Notes under the pieces: generated by a model
Databases searched by the model: none
Seen by the model: only the letters and a program-made list of their open reading frames with translations
Told to the model about the DNA's origin: nothing
Position numbers and translations under genes: made by a program
Virus record (IMG/VR): IMGVR_UViG_3300035130_000102
Coordinates: 1-40,372 of that record
Reading direction: 5' to 3' (one strand)
DNA: 40,372 nucleotides
Source of the DNA: a virus
Shown: positions 1-40,372 of the stretch, one piece after another
Position numbering within the stretch: the stretch's first letter is position 1
Layout of the letters: the number at the start of each line of letters is the position of its first letter

Positions 1-127
1 CCACTCCGGCAGCGCCGGCTCTCTCAGCTGCTCGAGCAGCTCCCGGGCCAAATTTCGGTGCCCCTCCTCGCAGCACGGGTGCCACGTCCCCGCCGGCGAC
101 AGCCAGCCGCAATCTGAGGTGATCCAC
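1..127. repeat. Terminal direct repeat, left copy (identical to 40246-40372)
   Basis: Nt 1-127 match nt 40246-40372 base for base by eye. The repeat cuts through the 5' end of minus-strand ORF 40036..40296. Confidence 0.95.
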
Positions 128-153
128 CGCTCTCGGGTCGGAGAGGTGCAGGC

Positions 154-257
154 GGGTGACAGATGACAGGTTTGGCCCCCGGTTTGGTATTTCCCCTTAC
201 GCGCGCGCGCAGGGGGCAAAATACCAGATCTCCTGTCACCATCTGTCACCTGTCACC
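154..257. promoter_or_regulatory. Heptamer array (GTGACAG/CTGTCAC) flanking an imperfect hairpin; candidate operator, origin or terminator region between the helicase gene and the long minus-strand operon
   Basis: GTGACAG at 156-162 and ATGACAG at 163-169 face CTGTCAC at 233-239, 243-249 and 250-256. GGTTTGG occurs at 169-175 and 181-187. Stem 185-195 pairs with 213-225 around a (CG)n loop at 200-210. Confidence 0.4.
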
Positions 258-1706
258 CTCCTCGCCTCGGGACCGCAGCCCGATCCCTTGCCAGAATCGG
301 CCATGCTTGGTCCTACCTTGTTGAAATCCAAGGTCTTTTAGCTTTCCGTGGAGGGCTTTGGCTGACATCGGCTGCTCGCCCTGCTCTCGGCACCATTCGG
401 CGTAGCGGCCGTAAAGAGAGCCGGTCGACTGCTGGGCCTGCTCCAAAATGATGCACTCCTCCTCCACGAAACGGCCGAGGGCATCCTGCTCTGAGCGGTA
501 CTCGGCGACCGCGGCAGTCACCTCAGCCGGGGCTCGCAGCCCATCCCGCCGCCACTCGAGGCACCCCTGCACAGCCCAGTACAGGATCCCGGCCGACTCC
601 TCCTTGAGCTTGTCCAAGAGATCGGGATCCTGCTCTTCGGGCGGGATCGTGACGGTGAACGGGATGAGCCTCACCCTCCGCCAGATCGCATGGTCGGTGC
701 CCCGGATTTCCGGCTTCGAGTTGGCCGCGAGCCACAGCTTGAAGCGCGGGTGAAACTCGAAAAACTCTCGGTGTAGAAAGCGAGCCGTATAGACGTCGCC
801 GCCGGTAAGGCGCTTCACTCGCTCCTCGTCGAGCCGGCGCGTCTCCCCGGACTCACTCGCCGTCACCAGCCGAGCCCCGCGGAGCCGCGCCACGTCGTTC
901 TCCGGACCGCGGCCACCGCGCTGGGTCATGAGGGTGTCCGCCGAGATATTGAGGGCGTAGTCCCCCGCGACGTGCCGCAGCACCTCGAGCAGCGTCGATT
1001 TACCATTGGCCCCAGTGCCCCAAAGCAAAAAGAAGCACTGCTCGTCCGTGCGGCCGGTGAGGCTGTAGCCGAAGGCCCGCTGAACGAAGCCGATCAGCTC
1101 CTCGTTGCCGTCGAGGATCCGCCCGAGGAAGGCCAGCAGCCGGGGGCAGCCCCACCCCGAGCGGTACTCTGCCGGGGCGAGCTTCGTGATCTTGCGCTCC
1201 CGATCATGCTCGAGCAGCTCACCGGACTCAAGGTCAATTGTCCCATTGGCCACGTTGAGCAGCAGCTGCTGCTGGTCAAGCTCGGTGGTGCGCACGACGA
1301 AGCGCTCGGCAGACTCGGCTACTCTGAGCGCAGCCCGAAGAGCCCGCTCTTGCTGGGAGTGCTTCGACCAGCCGATCAGCTGCTCGCCCTGCTTCACCAC
1401 GCGCTCGTTGTCGGTTTTGTGGCCCCTGGCGAAGAGGCTCAGACCCTGCCGCTTGACCGCCCGGGCCACATCTTGGGCCCGCCGCTGCGCCTCCCCCGTC
1501 TCGTCCAGCAGATACCGCCGGCCATCCCAGCACAGCCACCCGAGCGAGCGATTGAACAGCAGGTCGCCGCCGTGCATCGCCGCAAGCCGGTAGGCGTTCG
1601 CCAGGTCCGTGCAAGGATCCACGTCATCGGGCAGCTCGCCGGCCTCCCGCTCAGCAGCCGCCTGCTCCGGGGTCTCGTCATCGCGCAATAGAATCACGTC
1701 ACCCAT
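246..1706 (-). CDS. D5/P4-family SF3 replicative helicase ('phage/plasmid primase, P4-family C-terminal' type); no AEP primase domain evident
   Basis: 486-aa ORF with Walker A LWGTGANGKST. The N-terminal TDLANAYRLA...GWLCWDGRRY pattern is typical of D5_N/P4-alpha-like proteins. GAGGA RBS lies about 5 nt upstream of the ATG. Confidence 0.8.
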   Translation of the reverse strand: MGDVILLRDDETPEQAAAEREAGELPDDVDPCTDLANAYRLAAMHGGDLLFNRSLGWLCWDGRRYLLDETGEAQRRAQDVARAVKRQGLSLFARGHKTDNERVVKQGEQLIGWSKHSQQERALRAALRVAESAERFVVRTTELDQQQLLLNVANGTIDLESGELLEHDRERKITKLAPAEYRSGWGCPRLLAFLGRILDGNEELIGFVQRAFGYSLTGRTDEQCFFLLWGTGANGKSTLLEVLRHVAGDYALNISADTLMTQRGGRGPENDVARLRGARLVTASESGETRRLDEERVKRLTGGDVYTARFLHREFFEFHPRFKLWLAANSKPEIRGTDHAIWRRVRLIPFTVTIPPEEQDPDLLDKLKEESAGILYWAVQGCLEWRRDGLRAPAEVTAAVAEYRSEQDALGRFVEEECIILEQAQQSTGSLYGRYAEWCREQGEQPMSAKALHGKLKDLGFQQGRTKHGRFWQGIGLRSRGEEGDR

Positions 1707-1897
1707 TGCTGTCCTCGCACGGCTTCGGACGGGACCACAGTAGCCACACAGCCCCCTTCTTGCTCGCCGTCCACCGCGGACTCAGCCGACATAGCGTGGA
1801 GCAGCCACCCCTCGCCCTCCGGAGGCTTAACCGGCTCACTGGTGCTCCAATGGTATGTTACTCGGATCTGATGTTTGCTTGCGTCAATCGGCCTCAT
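1694..1897 (-). CDS. Hypothetical protein (67 aa)
   Basis: Internal ATG of ORF 1694..2005 sits in an ATGA overlap with the stop of the upstream gene (1894). The upstream part of the tracked ORF is Arg/Gly-rich and looks off-frame. Confidence 0.45.
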   Translation of the reverse strand: MRPIDASKHQIRVTYHWSTSEPVKPPEGEGWLLHAMSAESAVDGEQEGGCVATVVPSEAVRGQQWVT

Positions 1898-2319
1898 CTC
1901 GTCTCCCCACAGTACTGAGCCGGCAGCCCCGCCTCGGCCCCGAAGCTCACCAGCAGCTCGGCGAGGAGCGACCGGTGGCACTTCTCCGGGTCCGGGCAGT
2001 AGCACACCAGCACGATGCTCCGGCGCCGTAGGATCTCAAGCCAGTAGGAGCAGTGCTCGATCTGGCTCTGGGCCATCTCTTCGAGGTAGCGTTCGCGGTA
2101 TACCGCCCAGCCCAAGCCAGCCTTCTCCGCCCGGCCGAGCCCCCATCCCTTGGCGGCATGTAGCAGGCCCCTGGACGGCGCCAGCGGCGAGCCCCCCTTG
2201 CGGGTCACGTCCAGCCTGTTCGGCCCTCTGAAGCCGTACCGCGCCGTCCAGATGGCACACAGCCGCTCACCGCCGGCGAACAGCTCCGGCTGCTCCGGTG
2301 GCAGTGGAGGGGCCGTCAC
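1894..2319 (-). CDS. DUF488-like protein
   Basis: 141-aa ORF with GTG start in a GTGA overlap. The C-terminal motif IVLVCYCPDPEKCHRSLLAELL resembles the conserved LxCxC...CHR motif of DUF488. Confidence 0.5.
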   Translation of the reverse strand: MTAPPLPPEQPELFAGGERLCAIWTARYGFRGPNRLDVTRKGGSPLAPSRGLLHAAKGWGLGRAEKAGLGWAVYRERYLEEMAQSQIEHCSYWLEILRRRSIVLVCYCPDPEKCHRSLLAELLVSFGAEAGLPAQYCGETR

Positions 2320-2561
2320 CAGGGCTCTCCCGGTGGCGGCGCGTCATCGTTGCAGCAGCAATCGGCCGAGCCACAGCCGGGGCAGGCGAGATCGGCAACG
2401 GCGTTGCGCTCGTCATCCGGATCCCGCCCCATGGCAATCCGCCGTGCCCGCAGCTCTCGGAGCCAGCCCGCGATCAGCAGCCAGTGCTCTCGCTCGAAGG
2501 GGTTATCGGCGTCGCCGGCGCGTATGCCGGCATCTTCGATCCCCCGCTCCAGCCGACTCAT
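2316..2561 (-). CDS. Hypothetical protein with C-terminal Cys cluster (CPGCGSADCCC)
   Basis: 81-aa ORF with ATGA overlap upstream and GTGA overlap downstream. Confidence 0.6.
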   Translation of the reverse strand: MSRLERGIEDAGIRAGDADNPFEREHWLLIAGWLRELRARRIAMGRDPDDERNAVADLACPGCGSADCCCNDDAPPPGEPW

Positions 2562-2764
2562 GGCGCTACCTCGAGAGCCGGCCGCTCCCCGTGCTCCCGC
2601 CGGCGCGCCACCTCAGCCTCGAGCTGCCGCCGCACCGCCTGCCGCACCGCCTCGGCCCGGCTTGGGGTCCCGAGCAGCTCCTGCAGGCGTGCGATCCGGA
2701 GCACATCTTGGTCGGAGAGCAGCACGTGGAATCTCTCTCTTAGTCTCATGTGCCATCCCTGCAC
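2558..2764 (-). CDS. Ribbon-helix-helix (CopG/Arc-like) DNA-binding protein, candidate
   Basis: 68-aa ORF. MRLRERFHVLLSDQDVLRIARLQELLGTPSRAEAVRQAV fits a beta-strand/helix/helix pattern. The real start may be the ATG at 2749. Confidence 0.5.
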   Translation of the reverse strand: MQGWHMRLRERFHVLLSDQDVLRIARLQELLGTPSRAEAVRQAVRRQLEAEVARRREHGERPALEVAP

Positions 2765-2767
2765 CGA

Positions 2768-3418
2768 TTATGTGCCGCTGTCAACCGCCATCTGCTCGAG
2801 CAGCCGCAGCTCGTCGCGCCGGTGCCCCGCCCGCATCGCCAGCAGCCCCCGGATCAGCCCATTGATGAGCCGCGCCGAGGGTCGCTCGCCGGCCCGGAGC
2901 TGTGCCTCGATCCGCTGCGTGTGCCTGATCAGCCACCGTTGCCGAGCGAGATCCCTCAGCCGCCCCGCCACCACCGGCAGCTCCGTCGCCGGCGGGGTAG
3001 GCCTGAGCAGGAGCGACCACAGCTCACGAGCGACAGATGCCGCCGCGGCCCTGGCCTGGGGTCCGCCGGCGTCGTCGTAGCGGGGCACCGGCCAGCCGTA
3101 CACCAGCAGCCGGCCGGCCGGCTCCCCGTCGCGATAGGCACCGGCCACGGCACGAGCGACGAGGCGGATCAGGGCGATGTGCGGGAGCAGGGCCAGCGGG
3201 ATCACGCCCCTGCCCCGGGGCTCATGGGCCTCGAGCAAACGCCGGCGCTGCTCCGGCGCCATCTCGTCCCAGCTGAGCAGCAGCGCCCAGCACCGGCGGT
3301 AGCGCCAGCACCAGAACGCCCGCGGTGAGAGGCGCAGGTCTGCCGCGCGCACCTCCCCGAGCAGTGCGGCTGCCAGCAGCTGCTGCTCAGCTTCGAGATC
3401 GTGCGGCGGTGGCCTCAG
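2768..3418 (-). CDS. Protein with DnaB N-terminal-like motif (replication initiation or helicase-loading candidate); start uncertain
   Basis: PPHDLEAEQQLLAAALLG matches the PPxxxEAExxxLGxxL signature of DnaB N-terminal domains. The tracked ORF (to 3661) overlaps the better-coding 3415..3678 ORF. The only start-like codon at the junction is a CTG at 3418 that overlaps the upstream TGA. Confidence 0.5.
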   Translation of the reverse strand: MRPPPHDLEAEQQLLAAALLGEVRAADLRLSPRAFWCWRYRRCWALLLSWDEMAPEQRRRLLEAHEPRGRGVIPLALLPHIALIRLVARAVAGAYRDGEPAGRLLVYGWPVPRYDDAGGPQARAAAASVARELWSLLLRPTPPATELPVVAGRLRDLARQRWLIRHTQRIEAQLRAGERPSARLINGLIRGLLAMRAGHRRDELRLLEQMAVDSGT

Positions 3419-3678
3419 AGCACCCTCCGCGCCGTGTAGCTCGGCGTCATCTCCCCCGAGACCACCACCCGCACCGGATCCGCGCTGCCGTCCGCCGGCG
3501 CGACCAGCACCTCGACGGCGCCGCCGTAGCTGCCGGCGATCTCGTAGTCGCCGGAGGAGCTGTCCGACCACCGCGCCCAGTCCTCCGCCGCGTCCTCCGG
3601 TGAGCCGAAGAGCGGCTGCAGCCTCGCCTCGTCGCGGCCCTCGCCCCGGTCGGGGCACCACACGAGCCAGCTACCCAT
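3415..3678 (-). CDS. Hypothetical acidic protein (87 aa)
   Basis: Very high third-position GC read by eye. 8-nt overlap with the upstream gene. Confidence 0.65.
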   Translation of the reverse strand: MGSWLVWCPDRGEGRDEARLQPLFGSPEDAAEDWARWSDSSSGDYEIAGSYGGAVEVLVAPADGSADPVRVVVSGEMTPSYTARRVL

Positions 3679-4234
3679 GGTCGGCCTCTAGCTCGCCGTG
3701 GGAGCTGCCTTCGCCGTGCAGCGGGCACCGCGGGTCGGCTGGTGGCAGCGGTGGCTCGGGCGCTTGAGGGCAGCTGCAGTCGCCGCAGACAGGGCACCAC
3801 GTTGCTGTGACGCCGGTGCAGCGCTGAGGGAGCTCGGTCAGCCGTCCTGCCCGCTGCAGCGCCTCGCCGGCCTCTGTCATGGCCCGCTTGAGCGCCGGGT
3901 GCTCGGGCCCCAGCACCATTGATGGGGGCTGCTGTGCCATCAGCTCGGCGAGCAGCTGAACGACCACCGCTCGCAGCTGCTCGGCCGGGACGAGGCGCAC
4001 GATCGCCCGCCGCGCCGCCTCCGGGTCATCGCCGGCGATCTGCTCCATGGTGCTCCGCCGAAGCCGCAGCTCCCGGAGGCGGCTCACCAGCGTCCGCTGC
4101 TCGTCGATGCGTCGATCTGCCTTGGAGACGGCCGCGTCATCGGCGCCGAAAAGGGCCATCGCCCCCTGGTTTTCTAGCGCTATCAGCTCGCCTTCAGCCT
4201 TGTCGATCTCCCCGTCTAATGTCTCGTCACCCAT
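3671..4234 (-). CDS. Hypothetical protein (187 aa) with C-terminal Cys/His cluster
   Basis: Internal ATG at 4234 overlaps the upstream stop (4227) by 8 nt. The N-terminal 119 codons of tracked ORF 3671..4591 are Arg-rich off-frame sequence. C-terminus reads WCPVCGDCSCP...CPLH. Confidence 0.6.
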   Translation of the reverse strand: MGDETLDGEIDKAEGELIALENQGAMALFGADDAAVSKADRRIDEQRTLVSRLRELRLRRSTMEQIAGDDPEAARRAIVRLVPAEQLRAVVVQLLAELMAQQPPSMVLGPEHPALKRAMTEAGEALQRAGRLTELPQRCTGVTATWCPVCGDCSCPQAPEPPLPPADPRCPLHGEGSSHGELEADHG

Positions 4235-4613
4235 CGCAGCCTCTACAATCTTCTGGCGTCCATCCGTCCATCCAGCACCACGGGTACGGGCATCCCCGGC
4301 TCGGATGCAACGCTTGTCCCGCGGCCCAGAGCTCTGCCTGCAGCCAGCATGCGTTACAGCGATCGGGCCGCTCGTCATCGGGGCGCTCGTCCGCGGGCTG
4401 AGCTTCGCCGCAAACATCGCAGTACCACCCCGGCGCCGGATCTGTATCAGCCTCGGCGAGGGGCTCGTAGTCCTGCCCTCCGCAGCTGCTGGCCTCGTGC
4501 CGGATGCCGGCGCCGGCGCTGCAGTAGCCCACGTTGCTCCGTCGCTTCTCCGCATCCGGCGGATCACGCGTCCACCGGGCGCACGTCTCACAGGTCTGTC
4601 TCGTTTCGCTCAT
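4227..4613 (-). CDS. Cys-rich (Zn-binding-like) hypothetical protein (128 aa)
   Basis: The ATG at 4613 is preceded by GGGAGGG plus 3 nt. Motifs CETCARW, CDVCG and CNAC are present. Confidence 0.65.
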   Translation of the reverse strand: MSETRQTCETCARWTRDPPDAEKRRSNVGYCSAGAGIRHEASSCGGQDYEPLAEADTDPAPGWYCDVCGEAQPADERPDDERPDRCNACWLQAELWAAGQALHPSRGCPYPWCWMDGWTPEDCRGCDG

Positions 4614-4638
4614 AATCCCTCCCTGGATTTTGCTGTAC

Positions 4639-4827
4639 TCAGCCATCGCTGGCCTGCGCTGTGATGATCTGGTGCATCTCACGCAGCAGAATCAGTTGCC
4701 CGCGAATCTTCCGAATTTTTGCCAGGTCGGAGGCTCGCCCGGCAGCCGGTGCATAGATCTCGCATGCCTCCCAGCCGTCCTCCGCCAGCCTCAGCGCCGC
4801 CTCATAGTCTTCGTTGGTCCTGCCCAT
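4639..4827 (-). CDS. Hypothetical protein (62 aa)
   Basis: Internal ATG at 4827. The sequence MGRTNEDYEAALRLAEDGWEACEIY... looks protein-like, unlike the upstream Arg/Trp-rich extension. Confidence 0.5.
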   Translation of the reverse strand: MGRTNEDYEAALRLAEDGWEACEIYAPAAGRASDLAKIRKIRGQLILLREMHQIITAQASDG

Positions 4828-5032
4828 CGTCGCTCTCCGTCGGGCGCTGCAGCCGCGCCATGATCTCCGCCACCCGCCGGCTTGCCACCAGTACGCCGCT
4901 CGCCTGGGCGTGCTGAGCAACGTCTCTCAGTGCCCGGTAAGCGGCCGCCAGCTCCTCGTCGAGCAGCCGTGCCAAGCCCTGAGCGGACACGTAACCGGGG
5001 CGATCGGTGGTGACGCTCATTGCCCCGCTCAT
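4802..5032 (-). CDS. Hypothetical helical protein (76 or 72 aa)
   Basis: ATGA overlap with the upstream stop. A 12-bp tandem duplication creates a second ATG at 5020. Confidence 0.55.
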   Translation of the reverse strand: MSGAMSVTTDRPGYVSAQGLARLLDEELAAAYRALRDVAQHAQASGVLVASRRVAEIMARLQRPTESDDGQDQRRL

Positions 5033-5334
5033 TGCCCCGCTCGTGGCAACAGCAGTCGGTCACGGCCCCGGGTCCGCCCCCGCCGCCAGCTAATGCTGCC
5101 CTGCCGCTCGAGTCGCTTGAGAACTTCATGGACCTCCCAGGCAGCAGAAAACGAGATCCCGTCCCGGCTCAGCCGCTCGACAATCTCAGACCGCAACGGC
5201 TCACGCCGCTCCGCTATGGCCCGGAGCAGCCTCAACGTTTGCCGATTCTCCTCTTCGAGCCGCTCCTTGAGCCATGCCCGCTTTTCTGGCGTGAGGAGGC
5301 CACCGCTCGCAGCCGAATTGTCACTTTTGTCCAC
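5029..5334 (-). CDS. Winged-helix-like DNA-binding protein; candidate regulator of the divergent control region
   Basis: GTG at 5334 is preceded by GGAGG plus 5 nt. LLRAIAERREPLRSEIVERLSRDGISFSAAWEVHEVLKRLERQGSISWRRG resembles a wHTH. The tracked N-terminal extension to 5568 is Arg/Gly-rich. Confidence 0.5.
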   Translation of the reverse strand: MDKSDNSAASGGLLTPEKRAWLKERLEEENRQTLRLLRAIAERREPLRSEIVERLSRDGISFSAAWEVHEVLKRLERQGSISWRRGRTRGRDRLLLPRAGQ

Positions 5335-5503
5335 AAAAGCCTCCAAAACAGCGGCAGCCGGTCGATTGTACAACCCCGTACGCCCTCCCACCCGACCTCG
5401 AGCCGGCTGCCGCTGCCGCCCCCGTCGCAAAACCCGTGCCGCCGTGCCACCACGTGATCTCGCCGCTGTAGCGCCGCCGAGGTGCGTAGCGTTCGCACCT
5501 ACT

Positions 5504-5519
5504 GCGTAGCCGGCTACGC
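5504..5519. promoter_or_regulatory. Perfect 16-bp palindrome GCGTAGCCGGCTACGC (operator candidate)
   Basis: Self-complementary by inspection. The 9-mer CGTAGCCGG recurs at 5605-5613 and GCGTAGC at 5484-5490. It lies about 170 bp upstream of the wHTH gene start. Confidence 0.4.
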
Positions 5520-5866
5520 GCATCCGTATGCAATCTCGCACACTTACGGCCTGGCATAGCGGGTGCATTGTGGTACGGCGGCGCTGAGAGTCGTGTAGGC
5601 CTCACGTAGCCGGCGGCAGACGGTCCTGATCCTGTCGAGGTAAGCCCGGTGAAGTCCCGTAAGTCCAGACTCAGCGCCATTTTGAGACAAGCGCGGTGTT
5701 ACCATTTCGCCAGCGACGACGGCGTTAGAACGGGGCTTTGGCTTCGGAGCCGGGTTTGGTGACAGTCGGGATCAGCGCTGGGTTCCCGGAGGAGCGTCCG
5801 CGACAAGCTACGTGAAAGTTCCGCAGCTGCGAAAGCGGCTCATACCCGGGTGGGATCCGGGCACGT

Positions 5867-5900
5867 GGTGAGGGCAGGTTCGAGTCCTGCCGGTCTCACC
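5867..5900 (+). ncRNA. tRNA-like T-arm/acceptor minihelix (not a complete canonical tRNA)
   Basis: GCAGG-TTCGAGT-CCTGC (5874-5890) is a canonical T-stem/loop, followed by CGGTCTC-A-CC. GGTGAG 5867-5872 pairs with CTCACC 5895-5900. No 5' acceptor strand lies within 70-90 nt. Confidence 0.4.
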
Positions 5901-6066
5901 GGCGCCGCCGGAGGGTTTGTGCTACGACCCTGTTGGCCCCGGCGGCGCCGATTTTGGAGGGACGGAGCCCAGCGGGCCCGGCCCTTGTGGCGTTAGCGGC
6001 GGCCGGTGTGGGCGTGGTGTCGCAAGCGCTCCGGAGGCGCCGGCCGCCGCTGCTTTGGAGGGACGC

Positions 6067-6453
6067 GTGAACCACGAGCACGACGACGAGCTGAGCCGGC
6101 TGCGGGCCGAGGTGGAGTGCCTACGGCAGGAGCTGGCGGAAGCGGAAGCACGGCTTGCTGAGCTACAGGCCGAGGGGCGGATCCCCATCGGGGCTTTGCT
6201 GCAGCGGCTGCGGCCGGGGCAGCGGGTCTCGGTCCGAAGGCTCGCTGACGATAGCTGCGCGGTCGCATTTGTCGATGGCAACACGATCGAGCGTAGCGAA
6301 ATGGCCCTCGAAACATCAGCCGCCATCCGTTCCGCCCTGCTCCAGCTGCCGTCCGCGCCGCTATCCGGCGAGGGCTGGCGGGTCGTGCCTGGTAGCGGCG
6401 CGCGTCTGACCGCGCAGGAGTACGCGGCGCACTACTTCGGGGTGCGGCTATGA
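6067..6453 (+). CDS. Hypothetical coiled-coil protein (128 aa)
   Basis: GTG at 6067 is preceded by GGAGGGA plus 3 nt. The upstream part of tracked ORF 5917..6453 is Gly/Pro-rich leader-like sequence. Confidence 0.6.
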   Translation: MNHEHDDELSRLRAEVECLRQELAEAEARLAELQAEGRIPIGALLQRLRPGQRVSVRRLADDSCAVAFVDGNTIERSEMALETSAAIRSALLQLPSAPLSGEGWRVVPGSGARLTAQEYAAHYFGVRL

Positions 6454-6824
6454 GCGACGAGCTGACCTTGCGCACCTACCTCGGGGCCCGGTATCTCGGC
6501 AGGAGCCTACGCCCTCTCGAGCAAGCCATAGCCCCCGACGGCCATCCGGCAACGGTGCAGAATCTGGCAGCCCTGGCTACCCGATACAAACACATAGCCG
6601 ATGAGCTGGTGGAGATGTTCGGCGGCCCGGCCCGAGTGCTGCAGCACTATCGCAGCCTCCGGGAATGCCAGCGACGGGGGCGGCACCCGGTATCGGACAG
6701 AGACGCAGAGGAGCAGTTTCTTGACAAGACCTATGGGGCCGCAGATCTTCTACGCTCCGGCAGCCCTGTGGATTGGGTGCTCGCGGGCGATTACTATGGG
6801 GAGTGCGACCGGGGTGATGGCTGA
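6450..6824 (+). CDS. Hypothetical protein (124 aa)
   Basis: ATGA overlap with the upstream gene. Composition is protein-like. Confidence 0.65.
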   Translation: MSDELTLRTYLGARYLGRSLRPLEQAIAPDGHPATVQNLAALATRYKHIADELVEMFGGPARVLQHYRSLRECQRRGRHPVSDRDAEEQFLDKTYGAADLLRSGSPVDWVLAGDYYGECDRGDG

Positions 6825-7059
6825 GTGGACACACGAGCCCAACGGCGGCGTCATGGCCGCGGTTGGCGAGATGATGCGCCGTCCGGGACTGGGCGGCGTG
6901 CTGGTGGCGCGATCCAAGCGGGGCGTGCTGTGGGTGGTAGGATGCGAGGAGGTGAAAGATGGAGTACTACTGGATCGAGTTCAGCGATCGAGGGCGAGGT
7001 TGTATCGACGCCAAAAGCAAAGAGGAGGCGTTGGAGCTAGCAGCCAAGCACGGCAGTGA
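6817..7059 (+). CDS. Hypothetical protein (80 aa); 3' third overlaps the next gene out of frame
   Basis: ATG at 6817 overlaps the upstream stop by 8 nt. GC3 is high until about 6955 and then drops where ORF 6959..7201 begins. Confidence 0.35.
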   Translation: MAEWTHEPNGGVMAAVGEMMRRPGLGGVLVARSKRGVLWVVGCEEVKDGVLLDRVQRSRARLYRRQKQRGGVGASSQARQ

Positions 7060-7201
7060 CGCGAAAATTATGGGCACGCTGCCTTACCCGGCCTCGCCTC
7101 GACTGGAGCAGCAGAACGCGTGCCCTAATTTCTGCTACACGCCGAACGAGTGCGTAGGCCGCAAATGCTGCCCCAAACAGCACCGGAGCTGCTCGTCATG
7201 A
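6959..7201 (+). CDS. Small protein: N-terminal copy of the EA-x3-[CA]-x2-H module plus a Cys-rich tail
   Basis: Strong RBS GGAGGTGAAAG precedes the ATG. YYWIEFSDRGRGCIDAKSKEEALELAAKH is followed by CPNFCYTPNECVGRKCCPKQHRSC. Confidence 0.7.
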   Translation: MEYYWIEFSDRGRGCIDAKSKEEALELAAKHGSDAKIMGTLPYPASPRLEQQNACPNFCYTPNECVGRKCCPKQHRSCSS

Positions 7202-7524
7202 TCCTCACCGAAGAGGGGCGCGCTGGCCTCGACAAGCTGGCCGAAATTACAAAATGCGGCGCCGTCGCCACGATGGACCCGCGCATTACCGCAGCCCTGA
7301 AATGGATTAAGACGCTGCCGCCGGGGCCGATTCAGCGCTGGCTAGTGCACCTCGATGCCGAGGGCGGCTGCCAGTCGTGTCCGTTTGAGACACAAATCAT
7401 GTCCGGGCTCTGCGGTCTCGACCTGTACACCGGAGCAGGCGAGCACGCGTGCACCTATGACACGGCGCCGGAGACCTGTCAGCTGCGACGGGGGCCGGCG
7501 CTGGTCGATGGGGTGTTGCCGTGA
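7198..7524 (+). CDS. Hypothetical protein (108 aa), CxxC-containing
   Basis: Internal ATG at 7198 in an ATGA overlap with the upstream stop. Confidence 0.6.
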   Translation: MILTEEGRAGLDKLAEITKCGAVATMDPRITAALKWIKTLPPGPIQRWLVHLDAEGGCQSCPFETQIMSGLCGLDLYTGAGEHACTYDTAPETCQLRRGPALVDGVLP

Positions 7525-8675
7525 CCTATCTCGCCCCCGGGCTCTACCCCGACTTGTCGCTCGAGGAGTACCTGGCCATCACCGACAAGGATGGATGGCC
7601 GGCGATCCGCAACGGCCTGCTGCGTGCAGTACGCCACGGCCCGCGCGAGTGTCAGCACCGGCAGCGCTTCGGCGTCACACCGACCAAGGCCATGCTGGCC
7701 GGGACACTCGTGCATACACAGGTGCTGTCGCCGGCCGATTGGCTGCGGCGATTCGTCGAGTGGGATGTGCCCGTGTTCGAGCCGCGGCCGGCGCTGAAAT
7801 GGGACAAGCTGTCGCCGGATCTCTACATCTCGGCGTGCAACCGCTACCGCCTCGAGCGCACCGCCGGCAATGACTGGCGCGCAGCCTACACTGATCAGGA
7901 CGACATGCAGGGGTGCGGCGATGCGCTGATTGACACGCTCGGCACCGTCACCGCAGCGAAAGCGGTCTGCAAAGAGCACTACGAGCGCACTGTCTCGCGC
8001 GTCCCAAAACTGGACGACGACGGCAAGCCGAAGCTCTCGCCGCAGAACCCGAACAGCGGCGAGTACAAGAAATTCGTCGCCGCCAACCCCGACCGGATCA
8101 TCGTCACCCGCGACGAGATCGAGCACGCCAAGCGGATCGCTGTGGCCATCCGGGACAACCCCGAGGCCCGCCGGCGACTGGGGCAGATCTGGCGCACCGA
8201 GCTAACGATCGTGTGGGAGCACGAGGAGACCGGCGCGCTGATGGCCTGCCGTCATGACTGGCTCACGGACCCCCGCGCCCCGCTCGTCACCCTCGGCGAG
8301 CTGAAGACGTGCCGCAGCGCCGAGGAGGGCGCATTCAATCGGCAAGCGGCGGACATGGAGTACCACGCCCAGGCAGCCCACTACCGCGCCGGCTTCCGGG
8401 CCCACTTCGGCGAGCACATCGAGACAGAGTCGGTCTGCCTCGCCGTGGAAAACACCGGCTCCCATGACAACTGCGTCTATACGTGGCCAGGGGGGCATCT
8501 GGACGCTGGCCACGAGCTGAACGAGGAGCGGCTCCAGCAGCTGCTCGAGTGGCGCGATTATGGCGACCAGACATGGCCCTGCAGGCGGACGGCGGCGCAC
8601 TTTGATTTTGAGACGCACGGGCGGGGGCACTTGCTGGGCGAGGACGGAGACGAACTTGATTGGAGCGACTCATGA
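7521..8675 (+). CDS. PD-(D/E)XK recombination exonuclease (RecE/DUF3799-like)
   Basis: 384 aa. GTLVHT near the N-terminus; HDW...LGELKT (D...ExK) core; YHAQAAHY (QxxxY-like) motif. GTGA start overlap. Confidence 0.65.
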   Translation: MTYLAPGLYPDLSLEEYLAITDKDGWPAIRNGLLRAVRHGPRECQHRQRFGVTPTKAMLAGTLVHTQVLSPADWLRRFVEWDVPVFEPRPALKWDKLSPDLYISACNRYRLERTAGNDWRAAYTDQDDMQGCGDALIDTLGTVTAAKAVCKEHYERTVSRVPKLDDDGKPKLSPQNPNSGEYKKFVAANPDRIIVTRDEIEHAKRIAVAIRDNPEARRRLGQIWRTELTIVWEHEETGALMACRHDWLTDPRAPLVTLGELKTCRSAEEGAFNRQAADMEYHAQAAHYRAGFRAHFGEHIETESVCLAVENTGSHDNCVYTWPGGHLDAGHELNEERLQQLLEWRDYGDQTWPCRRTAAHFDFETHGRGHLLGEDGDELDWSDS

Positions 8676-9217
8676 GCGATGACGTTGACAGGACATTCGA
8701 GCATTACAAGGAGTTCGGCCGGGCAAACGGCTACACCTCGGCCGAGGCGTTTCGGGACGCCGATGGCCAGCCGTCCGTTTACACGCTCACCCTCGTCAAA
8801 ATCACCGAGAGAAAGCTGCCCAAGTTCGATCGGAAGGAGAACGAGCCAGAGTACGAGGTGAAGCAGATTCTGTGGTTCGGGCCAACGCGCCCCGGGAAGG
8901 ATCCGCCGCCTCCGGCGATCATCGGCAAGGAGGTCTGGGAGACGATCTCGCGTACCTTCGCGAAGTTCTTCGGGCCGAAGGTGCGGGCGTGGTATGGCAA
9001 GCGGCTCACGCTTACCGCCGAGCAGACCAACAAGCCGCGAAAGGGCGATTGGGGCATTCGGCCCGTGGGCTCACCGGACATCCCAGAGGACTATCAGGCA
9101 ACGTTCAAGCTCGGGGTGGGCGGCGGCGCGAAAAAAACGGTGAAACGATGGATGCGCAAAACAGAGGCCGGCAACGGCCCCCCCACGAGCCGCAGCCCGA
9201 AAGGAGAGGCCCAATGA
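8672..9217 (+). CDS. Hypothetical Lys-rich protein (181 aa); possible ssDNA-binding or annealing partner of the exonuclease (context only)
   Basis: ATGA overlap with the exonuclease stop. More Lys-rich and, by eye, more AT-rich than its neighbours. Confidence 0.5.
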   Translation: MSDDVDRTFEHYKEFGRANGYTSAEAFRDADGQPSVYTLTLVKITERKLPKFDRKENEPEYEVKQILWFGPTRPGKDPPPPAIIGKEVWETISRTFAKFFGPKVRAWYGKRLTLTAEQTNKPRKGDWGIRPVGSPDIPEDYQATFKLGVGGGAKKTVKRWMRKTEAGNGPPTSRSPKGEAQ

Positions 9218-10692
9218 CGACCCCGATCAAAGCAGGCGACACGGTGTGGACGGCAGAGCAGCTGTCCGTCCCCCCACCCGGCCACGTCGCGTATGTCACA
9301 TGGCGACACCACGGCGTCGACGGTAGGGTGCAGCACGTCGACGAGCAGCACCAGATCGCGATCGTGCTGCACCACCTCAAGCCGGCGACAGTAGGGATCT
9401 ACCACCTGCACGAGCTCTCCCTCGCCGTAGCCGATCAGGAGCAGCCGCCGCTCCACGTCCGCAAGCGCGCCGACGCCGGCGAGGAGCTGCGCCAGCTGCA
9501 GCTAGAGCGCGATCTCGCCCGGGGGCACCAGGCGAATCCTGAGGCGCAGTCGAGGCGGGTGAACGAGGAGGTGCTCCAGCTCCGGGCCCGGGTGGAGGAG
9601 CTAGATCGCCGGCTGTGCCAGATCGCGCACCTCGACGAACTGGCCACGGCGGAGGAGGCAGTGGAGCAGATCGCCGCCCGCTGCCAGCTCTACGACCTGC
9701 TCGCCGATCCGGAGGCGTACGACTGCGCCGATCCGGAGACCCTCGCGAGCCAGGCCGTGCGCGCACTCCGTCGAGCGACCGAGGCGCAGTCGGAGCTGAC
9801 CGGCCTCCGCTCGACCCTAATGGAGATCACCGGCGTGGACGTGACCGGGGGGCACGACCCCGGCGAGGTGCTCGAGCGGCTGCGCTACCTCGTCGCGGCG
9901 CTGGAGCCGCTCTGGGAGCTCGATCGTGGGCTCCTCTCGCAGGCGCAGGAGAGCCTCGAGCAGATCGGCCGGTGGCGTGAGCTCGACGCCGAGGAGACAC
10001 GGGACGCGCTCCGGGGGCTCGGTGGCGCCGGCGATAGCAGCCCTCACCACACAGCAGCTCGCCTCGCCGAGGTGTGCGAGCTGCTGCTACAGGTCGACCG
10101 CGCCGCCCGCGACAGCTCACCGGTGCGGCGGTGCCGGCCGGGGGCGAGCCTGGAGGAGGGCGAAGAGGAGCCGGCGATCCAGGCGGCGCGGGCATGGTGT
10201 GAGCTGGACTGCCGCACGCAACGTGAGCTGCGAGCGTGGCTTGGCGATGAGAGCGACATCGTGGCGACCGAAGCTCACACCATGGCGATGAAGGTCGCCC
10301 TCGGGGCCATCCCCCGCCTGCTCGAGCTGGCCACCCGCCCCGCTGCCGGCCCCGGGGAGGCCGTGGTGCCGGCGCGGGTGGTAGAGCTCTATCGGGAGCT
10401 GCACCGGCAGATAGCCGGCTTTGAGCCGCGCCTGTGCGACGCAGATCTCAGCGCCGTCATGGAGGAGCTCTACGACGCTGGGGTAGAGCTGCCGATGCAG
10501 GGGCCGCCGCGGAGAGGCGAGCCCGATCCCCTGTACGAGCTACAGCGCGGGCTGCTCGAGTGCCTGGCCCCGGCGCAACTGGAGCGGCTCGCCTGCGGCC
10601 TTCGTGCCCTGGTCGGTCGAGACGCGGGAGCCGGCACTGCGCTGCTGGTGCTGGCGGACTACCTCGAGCACCTCGCCGGGGAGGCGTCGTGA
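9214..10692 (+). CDS. Hypothetical protein (492 aa): small N-terminal beta domain plus long helical or coiled-coil region
   Basis: ATGA overlap. AAGGAGAGG RBS. The tracked upstream extension (from 8872) overlaps the previous gene. Confidence 0.65.
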   Translation: MTTPIKAGDTVWTAEQLSVPPPGHVAYVTWRHHGVDGRVQHVDEQHQIAIVLHHLKPATVGIYHLHELSLAVADQEQPPLHVRKRADAGEELRQLQLERDLARGHQANPEAQSRRVNEEVLQLRARVEELDRRLCQIAHLDELATAEEAVEQIAARCQLYDLLADPEAYDCADPETLASQAVRALRRATEAQSELTGLRSTLMEITGVDVTGGHDPGEVLERLRYLVAALEPLWELDRGLLSQAQESLEQIGRWRELDAEETRDALRGLGGAGDSSPHHTAARLAEVCELLLQVDRAARDSSPVRRCRPGASLEEGEEEPAIQAARAWCELDCRTQRELRAWLGDESDIVATEAHTMAMKVALGAIPRLLELATRPAAGPGEAVVPARVVELYRELHRQIAGFEPRLCDADLSAVMEELYDAGVELPMQGPPRRGEPDPLYELQRGLLECLAPAQLERLACGLRALVGRDAGAGTALLVLADYLEHLAGEAS

Positions 10693-11162
10693 TTACCCAC
10701 CGGCAGCTCCGGCACGTCCGGAAGCTGGCCACAGCGGCCTCCTCCGCGGCCACAGCGGCCTATCAGAGCCTGGCCTGTACCGGAGGAGCTATCGGCCTAC
10801 CCCGGCTCCAGCGGGCTCTCAGGCAGGCGTACGAGCACCTCGGCGAGCAGATCACGGCAGCTGTCCGCGCACGGGCCGAGATAGATCGACTGCTCGAGCA
10901 AGGCAACGGCACCCCCACTGCCCCGCCGCCGGCGACATCCACTACCGAGCGCCTCGACAAGCTGGCGCGGCTCGTGCGAGGGCCAGCCGCCCCGCTGCTG
11001 TCCGGCGCCGTCCGGGTGCAGCTCTACACCTGGCAGCAGCGCGGCCCCGAGCAGCGGCTGGCTGTGCTCCGGGAGGCGCAGAGGGAGCTGATCGAGCAGA
11101 GCGATCGGGTGGGCGATCTCACCGGCCTGGTGCAGCAGCTGATAGCGGAGCTGGATCGGTGA
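10689..11162 (+). CDS. Hypothetical helical protein (157 aa)
   Basis: GTG start in a GTGA overlap with the upstream stop. Confidence 0.55.
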   Translation: MITHRQLRHVRKLATAASSAATAAYQSLACTGGAIGLPRLQRALRQAYEHLGEQITAAVRARAEIDRLLEQGNGTPTAPPPATSTTERLDKLARLVRGPAAPLLSGAVRVQLYTWQQRGPEQRLAVLREAQRELIEQSDRVGDLTGLVQQLIAELDR

Positions 11163-11326
11163 GCGGCACGAGATCTGCAGGAGCGATAGCTCGGAGGTGT
11201 AGCCTGTGCACGTGGTGACCAGAGCAGGGGTGATCCGGGCCGTATTCGCCGGATTTGGGCCGCCGCCGGCAGATGGTAGGCGGTGGCAGCGGTCCTCCCA
11301 GGTGCTGATCCCTGGGGACTTGGCCA

Positions 11327-11423
11327 GGTGCGACAATCTGTCCGCAGGCCAAGTAGCTGAATTTGCTGGCTCTGGGACCGGGTGCGACAATCTGTCCGCA
11401 CCACCTGCGGAGCAATTGTCGCA
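11327..11423. repeat. Three copies of an 18-20-bp motif: two direct (GGTGCGACAATCTGTCCGCA) and one inverted
   Basis: 11327-11346 and 11381-11400 are identical. 11406-11423 is the reverse complement with 15/18 matches. They lie in the 340-bp gap upstream of the HNH gene. Confidence 0.85.
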
Positions 11424-11502
11424 GCCCGACGGCGGCCCGGACGAGGTTTCGCGCACTTAGCGCCGCCGCGGAGTTGGCACGGCAGCTGCATTATAGGCTG
11501 GC

Positions 11503-11877
11503 ATGGCAACGAGGCAGACAGCAGGACGCAGCAAGCACGACTCCCGCCCCCGGCGCGAGAGCTTGCGCAAGCGCCTCGGCCTCCGGATCGCCCGCGCGAT
11601 CGACGCCCGCGACGGCGGCCGCTGCGTGTACTGCGGCGCTACCGCCGACGAGTCCGGCAGCCACCTGCACCTCGACCACGTGACCCCGCGCTCCCTCGGC
11701 GGAGAGGACAGCCCGGACAACCTCGTGACCGCGTGCCGCGCATGCAACTGCGCTCGCAAAACCATGAGCCTGGCCCAGTGGAGCGCCTACTGCGGCGCCC
11801 TGCTCGGCCTCGCCCCCGCCACAGTCGCCCGCCGCGTCCGCCGCCGGCTGGCCCAGCCGCTGCCCCTGGCAGCATGA
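11503..11877 (+). CDS. HNH endonuclease
   Basis: CVYCG...[27 protein letters not shown] gives the CxxC...H-N(D)-H...CxxC arrangement. Confidence 0.85.
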
Positions 11878-11889
11878 TGGAGACCGACC

Positions 11890-12537
11890 ATGACCGCCAC
11901 CGCTCCTACCACCCACCGCGCAACCTTTGCTGAGCTCGTGCACGCCGGCACCATGGCCCAGCCCGTCGAGGCTGACGACGTCCGCCGGCCCCGCGAGGTG
12001 CAGCTGCTGCTCGAGCAGCTCGCTGCCGTCGGCCTCACCCTGGCGCCGCTCCGCGGGCCGACCGAGCAGGAGCAGCTCGGGGTAGACCTGGCGATCGGCC
12101 TGATCCTCCAGGACACCTCTGGCCTAGCCTCTGGCGACGTGGAGGCGGTTCGCGCCGCCGGCCGGTGGTGGCGTGGCCGCCCTAAGCGCCAGCCGAGCAA
12201 CAGCGCCCTCCGTCGCGCCGTCGGGATCGCCGGCAGCTATCACGTCGCCCTCGCCGAGCTGCGTGGCCGCAAGCAGTGCCCCGGCGGCCGCTGGCCGAAG
12301 TGCGAGGGGCAGCTCGAAGCGGCGGCTGATCCCCGCAAGCGCGCCGGCATCCTGCCCATCGGCTGGGCGGAGGCCGTGGCGAGCAACTGCCAGCCTGGAC
12401 AGACCCCGGCCGATGTGATCGCCGCAGAGCTCAATGTCAGCGAGATCGAGATCGACGACGGCGCTGTGTGGGACGGCACCCGGCAGCAGTGGCTGGACCA
12501 GGACCAGATCGATGATCTGGTGCAGCGGATCGGCTGA
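11890..12537 (+). CDS. Hypothetical protein (215 aa)
   Basis: ORF with a GGAGAC RBS-like element about 6 nt upstream. Confidence 0.6.
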   Translation: MTATAPTTHRATFAELVHAGTMAQPVEADDVRRPREVQLLLEQLAAVGLTLAPLRGPTEQEQLGVDLAIGLILQDTSGLASGDVEAVRAAGRWWRGRPKRQPSNSALRRAVGIAGSYHVALAELRGRKQCPGGRWPKCEGQLEAAADPRKRAGILPIGWAEAVASNCQPGQTPADVIAAELNVSEIEIDDGAVWDGTRQQWLDQDQIDDLVQRIG

Positions 12538-12556
12538 CCCCACCTCCACCGGCGCA

Positions 12557-12589
12557 CAAGCCCGGAGCTGCTACGGCGGCCCGGGCTTG
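12557..12589 (+). terminator. Stem-loop downstream of gene 11890..12537 (terminator or attenuator candidate, no U-tract)
   Basis: CAAGCCCGG (12557-12565) pairs with CCGGGCTTG (12581-12589) around a 15-nt loop, 20 nt after the stop. Confidence 0.3.
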
Positions 12590-12684
12590 AGCCCGTAGAG
12601 GCTGCCGGCCGGGGGCAGTGACGCCCCCAGCGTAGTCCCATACGCGCGCCGGCCGGCGGCCTCGCTTTTGCAAGGAGACGACCC

Positions 12685-13080
12685 ATGAGCTGCACCCACA
12701 TCCACACCGTGACCACCCCCGAGCGTCCCTTCACCAGCGCGGCCGGCGAGCGACGGGCCGCCCAAGGCAACGTCAGCTGGACCGAGATCTGCGTCGACTG
12801 CGGCGCGAGCCGGCAGGTCGACCGCAACGCCTGTACCGATCACAGCCGGTGGGAGCGGCCGCGCTGGCAATGGGTCGGGCGGCCCAACTCGGGGGATCCG
12901 GGCTGGCAGATCGCCTACACGCCGCAACTTCGCGTCGCGGTGCTGGCCGTGCGCTGCCGCAGGGGGACGGCCAGTCCCTCCCCTACGCCACTGCGGGACG
13001 GCACCCTGGTATCGCTGGACACCGTCCCGCGCGGGGCCCTGCGCTATATCAGCGTCCGGCCCCTCAGCGAAATGGCCTAA
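12685..13080 (+). CDS. Hypothetical protein (131 aa)
   Basis: RBS AAGGAGA about 7 nt upstream of the ATG. Confidence 0.6.
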   Translation: MSCTHIHTVTTPERPFTSAAGERRAAQGNVSWTEICVDCGASRQVDRNACTDHSRWERPRWQWVGRPNSGDPGWQIAYTPQLRVAVLAVRCRRGTASPSPTPLRDGTLVSLDTVPRGALRYISVRPLSEMA

Positions 13081-13167
13081 CCGCTACGCTCCACCGCGCC
13101 CGCCGGCAGCTCCTACGCCAGGGGCGCCGGCTCGAGGCGTTGAGACCCCTCGCCAGGAGACCCGATT

Positions 13168-13539
13168 ATGAGCATCGCCGCCTGCCCCGCTACCCACCGC
13201 GCCGTGCCCACCGGCGCCCACCGCAACATCGCCGGCCACCCGCCTGGCGAAATCCCGGTGTACGCCCTGACCGCGACTCCGGAAATCGCCGGGAGCTTCT
13301 TCGACGTCGTTGAGCTGCCCGATGGCAGCCACGCCTACCTGCTCGAGGTCGGCGGCGTGACGTACCTGTGCCGCCAGATGGTCGCCCGGCATTACGGCAG
13401 CGGCGCCACCCACAACACCCGCACTGCACCCGAGACTCTCACCGGACTGATCGCCGAGGCCCGGTGCGGGGCGAGTGATCGTCACTATCTGCGCCGGAGC
13501 GGTCGCGACATCGTAGGGATCGTGGAGGTGCAGCCATGA
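13168..13539 (+). CDS. Hypothetical protein (123 aa)
   Basis: RBS AGGAGA upstream. Protein-like composition. Confidence 0.6.
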   Translation: MSIAACPATHRAVPTGAHRNIAGHPPGEIPVYALTATPEIAGSFFDVVELPDGSHAYLLEVGGVTYLCRQMVARHYGSGATHNTRTAPETLTGLIAEARCGASDRHYLRRSGRDIVGIVEVQP

Positions 13540-13904
13540 GCCGCTACCCCGATACCCCCGACGGCATCGCCGCCGCCAATCTCTGGACCGCGGTTGAGCG
13601 CGAGCTCGGCCTGATCCTCAGCGACGCTGCGGTCAGCGGCTGCCTAGTGACCGGTCAGCAGCTCACCGCCGCCTACCTGGTAGCGCAGCGCCTCGTCCGA
13701 GAGCGCGACGCCGAAGAGGAGCTGATCGCCCTGACCCGGCGCACCGGCCGGGACTACGAGCTGCGCCGTATCGAGGGCCGGGAGCGCTGCCGGGCCCCAT
13801 GGCGATCCTACGTGGTCGACATCGTCGGGGAGCCGAGCGCGGTGGCGTACGGTGAGACCCCAGCCGAGGCTGTACGCCAGGCGCAGCTGCTGGAGCTGAC
13901 ATGA
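13536..13904 (+). CDS. Hypothetical protein (122 aa)
   Basis: ATGA overlap upstream. Confidence 0.6.
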   Translation: MSRYPDTPDGIAAANLWTAVERELGLILSDAAVSGCLVTGQQLTAAYLVAQRLVRERDAEEELIALTRRTGRDYELRRIEGRERCRAPWRSYVVDIVGEPSAVAYGETPAEAVRQAQLLELT

Positions 13905-14047
13905 TCCCGCTACGCGAGCCACCCAGCCTGCTCCAGCTCATGGCGGCGGTGCTGCTGCTCGTCGCTCTGTGGGCCCTGGCGGTCGCTCTGACGGCCCCGG
14001 AGCCCGACCCCACCCCGAGACCGCCCTGCACCTGCCCGAGCCGCTGA
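13901..14047 (+). CDS. Small single-pass membrane protein (48 aa), not in the ORF track
   Basis: ATGA overlap with the upstream stop. Hand translation: MIPLREPPSLLQLMAAVLLLVALWALAVALTAPEPDPTPRPPCTCPSR. Confidence 0.45.
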   Translation: MIPLREPPSLLQLMAAVLLLVALWALAVALTAPEPDPTPRPPCTCPSR

Positions 14048-14128
14048 CACCCCCGCAGCGGCCGAGCAGCCCCTCGCCCGACCATCGCTCGACGGTGGCC
14101 GGGCTGAGGTGGTAGGAGGTATCGGATT

Positions 14129-14404
14129 ATGGCGATCTATGAGGTATGGACAATCGGCGCCAATGGCGGCGAGCGCTACGTCGGGCTCGTCGACGGGGCC
14201 ACCCGAGGCGAGGCCGAGACCGAGGCTGACGAGCGGTTCGGCCACGGCAACCCCGGCGGGCTCGAGCTGCGGGCCCGTGGTCCACATCGGTGCCCGCGTT
14301 GCCCTGGCGTAGGCACCGTAGATGGCCCCCCCGAGGAGCCGCTCTGCTTGTGGTGCGGCTCGCCGATGATCCCACTCGGCGAGCTGGGGATGGTGCCGGC
14401 ATGA
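14129..14404 (+). CDS. Small Zn-ribbon protein (91 aa)
   Basis: RBS TAGGAGG upstream. CPRCP...CLWC motifs. Confidence 0.65.
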   Translation: MAIYEVWTIGANGGERYVGLVDGATRGEAETEADERFGHGNPGGLELRARGPHRCPRCPGVGTVDGPPEEPLCLWCGSPMIPLGELGMVPA

Positions 14405-15051
14405 TCCCCATTGGAACCGCGAACCTGAACGGCCAGAGCTACGAGCTGCGGCGACGCAATATCGCCGGCAGCTATACCTGGTGGATCGACGACGTGGCCG
14501 CAATCGAGGGCACCTACAGCACGTTCGCCGAGGCCATCGACGCTCTGTGGGAGCAGCTCGGCATCCGCGCTGCCCCCGGGGGATGGTGGGCATCGGAGAG
14601 GGAGTCCACGGCTATTCCTGCGGCCGCCCGGCTACCGCGGACGGTGACGGAGCAGGAGCAGCGGCTCGGGCTGAAGCTCGAAGATTTGCTGCGGAAGCAC
14701 GAGCTGCAGCTCACCGATCGACGCGGCTGCGGCGTCCCCGAGCTCGAGCTAGGCCTGGCCTACCAGCTCGCCGAGGCCCTGGTGCTCGAGGTCCGCGCTG
14801 AGGAGCTGCTCGAGCAGCTGGCGGTGGAGCATGAGATCGAGTGCGAGCTGCAGCAGCTACTCGACGGTGGTTGGGTGATTCTGCCCCCCGGCGACAGCCC
14901 CGATGATTACGCGCTGCTCGCCACCGGCAGCACTCCGCTCGAGGCCGTAGAGGAGCTGCGGCGGGACCTGGAGGCGCCGAGCCTACACCAGGCCAGCGAC
15001 GAGGATCTGCTGCTCGAGCTGCTCAGCCGGGCCAGGGGGAGGGTAGGGTGA
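14401..15051 (+). CDS. Hypothetical acidic protein (216 aa)
   Basis: Internal ATG at 14401 in an ATGA overlap. Confidence 0.6.
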   Translation: MIPIGTANLNGQSYELRRRNIAGSYTWWIDDVAAIEGTYSTFAEAIDALWEQLGIRAAPGGWWASERESTAIPAAARLPRTVTEQEQRLGLKLEDLLRKHELQLTDRRGCGVPELELGLAYQLAEALVLEVRAEELLEQLAVEHEIECELQQLLDGGWVILPPGDSPDDYALLATGSTPLEAVEELRRDLEAPSLHQASDEDLLLELLSRARGRVG

Positions 15052-15500
15052 TCGCCGTCCGTCTCGAGGCCGACGAGGACCTCCGTCTGGTGGTGGCCAG
15101 CGCCTTCGTTGGCGTGGGCGCGCCCGCCGCCGCACCGTGGATGGAGGCATGGGTCGGCGACCAGCTCTGGGTCGAGGTGACGCGGTGGGCTAGCCCCGGG
15201 ACGCCGGCGGAGGAGCTGGCTTTTGCTGACCCGGCGGATAGGCTGTTGCTCGGCCCACAGGGGGGCCAGGAGGCCGTTCCCCCGCCGCCCTGCGAGTGCC
15301 ATTGCGGCTACAGCTGCGGCCGACAGTGTGGCCTCGAGATCATGCAGTGCATGGCTGAGCACTATGAGCACGACTGCGGTCATGTCTGGGATGGCCCAAC
15401 GGAGCGAGGCGAAGAGTCAGGCGGCTGCTGCTGGGAAAGCGCCACGTGCTCGAAGTGCGGCGCGGTGCAGATCTGGCACGACATGGCGTGCGGGCCATGA
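15048..15500 (+). CDS. Cys/His-rich hypothetical protein (150 aa)
   Basis: GTGA overlap start. CECHCGYSCGRQCG...HDCGH...CCWESATCSKCG. Confidence 0.6.
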   Translation: MIAVRLEADEDLRLVVASAFVGVGAPAAAPWMEAWVGDQLWVEVTRWASPGTPAEELAFADPADRLLLGPQGGQEAVPPPPCECHCGYSCGRQCGLEIMQCMAEHYEHDCGHVWDGPTERGEESGGCCWESATCSKCGAVQIWHDMACGP

Positions 15501-15506
15501 CGCCGG

Positions 15507-15719
15507 CTACGGCCCCGGCGGCTCCCCGTCCGGCCCCGGCTCGTCATCGTCCGGCGCCGCGATCTCGCAATAGGTGCCCCGGTAGTACACCGTGCCGTCC
15601 GGGCCCTCGACGCTGTCCACGATCGCTGAGAAGTGCCGGCGACGTACCCGGTGAGCTGCCCAGGCGCCTCCCACGAGGGCCCCGGCGATGATCCCTGCCA
15701 GGAGCGGGATCACCCCCAC
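15507..15719 (-). CDS. Single-pass membrane protein (70 aa); last gene of the minus-strand block (holin or spanin-type candidate)
   Basis: GTG at 15719 is preceded by GGAGG plus 5 nt. Sequence GVIPLLAGIIAGALVGGAWAA then RVRRR and an acidic tail. Confidence 0.55.
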   Translation of the reverse strand: MGVIPLLAGIIAGALVGGAWAAHRVRRRHFSAIVDSVEGPDGTVYYRGTYCEIAAPDDDEPGPDGEPPGP

Positions 15720-16525
15720 GACGGCCTCCTGGCCCTGGTGAGGCCCCACAGAAGCAGCACGAGACATGCAGCGACGGCGACCGCGTTGCCCGCGACGAGG
15801 TAGGGCCAGCCGTCCAGCACCGTGTCGGCGGTCAGCCACGGCAGCACGCACGAGCCCGCCGGGCCGGCGATCAGGGCGAGGCCGGCGAGGTGGGCCGGCG
15901 AGGGGCGGTCAGGCCTCGAGGCCTGGTGAGCGATCCACCGGAGGGCGACGGCGACCGACACGACGACGGCGCCCAGCTCGATCAGGTCGTAGATCCGGAG
16001 CAGCGCCGGCCCGCGTAGGTCGGGGTAGCTGCCGGCGATCCCGGCGGTGAGGAGGAGCCAGACGCCGATCAGCCGCCAGGGTGCAGACGAGCCCGCACGG
16101 CCGCATCCTTGGCCTCGAGCAGCTTTCGGAGGGCGACCGTGCGCTCTGGGCCTGGCTCGATGGTGTCCACGATATGGCGAGCTAGATCGGCAAACGGCTC
16201 CGATGCCCTCTGCAGGCGCTCGGGCAGGTGCTCGTACGCGAACCATTTCATCATGCGATCGTCCATGCCCGAGCAAGTACCACGCCATCGCCGGCAGCGC
16301 CAGCATGCTCGCCGTGTAGAGCCCCACCTCCGCCCACCACGCCACCAGCCACCAGCCCGCCCTCAGCTCCGGCGGCGCCGGCAGCAGCAGCGCCTGGCAC
16401 CACCGTAGGGCGTCGATTGCCAGCACCGCGCCGAGGTAGGCGGCGACGGGCCGGGAGCGGCTCACCAGCGCAGCGAGGCCGGCGGCGGCGTACAGGGCGA
16501 GGGTGAGGGCGGCGAGAAGGGTCAT
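15710..16525 (-). CDS. Polytopic membrane protein ORF (271 aa) whose central loop is overlapped by another ORF
   Basis: Hydrophobic Trp-rich helices at aa 1-85 and about 150-271, with very high GC3. ATGA overlap with the upstream gene. The central ~66 codons have low GC3. Confidence 0.55.
   Translation of the reverse strand: MTLLAALTLALYAAAGLAALVSRSRPVAAYLGAVLAIDALRWCQALLLPAPPELRAGWWLVAWWAEVGLYTASMLALPAMAWYLLGHGRSHDEMVRVRAPARAPAEGIGAVCRSSSPYRGHHRARPRAHGRPPKAARGQGCGRAGSSAPWRLIGVWLLLTAGIAGSYPDLRGPALLRIYDLIELGAVVVSVAVALRWIAHQASRPDRPSPAHLAGLALIAGPAGSCVLPWLTADTVLDGWPYLVAGNAVAVAACLVLLLWGLTRARRPSWG
16069..16266 (-). CDS. 65-aa helical protein nested out of frame inside the membrane ORF
   Basis: ATG..TGA ORF MDDRMMKWFAYEHLPERLQ...ALRKLLEAKDAAVRARLHPGG. 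Hand-counted GC3 is 50/65 here against 29/65 for the long frame over the same nucleotides. Confidence 0.6.
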   Translation of the reverse strand: MDDRMMKWFAYEHLPERLQRASEPFADLARHIVDTIEPGPERTVALRKLLEAKDAAVRARLHPGG

Positions 16526-16872
16526 AGCTTGCGCTCGAGCTCTCTGCGCACGGCCTCTTGTGTCAGCTCATCCCAATCGAAGGAGACGTGATCACGTTTG
16601 CGGCGACTCCGCGCAAGCTGACCCGGCGCGGGACGAAATCGCGGCAGCGGTCGCAGGCGCAATGGCGCCGGCTCCAGCATCGGGTGTAATCCACCGAGGG
16701 GCTCGTAGCGGCGAGCGTCTCGACCCAGCACGTATCGTCGCCACCCAAAACGCAGCCATCGCCAGAAGGCCCAGCGACTAGCCGGCGGCGCCTGCATGAG
16801 GGAAAGCGGACGCATGTCGCGACGGTAGCTCACCGCACCCCCACCCGTGGCTGCTAGAGATAGGCGCTTCAT
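16522..16872 (-). CDS. Arg/Trp-rich hypothetical protein (116 aa)
   Basis: ORF with ATGA overlap to the downstream membrane gene. No clear RBS and moderate GC3. Confidence 0.45.
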   Translation of the reverse strand: MKRLSLAATGGGAVSYRRDMRPLSLMQAPPASRWAFWRWLRFGWRRYVLGRDARRYEPLGGLHPMLEPAPLRLRPLPRFRPAPGQLARSRRKRDHVSFDWDELTQEAVRRELERKL

Positions 16873-16875
16873 GGG

Positions 16876-17037
16876 CTAATTCACCAGGCTCAGACGGATG
16901 CGCTCGACGACGTCCTTAGCCTCGGCGAGGTAGCGATCGACAGCTTCCCAGTCTTTCGCGGCGGCGGCCTCAGCGATGGCATCGTAGAGCCAGACGAGGG
17001 CCTTTTCTGGCTGGGGTGGGCAGGTTCCGTGCGGCAT
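16876..17037 (-). CDS. Small helical protein (53 aa)
   Basis: ATG at 17037 is preceded by GGAGGA plus 8 nt. The tracked start at 17058 is a TTG inside the upstream gene. Confidence 0.5.
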   Translation of the reverse strand: MPHGTCPPQPEKALVWLYDAIAEAAAAKDWEAVDRYLAEAKDVVERIRLSLVN

Positions 17038-17041
17038 ACGC

Positions 17042-17269
17042 TCAATCCTCCATGGCAACCACTACGGTGCCGTTTACGGGGTCTCGGTAGACCAATCGCA
17101 CAACGCCGGTGACGGGGTTGTGCCAAATCATCAGCTCACCAAGCTCTGGCACAGGCGGGCCGTCGTCGCTCACGCGGCGGGGCTCGCAGATGCATAGCTC
17201 ACGCTGCTCGCCGGCCTCTGCCACGGCGCAGCCAGCAAGCAAACACAGTATCAGGCTCAGATGTCTCAT
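17042..17269 (-). CDS. Small lipoprotein (75 aa; lipobox LLAGC)
   Basis: Internal ATG at 17269 in an ATGA overlap. MRHLSLILCLLAGCAVAE fits a signal peptide plus lipobox Cys. Confidence 0.6.
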   Translation of the reverse strand: MRHLSLILCLLAGCAVAEAGEQRELCICEPRRVSDDGPPVPELGELMIWHNPVTGVVRLVYRDPVNGTVVVAMED

Positions 17270-17634
17270 GGTGCTAGCAACCAATACTCGAAGTTTGATG
17301 AGCCGGTGGGCAAGCCGACATACGGCGCAACTCCGTTGAGCCTTACAAGCATCACATCCCCCGGCTTCAAGGTGCAAAATGGGACACAGCTCGGAGACAC
17401 CGAGCCGGTAAACTCGAGGACCCCATCACCGTTATTGCGGCCGACCAGGAGCCCGCCTGGTCCGACGTCGCCGAGCTGGAGCGGCTCCTTGGCGGAGTTG
17501 ATTAGCTGGATATTGTGGATCATGCGTTCGCCGGCGACCGCGACGGACAGTGCCTCGGCGAAACCTGGCGGAAGCGAGCCCTCGGCCGTCCCAAGGTCCC
17601 AGCTGAAACGTAGCGTGATCTGTGCCTGTCCCAT
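17266..17634 (-). CDS. Small beta-rich protein (122 aa) in the slot where podoviruses carry fibre or spike genes
   Basis: Internal ATG at 17634, 1 nt after the upstream stop. Locally lower GC. Confidence 0.55.
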   Translation of the reverse strand: MGQAQITLRFSWDLGTAEGSLPPGFAEALSVAVAGERMIHNIQLINSAKEPLQLGDVGPGGLLVGRNNGDGVLEFTGSVSPSCVPFCTLKPGDVMLVRLNGVAPYVGLPTGSSNFEYWLLAP

Positions 17635-17635
17635 G

Positions 17636-17962
17636 TCAGTACCTGCAGATGATCTGCGCGCCGTTGGTGCTCGATGCTTTGAGCTGGTGGGGACAAGATG
17701 GAAGCACAATAGGGGCGGCATCAGCATCTACGGTTATTGTATCCTCGATCGGGTCGCCTGCCTTGTCGCGCTCGTTGTACACGAGAACGTAGGTGGCGCT
17801 TGGTGTGCCCAGCTGCACCTCAACGGGAAGGTGAAGCTTACCGATCTTGCCACCAATCCACAGCTCCAGCTCCGTATCGGTGCCATTGACGTGCACGCGC
17901 GTTTTGGTGACAGACGAGACTCTGTCCAGCCGTCCCCTGATCTCTCCTACTGCGGCGGTCAT
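17636..17962 (-). CDS. Small beta-rich protein (108 aa)
   Basis: Internal ATG at 17962 in an ATGA overlap with the 883-aa gene. Confidence 0.55.
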   Translation of the reverse strand: MTAAVGEIRGRLDRVSSVTKTRVHVNGTDTELELWIGGKIGKLHLPVEVQLGTPSATYVLVYNERDKAGDPIEDTITVDADAAPIVLPSCPHQLKASSTNGAQIICRY

Positions 17963-20610
17963 AGTATTTCCCTCTCGAGCCGCTGCTGGCTCGTTAGCAT
18001 GTCCTCGGAAAAGTCTGGCACGCCCTGCCCTCGGCCGCGCGGCGGTGGAGGCTCGGGTGGGGGCGTGGCGAATGTGGCCTGCGCTGCGGCCATTACCCGC
18101 GGATCCCATGCGCCCACCACGGGAGCCTGCAGCAGTACCGAGAGCTGCCCAGCGTCGCGATACGGCAGCTCCTTGCCGGCCTGCTGGGCGGCCATGAGCT
18201 GATCGAAGATCTGGGCCTGCATGTCAGCGAAAGCCTCTGGGTAGACCCGTGATGCGGCGGTGACCATGCTCGGGGTCAGCTCGCCATCAGCGGCGCTGCT
18301 CGTCAGCGACCAGGGCTCTTCGATGGCCTGGTAATGGCGCATGAGCTGCTCGGCCTCGGCCTGCGACAAGGGGCGTGGGGCATCCGTGATCCCAAGTGGC
18401 GAGCGGTCCGGCATAAGGCTCTGCAGGTACTCAGCGCCGCGCATCGTGGTATCGGCGGCGAGCTGTGTGATGGCAGGCGCCGAGCCGGCCACAGGCTCAA
18501 AGATCCCAGCGAGCGAGCTGCGTGCCGCCTCGGGCTGAGCCTGCAGCCGCCGCAGGGCGATTTCGCGCCGCTCGGCCTGGACTCGCTCGTTTCGCTCTTC
18601 GCCGCGGGCATACGCCCTCGCCGCCGGCGCCGCGGCCTTGACGGCCGCCGGCCTTGCTCGAGCAAACAGCTTGCGCGCGCCGCTCGCCACTTGACCGTCA
18701 AACTTCGCGGCCATGCGCTCGATCGCGGCCATGCGGCGGATGGCGAGCCCAGGCTTTAGCGCCGCCCCGATAGCTGCCCCACCGAGAGCCGCCGCTGTGC
18801 CATCCTCGCCGCCGAGCAGGTAGCCGGCGCCGGCCCCGATGGTCGCGCCAAGCACCCCGGAGCCGTCCTCCGAGGCGATCTTCTGAAACTGGCCCTGCAG
18901 CGCGACCTTATCGCCGGCCTCAGCGATGAACTTGTCCGTCGCGTCCGCCCCCTTGATCATCGCCCGGAACTTTTCGGCCGCTTGCGGCGTCATGTCCAGT
19001 GTTTCAAGCGCCGTCTCAGCGTACTTCCGCTTAAACGCCTGGGCGTCTTTGAGGGCTCTCATCGCGATGTTGCGATTGGGGTTATCGAGCCCGCCAAGGA
19101 ACTTGCGGACCTTGTCCTGGTCCGCCGTCAGGGCCATGGCCGCATAGGGGTTTTCGGGATCCTTGCCGTAGCGGGTGAAGAAATCTCTGTGGTGGCGCTG
19201 GAGCCCGCCGCCGAGCCCCTCGAACCATGCCTCGTTCATGATCCGTTGGGCTGTCCCGATCTGTCCCCATGTGTCAGTGCTCGTCAGAATCGGCCGGAGG
19301 GTGTCATCGTCGAGCTTTCTAAGCAGCGCCACGGTAGCCGGAGCCGTGGCTTGGGTGCGCACCCTGTTCTCAGCCGAGCGGGTGAGATTCTGCACCTCTT
19401 TCTTCCACCCATCGAGGCCCTCGTAGGCGGCGGCTGAGACGTTTTCGCCTTTGGCAACAGCCTTCTGCAAATCCTCCTCGAATACCCGGAGGCGCCGCTC
19501 GAGCTTTTTGGCCTGCCCCTTGCCCCAGAGGCGATCGGGGTCGGCAATGATCTCCTCGAGCACCTCGCGAGATCGCCTGTGAGCCTCCCGGATCTGTGTG
19601 AGCTGATCGGACAGGTTGTCCGTCCTGATGTTGCGCTTGATCGCATCGCGCTTGAAGGCGCTCTTTGCGGCAAACTTCGTGGCGTCGAAGGCCCGCTGCC
19701 CGGCCTCGAGATTTTCTGTGAGCCGGGCAGCTATCGCGTCCAGATCCTCCGCGCCCTCGAAGATCTGACGTCGAGCGGCCCGCCCCTGCTGACCGAGATC
19801 CATGAACAGCCGCATGGCCTCGCGGTCTTTGCCGGCGGCGGTCGCTGAAACGTCCGCGAAGAAGTCGGTCGCCCGCTTGCCGAGCCCCGGCGCGGCGTCG
19901 CCGAAGATTCCGCTCGCGGCCCGCTCGACATCGGCTCCGGACGGCGAGCCCACAGCACGCCGGATCCCCTGCCCCAGCTTGCCGAGGGCCACCCCGCCAA
20001 GCCCGATCCCGGCGCCGATCCCCCCGCCCCAGAGCGCACCCGTTCCCGTGGCCGCAGCGAGCTTCTCCGCGGTCAAAGGATGGTTCTGGACGTAGCTCTC
20101 GCCGATCGTGTGCCCAAGCGTCTCAAACCCAGCCTCGACAACGCCACCGACAGCAGGGGCAAGGATCCGCCCGGTGATGCCCGGGACCCGGGCAGCCAAC
20201 CGCTCGCCCGCGCCGGCGATCCCGGTAACCAGCCGCGTGGGGGCCGAGATACCACGCGCCAGAGCGCCGGTGCCGCCGGACAGCCCCACGCCAAGCAGGC
20301 CTCCGGTGATCTCGCCGGCCATCAGTGTCCCGCCGTGTACCTGCCTGTAAGCCTGTAGCGCCCGGCGCGCGTCCTCGCTCTGGCTCAAGGCGATGTCGCT
20401 CAGCCCGAACGTGAGCCCGCCGAGGGCCCCGGCGCCGAACGCTGCCGCTTGGTGGCCGATCCCGCCGTACTCCTCCTCGAGCCTGGCCTCCTCGATCTCC
20501 GTCGGCGTCGCAACGCGATACCCCGCCCCGAGCTGTCCGGCCTGCGCAGCGGGCACGTGTCCGACGGTGCCCTCGGGGGTGATGACGTTGACAAATTCGC
20601 CGTCGGGCAT
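17959..20610 (-). CDS. Large internal virion/ejection-type protein (883 aa; gp16-position)
   Basis: Gly/Ala-rich hydrophobic segments plus long helical regions. Fourth of four consecutive core-type genes after the nozzle gene. Confidence 0.5.
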   Translation of the reverse strand: MPDGEFVNVITPEGTVGHVPAAQAGQLGAGYRVATPTEIEEARLEEEYGGIGHQAAAFGAGALGGLTFGLSDIALSQSEDARRALQAYRQVHGGTLMAGEITGGLLGVGLSGGTGALARGISAPTRLVTGIAGAGERLAARVPGITGRILAPAVGGVVEAGFETLGHTIGESYVQNHPLTAEKLAAATGTGALWGGGIGAGIGLGGVALGKLGQGIRRAVGSPSGADVERAASGIFGDAAPGLGKRATDFFADVSATAAGKDREAMRLFMDLGQQGRAARRQIFEGAEDLDAIAARLTENLEAGQRAFDATKFAAKSAFKRDAIKRNIRTDNLSDQLTQIREAHRRSREVLEEIIADPDRLWGKGQAKKLERRLRVFEEDLQKAVAKGENVSAAAYEGLDGWKKEVQNLTRSAENRVRTQATAPATVALLRKLDDDTLRPILTSTDTWGQIGTAQRIMNEAWFEGLGGGLQRHHRDFFTRYGKDPENPYAAMALTADQDKVRKFLGGLDNPNRNIAMRALKDAQAFKRKYAETALETLDMTPQAAEKFRAMIKGADATDKFIAEAGDKVALQGQFQKIASEDGSGVLGATIGAGAGYLLGGEDGTAAALGGAAIGAALKPGLAIRRMAAIERMAAKFDGQVASGARKLFARARPAAVKAAAPAARAYARGEERNERVQAERREIALRRLQAQPEAARSSLAGIFEPVAGSAPAITQLAADTTMRGAEYLQSLMPDRSPLGITDAPRPLSQAEAEQLMRHYQAIEEPWSLTSSAADGELTPSMVTAASRVYPEAFADMQAQIFDQLMAAQQAGKELPYRDAGQLSVLLQAPVVGAWDPRVMAAAQATFATPPPEPPPPRGRGQGVPDFSEDMLTSQQRLEREIL

Positions 20611-20614
20611 GGGA

Positions 20615-22711
20615 TTATTGTCCTGGTGCCGTGCCCGGCATCACGGTTGCGCCGCCGGCACCGGTACGCCACGCCGCCGGCCCACTGACACCCTCGGGCA
20701 CCATGTACTCTTGCCGGCCGGTCTCCGGGTTGACACCGACACTCACCGGTCGCTCGACGTGGGCCCCCATGCGCTCCCTGAAGGCCCCCTGTAGCTGATT
20801 CTTGTAGCCGGTCATGACGCGTCCCATGTCGTAGCGCTGCCGCCCGATCGCGTCTGTGGCCTCGGGGGCGAGCATGGGAGCGATCCGCTGCATCTCGCCC
20901 TCCGTCATGCTCGCGCCGGCCACTGCGTTGATCGTGGGAACGTCGACCTGCGCCGCCGCTCGGCGGTAGGCCGCTTTGTCGTCCTCGCTCATGACGAGGT
21001 CAGAGCCTTGGTATTTCCGCAGGATGCGATCCATCGTTTCGACGTTACGCATTGCGCCGCGGAACTTTGCGGTTTCGTCCCGCAGCTCCTGGACCTTGCT
21101 GCCCGGCAAGGCGATCCCTACGCCAGGGATAACCCGCTTCGCCTCGTCCTTGCCGAGCGGCCTGTAGCCGGCGAGCCCCTGCGCCGCGAGCTGCTGCCGG
21201 GCCTGCTGCTTTCGCCGTGCTTGCCCCTGCGCCCACATTGCCGCCCGGCGCTGCTGCATGCGCTGATCGGCAGCCAGCGCCGCCCCTACGCGAATTCGCT
21301 GCTCGTTGTCGAGCTGAGCCCTCGACAGCTCTCGATCGACATGGGCGAGGTAGCGCTGGGCGTCCACTTTAGCCGTTTCGCTCCGGGCCGTCGCTGCCTT
21401 TTCTGTGAGAAATGCCTTGGCCTGATCAAGCTGCAGCATACGTTCTGTCTGGATCGCTGCCTGCTCATCGCCGAGCTGCTGACGTAGCATTCCGAGGCGA
21501 TTTTGCTTTGCTGCAGCGACATCCTTTAGCGTCGAGATGTCGGCCAGCTGAGCCTTGATGTCCCGATCGATCCGGGCGTCAATGGCTTGCTGGGCGAAGT
21601 TGGGGCCGCCGGTGAATGCAGCGCCGGCAGCTCCGAGGGCAGCGGCGAGGGCGTCCAGGACAGGGATGGCGCCGCGACGCGGGTCAACCTTTGTCGCCTT
21701 CATCTCGTCAACTGCGCGGCGGTATTCAGCATCGGCCTGCTGATAGCTCTGCTCGAAATCCTGCCGGAACTGGGCAAACTCGGCCTCTTGCAGCTTCGCC
21801 TTCTCGGCCTGCTGCGCCGCCAGCTCCCGCTGAGCATCTAGCTCCCGCTGCTCGACCACCTGCCGCTGCTGCTCAATGGTGGCCATCTTACGGCCGAACC
21901 CAAGCTCCATCTCCTGCTTCCGGGCGGCGACTCCGCGGGGGTCCGAGCGCAGCCATTCGTCGTATCGCCGGAGCAGCTCCTCCTTGTTTTTGGGATCCAT
22001 CTCGAGCTGCTCAACTGCCTCGCGATAGCCGGGCAGGTAAAAGCCCGGCTCAGGGTTGAGAGCCTTGACGTCTGCCGGCAGGTACCGGCCCGGATCTGCA
22101 GCAGGCGCTACCCCGCCACGGACACCCGCTCCGCCAGCCGCAACAGGCCTCGTACGCAGGCCGAGGCGCTGACGGATCGTCTCCTCCGGCACCCCCTGCC
22201 CACGTAGCTGCTCGACGAGGGCCGCGCCACGAGGGCCCATCATGGCCTGGGCCTGCGCTGAGGTGTCCGACTGCAGAGCCGTCTGAACGGTGGTCACCCC
22301 GGTGCGCACCGGTGCGCCGGCACCTGGGCCGCCGCCAGCGATCCGCCGGCGGGTCTCCTCGAACCGCGGATCGCCGGCGGGCACCCGCTCGCCCGTGGCC
22401 GGATCTACGACACCCCGGGCGAGCTCAGCAGTCGTCACCGGCGGCGCCACGCCGGCCGGTCGCCACATGCCAGCGCCGGCAAGCGGGTCCTCTTCGCCGA
22501 TCGGCGCCGGCTGCAGCTCCGGTGGTAGCTCGCCTGCCAGGATCTGCTCGGTGGTGAGACCCTCGACGGGCGGCGGGCCCATGGGGGCCGGCGGGGCTGC
22601 CGGCATCAGCGGCGGGCCGGCCAGCTCGCCAGTGAGAGGTGCCGGGCCGGCTCGTAGCTCCTCGGGGCTCGGTGGCAGCTCTGGGCCTGCCATGGGGTAA
22701 CCGTTAGCCAT
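20615..22711 (-). CDS. Internal virion/ejection-type protein (698 aa; gp15-position)
   Basis: Pro-rich N-terminus and Gln/Ala/Arg-rich coiled-coil middle. GGGAGG RBS 5 nt upstream of the ATG. Confidence 0.5.
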   Translation of the reverse strand: MANGYPMAGPELPPSPEELRAGPAPLTGELAGPPLMPAAPPAPMGPPPVEGLTTEQILAGELPPELQPAPIGEEDPLAGAGMWRPAGVAPPVTTAELARGVVDPATGERVPAGDPRFEETRRRIAGGGPGAGAPVRTGVTTVQTALQSDTSAQAQAMMGPRGAALVEQLRGQGVPEETIRQRLGLRTRPVAAGGAGVRGGVAPAADPGRYLPADVKALNPEPGFYLPGYREAVEQLEMDPKNKEELLRRYDEWLRSDPRGVAARKQEMELGFGRKMATIEQQRQVVEQRELDAQRELAAQQAEKAKLQEAEFAQFRQDFEQSYQQADAEYRRAVDEMKATKVDPRRGAIPVLDALAAALGAAGAAFTGGPNFAQQAIDARIDRDIKAQLADISTLKDVAAAKQNRLGMLRQQLGDEQAAIQTERMLQLDQAKAFLTEKAATARSETAKVDAQRYLAHVDRELSRAQLDNEQRIRVGAALAADQRMQQRRAAMWAQGQARRKQQARQQLAAQGLAGYRPLGKDEAKRVIPGVGIALPGSKVQELRDETAKFRGAMRNVETMDRILRKYQGSDLVMSEDDKAAYRRAAAQVDVPTINAVAGASMTEGEMQRIAPMLAPEATDAIGRQRYDMGRVMTGYKNQLQGAFRERMGAHVERPVSVGVNPETGRQEYMVPEGVSGPAAWRTGAGGATVMPGTAPGQ

Positions 22712-22853
22712 GATGGCCTCCCGCCAGCCATGATGGCCCGCGGCCCCAGCCCTGCTCGTAGTCGATGCTGCTCATGCTGCTCATGCTGCTCATGCTGCTC
22801 ATGCTGCTCATGCTGCTCATGCTGCTCATGCTGCTCATGCTGCTCATGCTCAC
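22704..22853 (-). CDS. Candidate 49-codon micro-ORF V/M-S-M-(SSM)8-SSI-DYEQGWGRGPSWLAGGHHG spanning the tandem repeat
   Basis: The GTG overlaps the upstream TGA (GTGA). The TAA overlaps the downstream ATG (ATGGCTAA). Every repeat codon (AGC AGC ATG) ends in G or C. Not in the ORF track because it is under 60 aa. Confidence 0.35.
   Translation of the reverse strand: MSMSSMSSMSSMSSMSSMSSMSSMSSMSSIDYEQGWGRGPSWLAGGHHG
22765..22851. repeat. Perfect 9-bp tandem repeat ATGCTGCTC: 9 copies plus a 6-nt partial
   Basis: Counted directly: units start at 22765, 22774, ... 22837, and the partial ATGCTC is at 22846-22851. Confidence 0.97.
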
Positions 22854-23437
22854 CCCGCGATCCTTGCCAGCCCCGCCGAGCCAGCTGACATGGCCGCCCC
22901 GATGGCCTGCGCTTTGGCCTGCTCGCGCTGCGCCTCCTCGGCCAGCTGTGTCTGCTGAGCAGCCTGCGCTTCGGCGAGCCCCCGCGCTTGCGCCGCTCCG
23001 AAAAACTGCAGGGCCTGCTGCGCCTCTGCCTGCGCCTGCTGCTGCTGTGCTAGCTGCGACTCCTGCATCATGCCCCGGGCCATGGCCTCCTCCTGGGCCC
23101 GTCTAAACGCCTGCTGGGCTATCTGCTCGCTCATCTGGCGCTGGGCCCCAAACATCGCTGCCCGCTGTGCCAGTCCTCCGCCGGCGCCGGCTACGCGTGC
23201 TTGCTGCGCTGCTCCCCCGCGGGCAAGAGCCTGCCGCGCCTGGGCAGCGCTCGCCCCGCCGGCGAGGGCCGCGTAGTAGTCCTGGACGAGCTGCTGCCGC
23301 TGCCCGAGGTAGTCGCGAGCGATCCCGTGCTGGTAGGCGGCAATCCCCGGATGGGATCCCGTCCAGGCCGGTGCCGCCGGCGTTCCGAAGGTGACGTCTG
23401 TTGATGCGCCGAAGGGATCGTAGTCAAAGAGCCCCAT
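22850..23437 (-). CDS. Ala/Gln-rich internal virion-type protein (195 aa; gp14-position)
   Basis: Low-complexity A/Q/G helical sequence. 1-nt overlap with the upstream gene. Confidence 0.5.
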   Translation of the reverse strand: MGLFDYDPFGASTDVTFGTPAAPAWTGSHPGIAAYQHGIARDYLGQRQQLVQDYYAALAGGASAAQARQALARGGAAQQARVAGAGGGLAQRAAMFGAQRQMSEQIAQQAFRRAQEEAMARGMMQESQLAQQQQAQAEAQQALQFFGAAQARGLAEAQAAQQTQLAEEAQREQAKAQAIGAAMSAGSAGLARIAG

Positions 23438-24192
23438 CAGCCACCTCCCCAGGTCTCGTCCGAAAACTCACCCGTGGTTGGGTCGTAGCTCTGTGGGATA
23501 TAGCCGCTTGCCTGCCCGAGCAGTGCCCCGGCCCCGCTCATGATCGCCCCTCCGAGCATTGAGCCGCGCTGTGCTGCCGCTGCCTGCTCCGCCGCCGTCA
23601 AGCCCGCCAGCGTCCCCGTGGCGCCCTGCTCGACCCCGTAGCGCTGCGCCAGGAGCCCGCCGCGGGCCAGCGCCTGCTGCTGCGCCGCTGCCAGCGCCTG
23701 CTGCCGCAGCCTCTCGGCCTGCAGCATCTCCTCAGCCCGGAGCGCGGCCGCCTGGCCTGTGCCGCCGGCGGCGATGCCGGCTCCGGCAATCTGAGCCGAG
23801 CGCATAGCGGCCGGCGAGTAGCCCCGCACCGTGGCCATCCCGCGGAGATCCTGCTGCCCGGCCCGGAGGCCGGCGGCGAGCTGTCGCTGCGCTTGCGTCC
23901 GGCCCATCTCGGCCGCGCGCGCGTAGCTCTCAGCGCCGGCGAGCAGTCCTTGGGTGCCGACGTCGCCGTAGGCCCATGCAGGAGCGAAGATGCCGCCGGC
24001 CTGCACGACGCCCGGATCTTCCCAGAGGGCCTTGTTGGGGTCCTCTCTGATTTCCTCCCAGTAGCCGTAATCGCCGCCGGTGTAGGCACCCATGCCCTCG
24101 CCCTGCGCGGCCTGGACGATGTTATACGCGCCGGCCCCGGGGTCGGTCCCTTCACCTTTTTTTTTCGCGAATGGCGCCTCGTAGTCCGGCAT
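23437..24192 (-). CDS. Ala/Gly/Gln-rich internal virion-type protein (251 aa; gp13-position)
   Basis: Follows the nozzle gene after a 3-nt gap. Composition resembles the next gene. Confidence 0.5.
   Translation of the reverse strand: MPDYEAPFAKKKGEGTDPGAGAYNIVQAAQGEGMGAYTGGDYGYWEEIREDPNKALWEDPGVVQAGGIFAPAWAYGDVGTQGLLAGAESYARAAEMGRTQAQRQLAAGLRAGQQDLRGMATVRGYSPAAMRSAQIAGAGIAAGGTGQAAALRAEEMLQAERLRQQALAAAQQQALARGGLLAQRYGVEQGATGTLAGLTAAEQAAAAQRGSMLGGAIMSGAGALLGQASGYIPQSYDPTTGEFSDETWGGG
24157..24165 (-). repeat. A9 homopolymer (Lys-Lys-Lys codons 10-12 of gene 23437..24192)
   Basis: T9 on the plus strand at 24157-24165. It is the longest homopolymer I saw in this roughly 2/3-GC genome. Confidence 0.9.
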
Positions 24193-24195
24193 GGG

Positions 24196-27100
24196 TCAGC
24201 TCCTCTGCTGAGATGGTACCCGAAACGTACCCTTTGTGCCAATCTCCAGACTCAGCCCGGAGATCCGATAGCTCTCGCCCGTGGTAGGAATCAGGGCCGG
24301 CTCGTTGTCCTGCCAGGCGACGCTGATGGCGCTGCATTTCTGGCGCTGCACCCCGATCCGGGGCAGGTAGCGCTCCGGCAGCCCGGCAAACTCGGCGATG
24401 TCCGCCGCGGTCCAGATCTTCGTTTGGTGTGGAGTGTCCTCGAAGTCGTGGTAGGCGTCCACCTGCAGACCGTGAGCTGAGCGCCACTCGAGACGCAAGA
24501 AGGTCGACCACACCCGCTGCCAGCCGTTCATGCCGGCGCCCTGTAGCCACGCCATGCGACCGCGGCTGGTCACCCACCGATCGGTGGAGTCGTACCACGT
24601 CGAGCTGTCCTCGCGATAGACGAGCCCCTCGGCGGTCACGCAGCGGTAGATGCCGTCATGGACACAAGCGCTCGCCATGGGCGCGTAGGCTCGGCCCAGA
24701 TCGTTTACGATGTCCCAAACGGTCCATTGCTTTTGATCGTAGTCGTAAACTAGGATGACCCCCTCCTCTCCGCTTAGAGCGTTGCACGTGAAACGCACTT
24801 GCTGCTGATCGGCCACCAGCACAGCGGAGGTGACGACGGGATACTGCTGCGTAAAATCTTCGACCGGCTCGCCGATAAATGCCAGCTCGAGGCCTCGGGT
24901 GAGCAGGTAGATCCCGGCCTCCGATTGGAACATCACGCCGCCCGGGTAGCTCACGACGCTCCGGGGCTCGATGCAGCCGGCATCGTCAGCCACCGGAGTG
25001 AGCGGCGAGAAACTGTTGTTCAAACCGGCGTTGTCCGGTCCGTCTCCTGCCACCACGAGCACCTCATCCGGGGTGAAGATTGCGATCTTGTCGTCAAGAT
25101 CCCCAAGCCCGGTCACCTCGAGCCCGGAGGCCAAAATAAAGCCGAGCAGGTCGTCAAACTCCGGCACCACCTGGTCCTCAAGCTCAGTCGACGGGGCGAA
25201 GCTCTTCGAGGGCTGGACACGGGAGCGTCGCCAGACATCGCCGAGCCATACACGATCCTTGACCGTGGCAGCCAGACGACCACCAGCGGGGCATGCCGCC
25301 GGCAGCTCAGCTTGTCCGTCGGTGTACAGCGGCGGTCCGGTGCCGCTGAGGGTCGCGCCGTCAAACTGCTGGCCGTGGTCGAGAATCGTAATCGTGCTCA
25401 CTGACAGATCGTTTGGCTCGAGCCGCACTGGCTTACTGAACCGCTTAAACACGCCGTCGTTGCCGGCGCGGTACCCAACGCAGTTGACCTCGAGCCCCTT
25501 GTAGCTCCGGCTCGTGGCGGCAGTGGTATTGATCGTGAATAGCACCGCGTTGCTCGGGTCCTCAACGGTCTGCTGGTCGAGGTTGCCCGGGATGGAGCGG
25601 TGCAGCATCCCGCGGGGGCCGTACATCTCCCAGGTGAACAGGTAGCTATACGTGCCCTCTGGTAGCTCGGTACCGTACGCTTCTGGATCAATCGTAGTCG
25701 GAGTGGACGAGACAACGATGGGCGGCTGGACGATGCCCAGCTCATGCGAGGAGCCGCCCTCGTACCACGTGTAGCAGCCGCCCCCGATGACAGCCGCCCC
25801 TTTGCTGGTGACGGTGACGCCCACCGGCTCGCTGAAGCTCATCCGCAGCTCATCGCAGGAGATGCGACGCTCAGCCCGCTCCCCGATCTGAGCGATGCGC
25901 TCGCCCATCGTGCGCCACTGCCCCGTCTCAGCCTCTATCACGTGGTTGCCAGCCCCGCGCGGCAGTGAGCCCGGGGCGACGCGGCGGGAGAACTGCCCGG
26001 CGCCGACGTCCAGCACGCCCACGAGAATCGGCACACGGCCGATCCCGCCCGGCTTCGGGTTGATCTCGTCGGCCATCACGTCGACCACGATTGTGCTGTT
26101 GAACAGCTCGTCCCCGGTGGTGCTGAGCACCGCGTAGGCTCGCCCGTTTTGGTCGAAAGGACGAGACTTTAGGGCCGTGTGCCACATAGTATAGGTCGCG
26201 TCGAGGTCCCCTCCGTCGGTTGCCCTGGCGCTACGATTACCCGTGCTGCTGGCCTCCGTCCAAAGGCACACCACCCGGCCGTTGACCTCCGCTACCCCGA
26301 GGCTGAGAGCCGGCTCGGCCAAAGCGTCTATCAGAATCGGCCCCCAAAGCACCGAGAGGGGGCCGCTACGGATAGCGAAGAGAAACAGCGCTCCGGCTCC
26401 TTCTCCTTCAGCTGCCGCCAGAAGGTAGATCACATCTTGCGTGGGCGACTCGGCGATGGCAATGCGATACCAATCGTATGTGCTATTTGTGTTCTGCACC
26501 TGGATGGCGTGGGCGCTATTGTACCGCAGGATCTTCCAGTCCTGGGATGGATCGACGACGTAGGCCAGAACGTAGTCTCCGGCCTCGGTCACATGGTCGA
26601 GACCGATCGCGTCGTACATGCGGCCCTCGTCTGCAAACGTCGCGTAGCAGTCTGTCACAGGCGTTGCCTTGCTGCCCGGTGGAGTCGTGGGCGAGGCGAT
26701 GTTCCAACTGAGGCGGTTGATGTCGACTGGCCCCGACGAAATGGCTCGCTGGCCGGTGTGGTAGAACAGCATGAGCTTGTCGGCAGCGTGGGCGCAACGG
26801 GGCCCGTATGGCGGATCGGTGGTGTTGCCTTTGGCCGAGTCGTAGACCTGCACGTCCACCACCCGCTGCCCGTCTACTGTCTCAACGATCGACTCAATTG
26901 CGAATGTACTGTAGAGATTGAAGCCGACGAGCTCATACTCATCCGTGAGGGCCGCCCGCGCTGCGCCGTAGATGATATAGTCGCCGAGCTTGTCCAGATC
27001 GGCCAGCTCGTGATTCACTGAGCTGTGAAACTTTTGGGTCACCTTGCCCACAAACGGTGACACTGGCCCGCGGTCAGTCCAGCGGTCCAGTGCATCGACG

Positions 27101-27366
27101 TAGCCCCAGATGCGATCCGGCCCGACGATGCACAGCTCCTCTCCCGTGCTGAATATCGCCCGCGCCCCTGGTACTGCGTCCACCCCGTTGACCTGCAGAT
27201 CCGTCATCGGGGTGAAGCCGTGGCGCTTCGAGAGGCGGCCGAGCTTGTCGAGGTACAGGTTGCGGGCCTCTAGCAGCCGCTGCTGCGGCACCACCACCCG
27301 CTCCTCGACGTGCTGCGCGAGCCCGCCGGAGATGGGGATGTCTACCTTTTGCTTACGCGGTGCCAC
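24196..27366 (-). CDS. Tail nozzle / tail tubular protein B-like (T7 gp12-like) protein, 1056 aa
   Basis: The N-terminus IPISGGLAQHVEERVVVPQQRLLEARNLYLDKLGRLSKRHGF parallels the GGISQQP...Q...N...G.L.KRP pattern of gp12-type nozzles. Size and position, directly after a 198-aa gene, also fit. Confidence 0.55.
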   Translation of the reverse strand: MAPRKQKVDIPISGGLAQHVEERVVVPQQRLLEARNLYLDKLGRLSKRHGFTPMTDLQVNGVDAVPGARAIFSTGEELCIVGPDRIWGYVDALDRWTDRGPVSPFVGKVTQKFHSSVNHELADLDKLGDYIIYGAARAALTDEYELVGFNLYSTFAIESIVETVDGQRVVDVQVYDSAKGNTTDPPYGPRCAHAADKLMLFYHTGQRAISSGPVDINRLSWNIASPTTPPGSKATPVTDCYATFADEGRMYDAIGLDHVTEAGDYVLAYVVDPSQDWKILRYNSAHAIQVQNTNSTYDWYRIAIAESPTQDVIYLLAAAEGEGAGALFLFAIRSGPLSVLWGPILIDALAEPALSLGVAEVNGRVVCLWTEASSTGNRSARATDGGDLDATYTMWHTALKSRPFDQNGRAYAVLSTTGDELFNSTIVVDVMADEINPKPGGIGRVPILVGVLDVGAGQFSRRVAPGSLPRGAGNHVIEAETGQWRTMGERIAQIGERAERRISCDELRMSFSEPVGVTVTSKGAAVIGGGCYTWYEGGSSHELGIVQPPIVVSSTPTTIDPEAYGTELPEGTYSYLFTWEMYGPRGMLHRSIPGNLDQQTVEDPSNAVLFTINTTAATSRSYKGLEVNCVGYRAGNDGVFKRFSKPVRLEPNDLSVSTITILDHGQQFDGATLSGTGPPLYTDGQAELPAACPAGGRLAATVKDRVWLGDVWRRSRVQPSKSFAPSTELEDQVVPEFDDLLGFILASGLEVTGLGDLDDKIAIFTPDEVLVVAGDGPDNAGLNNSFSPLTPVADDAGCIEPRSVVSYPGGVMFQSEAGIYLLTRGLELAFIGEPVEDFTQQYPVVTSAVLVADQQQVRFTCNALSGEEGVILVYDYDQKQWTVWDIVNDLGRAYAPMASACVHDGIYRCVTAEGLVYREDSSTWYDSTDRWVTSRGRMAWLQGAGMNGWQRVWSTFLRLEWRSAHGLQVDAYHDFEDTPHQTKIWTAADIAEFAGLPERYLPRIGVQRQKCSAISVAWQDNEPALIPTTGESYRISGLSLEIGTKGTFRVPSQQRS

Positions 27367-27949
27367 CGCGATCCCTATACCTGTAGCTCAGCAGCACGTA
27401 GCCCTCCGGCCACACACCGGGGATTGTCTCGGACTCGCCGTCCAGCACGATGAGCGAAGACTGCTCGGCGAACGGGGTCTTTGAAAGCCTGAAGCGATAG
27501 ACCTGACCGGGCGCCAAATCGCCCGTGGCGTGGGGGCCGGCTGTCTTGGGCTGCCCGGAGATGTAGCCGAGCTCGCGGTACTTAGTCGGGCTGTAGGCGT
27601 CGGCCTTGCGCCGCTCCTGGATACGGATCCAGCTGTAGTTGACCGGATCGGAGTCCCAGTCGTGCTCTGTCACCCAATATGCCTCCACGAGCTCGACAGG
27701 GCGAGGGCAGAGCAGCACATAGTGGTCGTGCGCCTGCTGCGGAAACGTGTCCACTTCGTGGTGGATTGTGTACAGCGCGCGGCCCTGCTGATCGATTGCG
27801 CTGCTAGCGAGCTGCGGCCCACGGTCGAGACGGCGCTGCGGCTGAGCGGTCGACGTGGCCCGAAGCGCCCGCTCTAGCTCGTCCACTCGTCGCTGCAGCT
27901 CCTGCAGTGCCGGGTCAGAGCTGTGCCGGGTGGCGCTGCTGCGTCTCAT
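27353..27949 (-). CDS. Tail adaptor / tubular protein A-like (T7 gp11-position), 198 aa
   Basis: Internal ATG at 27949, 1 nt after the upstream stop. Size and position immediately upstream of the nozzle gene. Confidence 0.45.
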   Translation of the reverse strand: MRRSSATRHSSDPALQELQRRVDELERALRATSTAQPQRRLDRGPQLASSAIDQQGRALYTIHHEVDTFPQQAHDHYVLLCPRPVELVEAYWVTEHDWDSDPVNYSWIRIQERRKADAYSPTKYRELGYISGQPKTAGPHATGDLAPGQVYRFRLSKTPFAEQSSLIVLDGESETIPGVWPEGYVLLSYRYRDRGGTA

Positions 27950-27950
27950 C

Positions 27951-28673
27951 TTACGGCCCCCAGTGGCCGTAGGGCCAGAGCCCCTGCCCGTGCGTCCACC
28001 CGTCCTTGCGCGTGTCCTGGACGATCTCAGGGTTACCGGCGTCCCGGTTGGCGGCGAGGTCCGCGATCTCGGCCTCAATCATGGCTCGCTCGCGCTCGAG
28101 CCTGCGAGGATCCTGCTCGTCCTTGTCCACGAGCCCGAGGGCCACGGTGTAGTAGGCCCATTCCTCCCACCCGTTGACGCCATCGAAGGTGTCGGCATCG
28201 CCGGCCAATGGCTGAAACTGTGGGACATAGCGGACATGCAGCGTGTAGGCCCGGCGCGGGACCGGCTTGAGCACCAGCGCGTTATTTTGGATCCGGTAAT
28301 GCAGGTGTCGCAGCGACAAGACCCCGGAGAGCCAGTGCTGCGACGAAAGCCGGGCGATGTCGTTGTGTGTCCAGGCCGGCAGGTCCGCCCAGCTGTAAGT
28401 GCTGTCGTCTTGCCCGAGCACGCCGAGGAGGTGCAGCCCGAAGTCCTGCGGAAGCGCGTAGGTGTCCACATCAGCGACGGTGACGATCTCGTGCTCCTTG
28501 GCGTAGCGCTCATGCCCCCCGGCGCGCACGAGCTTGTTGTACAGCCGCCGGAGGGCACGGTTGATGCGCCGGTCCAGCTCCTCGGGCGAGATGCGATCCT
28601 GCTGCAGCTCCTCCTCATCCGCGATCTCGCGGATGGCTACGCGCATCTCCTGCAGCTGGACCGGCTGTGGCAT
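27951..28673 (-). CDS. Virion structural protein (240 aa; head-tail connector candidate)
   Basis: Position between the head and tail genes. No specific motif recognised. Confidence 0.4.
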   Translation of the reverse strand: MPQPVQLQEMRVAIREIADEEELQQDRISPEELDRRINRALRRLYNKLVRAGGHERYAKEHEIVTVADVDTYALPQDFGLHLLGVLGQDDSTYSWADLPAWTHNDIARLSSQHWLSGVLSLRHLHYRIQNNALVLKPVPRRAYTLHVRYVPQFQPLAGDADTFDGVNGWEEWAYYTVALGLVDKDEQDPRRLERERAMIEAEIADLAANRDAGNPEIVQDTRKDGWTHGQGLWPYGHWGP

Positions 28674-28676
28674 AGC

Positions 28677-28853
28677 TCAGTCGTCCTCCGCCTCGTCCAG
28701 CACCTCGTCTACCAGGGCGCGAAACGAGGCAAGGTCCTGTTTCTCCTGGTACCGCTCGAACGCGGCCTCCACTGCGCTTTTGCCGGCCGGGGCCGAGTCG
28801 GGCGCAGCGGGAGCCGCTGCGTCTTTGAGCGCTGCCAGGAGCCCGTCGCTCAT
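28677..28853 (-). CDS. Small acidic protein (58 aa)
   Basis: ATG at 28853 in an ATGA overlap with the upstream stop. Confidence 0.5.
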   Translation of the reverse strand: MSDGLLAALKDAAAPAAPDSAPAGKSAVEAAFERYQEKQDLASFRALVDEVLDEAEDD

Positions 28854-29245
28854 AGCGTCCCCGAGCAAAAGAAGTGAGCCTCGCAGGTTTTGCCGTCAGA
28901 CTCGACCGCTTCGAGCGTGAGCGTCCCGTCCACCAGCGTGACCGACAGCCCGTTGTCGGCCGCGTAGCCCTCCTGCGCCGGGTTGACGAGCAAGAGATTG
29001 GCGGAGTTTCGGATCGTCGGCTGTCCCATGACGCTGACGCGCGCCCACCGGTGAGCAAAGCCGATCCCGTAGACGTTCTTGCTCACCCGGACGACGGTGA
29101 TCTCGCGAGTGCTGCCGATGGACAGCTCGGGATCCGGATCCTCTGTCCCGTTGGTCACCCAGCGGATCCAGAAGTGCCCGGCCCGCTGCTGCGCCGTTTT
29201 CAGCGGGTACTTATGATACGCCTCGCTGCCTGCTTTGGACGCCAT
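28850..29245 (-). CDS. Hypothetical virion-module protein (131 aa)
   Basis: GAGGTGAGG RBS upstream. Confidence 0.55.
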   Translation of the reverse strand: MASKAGSEAYHKYPLKTAQQRAGHFWIRWVTNGTEDPDPELSIGSTREITVVRVSKNVYGIGFAHRWARVSVMGQPTIRNSANLLLVNPAQEGYAADNGLSVTLVDGTLTLEAVESDGKTCEAHFFCSGTL

Positions 29246-29249
29246 GGCC

Positions 29250-29735
29250 TCACCTCAGCTCGTAGTCGATGTCGACGGTCAGGTCGGTGATGACGACGCC
29301 GGCGGCTGCCTTGGTGACCTCGAGCACGAGCCACTCGCCCGCGTCGAGGGTGTCGTCATACTCGATCGTGAACGCCCGCGCTACCCTGGCCGCGAGGGTT
29401 CCTCCGCTGCCCGTCTGGGTGTCGGTCGCATCGATCGATGTGAGCCCGCCGGCCGCGCCGTTTTCCTTGTTGAGGTCGAGGACTGCGTAGTTTGCGGCGT
29501 CTTCGGCCACGTCGCCAGCCGCGGCGATGTACACGCTCTTGAGGCGGATGTCCTGCTCCGCCCTCATCAGCATGTAGTTGGTCTCGTCGCCGGCTGCGGC
29601 ATCCGCGGGCAGCACCAAGCGAGCTTGACGCCGCAGCGTCAGCTCCCGGTGCTTTTCGATGCCGTCGTCCCAGATGTGGGCCTCGTGTGTCGCGACCCTG
29701 TCAGCCAGGGTCCTGAAATCAGGTACATTTGCCAT
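29250..29735 (-). CDS. Hypothetical virion-module protein (161 aa; capsid decoration or cement candidate by position)
   Basis: Strong RBS AAGGAG, 9 nt after the capsid gene stop. Confidence 0.45.
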   Translation of the reverse strand: MANVPDFRTLADRVATHEAHIWDDGIEKHRELTLRRQARLVLPADAAAGDETNYMLMRAEQDIRLKSVYIAAAGDVAEDAANYAVLDLNKENGAAGGLTSIDATDTQTGSGGTLAARVARAFTIEYDDTLDAGEWLVLEVTKAAAGVVITDLTVDIDYELR

Positions 29736-29744
29736 GATAGCTCC

Positions 29745-30971
29745 TTAGTCTCCGAGGTCCAGATGGCCGTTCTTGTGCGGCTTCCAGCAGACGGGCTGGA
29801 GGAACGCGCGGAGCCGGTACTGCGACGCGTCGCTGTTCGGCGAGCGCAGCAGCTTGCGGCCGTCGTCATCGGCGAAGTGCGGGATCTGCCCGAGCCCGCA
29901 CAGCTCCCAGGAGTCGCGGGTCAGACCGTAGCAAGAGCGGTAAGGCACCCACGGATCGTCCATGATCGGGACGATCTTCCCACCGCACCGGATCCCGATG
30001 GTGTCGTAGGAGATCACCACGCGGCCGGAGCTGTCCTTGATGTTGACGGTCACGTCCTTGGCCGCGTTGAGGCTCTTCTGCACCTCCGTGAACCGAACGC
30101 TGTTGAGCCAGAGCGAATCGAACATCGCCCCGTACTGGCGCGCGTTGCCGACAAACGAGATCAGCGCGGACTCGATGTCCTCCGTCCGGACTTCGCGGTA
30201 GCCGGCGAGGCGGACCTCGTGCACCGAGCGGTCGACGTTCAAAAACGGGGTCGAAAGGCCGGCGTTGGTCGGGGGGATCCACGCCTTGACGCCGTAGAGC
30301 GAGTTACCGAACTCGTCGTAACCGAAGATGTAGTCGCCGGCGGCGATGCCGGTCCCGGGGTTGATGGCCGAGGCGTCGTCCAGGGTGATGGTACCGTCGG
30401 CGTTCGAGACCTTCTCGACAAACGTCTGGCCGTTGTACGGCGAGCCCGTGAGCCCGTCGGTGGCGGCGGCTACGATGGTGGTGCCGACCTCGAACTTGAC
30501 CGTGTCTCTCGGGTCGGTGAGGGTCACGACATTACCCGCGACGCCGCCGGTGGCGACCCTGGCCCGCGCTCCGCCCTGGTCGCCCCAGAGCTGGATCGAG
30601 AGCCGGAGTAGAAAGCCGTCGTTGGCCTTGTCCAGCGAGTCGTCCAGAGCCTTGACGACGGCCCCCTTCTGGTCCGCTGAGGCAAGGATGGTCTCGTGGT
30701 CGATCTCGCCGATCGAGTAGAGCCGGCCGCGGACGATGATGAATTTCAGCTTGCGCTGATAGCCCTGGTTGAGCAGAGCGCCGGCGAACGTGTTACCGCC
30801 CCCGGCGTTCGGGGCGATGTTGACGACGTTCTCCTTCGAATTTCCGGTGAAGGTGTAGCTCTTGGGCATCCACACCAAGAGCTTCGAGGGCATCTGCTCG
30901 AGATCGTGCTGCCTGCGCGCTTGCCTGATCTTCAGCGCGTTGGCGAATTTTTCCTGGTCTACAATGGCCAC
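29745..30971 (-). CDS. Major capsid protein
   Basis: 408-aa ORF directly downstream of the scaffold-like gene. GTG start with a GGAG RBS. Size and position are typical. Confidence 0.75.
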   Translation of the reverse strand: MAIVDQEKFANALKIRQARRQHDLEQMPSKLLVWMPKSYTFTGNSKENVVNIAPNAGGGNTFAGALLNQGYQRKLKFIIVRGRLYSIGEIDHETILASADQKGAVVKALDDSLDKANDGFLLRLSIQLWGDQGGARARVATGGVAGNVVTLTDPRDTVKFEVGTTIVAAATDGLTGSPYNGQTFVEKVSNADGTITLDDASAINPGTGIAAGDYIFGYDEFGNSLYGVKAWIPPTNAGLSTPFLNVDRSVHEVRLAGYREVRTEDIESALISFVGNARQYGAMFDSLWLNSVRFTEVQKSLNAAKDVTVNIKDSSGRVVISYDTIGIRCGGKIVPIMDDPWVPYRSCYGLTRDSWELCGLGQIPHFADDDGRKLLRSPNSDASQYRLRAFLQPVCWKPHKNGHLDLGD

Positions 30972-30973
30972 TT

Positions 30974-30991
30974 GTGCGCTCCGTGGCGCAC
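30974..30991 (-). promoter_or_regulatory. Hairpin presenting the capsid-gene RBS in its loop
   Basis: On the plus strand GTGCGC (30974-30979) pairs with GCGCAC (30986-30991). On the mRNA the loop reads CACGGA and contains GGAG, 8 nt upstream of the GTG start. Confidence 0.3.
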
Positions 30992-31003
30992 TGGCTCAGA
31001 TGG

Positions 31004-32227
31004 CTACTTTCCCGGAAGCTTATCGGTCTCGCCGCGGAGATAGCGGTCTAGCGCGGCTGCCTCTTCCTCGTCCGTCATCCGGCCACGTGCGCTGGCGTTG
31101 GCGGCGACGTTAGCGCCACCAAGTTTTCGCTCGCCTTTCGCGCCCGGAGCGGCGGGGGAGCTTTCCCCGGCAGAGGTTGCACCCTGGCTGCCCGAAGCGT
31201 CGGCGGGTGCGCCCGGCAAGAGCTGCTTGATACGCTCATGTCTGTGCGTGTAGCGCTCCTTTGCGAGCCGGTCAAGAGCACCTAGGAATTTTTGCACACC
31301 GGTGCGCAAAACCTTGCCGTCCTTATCGACCTCGTTTTCGGTGAACTGCCGGATCCATAACAGCTCGGTATTGCTAGGGTTTTTGGTCAGCTCGGCCTTG
31401 GCGTTTTGGAGCTCCGTCAGCATGCTCGTGATGATCGCCCGCTGGTCCTCCGGAGGCTCGGCTGCCAGGTATGGCGTCTCTTCTGGCTTGGTGGTGAGCG
31501 CCGTGAAGCACGCCCCGGCCGCCTGCTTGAGCTCGGCCTGCACAGCTGCCTGCGTTGCGGCCGCCTGGTCCGCCTCCCGGCCATGCTTCAGCTCGGCGAT
31601 CTCCTTGCGCAGCTCGGCAGCCCAGGCCGGCTCGTCGGCTGCCGCTGGCGGCTTCGCCTTGGCCCGTTCAGCCGGCGTCCCTTCGCTCAGGCGCCTCTCG
31701 GCGAGGGCCGCAAACACCTTGTCCTCGTCCGCGCCGGCCGCCCTGATCATCGCATCGAAGCCGGCGATCGGGTCCTGGGCAAAGAGCTTCGTGGCCGCGG
31801 ACACCTGCGCCAGCTGCTGCTCGAGCAGCTCGGCCTGGCCCTGGATCTTGCCCATCAGCTGCTCGGCTGCGGCCTCCTTCTGTCGCGCCCGGGCCATGCG
31901 CCGGCGGGCCTTGCTGAGGGTTGGGGCGGGCTCGTCCGTCGGCTGGGGCTCTTCGTCGGGCTTGCTCTCGTTCGCTGAGGCCGGGTGGGGCTCTTCGTCG
32001 GCTGCGGGTGCGGGTGGCGCATCCCCTTTGGCCTCGGCGATCATCTCGCGGTGGTGCTGCTTGACCACGCCGGCGAGGTCTTTGTTGAGCTGGTCGAGCT
32101 CGGCCGCATCGTCCGGCGGCTGGTCGCTTACGGTCTGGGTAACCGGCTCGGACTGCGCCGGGTCAGGTGGTGCGCCGGCCGGGGGGTCGGCTACGGTCAC
32201 GTCTACCGTGGTGCTCGCTGTCGTCAT
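31004..32227 (-). CDS. Scaffolding protein candidate (407 aa)
   Basis: Internal ATG at 32227 in an ATGA overlap with the portal stop. Acidic, Ala/Glu/Lys-rich helical protein between portal and capsid. Confidence 0.6.
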   Translation of the reverse strand: MTTASTTVDVTVADPPAGAPPDPAQSEPVTQTVSDQPPDDAAELDQLNKDLAGVVKQHHREMIAEAKGDAPPAPAADEEPHPASANESKPDEEPQPTDEPAPTLSKARRRMARARQKEAAAEQLMGKIQGQAELLEQQLAQVSAATKLFAQDPIAGFDAMIRAAGADEDKVFAALAERRLSEGTPAERAKAKPPAAADEPAWAAELRKEIAELKHGREADQAAATQAAVQAELKQAAGACFTALTTKPEETPYLAAEPPEDQRAIITSMLTELQNAKAELTKNPSNTELLWIRQFTENEVDKDGKVLRTGVQKFLGALDRLAKERYTHRHERIKQLLPGAPADASGSQGATSAGESSPAAPGAKGERKLGGANVAANASARGRMTDEEEAAALDRYLRGETDKLPGK

Positions 32228-34143
32228 GTCGGGAGTCCTCCTGTTAGCCCGGGTGGCATCGCGCCTCCCGGTGGCATCATGGGCCCAGCGGAACCGGCCA
32301 GCGGTAGTGGGCCGCCTGCGCCGGGCATCGGACCTGCGCCGGGCGGGAGCAGCTCGGCACCAGGAGGCAGCGGCGGCTCTCCCGGTGGGGCTGCGGCGGG
32401 CTCGGGCTCCTGGCTCTTGACGCCGAGGTTCGGCGACGTCGAGTGCTCGAACCACTTGCGGAGCTTGGCCAGGTCTGCCTCGTCTGCCCCCTGAAGCACG
32501 CCGAGGCTGTGCATGCTCAGGCAGATCTGGCGGCCCAGCTCGAGAGGCTGAAACGTATCTGGTGGGACATAATCGCCGCCTTCTAGCATCCGCTGAAACA
32601 TGTCCTCCATGCGCTCGTAGTTCGATGTCTCGGCCTCTTTGATCGCCTTCAGGTCGGGGTCCTCTTGCATTCGGAGGGCCTGCTGTGGCGTGATGACCTG
32701 TTTCTCTGACAGCTCAACGATCCCCTCCATGCGAGCGGCTGGCTCCTTCGCGAGGGCCGACGTCGGGGCGAGCTTGATGCGCATCGAGTCGACGTCTTTG
32801 GCCAGCTCTGACCAGTCCATTTTTTCCCGCCGGCCGCGGCGCTCGTATTCAGCTTCCCGCTTGCCGCCCTTGGCCAGTCGGCTTTCGGCGCGCACCCACT
32901 CCTGGGCTACCCGGCAATGCGCAGCGCCATACATGCGATCCATGGTTACGAGCCGGCGCTTCTGGTGGGTGCGGTAGATCTGCTGTGCTCGCCCTGATGC
33001 GCTCGCCATCCCCGCTGGAATCTGGCTGGAGACTGACAGCTCGGAGATCCCTACCGCCTCGTGAGCCCAGCGCTTGTGGCGCTCCATCTGATTATAGTGC
33101 TCTGGCGGGAACACCTGCGGCGTCACAAATTCGGGCTTTTCCGTGCACTCGATGATCGCCCCGATGGTGTTGTTGATGTGGCTCTTTGTGATCGATCCAG
33201 GTCGGCAGAGCACCCTGGGCACGCTGATCCGGTGCGCGCCTTCCTGTGTCCGCCGCGCGTACTTGTTGAGCTCCTGCTGATCGGGCTCGGCCCGGGAGAT
33301 GAGCGGTACTCCCCAAAATCCGATGCGCGGCAGCAGGCACCGCACAGGCACGATTGGGTAATCGTCCTGTTTCCACTGCTCCCGCTCGAGCAGGCAGCCG
33401 CTGATGACGAGGCACCTGAGCCCGTCGCCCGCTTCCGGCTTGCTCGGCAGATGGAAGCACTCATAGGTCTCGACCACGTCGCGGCGGCGAATGAACGGCG
33501 CCCATAGCGAGCCGCTGGCCCCAGTGCCGGCCGAGACAATGGCCAGGCGCTGCTCCTCGTCGTCGTACAGCTCGTACAGCAGATCCTTGTCCACGTGGCG
33601 CCGGATGTAGAGCGTCCGCGGCATGACCCCGACACAGCGGGTGTCGTCCATGATCACGTCCGGCGGGAAGAGGCGCTGAATCGCCACGTTGTCGTGCTCG
33701 GCGCACACCGAGAAAAAGCCGGTCCCGGCCAGCACCGCGTCGAGGAGCACATCGGGGCCGAGCGTCTCCATGCCCTCCGACTCGAACTTGCAGTCGCAGG
33801 CGCTGGTGAGGCGCTCAGCGTCCTTGCGCTGCCGGTAGGTGCCGCCCGCCGTGTAGAACATGGGCCGCGGCTGCGTCTGGGTGATCTCCGTCACCACCGT
33901 GTCAGCGATGCCCCCGATGACGTTGTGAGCCATCCGCTCAGTCCGCCGGCGGGGGATGTAATCCGGCAGCACGCCGCCCCCGACATCGTCGCCGTACAAG
34001 GCGTAGCGCTCGAAAATCCCATACTGGCGCTCGGCCGTCTCGTTGTCGGTGGTGACCGCCGCCGAGTGAGCCAGCTGCCACAGCTCACGATCGTCCTCTG
34101 CTAGCCACCAGCGGCCCATCTTGGTTGGGTCTGCCTCGTCCAT
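32224..34143 (-). CDS. Portal protein
   Basis: 639-aa ORF downstream of TerL. GGAGGTG RBS. Size and position fit. Pro/Gly-rich C-terminal tail. Confidence 0.75.
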   Translation of the reverse strand: MDEADPTKMGRWWLAEDDRELWQLAHSAAVTTDNETAERQYGIFERYALYGDDVGGGVLPDYIPRRRTERMAHNVIGGIADTVVTEITQTQPRPMFYTAGGTYRQRKDAERLTSACDCKFESEGMETLGPDVLLDAVLAGTGFFSVCAEHDNVAIQRLFPPDVIMDDTRCVGVMPRTLYIRRHVDKDLLYELYDDEEQRLAIVSAGTGASGSLWAPFIRRRDVVETYECFHLPSKPEAGDGLRCLVISGCLLEREQWKQDDYPIVPVRCLLPRIGFWGVPLISRAEPDQQELNKYARRTQEGAHRISVPRVLCRPGSITKSHINNTIGAIIECTEKPEFVTPQVFPPEHYNQMERHKRWAHEAVGISELSVSSQIPAGMASASGRAQQIYRTHQKRRLVTMDRMYGAAHCRVAQEWVRAESRLAKGGKREAEYERRGRREKMDWSELAKDVDSMRIKLAPTSALAKEPAARMEGIVELSEKQVITPQQALRMQEDPDLKAIKEAETSNYERMEDMFQRMLEGGDYVPPDTFQPLELGRQICLSMHSLGVLQGADEADLAKLRKWFEHSTSPNLGVKSQEPEPAAAPPGEPPLPPGAELLPPGAGPMPGAGGPLPLAGSAGPMMPPGGAMPPGLTGGLPT

Positions 34144-34214
34144 CTTGACACCTCCGCTCAGCCTGTGTCAGGCTATGGGTGTCGATTGGACCTCCTGTAT
34201 GTCTCCTCGACCCG

Positions 34215-34250
34215 AGCCCGGGGCCTGCACCCTCGGGCTTTTTCATTTCA
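34215..34250 (+). terminator. Intrinsic-terminator-like hairpin oriented for plus-strand transcription, inside the minus-strand operon
   Basis: AGCCCGGGG (34215-34223) pairs with CCTCGGGCT (34231-34239) around a 7-nt loop, followed by TTTTCATTTC. On the minus strand it is preceded by an A-tract only. Confidence 0.35.
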
Positions 34251-34527
34251 GGATCGCCTCCTTCCTCCGCGGCTTCACCGGCTGCGTGCCACGCCTCTTG
34301 GCCACGCAGCTCCGGCTGCCGCACGTCTCGCCCTTCGCCGTCTCGGGGCGGACGTCGCCGCAGACGGGGCAGGCGTCGACGTCGAAGCTCTCGACCATGT
34401 GCAGAGGGTAGCGCCGGCTGCCGGCCCTGACGAGCCCATCCTTGAGCACGGCGGCGCCCAGGCGCTCCAGCGGCTTGCCGTCGGGGCCCTCGACGGGGCG
34501 ACGGAAGCGGACGGCGGTAACGATCAC
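34243..34527 (-). CDS. Hypothetical protein with Zn-ribbon-like motif (94 aa)
   Basis: GTGA overlap start. CPVCG...CGSRSC. Confidence 0.55.
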   Translation of the reverse strand: MIVTAVRFRRPVEGPDGKPLERLGAAVLKDGLVRAGSRRYPLHMVESFDVDACPVCGDVRPETAKGETCGSRSCVAKRRGTQPVKPRRKEAILK

Positions 34528-34883
34528 TCGGCCTCCGTCACCTCGATGCCGCTGCGGTCCGCCTCCTGCTGCCGGCGCAGGTCAGCGCTCTGCTGCCGCA
34601 GCTCGGCGAGGGGTGGCAGGGGGCCCTCTGGCTCGTCGTCGCCTCCGAACTCGTAATCGTCGGCGTGGTGAGCCTCGGGCGTTGGGCTATCGGCGAGGGT
34701 GACCGCAGCGTCCGGCCCCAGCTCGATCTCGACGTCCCCGCGATAGCTGCGCTTGTACCGCGTCACGCCATGGGCCCGGAGGTCCTGTAGCAGGTGTCGG
34801 AAGTCGATTTCGGTCTGAGTCATGGCCTGCGGGTCTCCGTCAAGCCTGGCTTCTATCGCCTGCCCAAAATTCTTACCACCCAT
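34524..34883 (-). CDS. Hypothetical acidic protein (119 aa)
   Basis: Internal ATG (codon 8 of the tracked ORF) overlaps the TerL stop by 11 nt. Confidence 0.55.
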   Translation of the reverse strand: MGGKNFGQAIEARLDGDPQAMTQTEIDFRHLLQDLRAHGVTRYKRSYRGDVEIELGPDAAVTLADSPTPEAHHADDYEFGGDDEPEGPLPPLAELRQQSADLRRQQEADRSGIEVTEAE

Positions 34884-36600
34884 ATTCGTCCTCCAGCTCC
34901 TCATATCGGCACTCGTCCGGGTCGCCCTCTGCTAGCCCCAGCCGCTGCGCCATCTTGTCCGCCTCGTCCAGCTCGTGCTGTGTCCAGTCTCCTGGGAGCT
35001 GCTCCGGCTCCCTGTCGGGTCTCTGTAGCACCTGTGTGTAGCCCAGCGCAAGGGCGGCGGCGTAGTCGCAGTGCCTACCGTCGCCGGTGAGGGGCAGCTC
35101 TACGACCACGCCGGACAGGGTGGTGCGCTTCACGACACGACTCAGATCGCCTAGCAGAGCGGGGCATGGGTGCAGCTCGAGTGACCGGTGATCGTGGTGT
35201 CCGCGCTCGTGCATGGCGAGGGCCGACTTGACGGCCTCGAAGCTCTGGACCTTATCAGCCATCCGCAACGCTTTACCCTCCGGCGACAACACCTCGATCA
35301 GGTACAGCCCGTGCTGCCGGGCGACCGTCCGGAGGGCGTCAGCGCCCCATGGGTCGGTATAGACGCGGTTGCAGCGGTACGGCCGGAGCAGCTCGGCGAT
35401 CTCGGCGAACACAGCGTTGGGATCGAGCGGAGCGGCGGAGCTGCCCTGCCACTGCCGGCAGAGGGCGACGTCATCGCGGTAGCCGTCGATCAGCTCTCGC
35501 ACCGTCAACAGCACCAGCGCCCACGCATTGCCCCTGGTGGCGGGATCGATCACGGCTACGTAGTGCTGCCGGGGGTGGGGCGGTGAGTCGTTGTGCGGGC
35601 AGGCCGGCTCGCTGTTGGACGATGGCAGGCCGGCTCGCTGCCGGGCATCGCAGTCGCACCGGGCCGCCGGCCGCGCCAGCTTCTGCAGGTAGCTGAGGGC
35701 GAAGATCTTCTGCGGCGGCGACTGCCACTGATTCGTCGCGACGAGCCAGGCGCTCTCGCCGTCATCCTTCGCCCGGATGGCCTCGTACTTGCCCGGGGGA
35801 TACTGCAGCGGGTTCAGCGTGTGGCCCTCGCACCCCTCCCAGCCGATGACGACCACCGATTTCTGCCGGCTGGGGCGGCCGCCGTGCTCCTTCGCGGCCT
35901 CGTAGACGGGGCCTTCTGTGCCCCATTTGCTTCCGAGGTAGACGATTTGAGCGCCGGGCAGGAGCCTGTCAAGGGCAGCGGTGCGCGTTGCCTTGACCGA
36001 GATCTGCCGCTCGTCGCCGTGCATCCTGGTGGCCTCGTCGAGGGCGAGCCCGATGCACCACCGCGACAGCACAGCGGCGCCACCGGCCTTGCCGGCTGCT
36101 ACCACGATCTCGACCTCGGCCCCGGAAGGGTGGTGGACGATGGCCGTGAGTGAGCTGTCCGATGGGTCACGGGCCGCAAGATGCGCAAAAGGCCCACGCA
36201 GTGCCTCGGCGATGACGGCGAAGATGGCCTTCGCCTTGTCCTTCTCGATCGAGATGATGGTGTATCGCGGGCGCTCGCCCTTGACATCGCCGGCGGCGGC
36301 GAGGTCTACGGTCTGAGTTGCCCGGAGCGCGAGGCCGGCGATGATCGTGGACTTGCCGGTCCGGCTCGGCGCAAGGAGGTACAGCTCATCCGGCTGCCCC
36401 CACAGTAGATCGACGCGCCCCACCGCCTCGATCACGTCCGGGTGTGACGCCAGCTCGGCGAGGGGCTCCCCGGTGGCGATGCGGCAGATCGCGCGCTGCA
36501 GCGGGGTGGCGGCGGTCAGACCGAGGCCGGCCCTGAACGTGACGATGGCCTCGAGATTGGTGCGGAGGGCCCGCTCAGCTGCCTTGTCGATGGGGGTCAC
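34873..36600 (-). CDS. terL: Terminase large subunit
   Basis: Walker A LLAPSRTGKST. C-terminal RNase-H-like nuclease pattern VAVIDPATRGNAWALVLL ... VYTDPWG. Lies adjacent to the TerS-like gene and upstream of the portal. Confidence 0.85.
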   Translation of the reverse strand: MTPIDKAAERALRTNLEAIVTFRAGLGLTAATPLQRAICRIATGEPLAELASHPDVIEAVGRVDLLWGQPDELYLLAPSRTGKSTIIAGLALRATQTVDLAAAGDVKGERPRYTIISIEKDKAKAIFAVIAEALRGPFAHLAARDPSDSSLTAIVHHPSGAEVEIVVAAGKAGGAAVLSRWCIGLALDEATRMHGDERQISVKATRTAALDRLLPGAQIVYLGSKWGTEGPVYEAAKEHGGRPSRQKSVVVIGWEGCEGHTLNPLQYPPGKYEAIRAKDDGESAWLVATNQWQSPPQKIFALSYLQKLARPAARCDCDARQRAGLPSSNSEPACPHNDSPPHPRQHYVAVIDPATRGNAWALVLLTVRELIDGYRDDVALCRQWQGSSAAPLDPNAVFAEIAELLRPYRCNRVYTDPWGADALRTVARQHGLYLIEVLSPEGKALRMADKVQSFEAVKSALAMHERGHHDHRSLELHPCPALLGDLSRVVKRTTLSGVVVELPLTGDGRHCDYAAALALGYTQVLQRPDREPEQLPGDWTQHELDEADKMAQRLGLAEGDPDECRYEELEDEYGW

Positions 36601-36989
36601 TAAACGCTCACCTCCTCACCCTCGGCGTCAATCACCTGCTCCTCGCTGTCCGCCTCGGCGAGGAGCATCTTGGCCAGCAGTCGCTTCTCCGCCGGGCTGT
36701 ACCGCTGCGTAGTCCGTTGCCTTTCCGCCTCGGCCGGCAAGCCCTGTCGGGGGTCGTAGCCGTGGGCGGGCTTGCCGGCGATGTATGCCAGGTACAGCTG
36801 GATCGCCTTCAGATTTCCCTCTTCGGCAAGCTTGGCGCATTTCTTAAAGATTCTCTGTGCTTGCGCCGGGCTGGTAGCATCGAGCAGCGCCCGCTTGAAG
36901 CGCATCATTTTGCCGACGAGGGGATTGCCGGGGCCGCCGCTATTGCCTTTGGTAAAGCGTCCCTTTTTGTCTTTGGCCAGGTTGGTCAT
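36600..36989 (-). CDS. Terminase small subunit candidate
   Basis: 129 aa immediately upstream of TerL (1-nt overlap). The N-terminal KGRFTKGNSGGPGNP motif is common in small-terminase/DUF5681-type proteins. Confidence 0.6.
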   Translation of the reverse strand: MTNLAKDKKGRFTKGNSGGPGNPLVGKMMRFKRALLDATSPAQAQRIFKKCAKLAEEGNLKAIQLYLAYIAGKPAHGYDPRQGLPAEAERQRTTQRYSPAEKRLLAKMLLAEADSEEQVIDAEGEEVSV

Positions 36990-37023
36990 TTCCGTTTTCT
37001 ATCGGCTACTTATCGTCCTGCCA

Positions 37024-37563
37024 TCACAGCTCCCCCCGCAGCCACCGGTCAGGCAGCTCGTACCACCGCCCCGTCGCCGGCATGACCAGGATCGCGATCT
37101 GGTACAGCCGCGGTTTGTAGGACCGCTCCTGCCCTACGCCCCAACGCACCAGCGGGCTGCTATCGCCGGCGAGCCCCAGCACCACGTTTGCCGTCCAGTC
37201 TCGGGCCGCCTTCAGCGAAGAGCCGAGGTTGTCCCCGCCGATGCCGCGGCCGCCGGCGCTCCACTCGCCCTCCTGCACAGCGCAGTCCACCGGTCGCGGG
37301 GCCCGGCGGATCAGCAGCACGTCCCAACGAACGCCGGCCTTGAGCTGCTGCTGTATCAGCTCGGCGCGGGAGCGCAGCCCAGGCGAGGCCAGCAGCGCCG
37401 CGTCGAGCTTGGCCCGGTGCCCCTTGGCCAGCGCGCTCCTGAGCCGCCAGTCCCGGAGGTTGTGCACCGCCGGAATCCCCAGGGTGCGGCGGACGAGCTT
37501 GCCTTTGCGGCGGACGAGATCATCCGCCGGCACCTCGACGGTGATGGACCATGACTGGATCAT
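37024..37563 (-). CDS. RusA-like Holliday-junction resolvase candidate (179 aa)
   Basis: The start MIQSWSITVEVPADD parallels RusA MNTYSITLPWPPS. GGDNLGSSLKAARDW...GDSSPLV parallels DLDNLQKAAFDAL...DDAQVV. Confidence 0.5.
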   Translation of the reverse strand: MIQSWSITVEVPADDLVRRKGKLVRRTLGIPAVHNLRDWRLRSALAKGHRAKLDAALLASPGLRSRAELIQQQLKAGVRWDVLLIRRAPRPVDCAVQEGEWSAGGRGIGGDNLGSSLKAARDWTANVVLGLAGDSSPLVRWGVGQERSYKPRLYQIAILVMPATGRWYELPDRWLRGEL

Positions 37564-37615
37564 TAGCTCGCCCTCTTGGGAGGGCCGCACACCGGGCACA
37601 CCACGTCGTAGCGGC

Positions 37616-39451
37616 TCACGCCCCACCTCCGTCCTTGTGCTCCTGGCACGCAGCCCGGGCCTCAGCCAGAGAGCCGTGCTCTCCGAGGCCGACGTTGTCC
37701 TCGTCCTGCCCGCCCACGGCCTCGGCGCGCCAGCCCTCCAGGTGATGCCGATCGCCGCTGCCCGTCAGCGTCACTTGGTACCGATTGCAGGCGCTGACCT
37801 GGACGTTCGCCTTCGAGGAGCACGGCCACCGCAGGCGCTTGCGGTTGTCCGCGCTGCACCCGGCGATTGCTGATTTGAGGCGCCGATACATGCCTGGTAG
37901 CTCGGAGCCTGGTAGCTCCCTCGCCCCGGAAGCGTCCCGAAACGTAGCCTGATAGTGACGGTATCCCTCGGGCTTCGAGATCCGGTAGTGGTCGCCGTCG
38001 GGGTCGCCGGCGATGTAGTCCCCGCTCGTCTGCTGCTTGAAATCGGCCCGGGTCAGCTCCCTGTCCGCCGGCAGCGGGTCCGGAGTGGGCTGTTCGTCTC
38101 CGGGCTGCCGAGCCTCATTTGCCTCGTTTGCTGCCACAGCTTCGTATCTCGCCCGCAGCTGCTCGAGCTGTCCGTGCTGCAGATGGAGCGCTGCCGCGTC
38201 TATCGCGAGCCCGGCCGCTGTAATTGCCTCGGGAGTGCGCTCGTCGAAGGCTCGCTCGATGGCCAGCTCTACCTCGGCGAGCTTACCGCTTTTGCCCGGC
38301 GGCTTGTCCGCGGGCGCCGTCTCCTTTCCGGCGAGGCGCAGCTGCTCCCCGTCGGCGGCGGGCTCCCGAAACAGCTCCTCCCCGGTGTCAGGATCGAAGT
38401 AGCGCCACTCGCTGTAGCCGTCCAGATTCCCCCATCGCTCCCGTAGGCACTCCACCACTGCGGTCGCACCCCACTCCACCTCGTGGGCGAGGCGGTCCTC
38501 CCGCTCTCGCAGCTCAGCGATCTCCTCGTCCTTTGCGGCCTTGAGCGCCTTGTGGCGCTCGGCGCTGCGTTTGATCTCCGCCTCCAGCGCCCGGATTTGC
38601 TTGGTGCAGTCCGCCTGCTTGTCAGCGAGGGCCGCCTTGAGCTCCTGGCTCGGCGGCCGGCGGATCGTCCACCGGCCCCGCTCCCGCGCCGGCTTGGTGT
38701 CCGGCTTGGTGTCGCCTTGCTCGAGCAGCCGACGCCCCCGGTGGATCTGGCACTGCGCCATGGCCTCCTCGGGCGTATCGTCGGCGCCGATCTCCTCGTC
38801 GTCGGCGGCGCTCGCCTCGGCCTCGCTGATAGCCGTGCTCTGCCACAGCGGGCCGTCGCTTTTGATCCTGTACGTCAGCGGACCGCCGTCGCTACCGAGC
38901 CAGCAATCGATCGCCGTCTCACGCCACTCGAGCCCCTCGCCGGCCTTGTGCTCGAGGCACAGCTGCTGCAGCGGCTCGGGCTCTGAGGCTGCGGCGAGAT
39001 AGACCGGCTCGGCGCCATGAGGGACTCCCGCCGGGTCGTGATAGTGCGCCCTCCACGCCTCACTCGCGCGGGACCGTGAGACCGTGTACGGCCCCGCCAC
39101 GAGCTCGCCGTTGTCCCTCGTCGTCCAGTCCAGGGCCGTCGCCACGCCGAGCTTGGCTGCCTGCTCCAGCTCAGCCGCGGTCGCTCGTGCGTCAGCTCGG
39201 ACCGCCGCGTCCATCACTGCCTGCGGCACAACCGGCTCCAAGCTGTGCTCCTCGCAGGCCCGCTTCGCCCGCTTGAGCAGGCGCGCCGCCGTCTCGCCAG
39301 CCTCCGCTGTGTACCTGCCCACCTCCCCGCCTCTGTTGCCCTCCCCGGTCGCCGTCGCGACCATGGTGACGGGGTCGTCGTCCGTCTGCTCGATCACGTA
39401 CCCCGGCACCGTCCACTCTTTGAGCCCCTTGATTTTTCTCCACTCAGCCAT
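37616..39451 (-). CDS. 611-aa protein: five repeats of a ~65-aa W..Y.[IV]...EA-x3-C-x2-H module around a central coiled coil
   Basis: Module ends read by eye: ...KRACEEH, ...QQLCLEH, ...EEAMAQCQIH, ...SAIAGCSAD, ...AEARAACQEH. The central region (aa ~270-340) is Lys/Glu/Ala-rich and helical. Confidence 0.6.
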   Translation of the reverse strand: MAEWRKIKGLKEWTVPGYVIEQTDDDPVTMVATATGEGNRGGEVGRYTAEAGETAARLLKRAKRACEEHSLEPVVPQAVMDAAVRADARATAAELEQAAKLGVATALDWTTRDNGELVAGPYTVSRSRASEAWRAHYHDPAGVPHGAEPVYLAAASEPEPLQQLCLEHKAGEGLEWRETAIDCWLGSDGGPLTYRIKSDGPLWQSTAISEAEASAADDEEIGADDTPEEAMAQCQIHRGRRLLEQGDTKPDTKPARERGRWTIRRPPSQELKAALADKQADCTKQIRALEAEIKRSAERHKALKAAKDEEIAELREREDRLAHEVEWGATAVVECLRERWGNLDGYSEWRYFDPDTGEELFREPAADGEQLRLAGKETAPADKPPGKSGKLAEVELAIERAFDERTPEAITAAGLAIDAAALHLQHGQLEQLRARYEAVAANEANEARQPGDEQPTPDPLPADRELTRADFKQQTSGDYIAGDPDGDHYRISKPEGYRHYQATFRDASGARELPGSELPGMYRRLKSAIAGCSADNRKRLRWPCSSKANVQVSACNRYQVTLTGSGDRHHLEGWRAEAVGGQDEDNVGLGEHGSLAEARAACQEHKDGGGA

Positions 39452-39863
39452 CGTCTCCTCCTGTCCGTCGTTTGCGCCACGCCCAAAACGCGCGGCTCGA
39501 GTCCTCGTGTGCGGCGGCGATCTGCTCCTGGCTCGGTGGCCGGATCGCCGCCGGCTTGGTCCGGTAGACCCCGACCTGGTGCTGCTGTCGCCTCAGCCGG
39601 CAGCCCCTGTCCTGCAGCGCCGCCTCGAGCAGCTGCTGCTCCGAGACGGGCCGGCCGGCGTCCAGCTGCTCGAGCAGAGCGCTCTGCAGAGGGCCGGCCG
39701 GCAGCCCGCCGAGGCCAATCGCCGGCGGTGCCGTCGCCTTGCCTCGCGCCGGCCCTTGGGCGGCCCCTGAGCGGCCCGGGGAGGCACGGGCCGTGTCAGA
39801 GCCCACCCGGGCCGCCGGTGCGTCTGAGGGGCCACTGAGGCCGAGAGAGAGCTGCTGGCTCAC
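39444..39863 (-). CDS. Hypothetical protein (139 aa)
   Basis: GTG at 39863 in a GTGA overlap. 8-nt overlap with the next gene. Confidence 0.5.
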   Translation of the reverse strand: MSQQLSLGLSGPSDAPAARVGSDTARASPGRSGAAQGPARGKATAPPAIGLGGLPAGPLQSALLEQLDAGRPVSEQQLLEAALQDRGCRLRRQQHQVGVYRTKPAAIRPPSQEQIAAAHEDSSRAFWAWRKRRTGGDDG

Positions 39864-40039
39864 GGGCCGACCTCCTCTGAGACGTGGTGGCGCACGGCCT
39901 CCGGCTCGGCCTCGTAGTAGCAGCCGCAGTGCGTGACGCTGTCGTAGGCCAGCAGATCGTCCAACTCCTCTCCGTCCGGGGCGATCGGCATCGCACTGTA
40001 CAGCGGGCCGTCGCCGCCGCAGTTGGGACAGCAGATCAC
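39860..40039 (-). CDS. Small Zn-ribbon protein (59 aa)
   Basis: GTG at 40039 in a GTGA overlap. CCPNCGG...HCGC. Confidence 0.5.
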   Translation of the reverse strand: MICCPNCGGDGPLYSAMPIAPDGEELDDLLAYDSVTHCGCYYEAEPEAVRHHVSEEVGP

Positions 40040-40296
40040 GGTGCGCCACCCCCCGGCCCTAGCTCGGGCGGTAGCTTGGTGCGCCCTTGCCCGTCGCCGA
40101 GGCACCACTCGAGCAGCCTCCGGGCTTGTGCCGGAGTGGCGTGGCGGTCCCGGCCCCAGTAGGCAAATCCGGTGGGGTGGTGTCCGCCCGCCGGGACGAG
40201 CTTAGCCCACCCGAGCTGCTCGAGCGTCACCTCCGGGCCGCCACGCCACTCCGGCAGCGCCGGCTCTCTCAGCTGCTCGAGCAGCTCCCGGGCCAA
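40036..40296 (-). CDS. Hypothetical protein (86 aa); first gene of the long minus-strand operon
   Basis: The ORF start lies inside the terminal repeat (equivalent to nt 51 of the window). The upstream intergenic region is therefore nt 52-245. Confidence 0.55.
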   Translation of the reverse strand: MARELLEQLREPALPEWRGGPEVTLEQLGWAKLVPAGGHHPTGFAYWGRDRHATPAQARRLLEWCLGDGQGRTKLPPELGPGGGAP

Positions 40297-40372
40297 ATTT
40301 CGGTGCCCCTCCTCGCAGCACGGGTGCCACGTCCCCGCCGGCGACAGCCAGCCGCAATCTGAGGTGATCCAC
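40246..40372. repeat. Terminal direct repeat, right copy (identical to 1-127)
   Basis: Same 127-nt string as the window start. This implies a circular or terminally redundant 40,245-bp unit. Confidence 0.95.

Follow-up and report, generated by a model that had tools for sequence, protein, structure and literature searches.

A small phage gene nested, probably by insertion, in the loop-coding region of a late 7-TM membrane protein gene

Architecture of the nested locus

The window, meaning the whole stretch of viral DNA that was analyzed, comprises 40,372 nt and corresponds to the IMG/VR record IMGVR_UViG_3300035130_000102. At the end of its late operon, among genes of small membrane proteins and lipoproteins, a short ORF lies entirely within a longer one. 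The original prediction had described this location and both ORFs from the DNA letters, and the ORF list bears out their coordinates as well as the different frame of the short one. The latter extends from an ATG to a TGA, measures 198 nt from start to stop, and, with its start at nt 260 of the long ORF, is in phase +1. The long ORF is herein called the host gene and the short one the cargo. The public gene call at the locus consists of the 271-aa ORF alone, annotated as "hypothetical protein." The parts of the locus are the following:

15710..16525, minus strand: host gene, an ORF of 271 aa that runs through the insert without a break; member of a rare family of phage 7-TM membrane proteins
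16267..16525, minus strand: host N-part, codons 1-86, TM1-TM3; third-position GC (GC3) of 81/85 in the host frame; AF2 helices 3-21, 25-47, and 58-86
16069..16266, minus strand: the cargo, nested in +1 phase within the host gene and made up of 65 codons and a TGA; member of phrog_1761/phrog_5120
15710..16068, minus strand: host C-part, codons ~153-271, TM4-TM7, sharing the frame of the N-part; GC3 of 111/118; AF2 helices 148-165, 173-203, 210-232, and 240-265
15507..15719, minus strand: downstream single-pass membrane protein of 70 aa with a GTG start that overlaps the host stop by 10 nt; kept in relatives
16876..17037, minus strand: small conserved gene of 53 aa ("MPHGTCPP...", the MPHGT gene), usually directly before the 7-TM gene
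16522..16872, minus strand: variable spacer that separates the host gene from the MPHGT gene, with a 116-aa ORF of weak coding signal and without homologues

The host gene is joined to both neighbors by start/stop overlaps of the lengths originally given. ATGA at 16522-16525 (4 nt) connects it to the upstream ORF, and GTGGGGGTGA at 15710-15719 (10 nt) connects it to the downstream single-pass gene, whose AGGAGG sits within the 3' end of the host gene. Homologues of this downstream ORF follow the 7-TM gene in the relatives L001, L003, L006, L008, L009, and L015. At the far end of the cargo, its stop codon forms part of a CTGA overlap at 16069-16072.

The coding signal switches frame at the borders of the cargo. 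GC3 amounts to 50/65 in the short frame and to 26/28 in the first 28 host codons, both as counted by hand in the original prediction, and to 29/64 for the host frame in the overlap (30/66 over host codons 87-152). A sliding GC3 profile of the host frame agrees with the proposed switch, since it drops from 0.95-1.0 to 0.27-0.53 over codons ~80-140 and then recovers.

The host protein and its TM3-TM4 loop

A profile search of the host protein across 1.8 billion representatives yields 78 members, which typically measure 205-220 aa (~212 aa). The 271-aa protein of the window matches this 7-TM profile over positions 1-223 with an E value of 1.1e-101, and its AF2 model contains seven helices with pLDDT values >90 and a pTM of 0.79. 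The protein had been described as a polytopic membrane protein from the sequence, which holds. A Foldseek search with the 7-TM model returns generic GPCR-like bundles alone, at E>0.2.

The loop between TM3 and TM4 is where the window protein departs from the family norm. In at least 24 of the 38 aligned members, this loop is a basic stretch of 4-6 residues ("RRRP" type). Eight host homologues (P0002-P0009, 214-295 aa) cover both hydrophobic halves as a single protein, and the shortest of them, P0005, joins the halves directly. In the window, the loop comprises 66 residues, and the difference that brings the protein to 271 aa is the insert. The AF2 prediction renders the overlap as a disordered loop between the helices, residues 87-147 being a low-confidence coil with pLDDT values of 44-61. 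Read in the host frame, the loop is rich in Arg, Ala, and Gly (R13, K1, H5, D1, and E2), which gives a net charge of +11 (R+K minus D+E). By the positive-inside rule, applied to the basic loops and the C terminus, the loop would be placed in the cytoplasm, where it is predicted to be disordered; its charge of +11 is compatible with this rule. The dN/dS of the host C-part against its homologues does not exceed that of the N-part. The distal half, thus, carries no sign of decay, and we infer that the host protein continues to work.

The nested gene and its origin

The 65-aa protein of the window belongs to a large phage family. It matches phrog_1761 with an E value of 1.7e-26 (residues 1-61) and phrog_5120 with 6.2e-19. 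At least 7,963 homologous database clusters are found at E<=1e-3 among 8,000 scored candidates. The best of the matches listed are 78-83% identical across all 65 aa, and the exact sequence of the window is not among the family matches listed. With tblastn, the gene is found in 292 phage records, whose hosts include Vibrio, Erwinia, Acinetobacter, Gordonia, Brevibacterium, and Ruegeria. Herein it occurs as a stand-alone gene in widely differing neighborhoods, for example, after a T7-like phage RNA polymerase, after a holin, or among the small genes of a jumbo phage. The closest relatives also stand alone; they are all exactly 65 aa long and have their own GGAG-type ribosome-binding sites, with spacers of 60-80 nt ahead. 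One of them is located in a prophage within a Tautonia (Planctomycetes) genome.

The similarity between the DNA of the window and the stand-alone genes is bounded exactly by the ATG and the TGA stop. In an alignment of 50 sequences, the nested copy retains 23/23 invariant and 16/16 near-invariant family residues. It also conforms to the closest subfamily, which is defined by a length of 65 aa and the pattern M[DE][DE]RM.KWF ... HPGG. The match to phrog_1761 and the retained residues bear out the claim that the short ORF is a real gene. Its AF2 model (pLDDT 92) consists of three helices and is predicted to be soluble. The protein has no signal peptide, lipobox, Cys, or hydrophobic N terminus. 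No Pfam domain is found in the 198-nt insert ORF, NCBIfam and PADLOC give no match for either the 65-aa or the 271-aa protein, and no PDB structure matches the 65-aa model.

Because thousands of stand-alone homologues exist in unrelated phages, the short ORF is evidently a genuine, imported phage gene and was not born in place. By the same comparison, it is apparently insertion, and not the invention of a new gene, that produced the overlap. A paralogous relationship between the MPHGT gene and the 65-aa family was also considered, with the common motif "EAKD..V.R" as possible recombination homology, and was rejected at an hhalign probability of 0.9%.

A possible kinship to Acb2/Tad1

Among the BFVD entries that Foldseek retrieves with the 65-aa model, about a dozen entries of the Acb2/Tad1 hairpin domain predominate after the matches to the family itself. 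These show TM scores of 0.57-0.73 and probabilities of up to 0.99, but E values of 0.4 to ~6. The corresponding Pfam profile, PF24729, gives repeated subthreshold matches to members of the 65-aa family, the best relatives reaching 17.5 bits (E 0.0048) and an E value of 0.011; the Pfam gathering score is 27 bits, and T4 Vs.4 as a control scores 71 bits. The window protein itself has no match to PF24729 at E<=10. When the 65-aa family is compared with T4 Vs.4 by hhalign, the C-terminal helix alone is aligned, with a probability of 1.8%.

Like the Acb2/Tad1 proteins, which are cyclic-oligonucleotide sponges, the cargo would be a small helical-hairpin phage protein. Unlike them, it falls below the Pfam cut-off, is ~25 residues shorter than T4 Vs.4, and has no mappable binding residues. 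Going by model and profile similarities, a distant kinship of the 65-aa family to the cyclic-nucleotide sponges is plausible, at clearly less than even odds, and membership is not established. If the cargo were an Acb2-like sponge, an anti-defense gene would be hidden within a membrane gene of the structural operon.

Recurrence of the nested arrangement

When clustered at 90% identity, the window protein groups with P0203 (272 aa), which carries the same insert and is encoded on a separate 17.7-kb contig (17,728 nt). At the protein level, 12 of 199 flank residues and 1 of 66 insert residues differ between the two, which is not a significant difference (p=0.2). The sole change within the insert, R151W (CGG to TGG), leaves the nested protein unaltered (GGC to GGT). 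P0203 contains no stop and no frameshift.

A more divergent case is P0147, encoded on contig L025 from the unrelated run SRR16071517. This contig is syntenic with the window, with 68% DNA identity in the host N-part, and its nested ORF matches phrog_1761 with an E value of 1.8e-24. The cargo occupies the same loop in the same +1 phase as in the window. The left junctions read GGG C/ATG in the window and GGG CAC C/ATG in L025 (the slash precedes the cargo start) and are, thus, one codon (3 nt) apart. The host frame of L025 is open to the contig end, over ~61 available insert codons. Its last 23 nt are Illumina adapter, so the contig covers the left junction and not the right one. The sequence of the host-frame loop is not conserved between the window and L025. 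Among the stand-alone homologues, 97 of 115 outrank the L025 copy in closeness to the window copy; the nested copies are, hence, not sisters. Both a single ancient capture and repeated capture fit the nesting in these two genomes.

The surrounding region is rich in further cargo. In L015, a member of the 65-aa family is fused in frame to the first ~16 codons of the MPHGT gene, directly upstream of the 7-TM gene. Between the MPHGT gene and the host gene, the relatives have a hotspot of cargo: the two genes abut in L003, whereas L001 holds a 70-aa ORF and L009 a 386-aa N6/N4 methyltransferase. Unrelated inserts of ~30-65 residues are present in the TM3-TM4 or the TM5-TM6 loop of other relatives, and no recognizable gene is found in them. 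The alternative-frame ORFs in the inserts of L001, L006, and L008 give no convincing PHROG match. The possibility that such inserts represent the same cargo in another frame or strand was rejected after P0004, P0130, P0007, P0133, P0136, P0002 (loop 2), P0009 (loop 2), and P0179 had been compared with six-frame family translations. The best score of 54 is reached by 4 of 500 shuffles of that one comparison, uncorrected for 48, and the positive control scores 146-151. No further nested example emerges from a protein search with the host-frame loop peptide or from DNA pattern scans of viral and genome collections, and a search for related loci gives the known relatives alone.

From these cases, a wider reading can tentatively be drawn, in which the TM3-TM4 loop might be a recurrent intragenic cargo slot that has independently captured the same, possibly Acb2-like, family in separate phage lineages, always in the read-through phase. 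Different inserts, of ~35-65 residues, occupy that position in other relatives. The reading is supported, not proven, by the nonsister relationship of the window and L025 copies, the one-codon difference at the left junction, and L015 as a putative third capture.

Phase of the insert and openness of the host frame

The host frame passes through the cargo without a stop codon, and base composition contributes to this. Within the genes of the window, 26.5% of all 67-codon stretches are stop-free in the -1 frame. The -1 frame of the cargo is fully open in 3/3 high-GC stand-alone homologues (L023, L024, and AGM5) and is interrupted by stops in lower-GC stand-alone homologues alone. A stop in this frame needs a T at a third position of the cargo, which is rare at high GC, and high-GC versions are, therefore, stop-free in this frame. 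The length of the insert is automatically a multiple of three as it extends from start to stop. Accordingly, the open host frame is not beyond chance (0.27 to ~1.0) and is by itself no proof that the host protein stays selected in the window.

The observed phase is explained by being the sole insertion phase that leaves the host protein whole. Ribosomes translating the host gene would read the cargo in its -1 frame, bypass its stop codon, and regain the native frame thereafter for TM4-TM7. In phase 0, the host protein would be truncated at the cargo stop; in the remaining phase, translation would meet a TGATGA that is conserved in the other alternative frame of the cargo. Selection would, thus, permit only one configuration, namely the observed one.

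Proposed insertional nesting and its alternatives

The identities of both genes, the boundaries of the insert, the continuity of the host frame, and the recurrence of the arrangement are direct observations. We consider it likely, with a probability of roughly 0.75, that they reflect insertional nesting, in which a ready-made 65-codon gene entered the TM3-TM4-loop DNA of a late 7-TM gene and the host gene reads it as a foreign loop. A mobile small phage gene would have landed in the DNA of the short cytoplasmic loop, and the outcome would be a full-length membrane protein in which the basic loop of 4-6 residues is swapped for a disordered loop of 66 residues. The event was not a clean insertion, as a gene from which exactly these 198 nt were removed would have no basic loop; the native loop codons were lost or replaced at insertion.

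No Shine-Dalgarno sequence precedes the nested ATG in the window or in L025, where plain host coding sequence is found instead, whereas most genes of the window carry a GGAG motif 5-10 nt upstream. For this reason, the cargo may be poorly translated or silent; otherwise, its translation would presumably start internally, by a Shine-Dalgarno-independent route. Near the insert, searches for promoter-like sites, terminators, and Rfam elements (the last over 15000-17500) give no match. At the nested start, a stem of 9 bp can be noted, in which L025 has two compensatory changes. Herein the minimum-free-energy folds are not better than those of shuffled sequences (z -0.65 and +0.36), and the best fold of the window pairs differently.

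The insertion might instead have killed the host gene, so that the 271-aa ORF would be a recent pseudogene kept open by base composition, with only the 65-aa gene mattering. The default openness of the -1 frame of the cargo family at high GC, the empirical chance of 0.27 for an open 67-codon stretch, the automatic multiple of three, and the unconserved loop sequence between the window and L025 are all in keeping with such a loss. It is nevertheless unlikely, because the distal half keeps its GC3 of 111/118, its conserved residues, and an unrelaxed dN/dS, and because P0203 has accumulated its flank substitutions without acquiring a stop or frameshift. The frame is open across the available insert codons in the divergent L025 as well, and translation of the downstream gene is coupled to the host stop. 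Alternatively, the small gene could have split the membrane gene, as the original prediction had offered as one of two readings, into two polypeptides, of which the first would combine TM1-3 with a junk tail and the second, TM4-7, would re-initiate at the CTG of the CTGA near the cargo stop. The entry of a small gene agrees with our analysis; the re-initiation does not, given that three contigs show an unbroken host frame and that neither ATG, GTG, or TTG nor a Shine-Dalgarno sequence is present near the start of TM4. Moreover, ribosomes from the N-part would read through anyway, for want of a host-frame stop. The CTGA does exist, and N-half ORFs (P0137 and P0166) and C-half ORFs (P0142, P0165, and P0179) in the databases suggest that the family may tolerate a split at the loop, but these half-size ORFs lie on very short contigs (823-1,103 nt in the two checked) and may be truncations. 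A split gene is, thus, quite improbable.

An artificial long ORF, created by an assembly chimera or by compensating indels, has to be weighed as well, as all the data come from metagenomes and Illumina adapter forms the end of the L025 contig. The identical protein is, however, obtained from both the JGI and the Logan assemblies, and the same architecture recurs on a second JGI contig (that of P0203) and in the unrelated SRA run of L025, which makes an artifact very improbable. The chances are slimmest for true overprinting, that is, a de novo birth of the 65-aa ORF in the loop-coding region in the manner of Rz1 in Rz or phiX174 E in D. The same-strand embedded geometry among membrane and lipoprotein genes at the late operon end would favor it, and the original prediction had spoken of an overprinted gene. 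The phylogenetic distribution of the nested frame refutes this, since its stand-alone homologues number in the thousands across unrelated phages and include one in the Tautonia prophage. Also against it, insert-free host genes have a loop of 4-6 residues, and the coding signal is stronger in the nested frame. The sequence that is new at this locus is the loop of the host protein.

Comparison with known systems

In-frame mobile insertions into coding genes include the Rickettsia palindromic elements, inteins, and genes split by homing endonucleases. Here as there, foreign DNA is tolerated within an ORF at a permissive surface or loop and the frame is kept. The present insert differs in being a complete protein gene that is read in a different frame; it is a single ORF of 198 nt, at which neither splicing motifs nor an endonuclease nor, by Rfam over 15000-17500, an intron RNA is found. 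Phage morons resemble the cargo in that it is a small, promiscuous, and widely shared gene in the cargo-rich end of a late operon, where relatives carry other cargo at adjacent sites. Morons, however, lie between genes and have their own signals, whereas the cargo here is embedded in a coding sequence and lacks a ribosome-binding site.

Spanins of the Rz/Rz1 type combine an embedded outer-membrane lipoprotein, which has a signal peptide and a lipobox Cys, with a type II inner-membrane host protein that has one N-terminal TM domain. The locus had been called formally similar to Rz/Rz1, a comparison that does not carry over to the proteins: the nested one, having no signal peptide, lipobox, or Cys, is no o-spanin, and the host, with its 7 TMs, is no i-spanin. 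A lysis function, which had been suggested from the location, likewise finds no backing, with no endolysin, holin, or spanin family match among the proteins scanned. In lambda Rz/Rz1, as in phiX174 E within D, the embedded frame is considered an in situ product of overprinting (PMC8227390). These pairs share with the present locus a complete ORF inside another one, on the same strand, in another frame, and in a late operon. They differ in that the embedded gene is here old and imported and the host-frame loop is new.

In apple stem grooving virus, the replicase-coat polyprotein has a variable linker, and a movement-protein gene is nested in the region encoding it (PMC8227390). By analogy, this would be the closest described counterpart. 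In both cases, a conserved nested gene lies over a highly variable and structurally unimportant linker of the host frame, with asymmetric evolution. Apple stem grooving virus is, on the other hand, a eukaryotic RNA virus, for which no insertion from a stand-alone pool has been demonstrated, whereas insert-free hosts and stand-alone cargo exist in the system described here.

Implications

Overlapping genes of viruses are generally explained by overprinting, wherein one frame is ancestral and the other arises de novo (PMC8227390). Insertion as a route to gene overlap is not mentioned in that review (PMC8227390). As an observation, the nested locus is solid, and, as far as sequence comparison reaches, the mechanism of its origin appears clear. 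It would show another route to overlap, in which the starting point is the insertion of an already complete gene and the "new" protein is what the host gene reads from it out of frame. The case is unusually clean, since insert-free hosts, stand-alone cargo, and the nested arrangement can all be compared. A practical lesson for high-GC phages is that a GC3 dip inside a long ORF can flag a hidden, real gene missed by gene callers. If the TM3-TM4 loop is indeed a cargo slot, the cargo would gain late-operon transcription without cost to the host gene, and every capture would yield a new host-frame peptide from foreign DNA.

Genome context of the locus

The window is an entire metagenomic contig of 40,372 nt with a GC content of 68%, and it looks like a podovirus-type phage genome. 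The following genes could be recognised:

246-1706, primase
7521-8675, exonuclease VIII
24196-27366, internal virion protein
32224-34143, portal
34873-36600, terminase

Of the other large proteins scanned, most gave no match in Pfam or PHROGs, including those of 883, 698, and 611 aa.

Cargo and possible cargo upstream of the 7-TM gene

The conserved 53-aa MPHGT gene normally lies just before the 7-TM gene, which encodes the 271-aa membrane protein. In the window, the two are separated by additional DNA, and a further ORF precedes the MPHGT gene:

16522-16872, minus strand, spacer of about 350 nt between the MPHGT and 7-TM genes, with a 116-aa ORF
17042-17269, minus strand, 75-aa ORF with a textbook lipoprotein signal, MRHLSLILCLLAGC

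The spacer DNA is missing in the simplest relatives, and in locus L003 the MPHGT and 7-TM genes abut. Its 116-aa ORF is rich in Arg and Trp and has a weak coding signal, with neither a Shine-Dalgarno sequence nor homologues found. Other relatives carry different cargo at this site: L001 has an ORF of 70 aa, and L009 has an N6/N4 methyltransferase of 386 aa. An in-frame fusion ORF in the related phage L015 (L015 1814-2101) combines the ~16 initial codons of the MPHGT gene with a member of the family of the nested 65-aa gene (phrog_5120, E 2.7e-22) and sits immediately upstream of the 7-TM gene. This fusion is a third capture of the 65-aa family close to the same locus, no more than a few hundred bases away.

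The 75-aa ORF, which has no Shine-Dalgarno sequence, is placed between the MPHGT gene and the gene of the 'MGQAQ' protein. Because these two genes adjoin in L025, the divergent relative with a nested family member at the same loop, the gene order suggests that the 75-aa ORF is another inserted cargo gene. The end of the L025 contig, taken from the public Logan assembly, is contaminated with the Illumina adapter sequence AGATCGGAAGAGCGTCGTGTAGG (L025 2358-2380), which spuriously lengthens the called 7-TM-family protein P0147.

Inserts and half-size members in the 7-TM family

The loop between TM3 and TM4 (loop 1) carries inserts in further relatives. That of P0007 (L006 about 4440-4560) is low in GC, with the palindrome CTAGCGATAACGCTAG inside it and the direct repeat CCTCGAGGG at its boundaries, a pattern that resembles the trace left by a small mobile element more than it resembles a gene. 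The protein sequences of P0130 and P0004 each show an insert of ~65 residues at this loop, which in P0130 follows 'FGH|D...'. Both inserts have an off-frame-like composition of Arg, Ala, Gly, and Pro and may conceal other nested genes; membership in the 65-aa family was ruled out in any frame.

Half-size database entries of the 7-TM family also occur, with TM1-3 alone in P0137 and P0166 and TM4-7 alone in P0142, P0165, and P0179. These could be genes split at the TM3-TM4 loop or mere truncations at contig ends; the two source contigs looked up, those of P0137 and P0142, are very short (823-1,103 nt).

Inverted repeats around the nested gene

Two perfect inverted repeats are found in the window, and one has a homologous stem in L025:

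16266-16274 and 16218-16226, 9-bp repeat, GCTCGGGCA / TGCCCGAGC
L025 about 2153-2160 and 2220-2227, homologous stem, TTTGGGCA / TGCCCAAA
16287-16298 and 16028-16039, 12-nt repeat in the LPAM and IAGS codons, GCTGCCGGCGAT / ATCGCCGGCAGC

In the 9-bp repeat, nested codons 14-17 pair with the host bases immediately 5' of the nested ATG, and the L025 stem differs from this repeat by two compensatory C-G to T-A changes. This stem may be due to chance because the predicted folds are no more stable than those of shuffled sequences. The arms of the 12-nt repeat flank the TM3-TM4 loop on either side, and both are kept in most relatives. Through conserved flanks such as these, loop cassettes could move by homologous recombination.

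Follow-up and report, generated by a model that had tools for sequence, protein, structure and literature searches.

Contingency loci carry simple-sequence repeats in their 5′ coding regions, with non-triplet units of 1–7 nt by which the reading frame is switched on and off. In-frame coding minisatellites or VNTRs arise from slipped-strand mispairing, for example in the repeat regions of bacterial surface proteins. MIRUs have units of about 46–101 bp overall. The MIRUs at senX3-regX3 have units of 77 and 53 bp (Supply et al. 1997 via PMC12548453; PMC4213456). At the level of translation, termination-reinitiation coupling requires overlaps or very short distances between genes (PMC10666635), and short ORFs can serve solely to deliver ribosomes to the downstream gene (PMC12548453).

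The window analyzed here, by which we mean the whole stretch of 40,372 nt, contains a perfect tandem array between a 195-aa and a 698-aa gene (Table 1). Tandem Repeats Finder together with direct reading described it as ATGCTGCTC × 9.6 with 100% matches, zero indels and a score of 172, the runner-up array of the 40-kb window scoring 80. A two-unit probe allowing up to 3 mismatches found 10 matches in the window, nine of them inside the array, compared to an expectation of 0.06 derived from 100 shuffles. On the minus strand the array and its surroundings read GGGG-TGA-GC-(ATGAGCAGC)x9-ATCGAC, with a partial AGC at the 5′ side and a partial AT at the 3′ side. The perfect 9-bp array described in the first-pass annotation was thus confirmed, with the extent given here; the array does not fill the intergenic gap as had been claimed, since it takes up 86 of the 138 nt. 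The coding (minus) strand reads (ATG AGC AGC)x9 and is contained in a 49-codon ORF, AGC being the most frequent Ser codon of the genome (38% of Ser codons). The frame of the 195-aa gene reads GCA TGA GCA and consequently encounters a TGA every 9 nt, and the third frame reads (GAG CAG CAT)n. As had been pointed out before, the 9-nt unit is divisible by three and preserves the reading frame. Furthermore, the unit includes an initiation codon, so that a ladder of nine in-frame AUGs stands right behind a stop codon.

Table 1: Features of the array locus and of the genes on either side of it.
Feature	Position	Strand	Description
Perfect tandem array	22765–22850	−	nine full ATGAGCAGC units (Met-Ser-Ser codons); 86 nt, 9.6 copies
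Upstream 195-aa gene	22850–23437	−	Gln/Ala-rich, without family match; gp14-position by order alone
Downstream 698-aa gene	20615–22711	−	Pro-rich N-terminus, long predicted helices; gp15-position by order alone
Micro-ORF	22704–22853	−	49 codons from GTG 22853, 47 from first ATG 22847
First ATG of array	22845–22847	−	positional homologue of the relatives' small-ORF start codon
TGA stop of 195-aa gene	22850–22852	−	5′ edge of array; overlapped by GTG 22853–22851
Conserved non-repeat tail IDYEQGWGRGPSWLAGGHHG	22707–22766	−	IDY...GPxW motif fused directly to C-terminal residues
Shine-Dalgarno GGGAGG	22717–22722	−	5 nt 5′ of the 698-aa ATG, within micro-ORF (codons G-G)
ATGGCTAA	22704–22711	−	micro-ORF TAA within codons 2-3 of the 698-aa gene; 8-nt overlap

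The micro-ORF, its GTG start and its translation were found as annotated before, the product being (V/M)S-(MSS)9-IDYEQGWGRGPSWLAGGHHG, and the same holds for the two junctions, GTGA at 22853–22850 and ATGGCTAA at 22711–22704. The spacing is −4 (GTGA) or +2 (first ATG) at the upstream junction and −8 at the downstream junction; the overlap or very short stop-start distance on which coupling depends is thus apparent from the sequence at both ends. A GGGG run (22856–22853) precedes the first ATG by 5 nt, likewise in the related lineages L001 and L004, and it is this first ATG (22847), not necessarily the GTG, that corresponds by homology to the start used in the relatives' ORFs. The ribosome-binding-site region of the 698-aa gene doubles as coding sequence for the C-terminal residues of the tail; all relatives carry AGGAGG or GGAGG-like sequences there, at the position of GGGAGG.

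Like short relay ORFs and genes with −4/−1 coupling (PMC6728339, PMC10666635, PMC12548453), the locus shows a GTGA (−4) or +2 junction, and the stop of the micro-ORF lies within 8 nt of the downstream start, as in relay ORFs, which may serve mainly to bring ribosomes to the next gene. It differs from them in that coupling is deduced here from the sequence only, that the downstream overlap is −8 and not −4/−1, and that a strong Shine-Dalgarno sequence is present as well. With the MIRU VNTRs of senX3-regX3, the array shares its location between co-transcribed genes and an ORF stop/start-coupled to the downstream gene (PMC12548453; PMC4213456). The coupled ORF permits insertion with minimal polar effect and the copy number is strain-dependent, as it is here between lineages; MIRUs, however, are longer, mobile and dispersed over many loci, whereas the window array has a 9-bp unit and occupies a single locus. 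Moreover, unlike a MIRU, it originates from the first three codons of the resident gene itself, and the coupling is older than the repeat. Perfect head-to-tail copies, a unit divisible by three and a copy number that differs among close relatives are shared with in-frame VNTRs, although the usual VNTR unit does not hold the initiation codon, as it does here, and the host ORF comprises only 23 codons when the repeat is left out. A hypermutable repeat at the 5′ end of an ORF is also the hallmark of contingency loci, but the 9-nt unit, unlike theirs, cannot switch the frame.

A small gene abutting or overlapping both neighbours was detected in the same slot in seven related metagenomic phage lineages, to which the comparison is restricted (L001-3, L004, L006, L013, L014, L015/16 and L037). 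The micro-ORF is therefore genuine, as the first-pass annotation had proposed: a conserved small ORF occupies the slot and the tail found in the window is homologous to it. In all seven lineages the small ORF begins −8 to +2 nt from the upstream stop, it ends 8 nt inside the downstream gene (14 nt in L004), and an RTG-SCT-RA overlap with the downstream gene is present in six of seven. Every lineage provides the small ORF with its own start codon, and in L014 it lies in a different relative frame; a further relative, L005, has the slot without any small ORF. Stops or non-triplet variants within the ORF, which had been named beforehand as evidence against it, were present in none of the relatives.

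In five of the seven lineages (L004, L006/L013, L014, L015/16 and L037) the slot encodes a full-length protein of 63–90 aa with a CxxC-x10-CxxC zinc ribbon, and the full-length genes of L006 and L013 also begin with ATG AGC AGC. For the pair L013/L014, divergence amounts to 0.23, 0.18 and 0.55 at first, second and third codon positions, a clear coding signature. The window ORF shares slot, strand and junctions with this family (P0007, P0008, P0009, P0010 and the L004 and L006 ORFs), as well as the N-terminal IDY(D/E)-x-GPxW motif (IDYEQGWGRGPSW vs IDYEQEWGRGPAW in P0009); it matches P0009 closely in this motif, and tblastn of this protein against the window yielded a match at 22844–22725 (E = 2e-6). 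In contrast to the family, the ORFs of the window and of L001 do not contain the CxxC-x10-CxxC core (PCRxC...SPSTACTWC), and the window ORF has eight extra Met-Ser-Ser units. No credible second copy of the core was found elsewhere in the window. Because the CxxC core is absent, the window ORF is a truncated derivative of the zinc-ribbon family and not a full member. The earlier suggestion of a dedicated Ser/Met-rich virion peptide accordingly gives way to that of a zinc-ribbon-deleted remnant of a larger small protein, and the (MSS)9 tract as such is most likely without a specific role.

The small proteins have no Pfam or PHROG match, an exhaustive profile search among 1.84 billion proteins retrieved only three representatives of the zinc-ribbon family, and an AlphaFold model of the small zinc-ribbon protein (pLDDT 41) was unusable for function. 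The locus draws attention to an unannotated and very rare family of small zinc-ribbon proteins, tightly coupled to a pair of large proteins of the virion module in phages whose clade lacks cultured relatives. INPHARED yielded neither DNA matching the locus nor proteins matching the 883-aa protein or the portal, searches of IMG/VR by protein or by three DNA motifs found no relatives, and a metagenome profile scan produced unconfirmed matches only. A TTEQILAGE DNA motif recovered just one known contig, its five other matches being unrelated and four of these lying in transporter-type genes. When a zinc-ribbon DNA motif was compared with 185k genomes for prophages or hosts, all 20 matches lay out of frame, in Actinomycetota and further GC-rich genomes, and were due to chance. 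Elsewhere in IMG/VR, arrays of at least three units were found in four contigs; these are unrelated and low in GC, and their 3–4 units are imperfect.

The nearest relative, L001, is 80% identical to the window and clarifies the origin of the array. Its ORF comprises 23 codons and contains a single ATG-GGC-AGC unit (ATGGGCAGC) at the array position; the L001-type sequence MGSIDYEQGWGRGPAWLAGGYHG represents the same ORF carrying one unit. This type is known from three independent assemblies that are identical over a 401-nt junction, two of them being 99.98% identical across 12 kb. The gap between the neighbouring genes measures 138 nt in the window and 66 nt in L001, a difference of exactly 72 nt or 8 units, and the flanks align base for base. 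As L001 (like L002 and L003) carries one unit in comparison to nine in the window, the array represents a lineage-specific gain of 8 units (72 nt). The claim that the repeat forms the doubly coupled ORF was therefore not upheld, the coupling being ancestral and already present in L001 with a single unit. Beyond the repeat, both ORFs retain only the IDYEQGWGRGPxW motif and the C-terminal residues overlapping the ribosome-binding site of the next gene.

The tails of the window and L001 differ at 8 of 63 nt (2, 1 and 5 at codon positions 1, 2 and 3), with three fully synonymous codons and a preserved stop, whereas a fraction of 0.455 differs at the four-fold degenerate sites of five neighbouring structural genes; given this value, the probability of 8 or fewer differences in 63 is 3e-8. 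These data bear on the question whether the micro-ORF is translated at all or, the zinc-ribbon gene having decayed, survives as an untranslated spacer or leader, with the repeat as neutral junk DNA and the conservation stemming from the downstream ribosome-binding site, an RNA element or recent recombination. Several observations are compatible with such a spacer. The defining zinc ribbon is lost, and as all three frames of the tail are open in DNA this rich in GC, the intactness of the ORF says little. The Shine-Dalgarno sequence and ATG of the next gene constrain the final ~20 nt, and an RNA feature could lie in a 7–8 bp pairing of the 195-aa gene's stop with codons 4-6 of the 698-aa gene. 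In addition, a 41-nt segment is 97.6% identical between L001 and the distant phage L015, other alignable segments of this pair being 64–73% identical except for one 25-nt match at 92%; this points to mosaic exchange of the tail segment, by which the low divergence of the remnant loses weight as evidence of selection and could reflect recent recombination instead. Nevertheless, the preponderance of third-position differences (5 of 8), the synonymous codons and the kept stop argue against a spacer, as do the survival of start codon, GGGG spacing and both junctions through ~45% divergence at four-fold sites, and the fact that the ribbon-removing deletion is in frame. Folding showed the array region to be no more structured than shuffled sequence (z = +1.4), and searches of this region for an Rfam family, a promoter or a terminator found none, on which grounds an RNA element was dismissed. 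Overall, we regard an untranslated spacer as unlikely.

We instead favour, with a probability of about 0.6, the reading that the array is a tolerated slippage expansion within a translated and coupled relay ORF, itself the remnant of a zinc-ribbon gene in the virion module of what appears to be an undescribed podovirus-like phage of ~40 kb and 68% GC. The ancestor would have been a conserved protein of 63–90 aa with the N-terminal IDY...GPxW motif and the CxxC-x10-CxxC zinc ribbon. In the lineage of the window, an in-frame deletion presumably took out the ribbon and left a 23-codon ORF that retained the ancestral junctions with both neighbours; the first three codons of this ORF (AUG AGC AGC) would recently have been expanded from one to nine copies by lineage-specific slipped-strand mispairing. 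Ribosomes leaving the 195-aa gene may then restart on the micro-ORF, or initiate at its own weak GGGG ribosome-binding site, cross the array and terminate atop the 698-aa start, thereby promoting translation of the 698-aa gene in addition to its own strong Shine-Dalgarno sequence. The expansion was probably tolerated because the 9-nt unit contains no in-frame stop and uses the Ser codon preferred by the genome, and because family members already differ in length and sequence in the part of the protein preceding IDY. It may be added that the relay is not strictly needed, the 698-aa gene having a strong GGGAGG ribosome-binding site. The observed repeat is real and, although interesting, is essentially an ordinary slippage expansion.

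If the relay-remnant reading is right, a single 150-nt slot of a phage structural operon displays three ordinary processes, namely the swapping of a tiny gene like a cassette, its in-frame decay to 23 codons by which the two neighbours are still bridged, and slippage multiplying the start codon itself. For practical purposes, the array offers a ready-made marker for strains of this phage in metagenomes, and the locus cautions that such ORFs are missed by gene callers or given inconsistent starts.

A perfect array of nine 9-nt units should be hypermutable in copy number, which raises the question whether it is a tunable or contingency element, in which the number of units alters the hand-over of ribosomes from the 195-aa to the 698-aa gene or the activity of the peptide. 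The lever would be, for example, how many in-frame AUGs there are or how far the ribosomes travel, and the outcome heritable variation in virion-protein stoichiometry. Consistent with this, the unit holds a start codon, giving nine in-frame AUGs just past a stop, the perfection of the copies implies that slippage is recent or still under way, the array has relatively little structure, and coupling efficiency is strongly distance-dependent in model systems (PMC10666635). A second assembly breaking within the array is likewise compatible with mixed alleles. However, the array occurs in one lineage only, L001 works with one unit and L005 without the small ORF, the downstream gene is independently equipped with a strong Shine-Dalgarno sequence, and on/off frame switching as in classical contingency loci is impossible with a 9-nt unit. 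Exact look-ups of MSS length variants with 4 to 12 units gave zero matches in protein databases, a homology search with the 49-aa ORF likewise did not recover the micro-ORF, and no allele series was observed. We therefore consider a tunable element distinctly unlikely. The more specific idea that the ribbon-less mini-gene is kept purely as a ribosome relay, with the ladder of start codons as a hypermutable dial on the number of ribosomes passed on, is even more speculative. If it were true, the ratio of two internal virion proteins would vary heritably, and a triplet-compatible "contingency" would act on coupling and not on the reading frame; a long-standing question would be opened only if the copy number proved to tune expression.

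Tandem repeats are a known source of assembly errors, and the copy number could in principle have been inflated or invented by the short-read assembler, the more so as the contig from another sample terminates within the array. The ends of the window overlap by 127 nt, which indicates an assembly with k = 127; single k-mers or reads thus cross the whole 86-nt array and both flanks. Moreover, the independent second assembly of the same phage contains at least 7.8 identical units, after which the tail is the same, and the match of the flanks to the one-unit relative was noted above. An artefact is accordingly very improbable, and variation of the copy number within the population is only hinted at by the one contig ending inside the array. 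An iteron or packaging site was also rejected as improbable, as the array lies inside a coupled late operon, is missing from the one-unit relative, and has a 9-bp period that does not correspond to a helical repeat.

Since the 195-aa and 698-aa genes share one reading frame and the GGGG run ahead of the stop could in principle slip, we also considered a recoding site at which TGA read-through or a frameshift would fuse the 195-aa protein to (SSM)n or (HEQ)n, or to the 698-aa protein. Such fusion is extremely improbable and was discarded. The respective frame contains a TGA every 9 nt, about 10 stops in total, and TGA is the most frequent ordinary stop codon in the window. In the relatives, a TAG terminates the 195-like protein at the same residue, the small ORF possesses a start codon of its own throughout and changes its relative frame in L014, and neither a conserved slippery heptamer nor a stimulatory structure is present. 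The third-frame (HEQ)n reading proposed in the first-pass annotation does exist, but the idea of reaching it by a +1 shift was abandoned, as a slippery site is lacking and the relatives are devoid of the repeat.

With regard to the flanking genes, the 195-aa protein has no Pfam or PHROG match and the 698-aa protein no Pfam, PHROG or PDB sequence match; the AlphaFold model of the latter (pLDDT 58) consists largely of long helices and has no Foldseek match. A T7-like core-protein identity of the neighbours thus received no support from these sequence searches or, for the 698-aa protein, from the fold comparison. What stands of the earlier designation of both genes as virion-core-type at gp14 and gp15 positions is the gene order, which fits, both being located downstream of an SU10-type adaptor and a 1056-aa protein.

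A perfect 9-bp tandem array between two genes, as proposed by the first-pass annotation, was confirmed by direct reading and by Tandem Repeats Finder, which assigned it a score of 172 compared to 80 for the second-best array of the 40,372-bp window (see table). A two-unit probe allowing up to three mismatches detected 10 sites in the window, nine of them within the array, against an expectation of 0.06 obtained from dinucleotide-preserving shuffles. All long genes of the region are encoded on the minus strand, where the text reads ...ATC GCG GGG TGA GC (ATG AGC AGC)x9 ATC GAC TAC... and the unit becomes GCA TGA GCA in the frame of the 195-aa gene and GAG CAG CAT in the third frame. Among the Ser codons of the window's long genes AGC is used most often (38%); GCA (11% of Ala codons) and CAT (18% of His codons), which occur in the two other frames, are rare. 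Rfam, promoter and terminator signals were looked for in the array region and none were found; compared to shuffled sequence the region is, if anything, less structured (z = +1.4). Two points had been absent from the earlier annotation, namely the common reading frame of the 195-aa and 698-aa genes and the placement of the GGGAGG site inside the micro-ORF.

Table. Coordinates of the repeat locus, of the small ORFs in related contigs and of further features
Feature	Sequence	Coordinates	Strand	Remarks
Array	window	22765-22850	+	ATGCTGCTC x 9.6, 100% identity, 0 indels
195-aa gene	window	22850-23437	-	ends at TGA 22852-22850
Micro-ORF	window	GTG 22853 to TAA 22706-22704	-	49 codons
698-aa gene	window	20615-22711	-	start ATG 22711; first 8 nt ATGGCTAA hold micro-ORF stop
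Shine-Dalgarno GGGAGG	window	5 nt upstream of 698-aa start	-	within micro-ORF
SU10-type adaptor	window	27951-28673		E = 1e-13
Small ORF	L004	5691-5897		68 aa; 76% relative
Small ORFs	L006; L013	3454-3648; 5001-5192		MSSSIDYDYYGPLWRL...GPCRGCPYTSPSTACTWC...
Small ORF	L014	2168-2368		MFSPAIDYDYYGPLWRL...PCRSCPYASPSTACTWC...
Small ORF	L015/L016	L015 5001-5243		...SPAIDYEQEWGRGPAWLRSRPEPCRSCVYSSPSTACTWC...
Small ORF	L037	2459-2731		...YGPLSRL...PCRSCVYPSPSTACTWC...
Complementary sites	window	22853-22856 with 22693-22699
Complementary sites	L001	5928-5935 with 6014-6021
Ribbon-like segment	window	29549-29605	+	CPAPPSSACSWSRRRLRHP; antisense to 161-aa gene 29250-29735
Perfect hairpin	L015	5075-5095		AAGGGGGC-AGTC-GCCCCCTT
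Longer 195-like proteins	L013; L014; L015	4300-5004; 1474-2175; 4282-5001
382-aa neighbouring protein	L037	651-1799

A protein search with the 698-aa gene yielded a handful of related metagenomic contigs. The nearest relative was present in three independent assemblies (L001, L002 and L003), which are identical over the 401-nt junction, with 99.98% identity between L001 and L002 across 12 kb. Its 251-, 195-, 698- and 883-aa proteins show 81-93% amino acid identity to those of the window, and its 1056-aa protein shows 74%. The gap between the large genes comprises 66 nt in L001 and 138 nt in the window, and the difference of 72 nt corresponds to exactly eight units. The L001 gap, with the sequence TAG CT ATG GGC AGC ATC GAC TAC GAG CAG GGA TGG GGC CGC GGG CCG GCG TGG CTG GCA GGA GGC TAC CAT GGC TGA, encodes MGSIDYEQGWGRGPAWLAGGYHG, and this ORF is the window micro-ORF with a single 'unit'. 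L005 (~50% identity) lacks a small ORF, and its two large genes adjoin each other directly.

In the distant relatives (L004, L006/L013, L014, L015/L016 and L037) the slot is occupied by a longer small gene. Its products of 63-90 aa combine an N-terminal IDY...GPxW motif with a zinc-ribbon-like CxxC-x10-CxxC core (PCRxC-x10-CTWC), and the divergence between the L013 and L014 genes (0.23, 0.18 and 0.55 for first, second and third codon positions) is a textbook coding signature. Neither Pfam nor PHROG held a match to this family, only three members were returned when 1.84 billion representatives were searched exhaustively by profile, and AlphaFold gave no usable model of the zinc-ribbon small protein. 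In the window and L001, the ORFs match the N-terminal motif and the final five to seven residues of the family, and the entire ribbon is missing. Both are in-frame deletion derivatives of zinc-ribbon proteins; the window ORF is a truncated derivative of the family, not a full member.

The same comparison points to the origin of the unit. In L006 and L013 the full-length gene opens with ATG AGC AGC, the counterpart of which in L001 is ATG GGC AGC; the array consists of this start codon and the two next codons, nine times, followed by ATC GAC TAC (IDY). The 5′ partial unit took the place of the ancestral TAGCY before the ATG, so that the TGA stop of the 195-aa gene now comes from array-like sequence, and it falls at the same residue as the TAG of the relatives. 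The region before IDY is the least conserved of the family (MSSS-, MFSPA-, MGS- or extensions of 30 residues) and could plausibly accommodate an N-terminal insertion. A start codon has been multiplied in a vestigial mini-gene, the coupling of which is older than the repeat, and the (MSS)9 tract is probably a tolerated, near-neutral slippage product.

In all seven lineages the start of the small ORF falls between -8 and +2 nt relative to the upstream stop, the arrangements being ATGA, TAATG, TAG-NN-ATG or an overlap of 8 nt. The ORF terminates 8 nt into the downstream gene (14 nt in L004), the first codons of which are RTG-SCT-RA, and the last codons of the small ORF always include a GGAGG-like Shine-Dalgarno sequence (seven lineages). 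Because of this site and the stop overlap, it is the downstream gene, through its ribosome-binding site and start, that determines the C-terminus G-G-(Y/H)-H-G of the window peptide. In the window, the first ATG (22847) is homologous to the start codon of the relatives and is preceded by GGGG and 5 nt as in L001 and L004; GTG 22853 is an alternative start with a -4 overlap. The description of the micro-ORF as 'doubly coupled' was therefore right and now has comparative support, but the coupled ORF is not formed by the repeat as had been claimed: the junctions are ancestral and seen in relatives, and the repeat is a young add-on. The window, L001 and L004 share a complementarity of 7-8 bp, in which GGGGUAG(C) at the 195-aa stop could pair with (G)CUACCCC in codons 4-6 of the 698-aa gene; one change (G-C to A-U) is compensatory, and the pairing would loop out the entire micro-ORF. 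As the region folds no better than shuffles, it may be a chance result of conserved codons.

Within the 63-nt tail, window and L001 show eight differences (two at first, one at second and five at third codon positions), with three synonymous codon changes and the stop kept. The adjoining 251-, 195- and 698-aa genes diverge by 0.11-0.13, 0.08-0.12 and 0.36-0.38 at first, second and third positions. At the four-fold degenerate rate of 0.455 (pooled over five structural genes), the probability of at most 8 differences in 63 nt is 3e-8, and that of at most 5 in the 45 nt preceding the ribosome-binding site is 8e-7. The codon-position pattern and the divergence below the four-fold rate indicate that the remnant evolves like constrained coding sequence in the micro-ORF frame, with the caveats that all three frames are open across the tail, that the numbers are small (8 differences in 63 nt) and that the slot exchanges between phages, so that a recently acquired segment could give the same picture as constraint. 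With about 75% nucleotide identity, L001 and L004 align collinearly everywhere but in the small-ORF slot (L001 5939-5989); a 41-nt piece of the ORF (L001 5946-5986) is 97.6% identical to L015 5094-5134, compared to 64-73% for the other alignable segments of this pair, except for one 25-nt match (92%). In this respect the slot acts like an exchangeable cassette. The main sober alternative, a fully non-coding spacer, is made less likely by the codon-position pattern of the differences and by the retained start and junctions.

Although four-fold degenerate sites have diverged by about 45% between window and L001, all array copies are identical, and the expansion is therefore much younger than this split or continually homogenised. 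An assembly artefact is unlikely, since the assembly k of 127 exceeds the 86-nt array and the copy number is thus carried by single k-mers reaching both flanks. In addition, a second assembly of this phage, a 17,683 bp contig from another sample (JGI 3300042731), contains an identical 655-aa call of the downstream gene and a 41-aa ORF called by its own pipeline at 6-131, a truncated micro-ORF ending 8 nt past the counterpart of the 698-aa start. By coordinate transfer this contig starts at window 22834 and consequently has 7.8 units and the same tail, its end lying inside the array. A break at this point is compatible with mixed copy numbers but is no proof of them.

The comparison establishes the homology, the ribbon deletion, the expansion from one to nine units and the conserved junction geometry. 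Beyond this, we infer that the micro-ORF is translated, either by ribosomes coming directly from termination on the 195-aa gene (-4 or +2 spacing) or by de novo initiation at the GGGG site, and that termination on top of the 698-aa start would favour translation of that gene. The 66-138 nt separating the large genes would break coupling unless a translated bridge spanned them, and with such a bridge any count of 9-nt units would be transparent. The proposed relay is consistent with the requirement of termination-reinitiation for overlaps or very short distances, a spacing of ~20 nt almost completely abolishing coupling (PMC10666635), and with the idea that some short ORFs serve solely to deliver ribosomes (PMC12548453). 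A tunable 'dial' on coupling or peptide activity is possible but unsupported: the array occurs in one lineage only, relatives function with one unit or without a small ORF, and the 698-aa gene has its own strong Shine-Dalgarno sequence. Recoding by a +1 shift or frame fusion, a potential raised previously, was rejected because of the repeated in-frame TGAs in the 195-aa frame, TGA being an ordinary stop, the TAG used by relatives, and the autonomous start codons of the small ORFs.

The closest described functional analogue is the MIRU class of mycobacterial VNTRs, which lie between operon genes and contain ORFs coupled to the downstream gene while leaving expression undisturbed (PMC12548453; PMC4213456). 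Both have a repeat between operon genes with an ORF coupled downstream; however, MIRUs are long, mobile and dispersed units, whereas the 9-bp repeat occupies a single site and originates from the 5′ end of the gene itself. By its sequence the locus qualifies as an in-frame slippage VNTR, and classical phase-variable behaviour as in contingency loci is impossible for the window array because the unit is divisible by three. Four IMG/VR contigs with three to four imperfect ATGAGCAGC units were unrelated low-GC sequences. In kind the event is a known one, an in-frame VNTR within a coupled small ORF, and the locus adds a further case; unusually, its repeat unit includes the initiation codon. Of greater note are two by-products of the analysis, namely the rare family of small zinc-ribbon genes and the slot that behaves like a cassette.

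Concerning this family, the full-length small gene always abuts or overlaps both adjacent large virion-module genes, and its DNA is conserved better than that of its neighbours. A ribbon-like segment elsewhere in the window is similar to the latter half of the ribbon in family member P0008, CPYASPSTACTWCRRVPVRHP (tblastn E = 5e-4, composition correction off); a stop precedes it, the first CxxC is missing, and the match is probably due to chance in GC-rich DNA. The L015 hairpin is located within an unusually long, AT-richer N-terminal extension of the 80-aa small ORF and could represent either an insertion or a stem-loop with a regulatory role.

The window ends share an exact direct repeat of 127 nt (1-127 = 40246-40372), which marks a circular contig assembled with k=127, and the window is therefore probably a complete ~40.2-kb phage genome. 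It has a GC content of 67.8% and encodes, besides the adaptor, a weak match to P22-type portal and a D5-type primase-helicase. Downstream of the adaptor follow genes for ~176, 1056, 251 and 195 aa, the micro-ORF, and genes for 698 and 883 aa, in the same order as in the relatives. The 251-, 195-, 698- and 883-aa proteins had no Pfam or PHROGs match and the 698-, 883- and 1056-aa proteins no PDB sequence match; a 698-aa AlphaFold model from a shallow alignment (pLDDT 58), in which long helices predominate, had no Foldseek match. The designation as 'gp14-/gp15-position' genes thus extends only to position, as a reasonable analogy to T7-like podoviruses. Among the cultured phages of INPHARED no match to the locus DNA or to the 883-aa and portal proteins was found.

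The public call of the 698-aa gene (P0001, 655 aa) begins at Met44; the upstream ATG is backed by a conserved N-terminus (MANGYP...LPPSPEEL), the GGGAGG site and the relatives, and comparable late-start calls occur in L004, L006, L013 and L014. In L013, L014 and L015 the 195-like protein is ~40 aa longer at its C-terminus and ends ...SDRRLK(x)2(V/I)RRP..., a tail which is missing from the window protein and recalls the SDxxLK motif of Peptidase_S74 intramolecular chaperone domains. A faint S74 match was also observed for the 382-aa neighbouring protein of L037.
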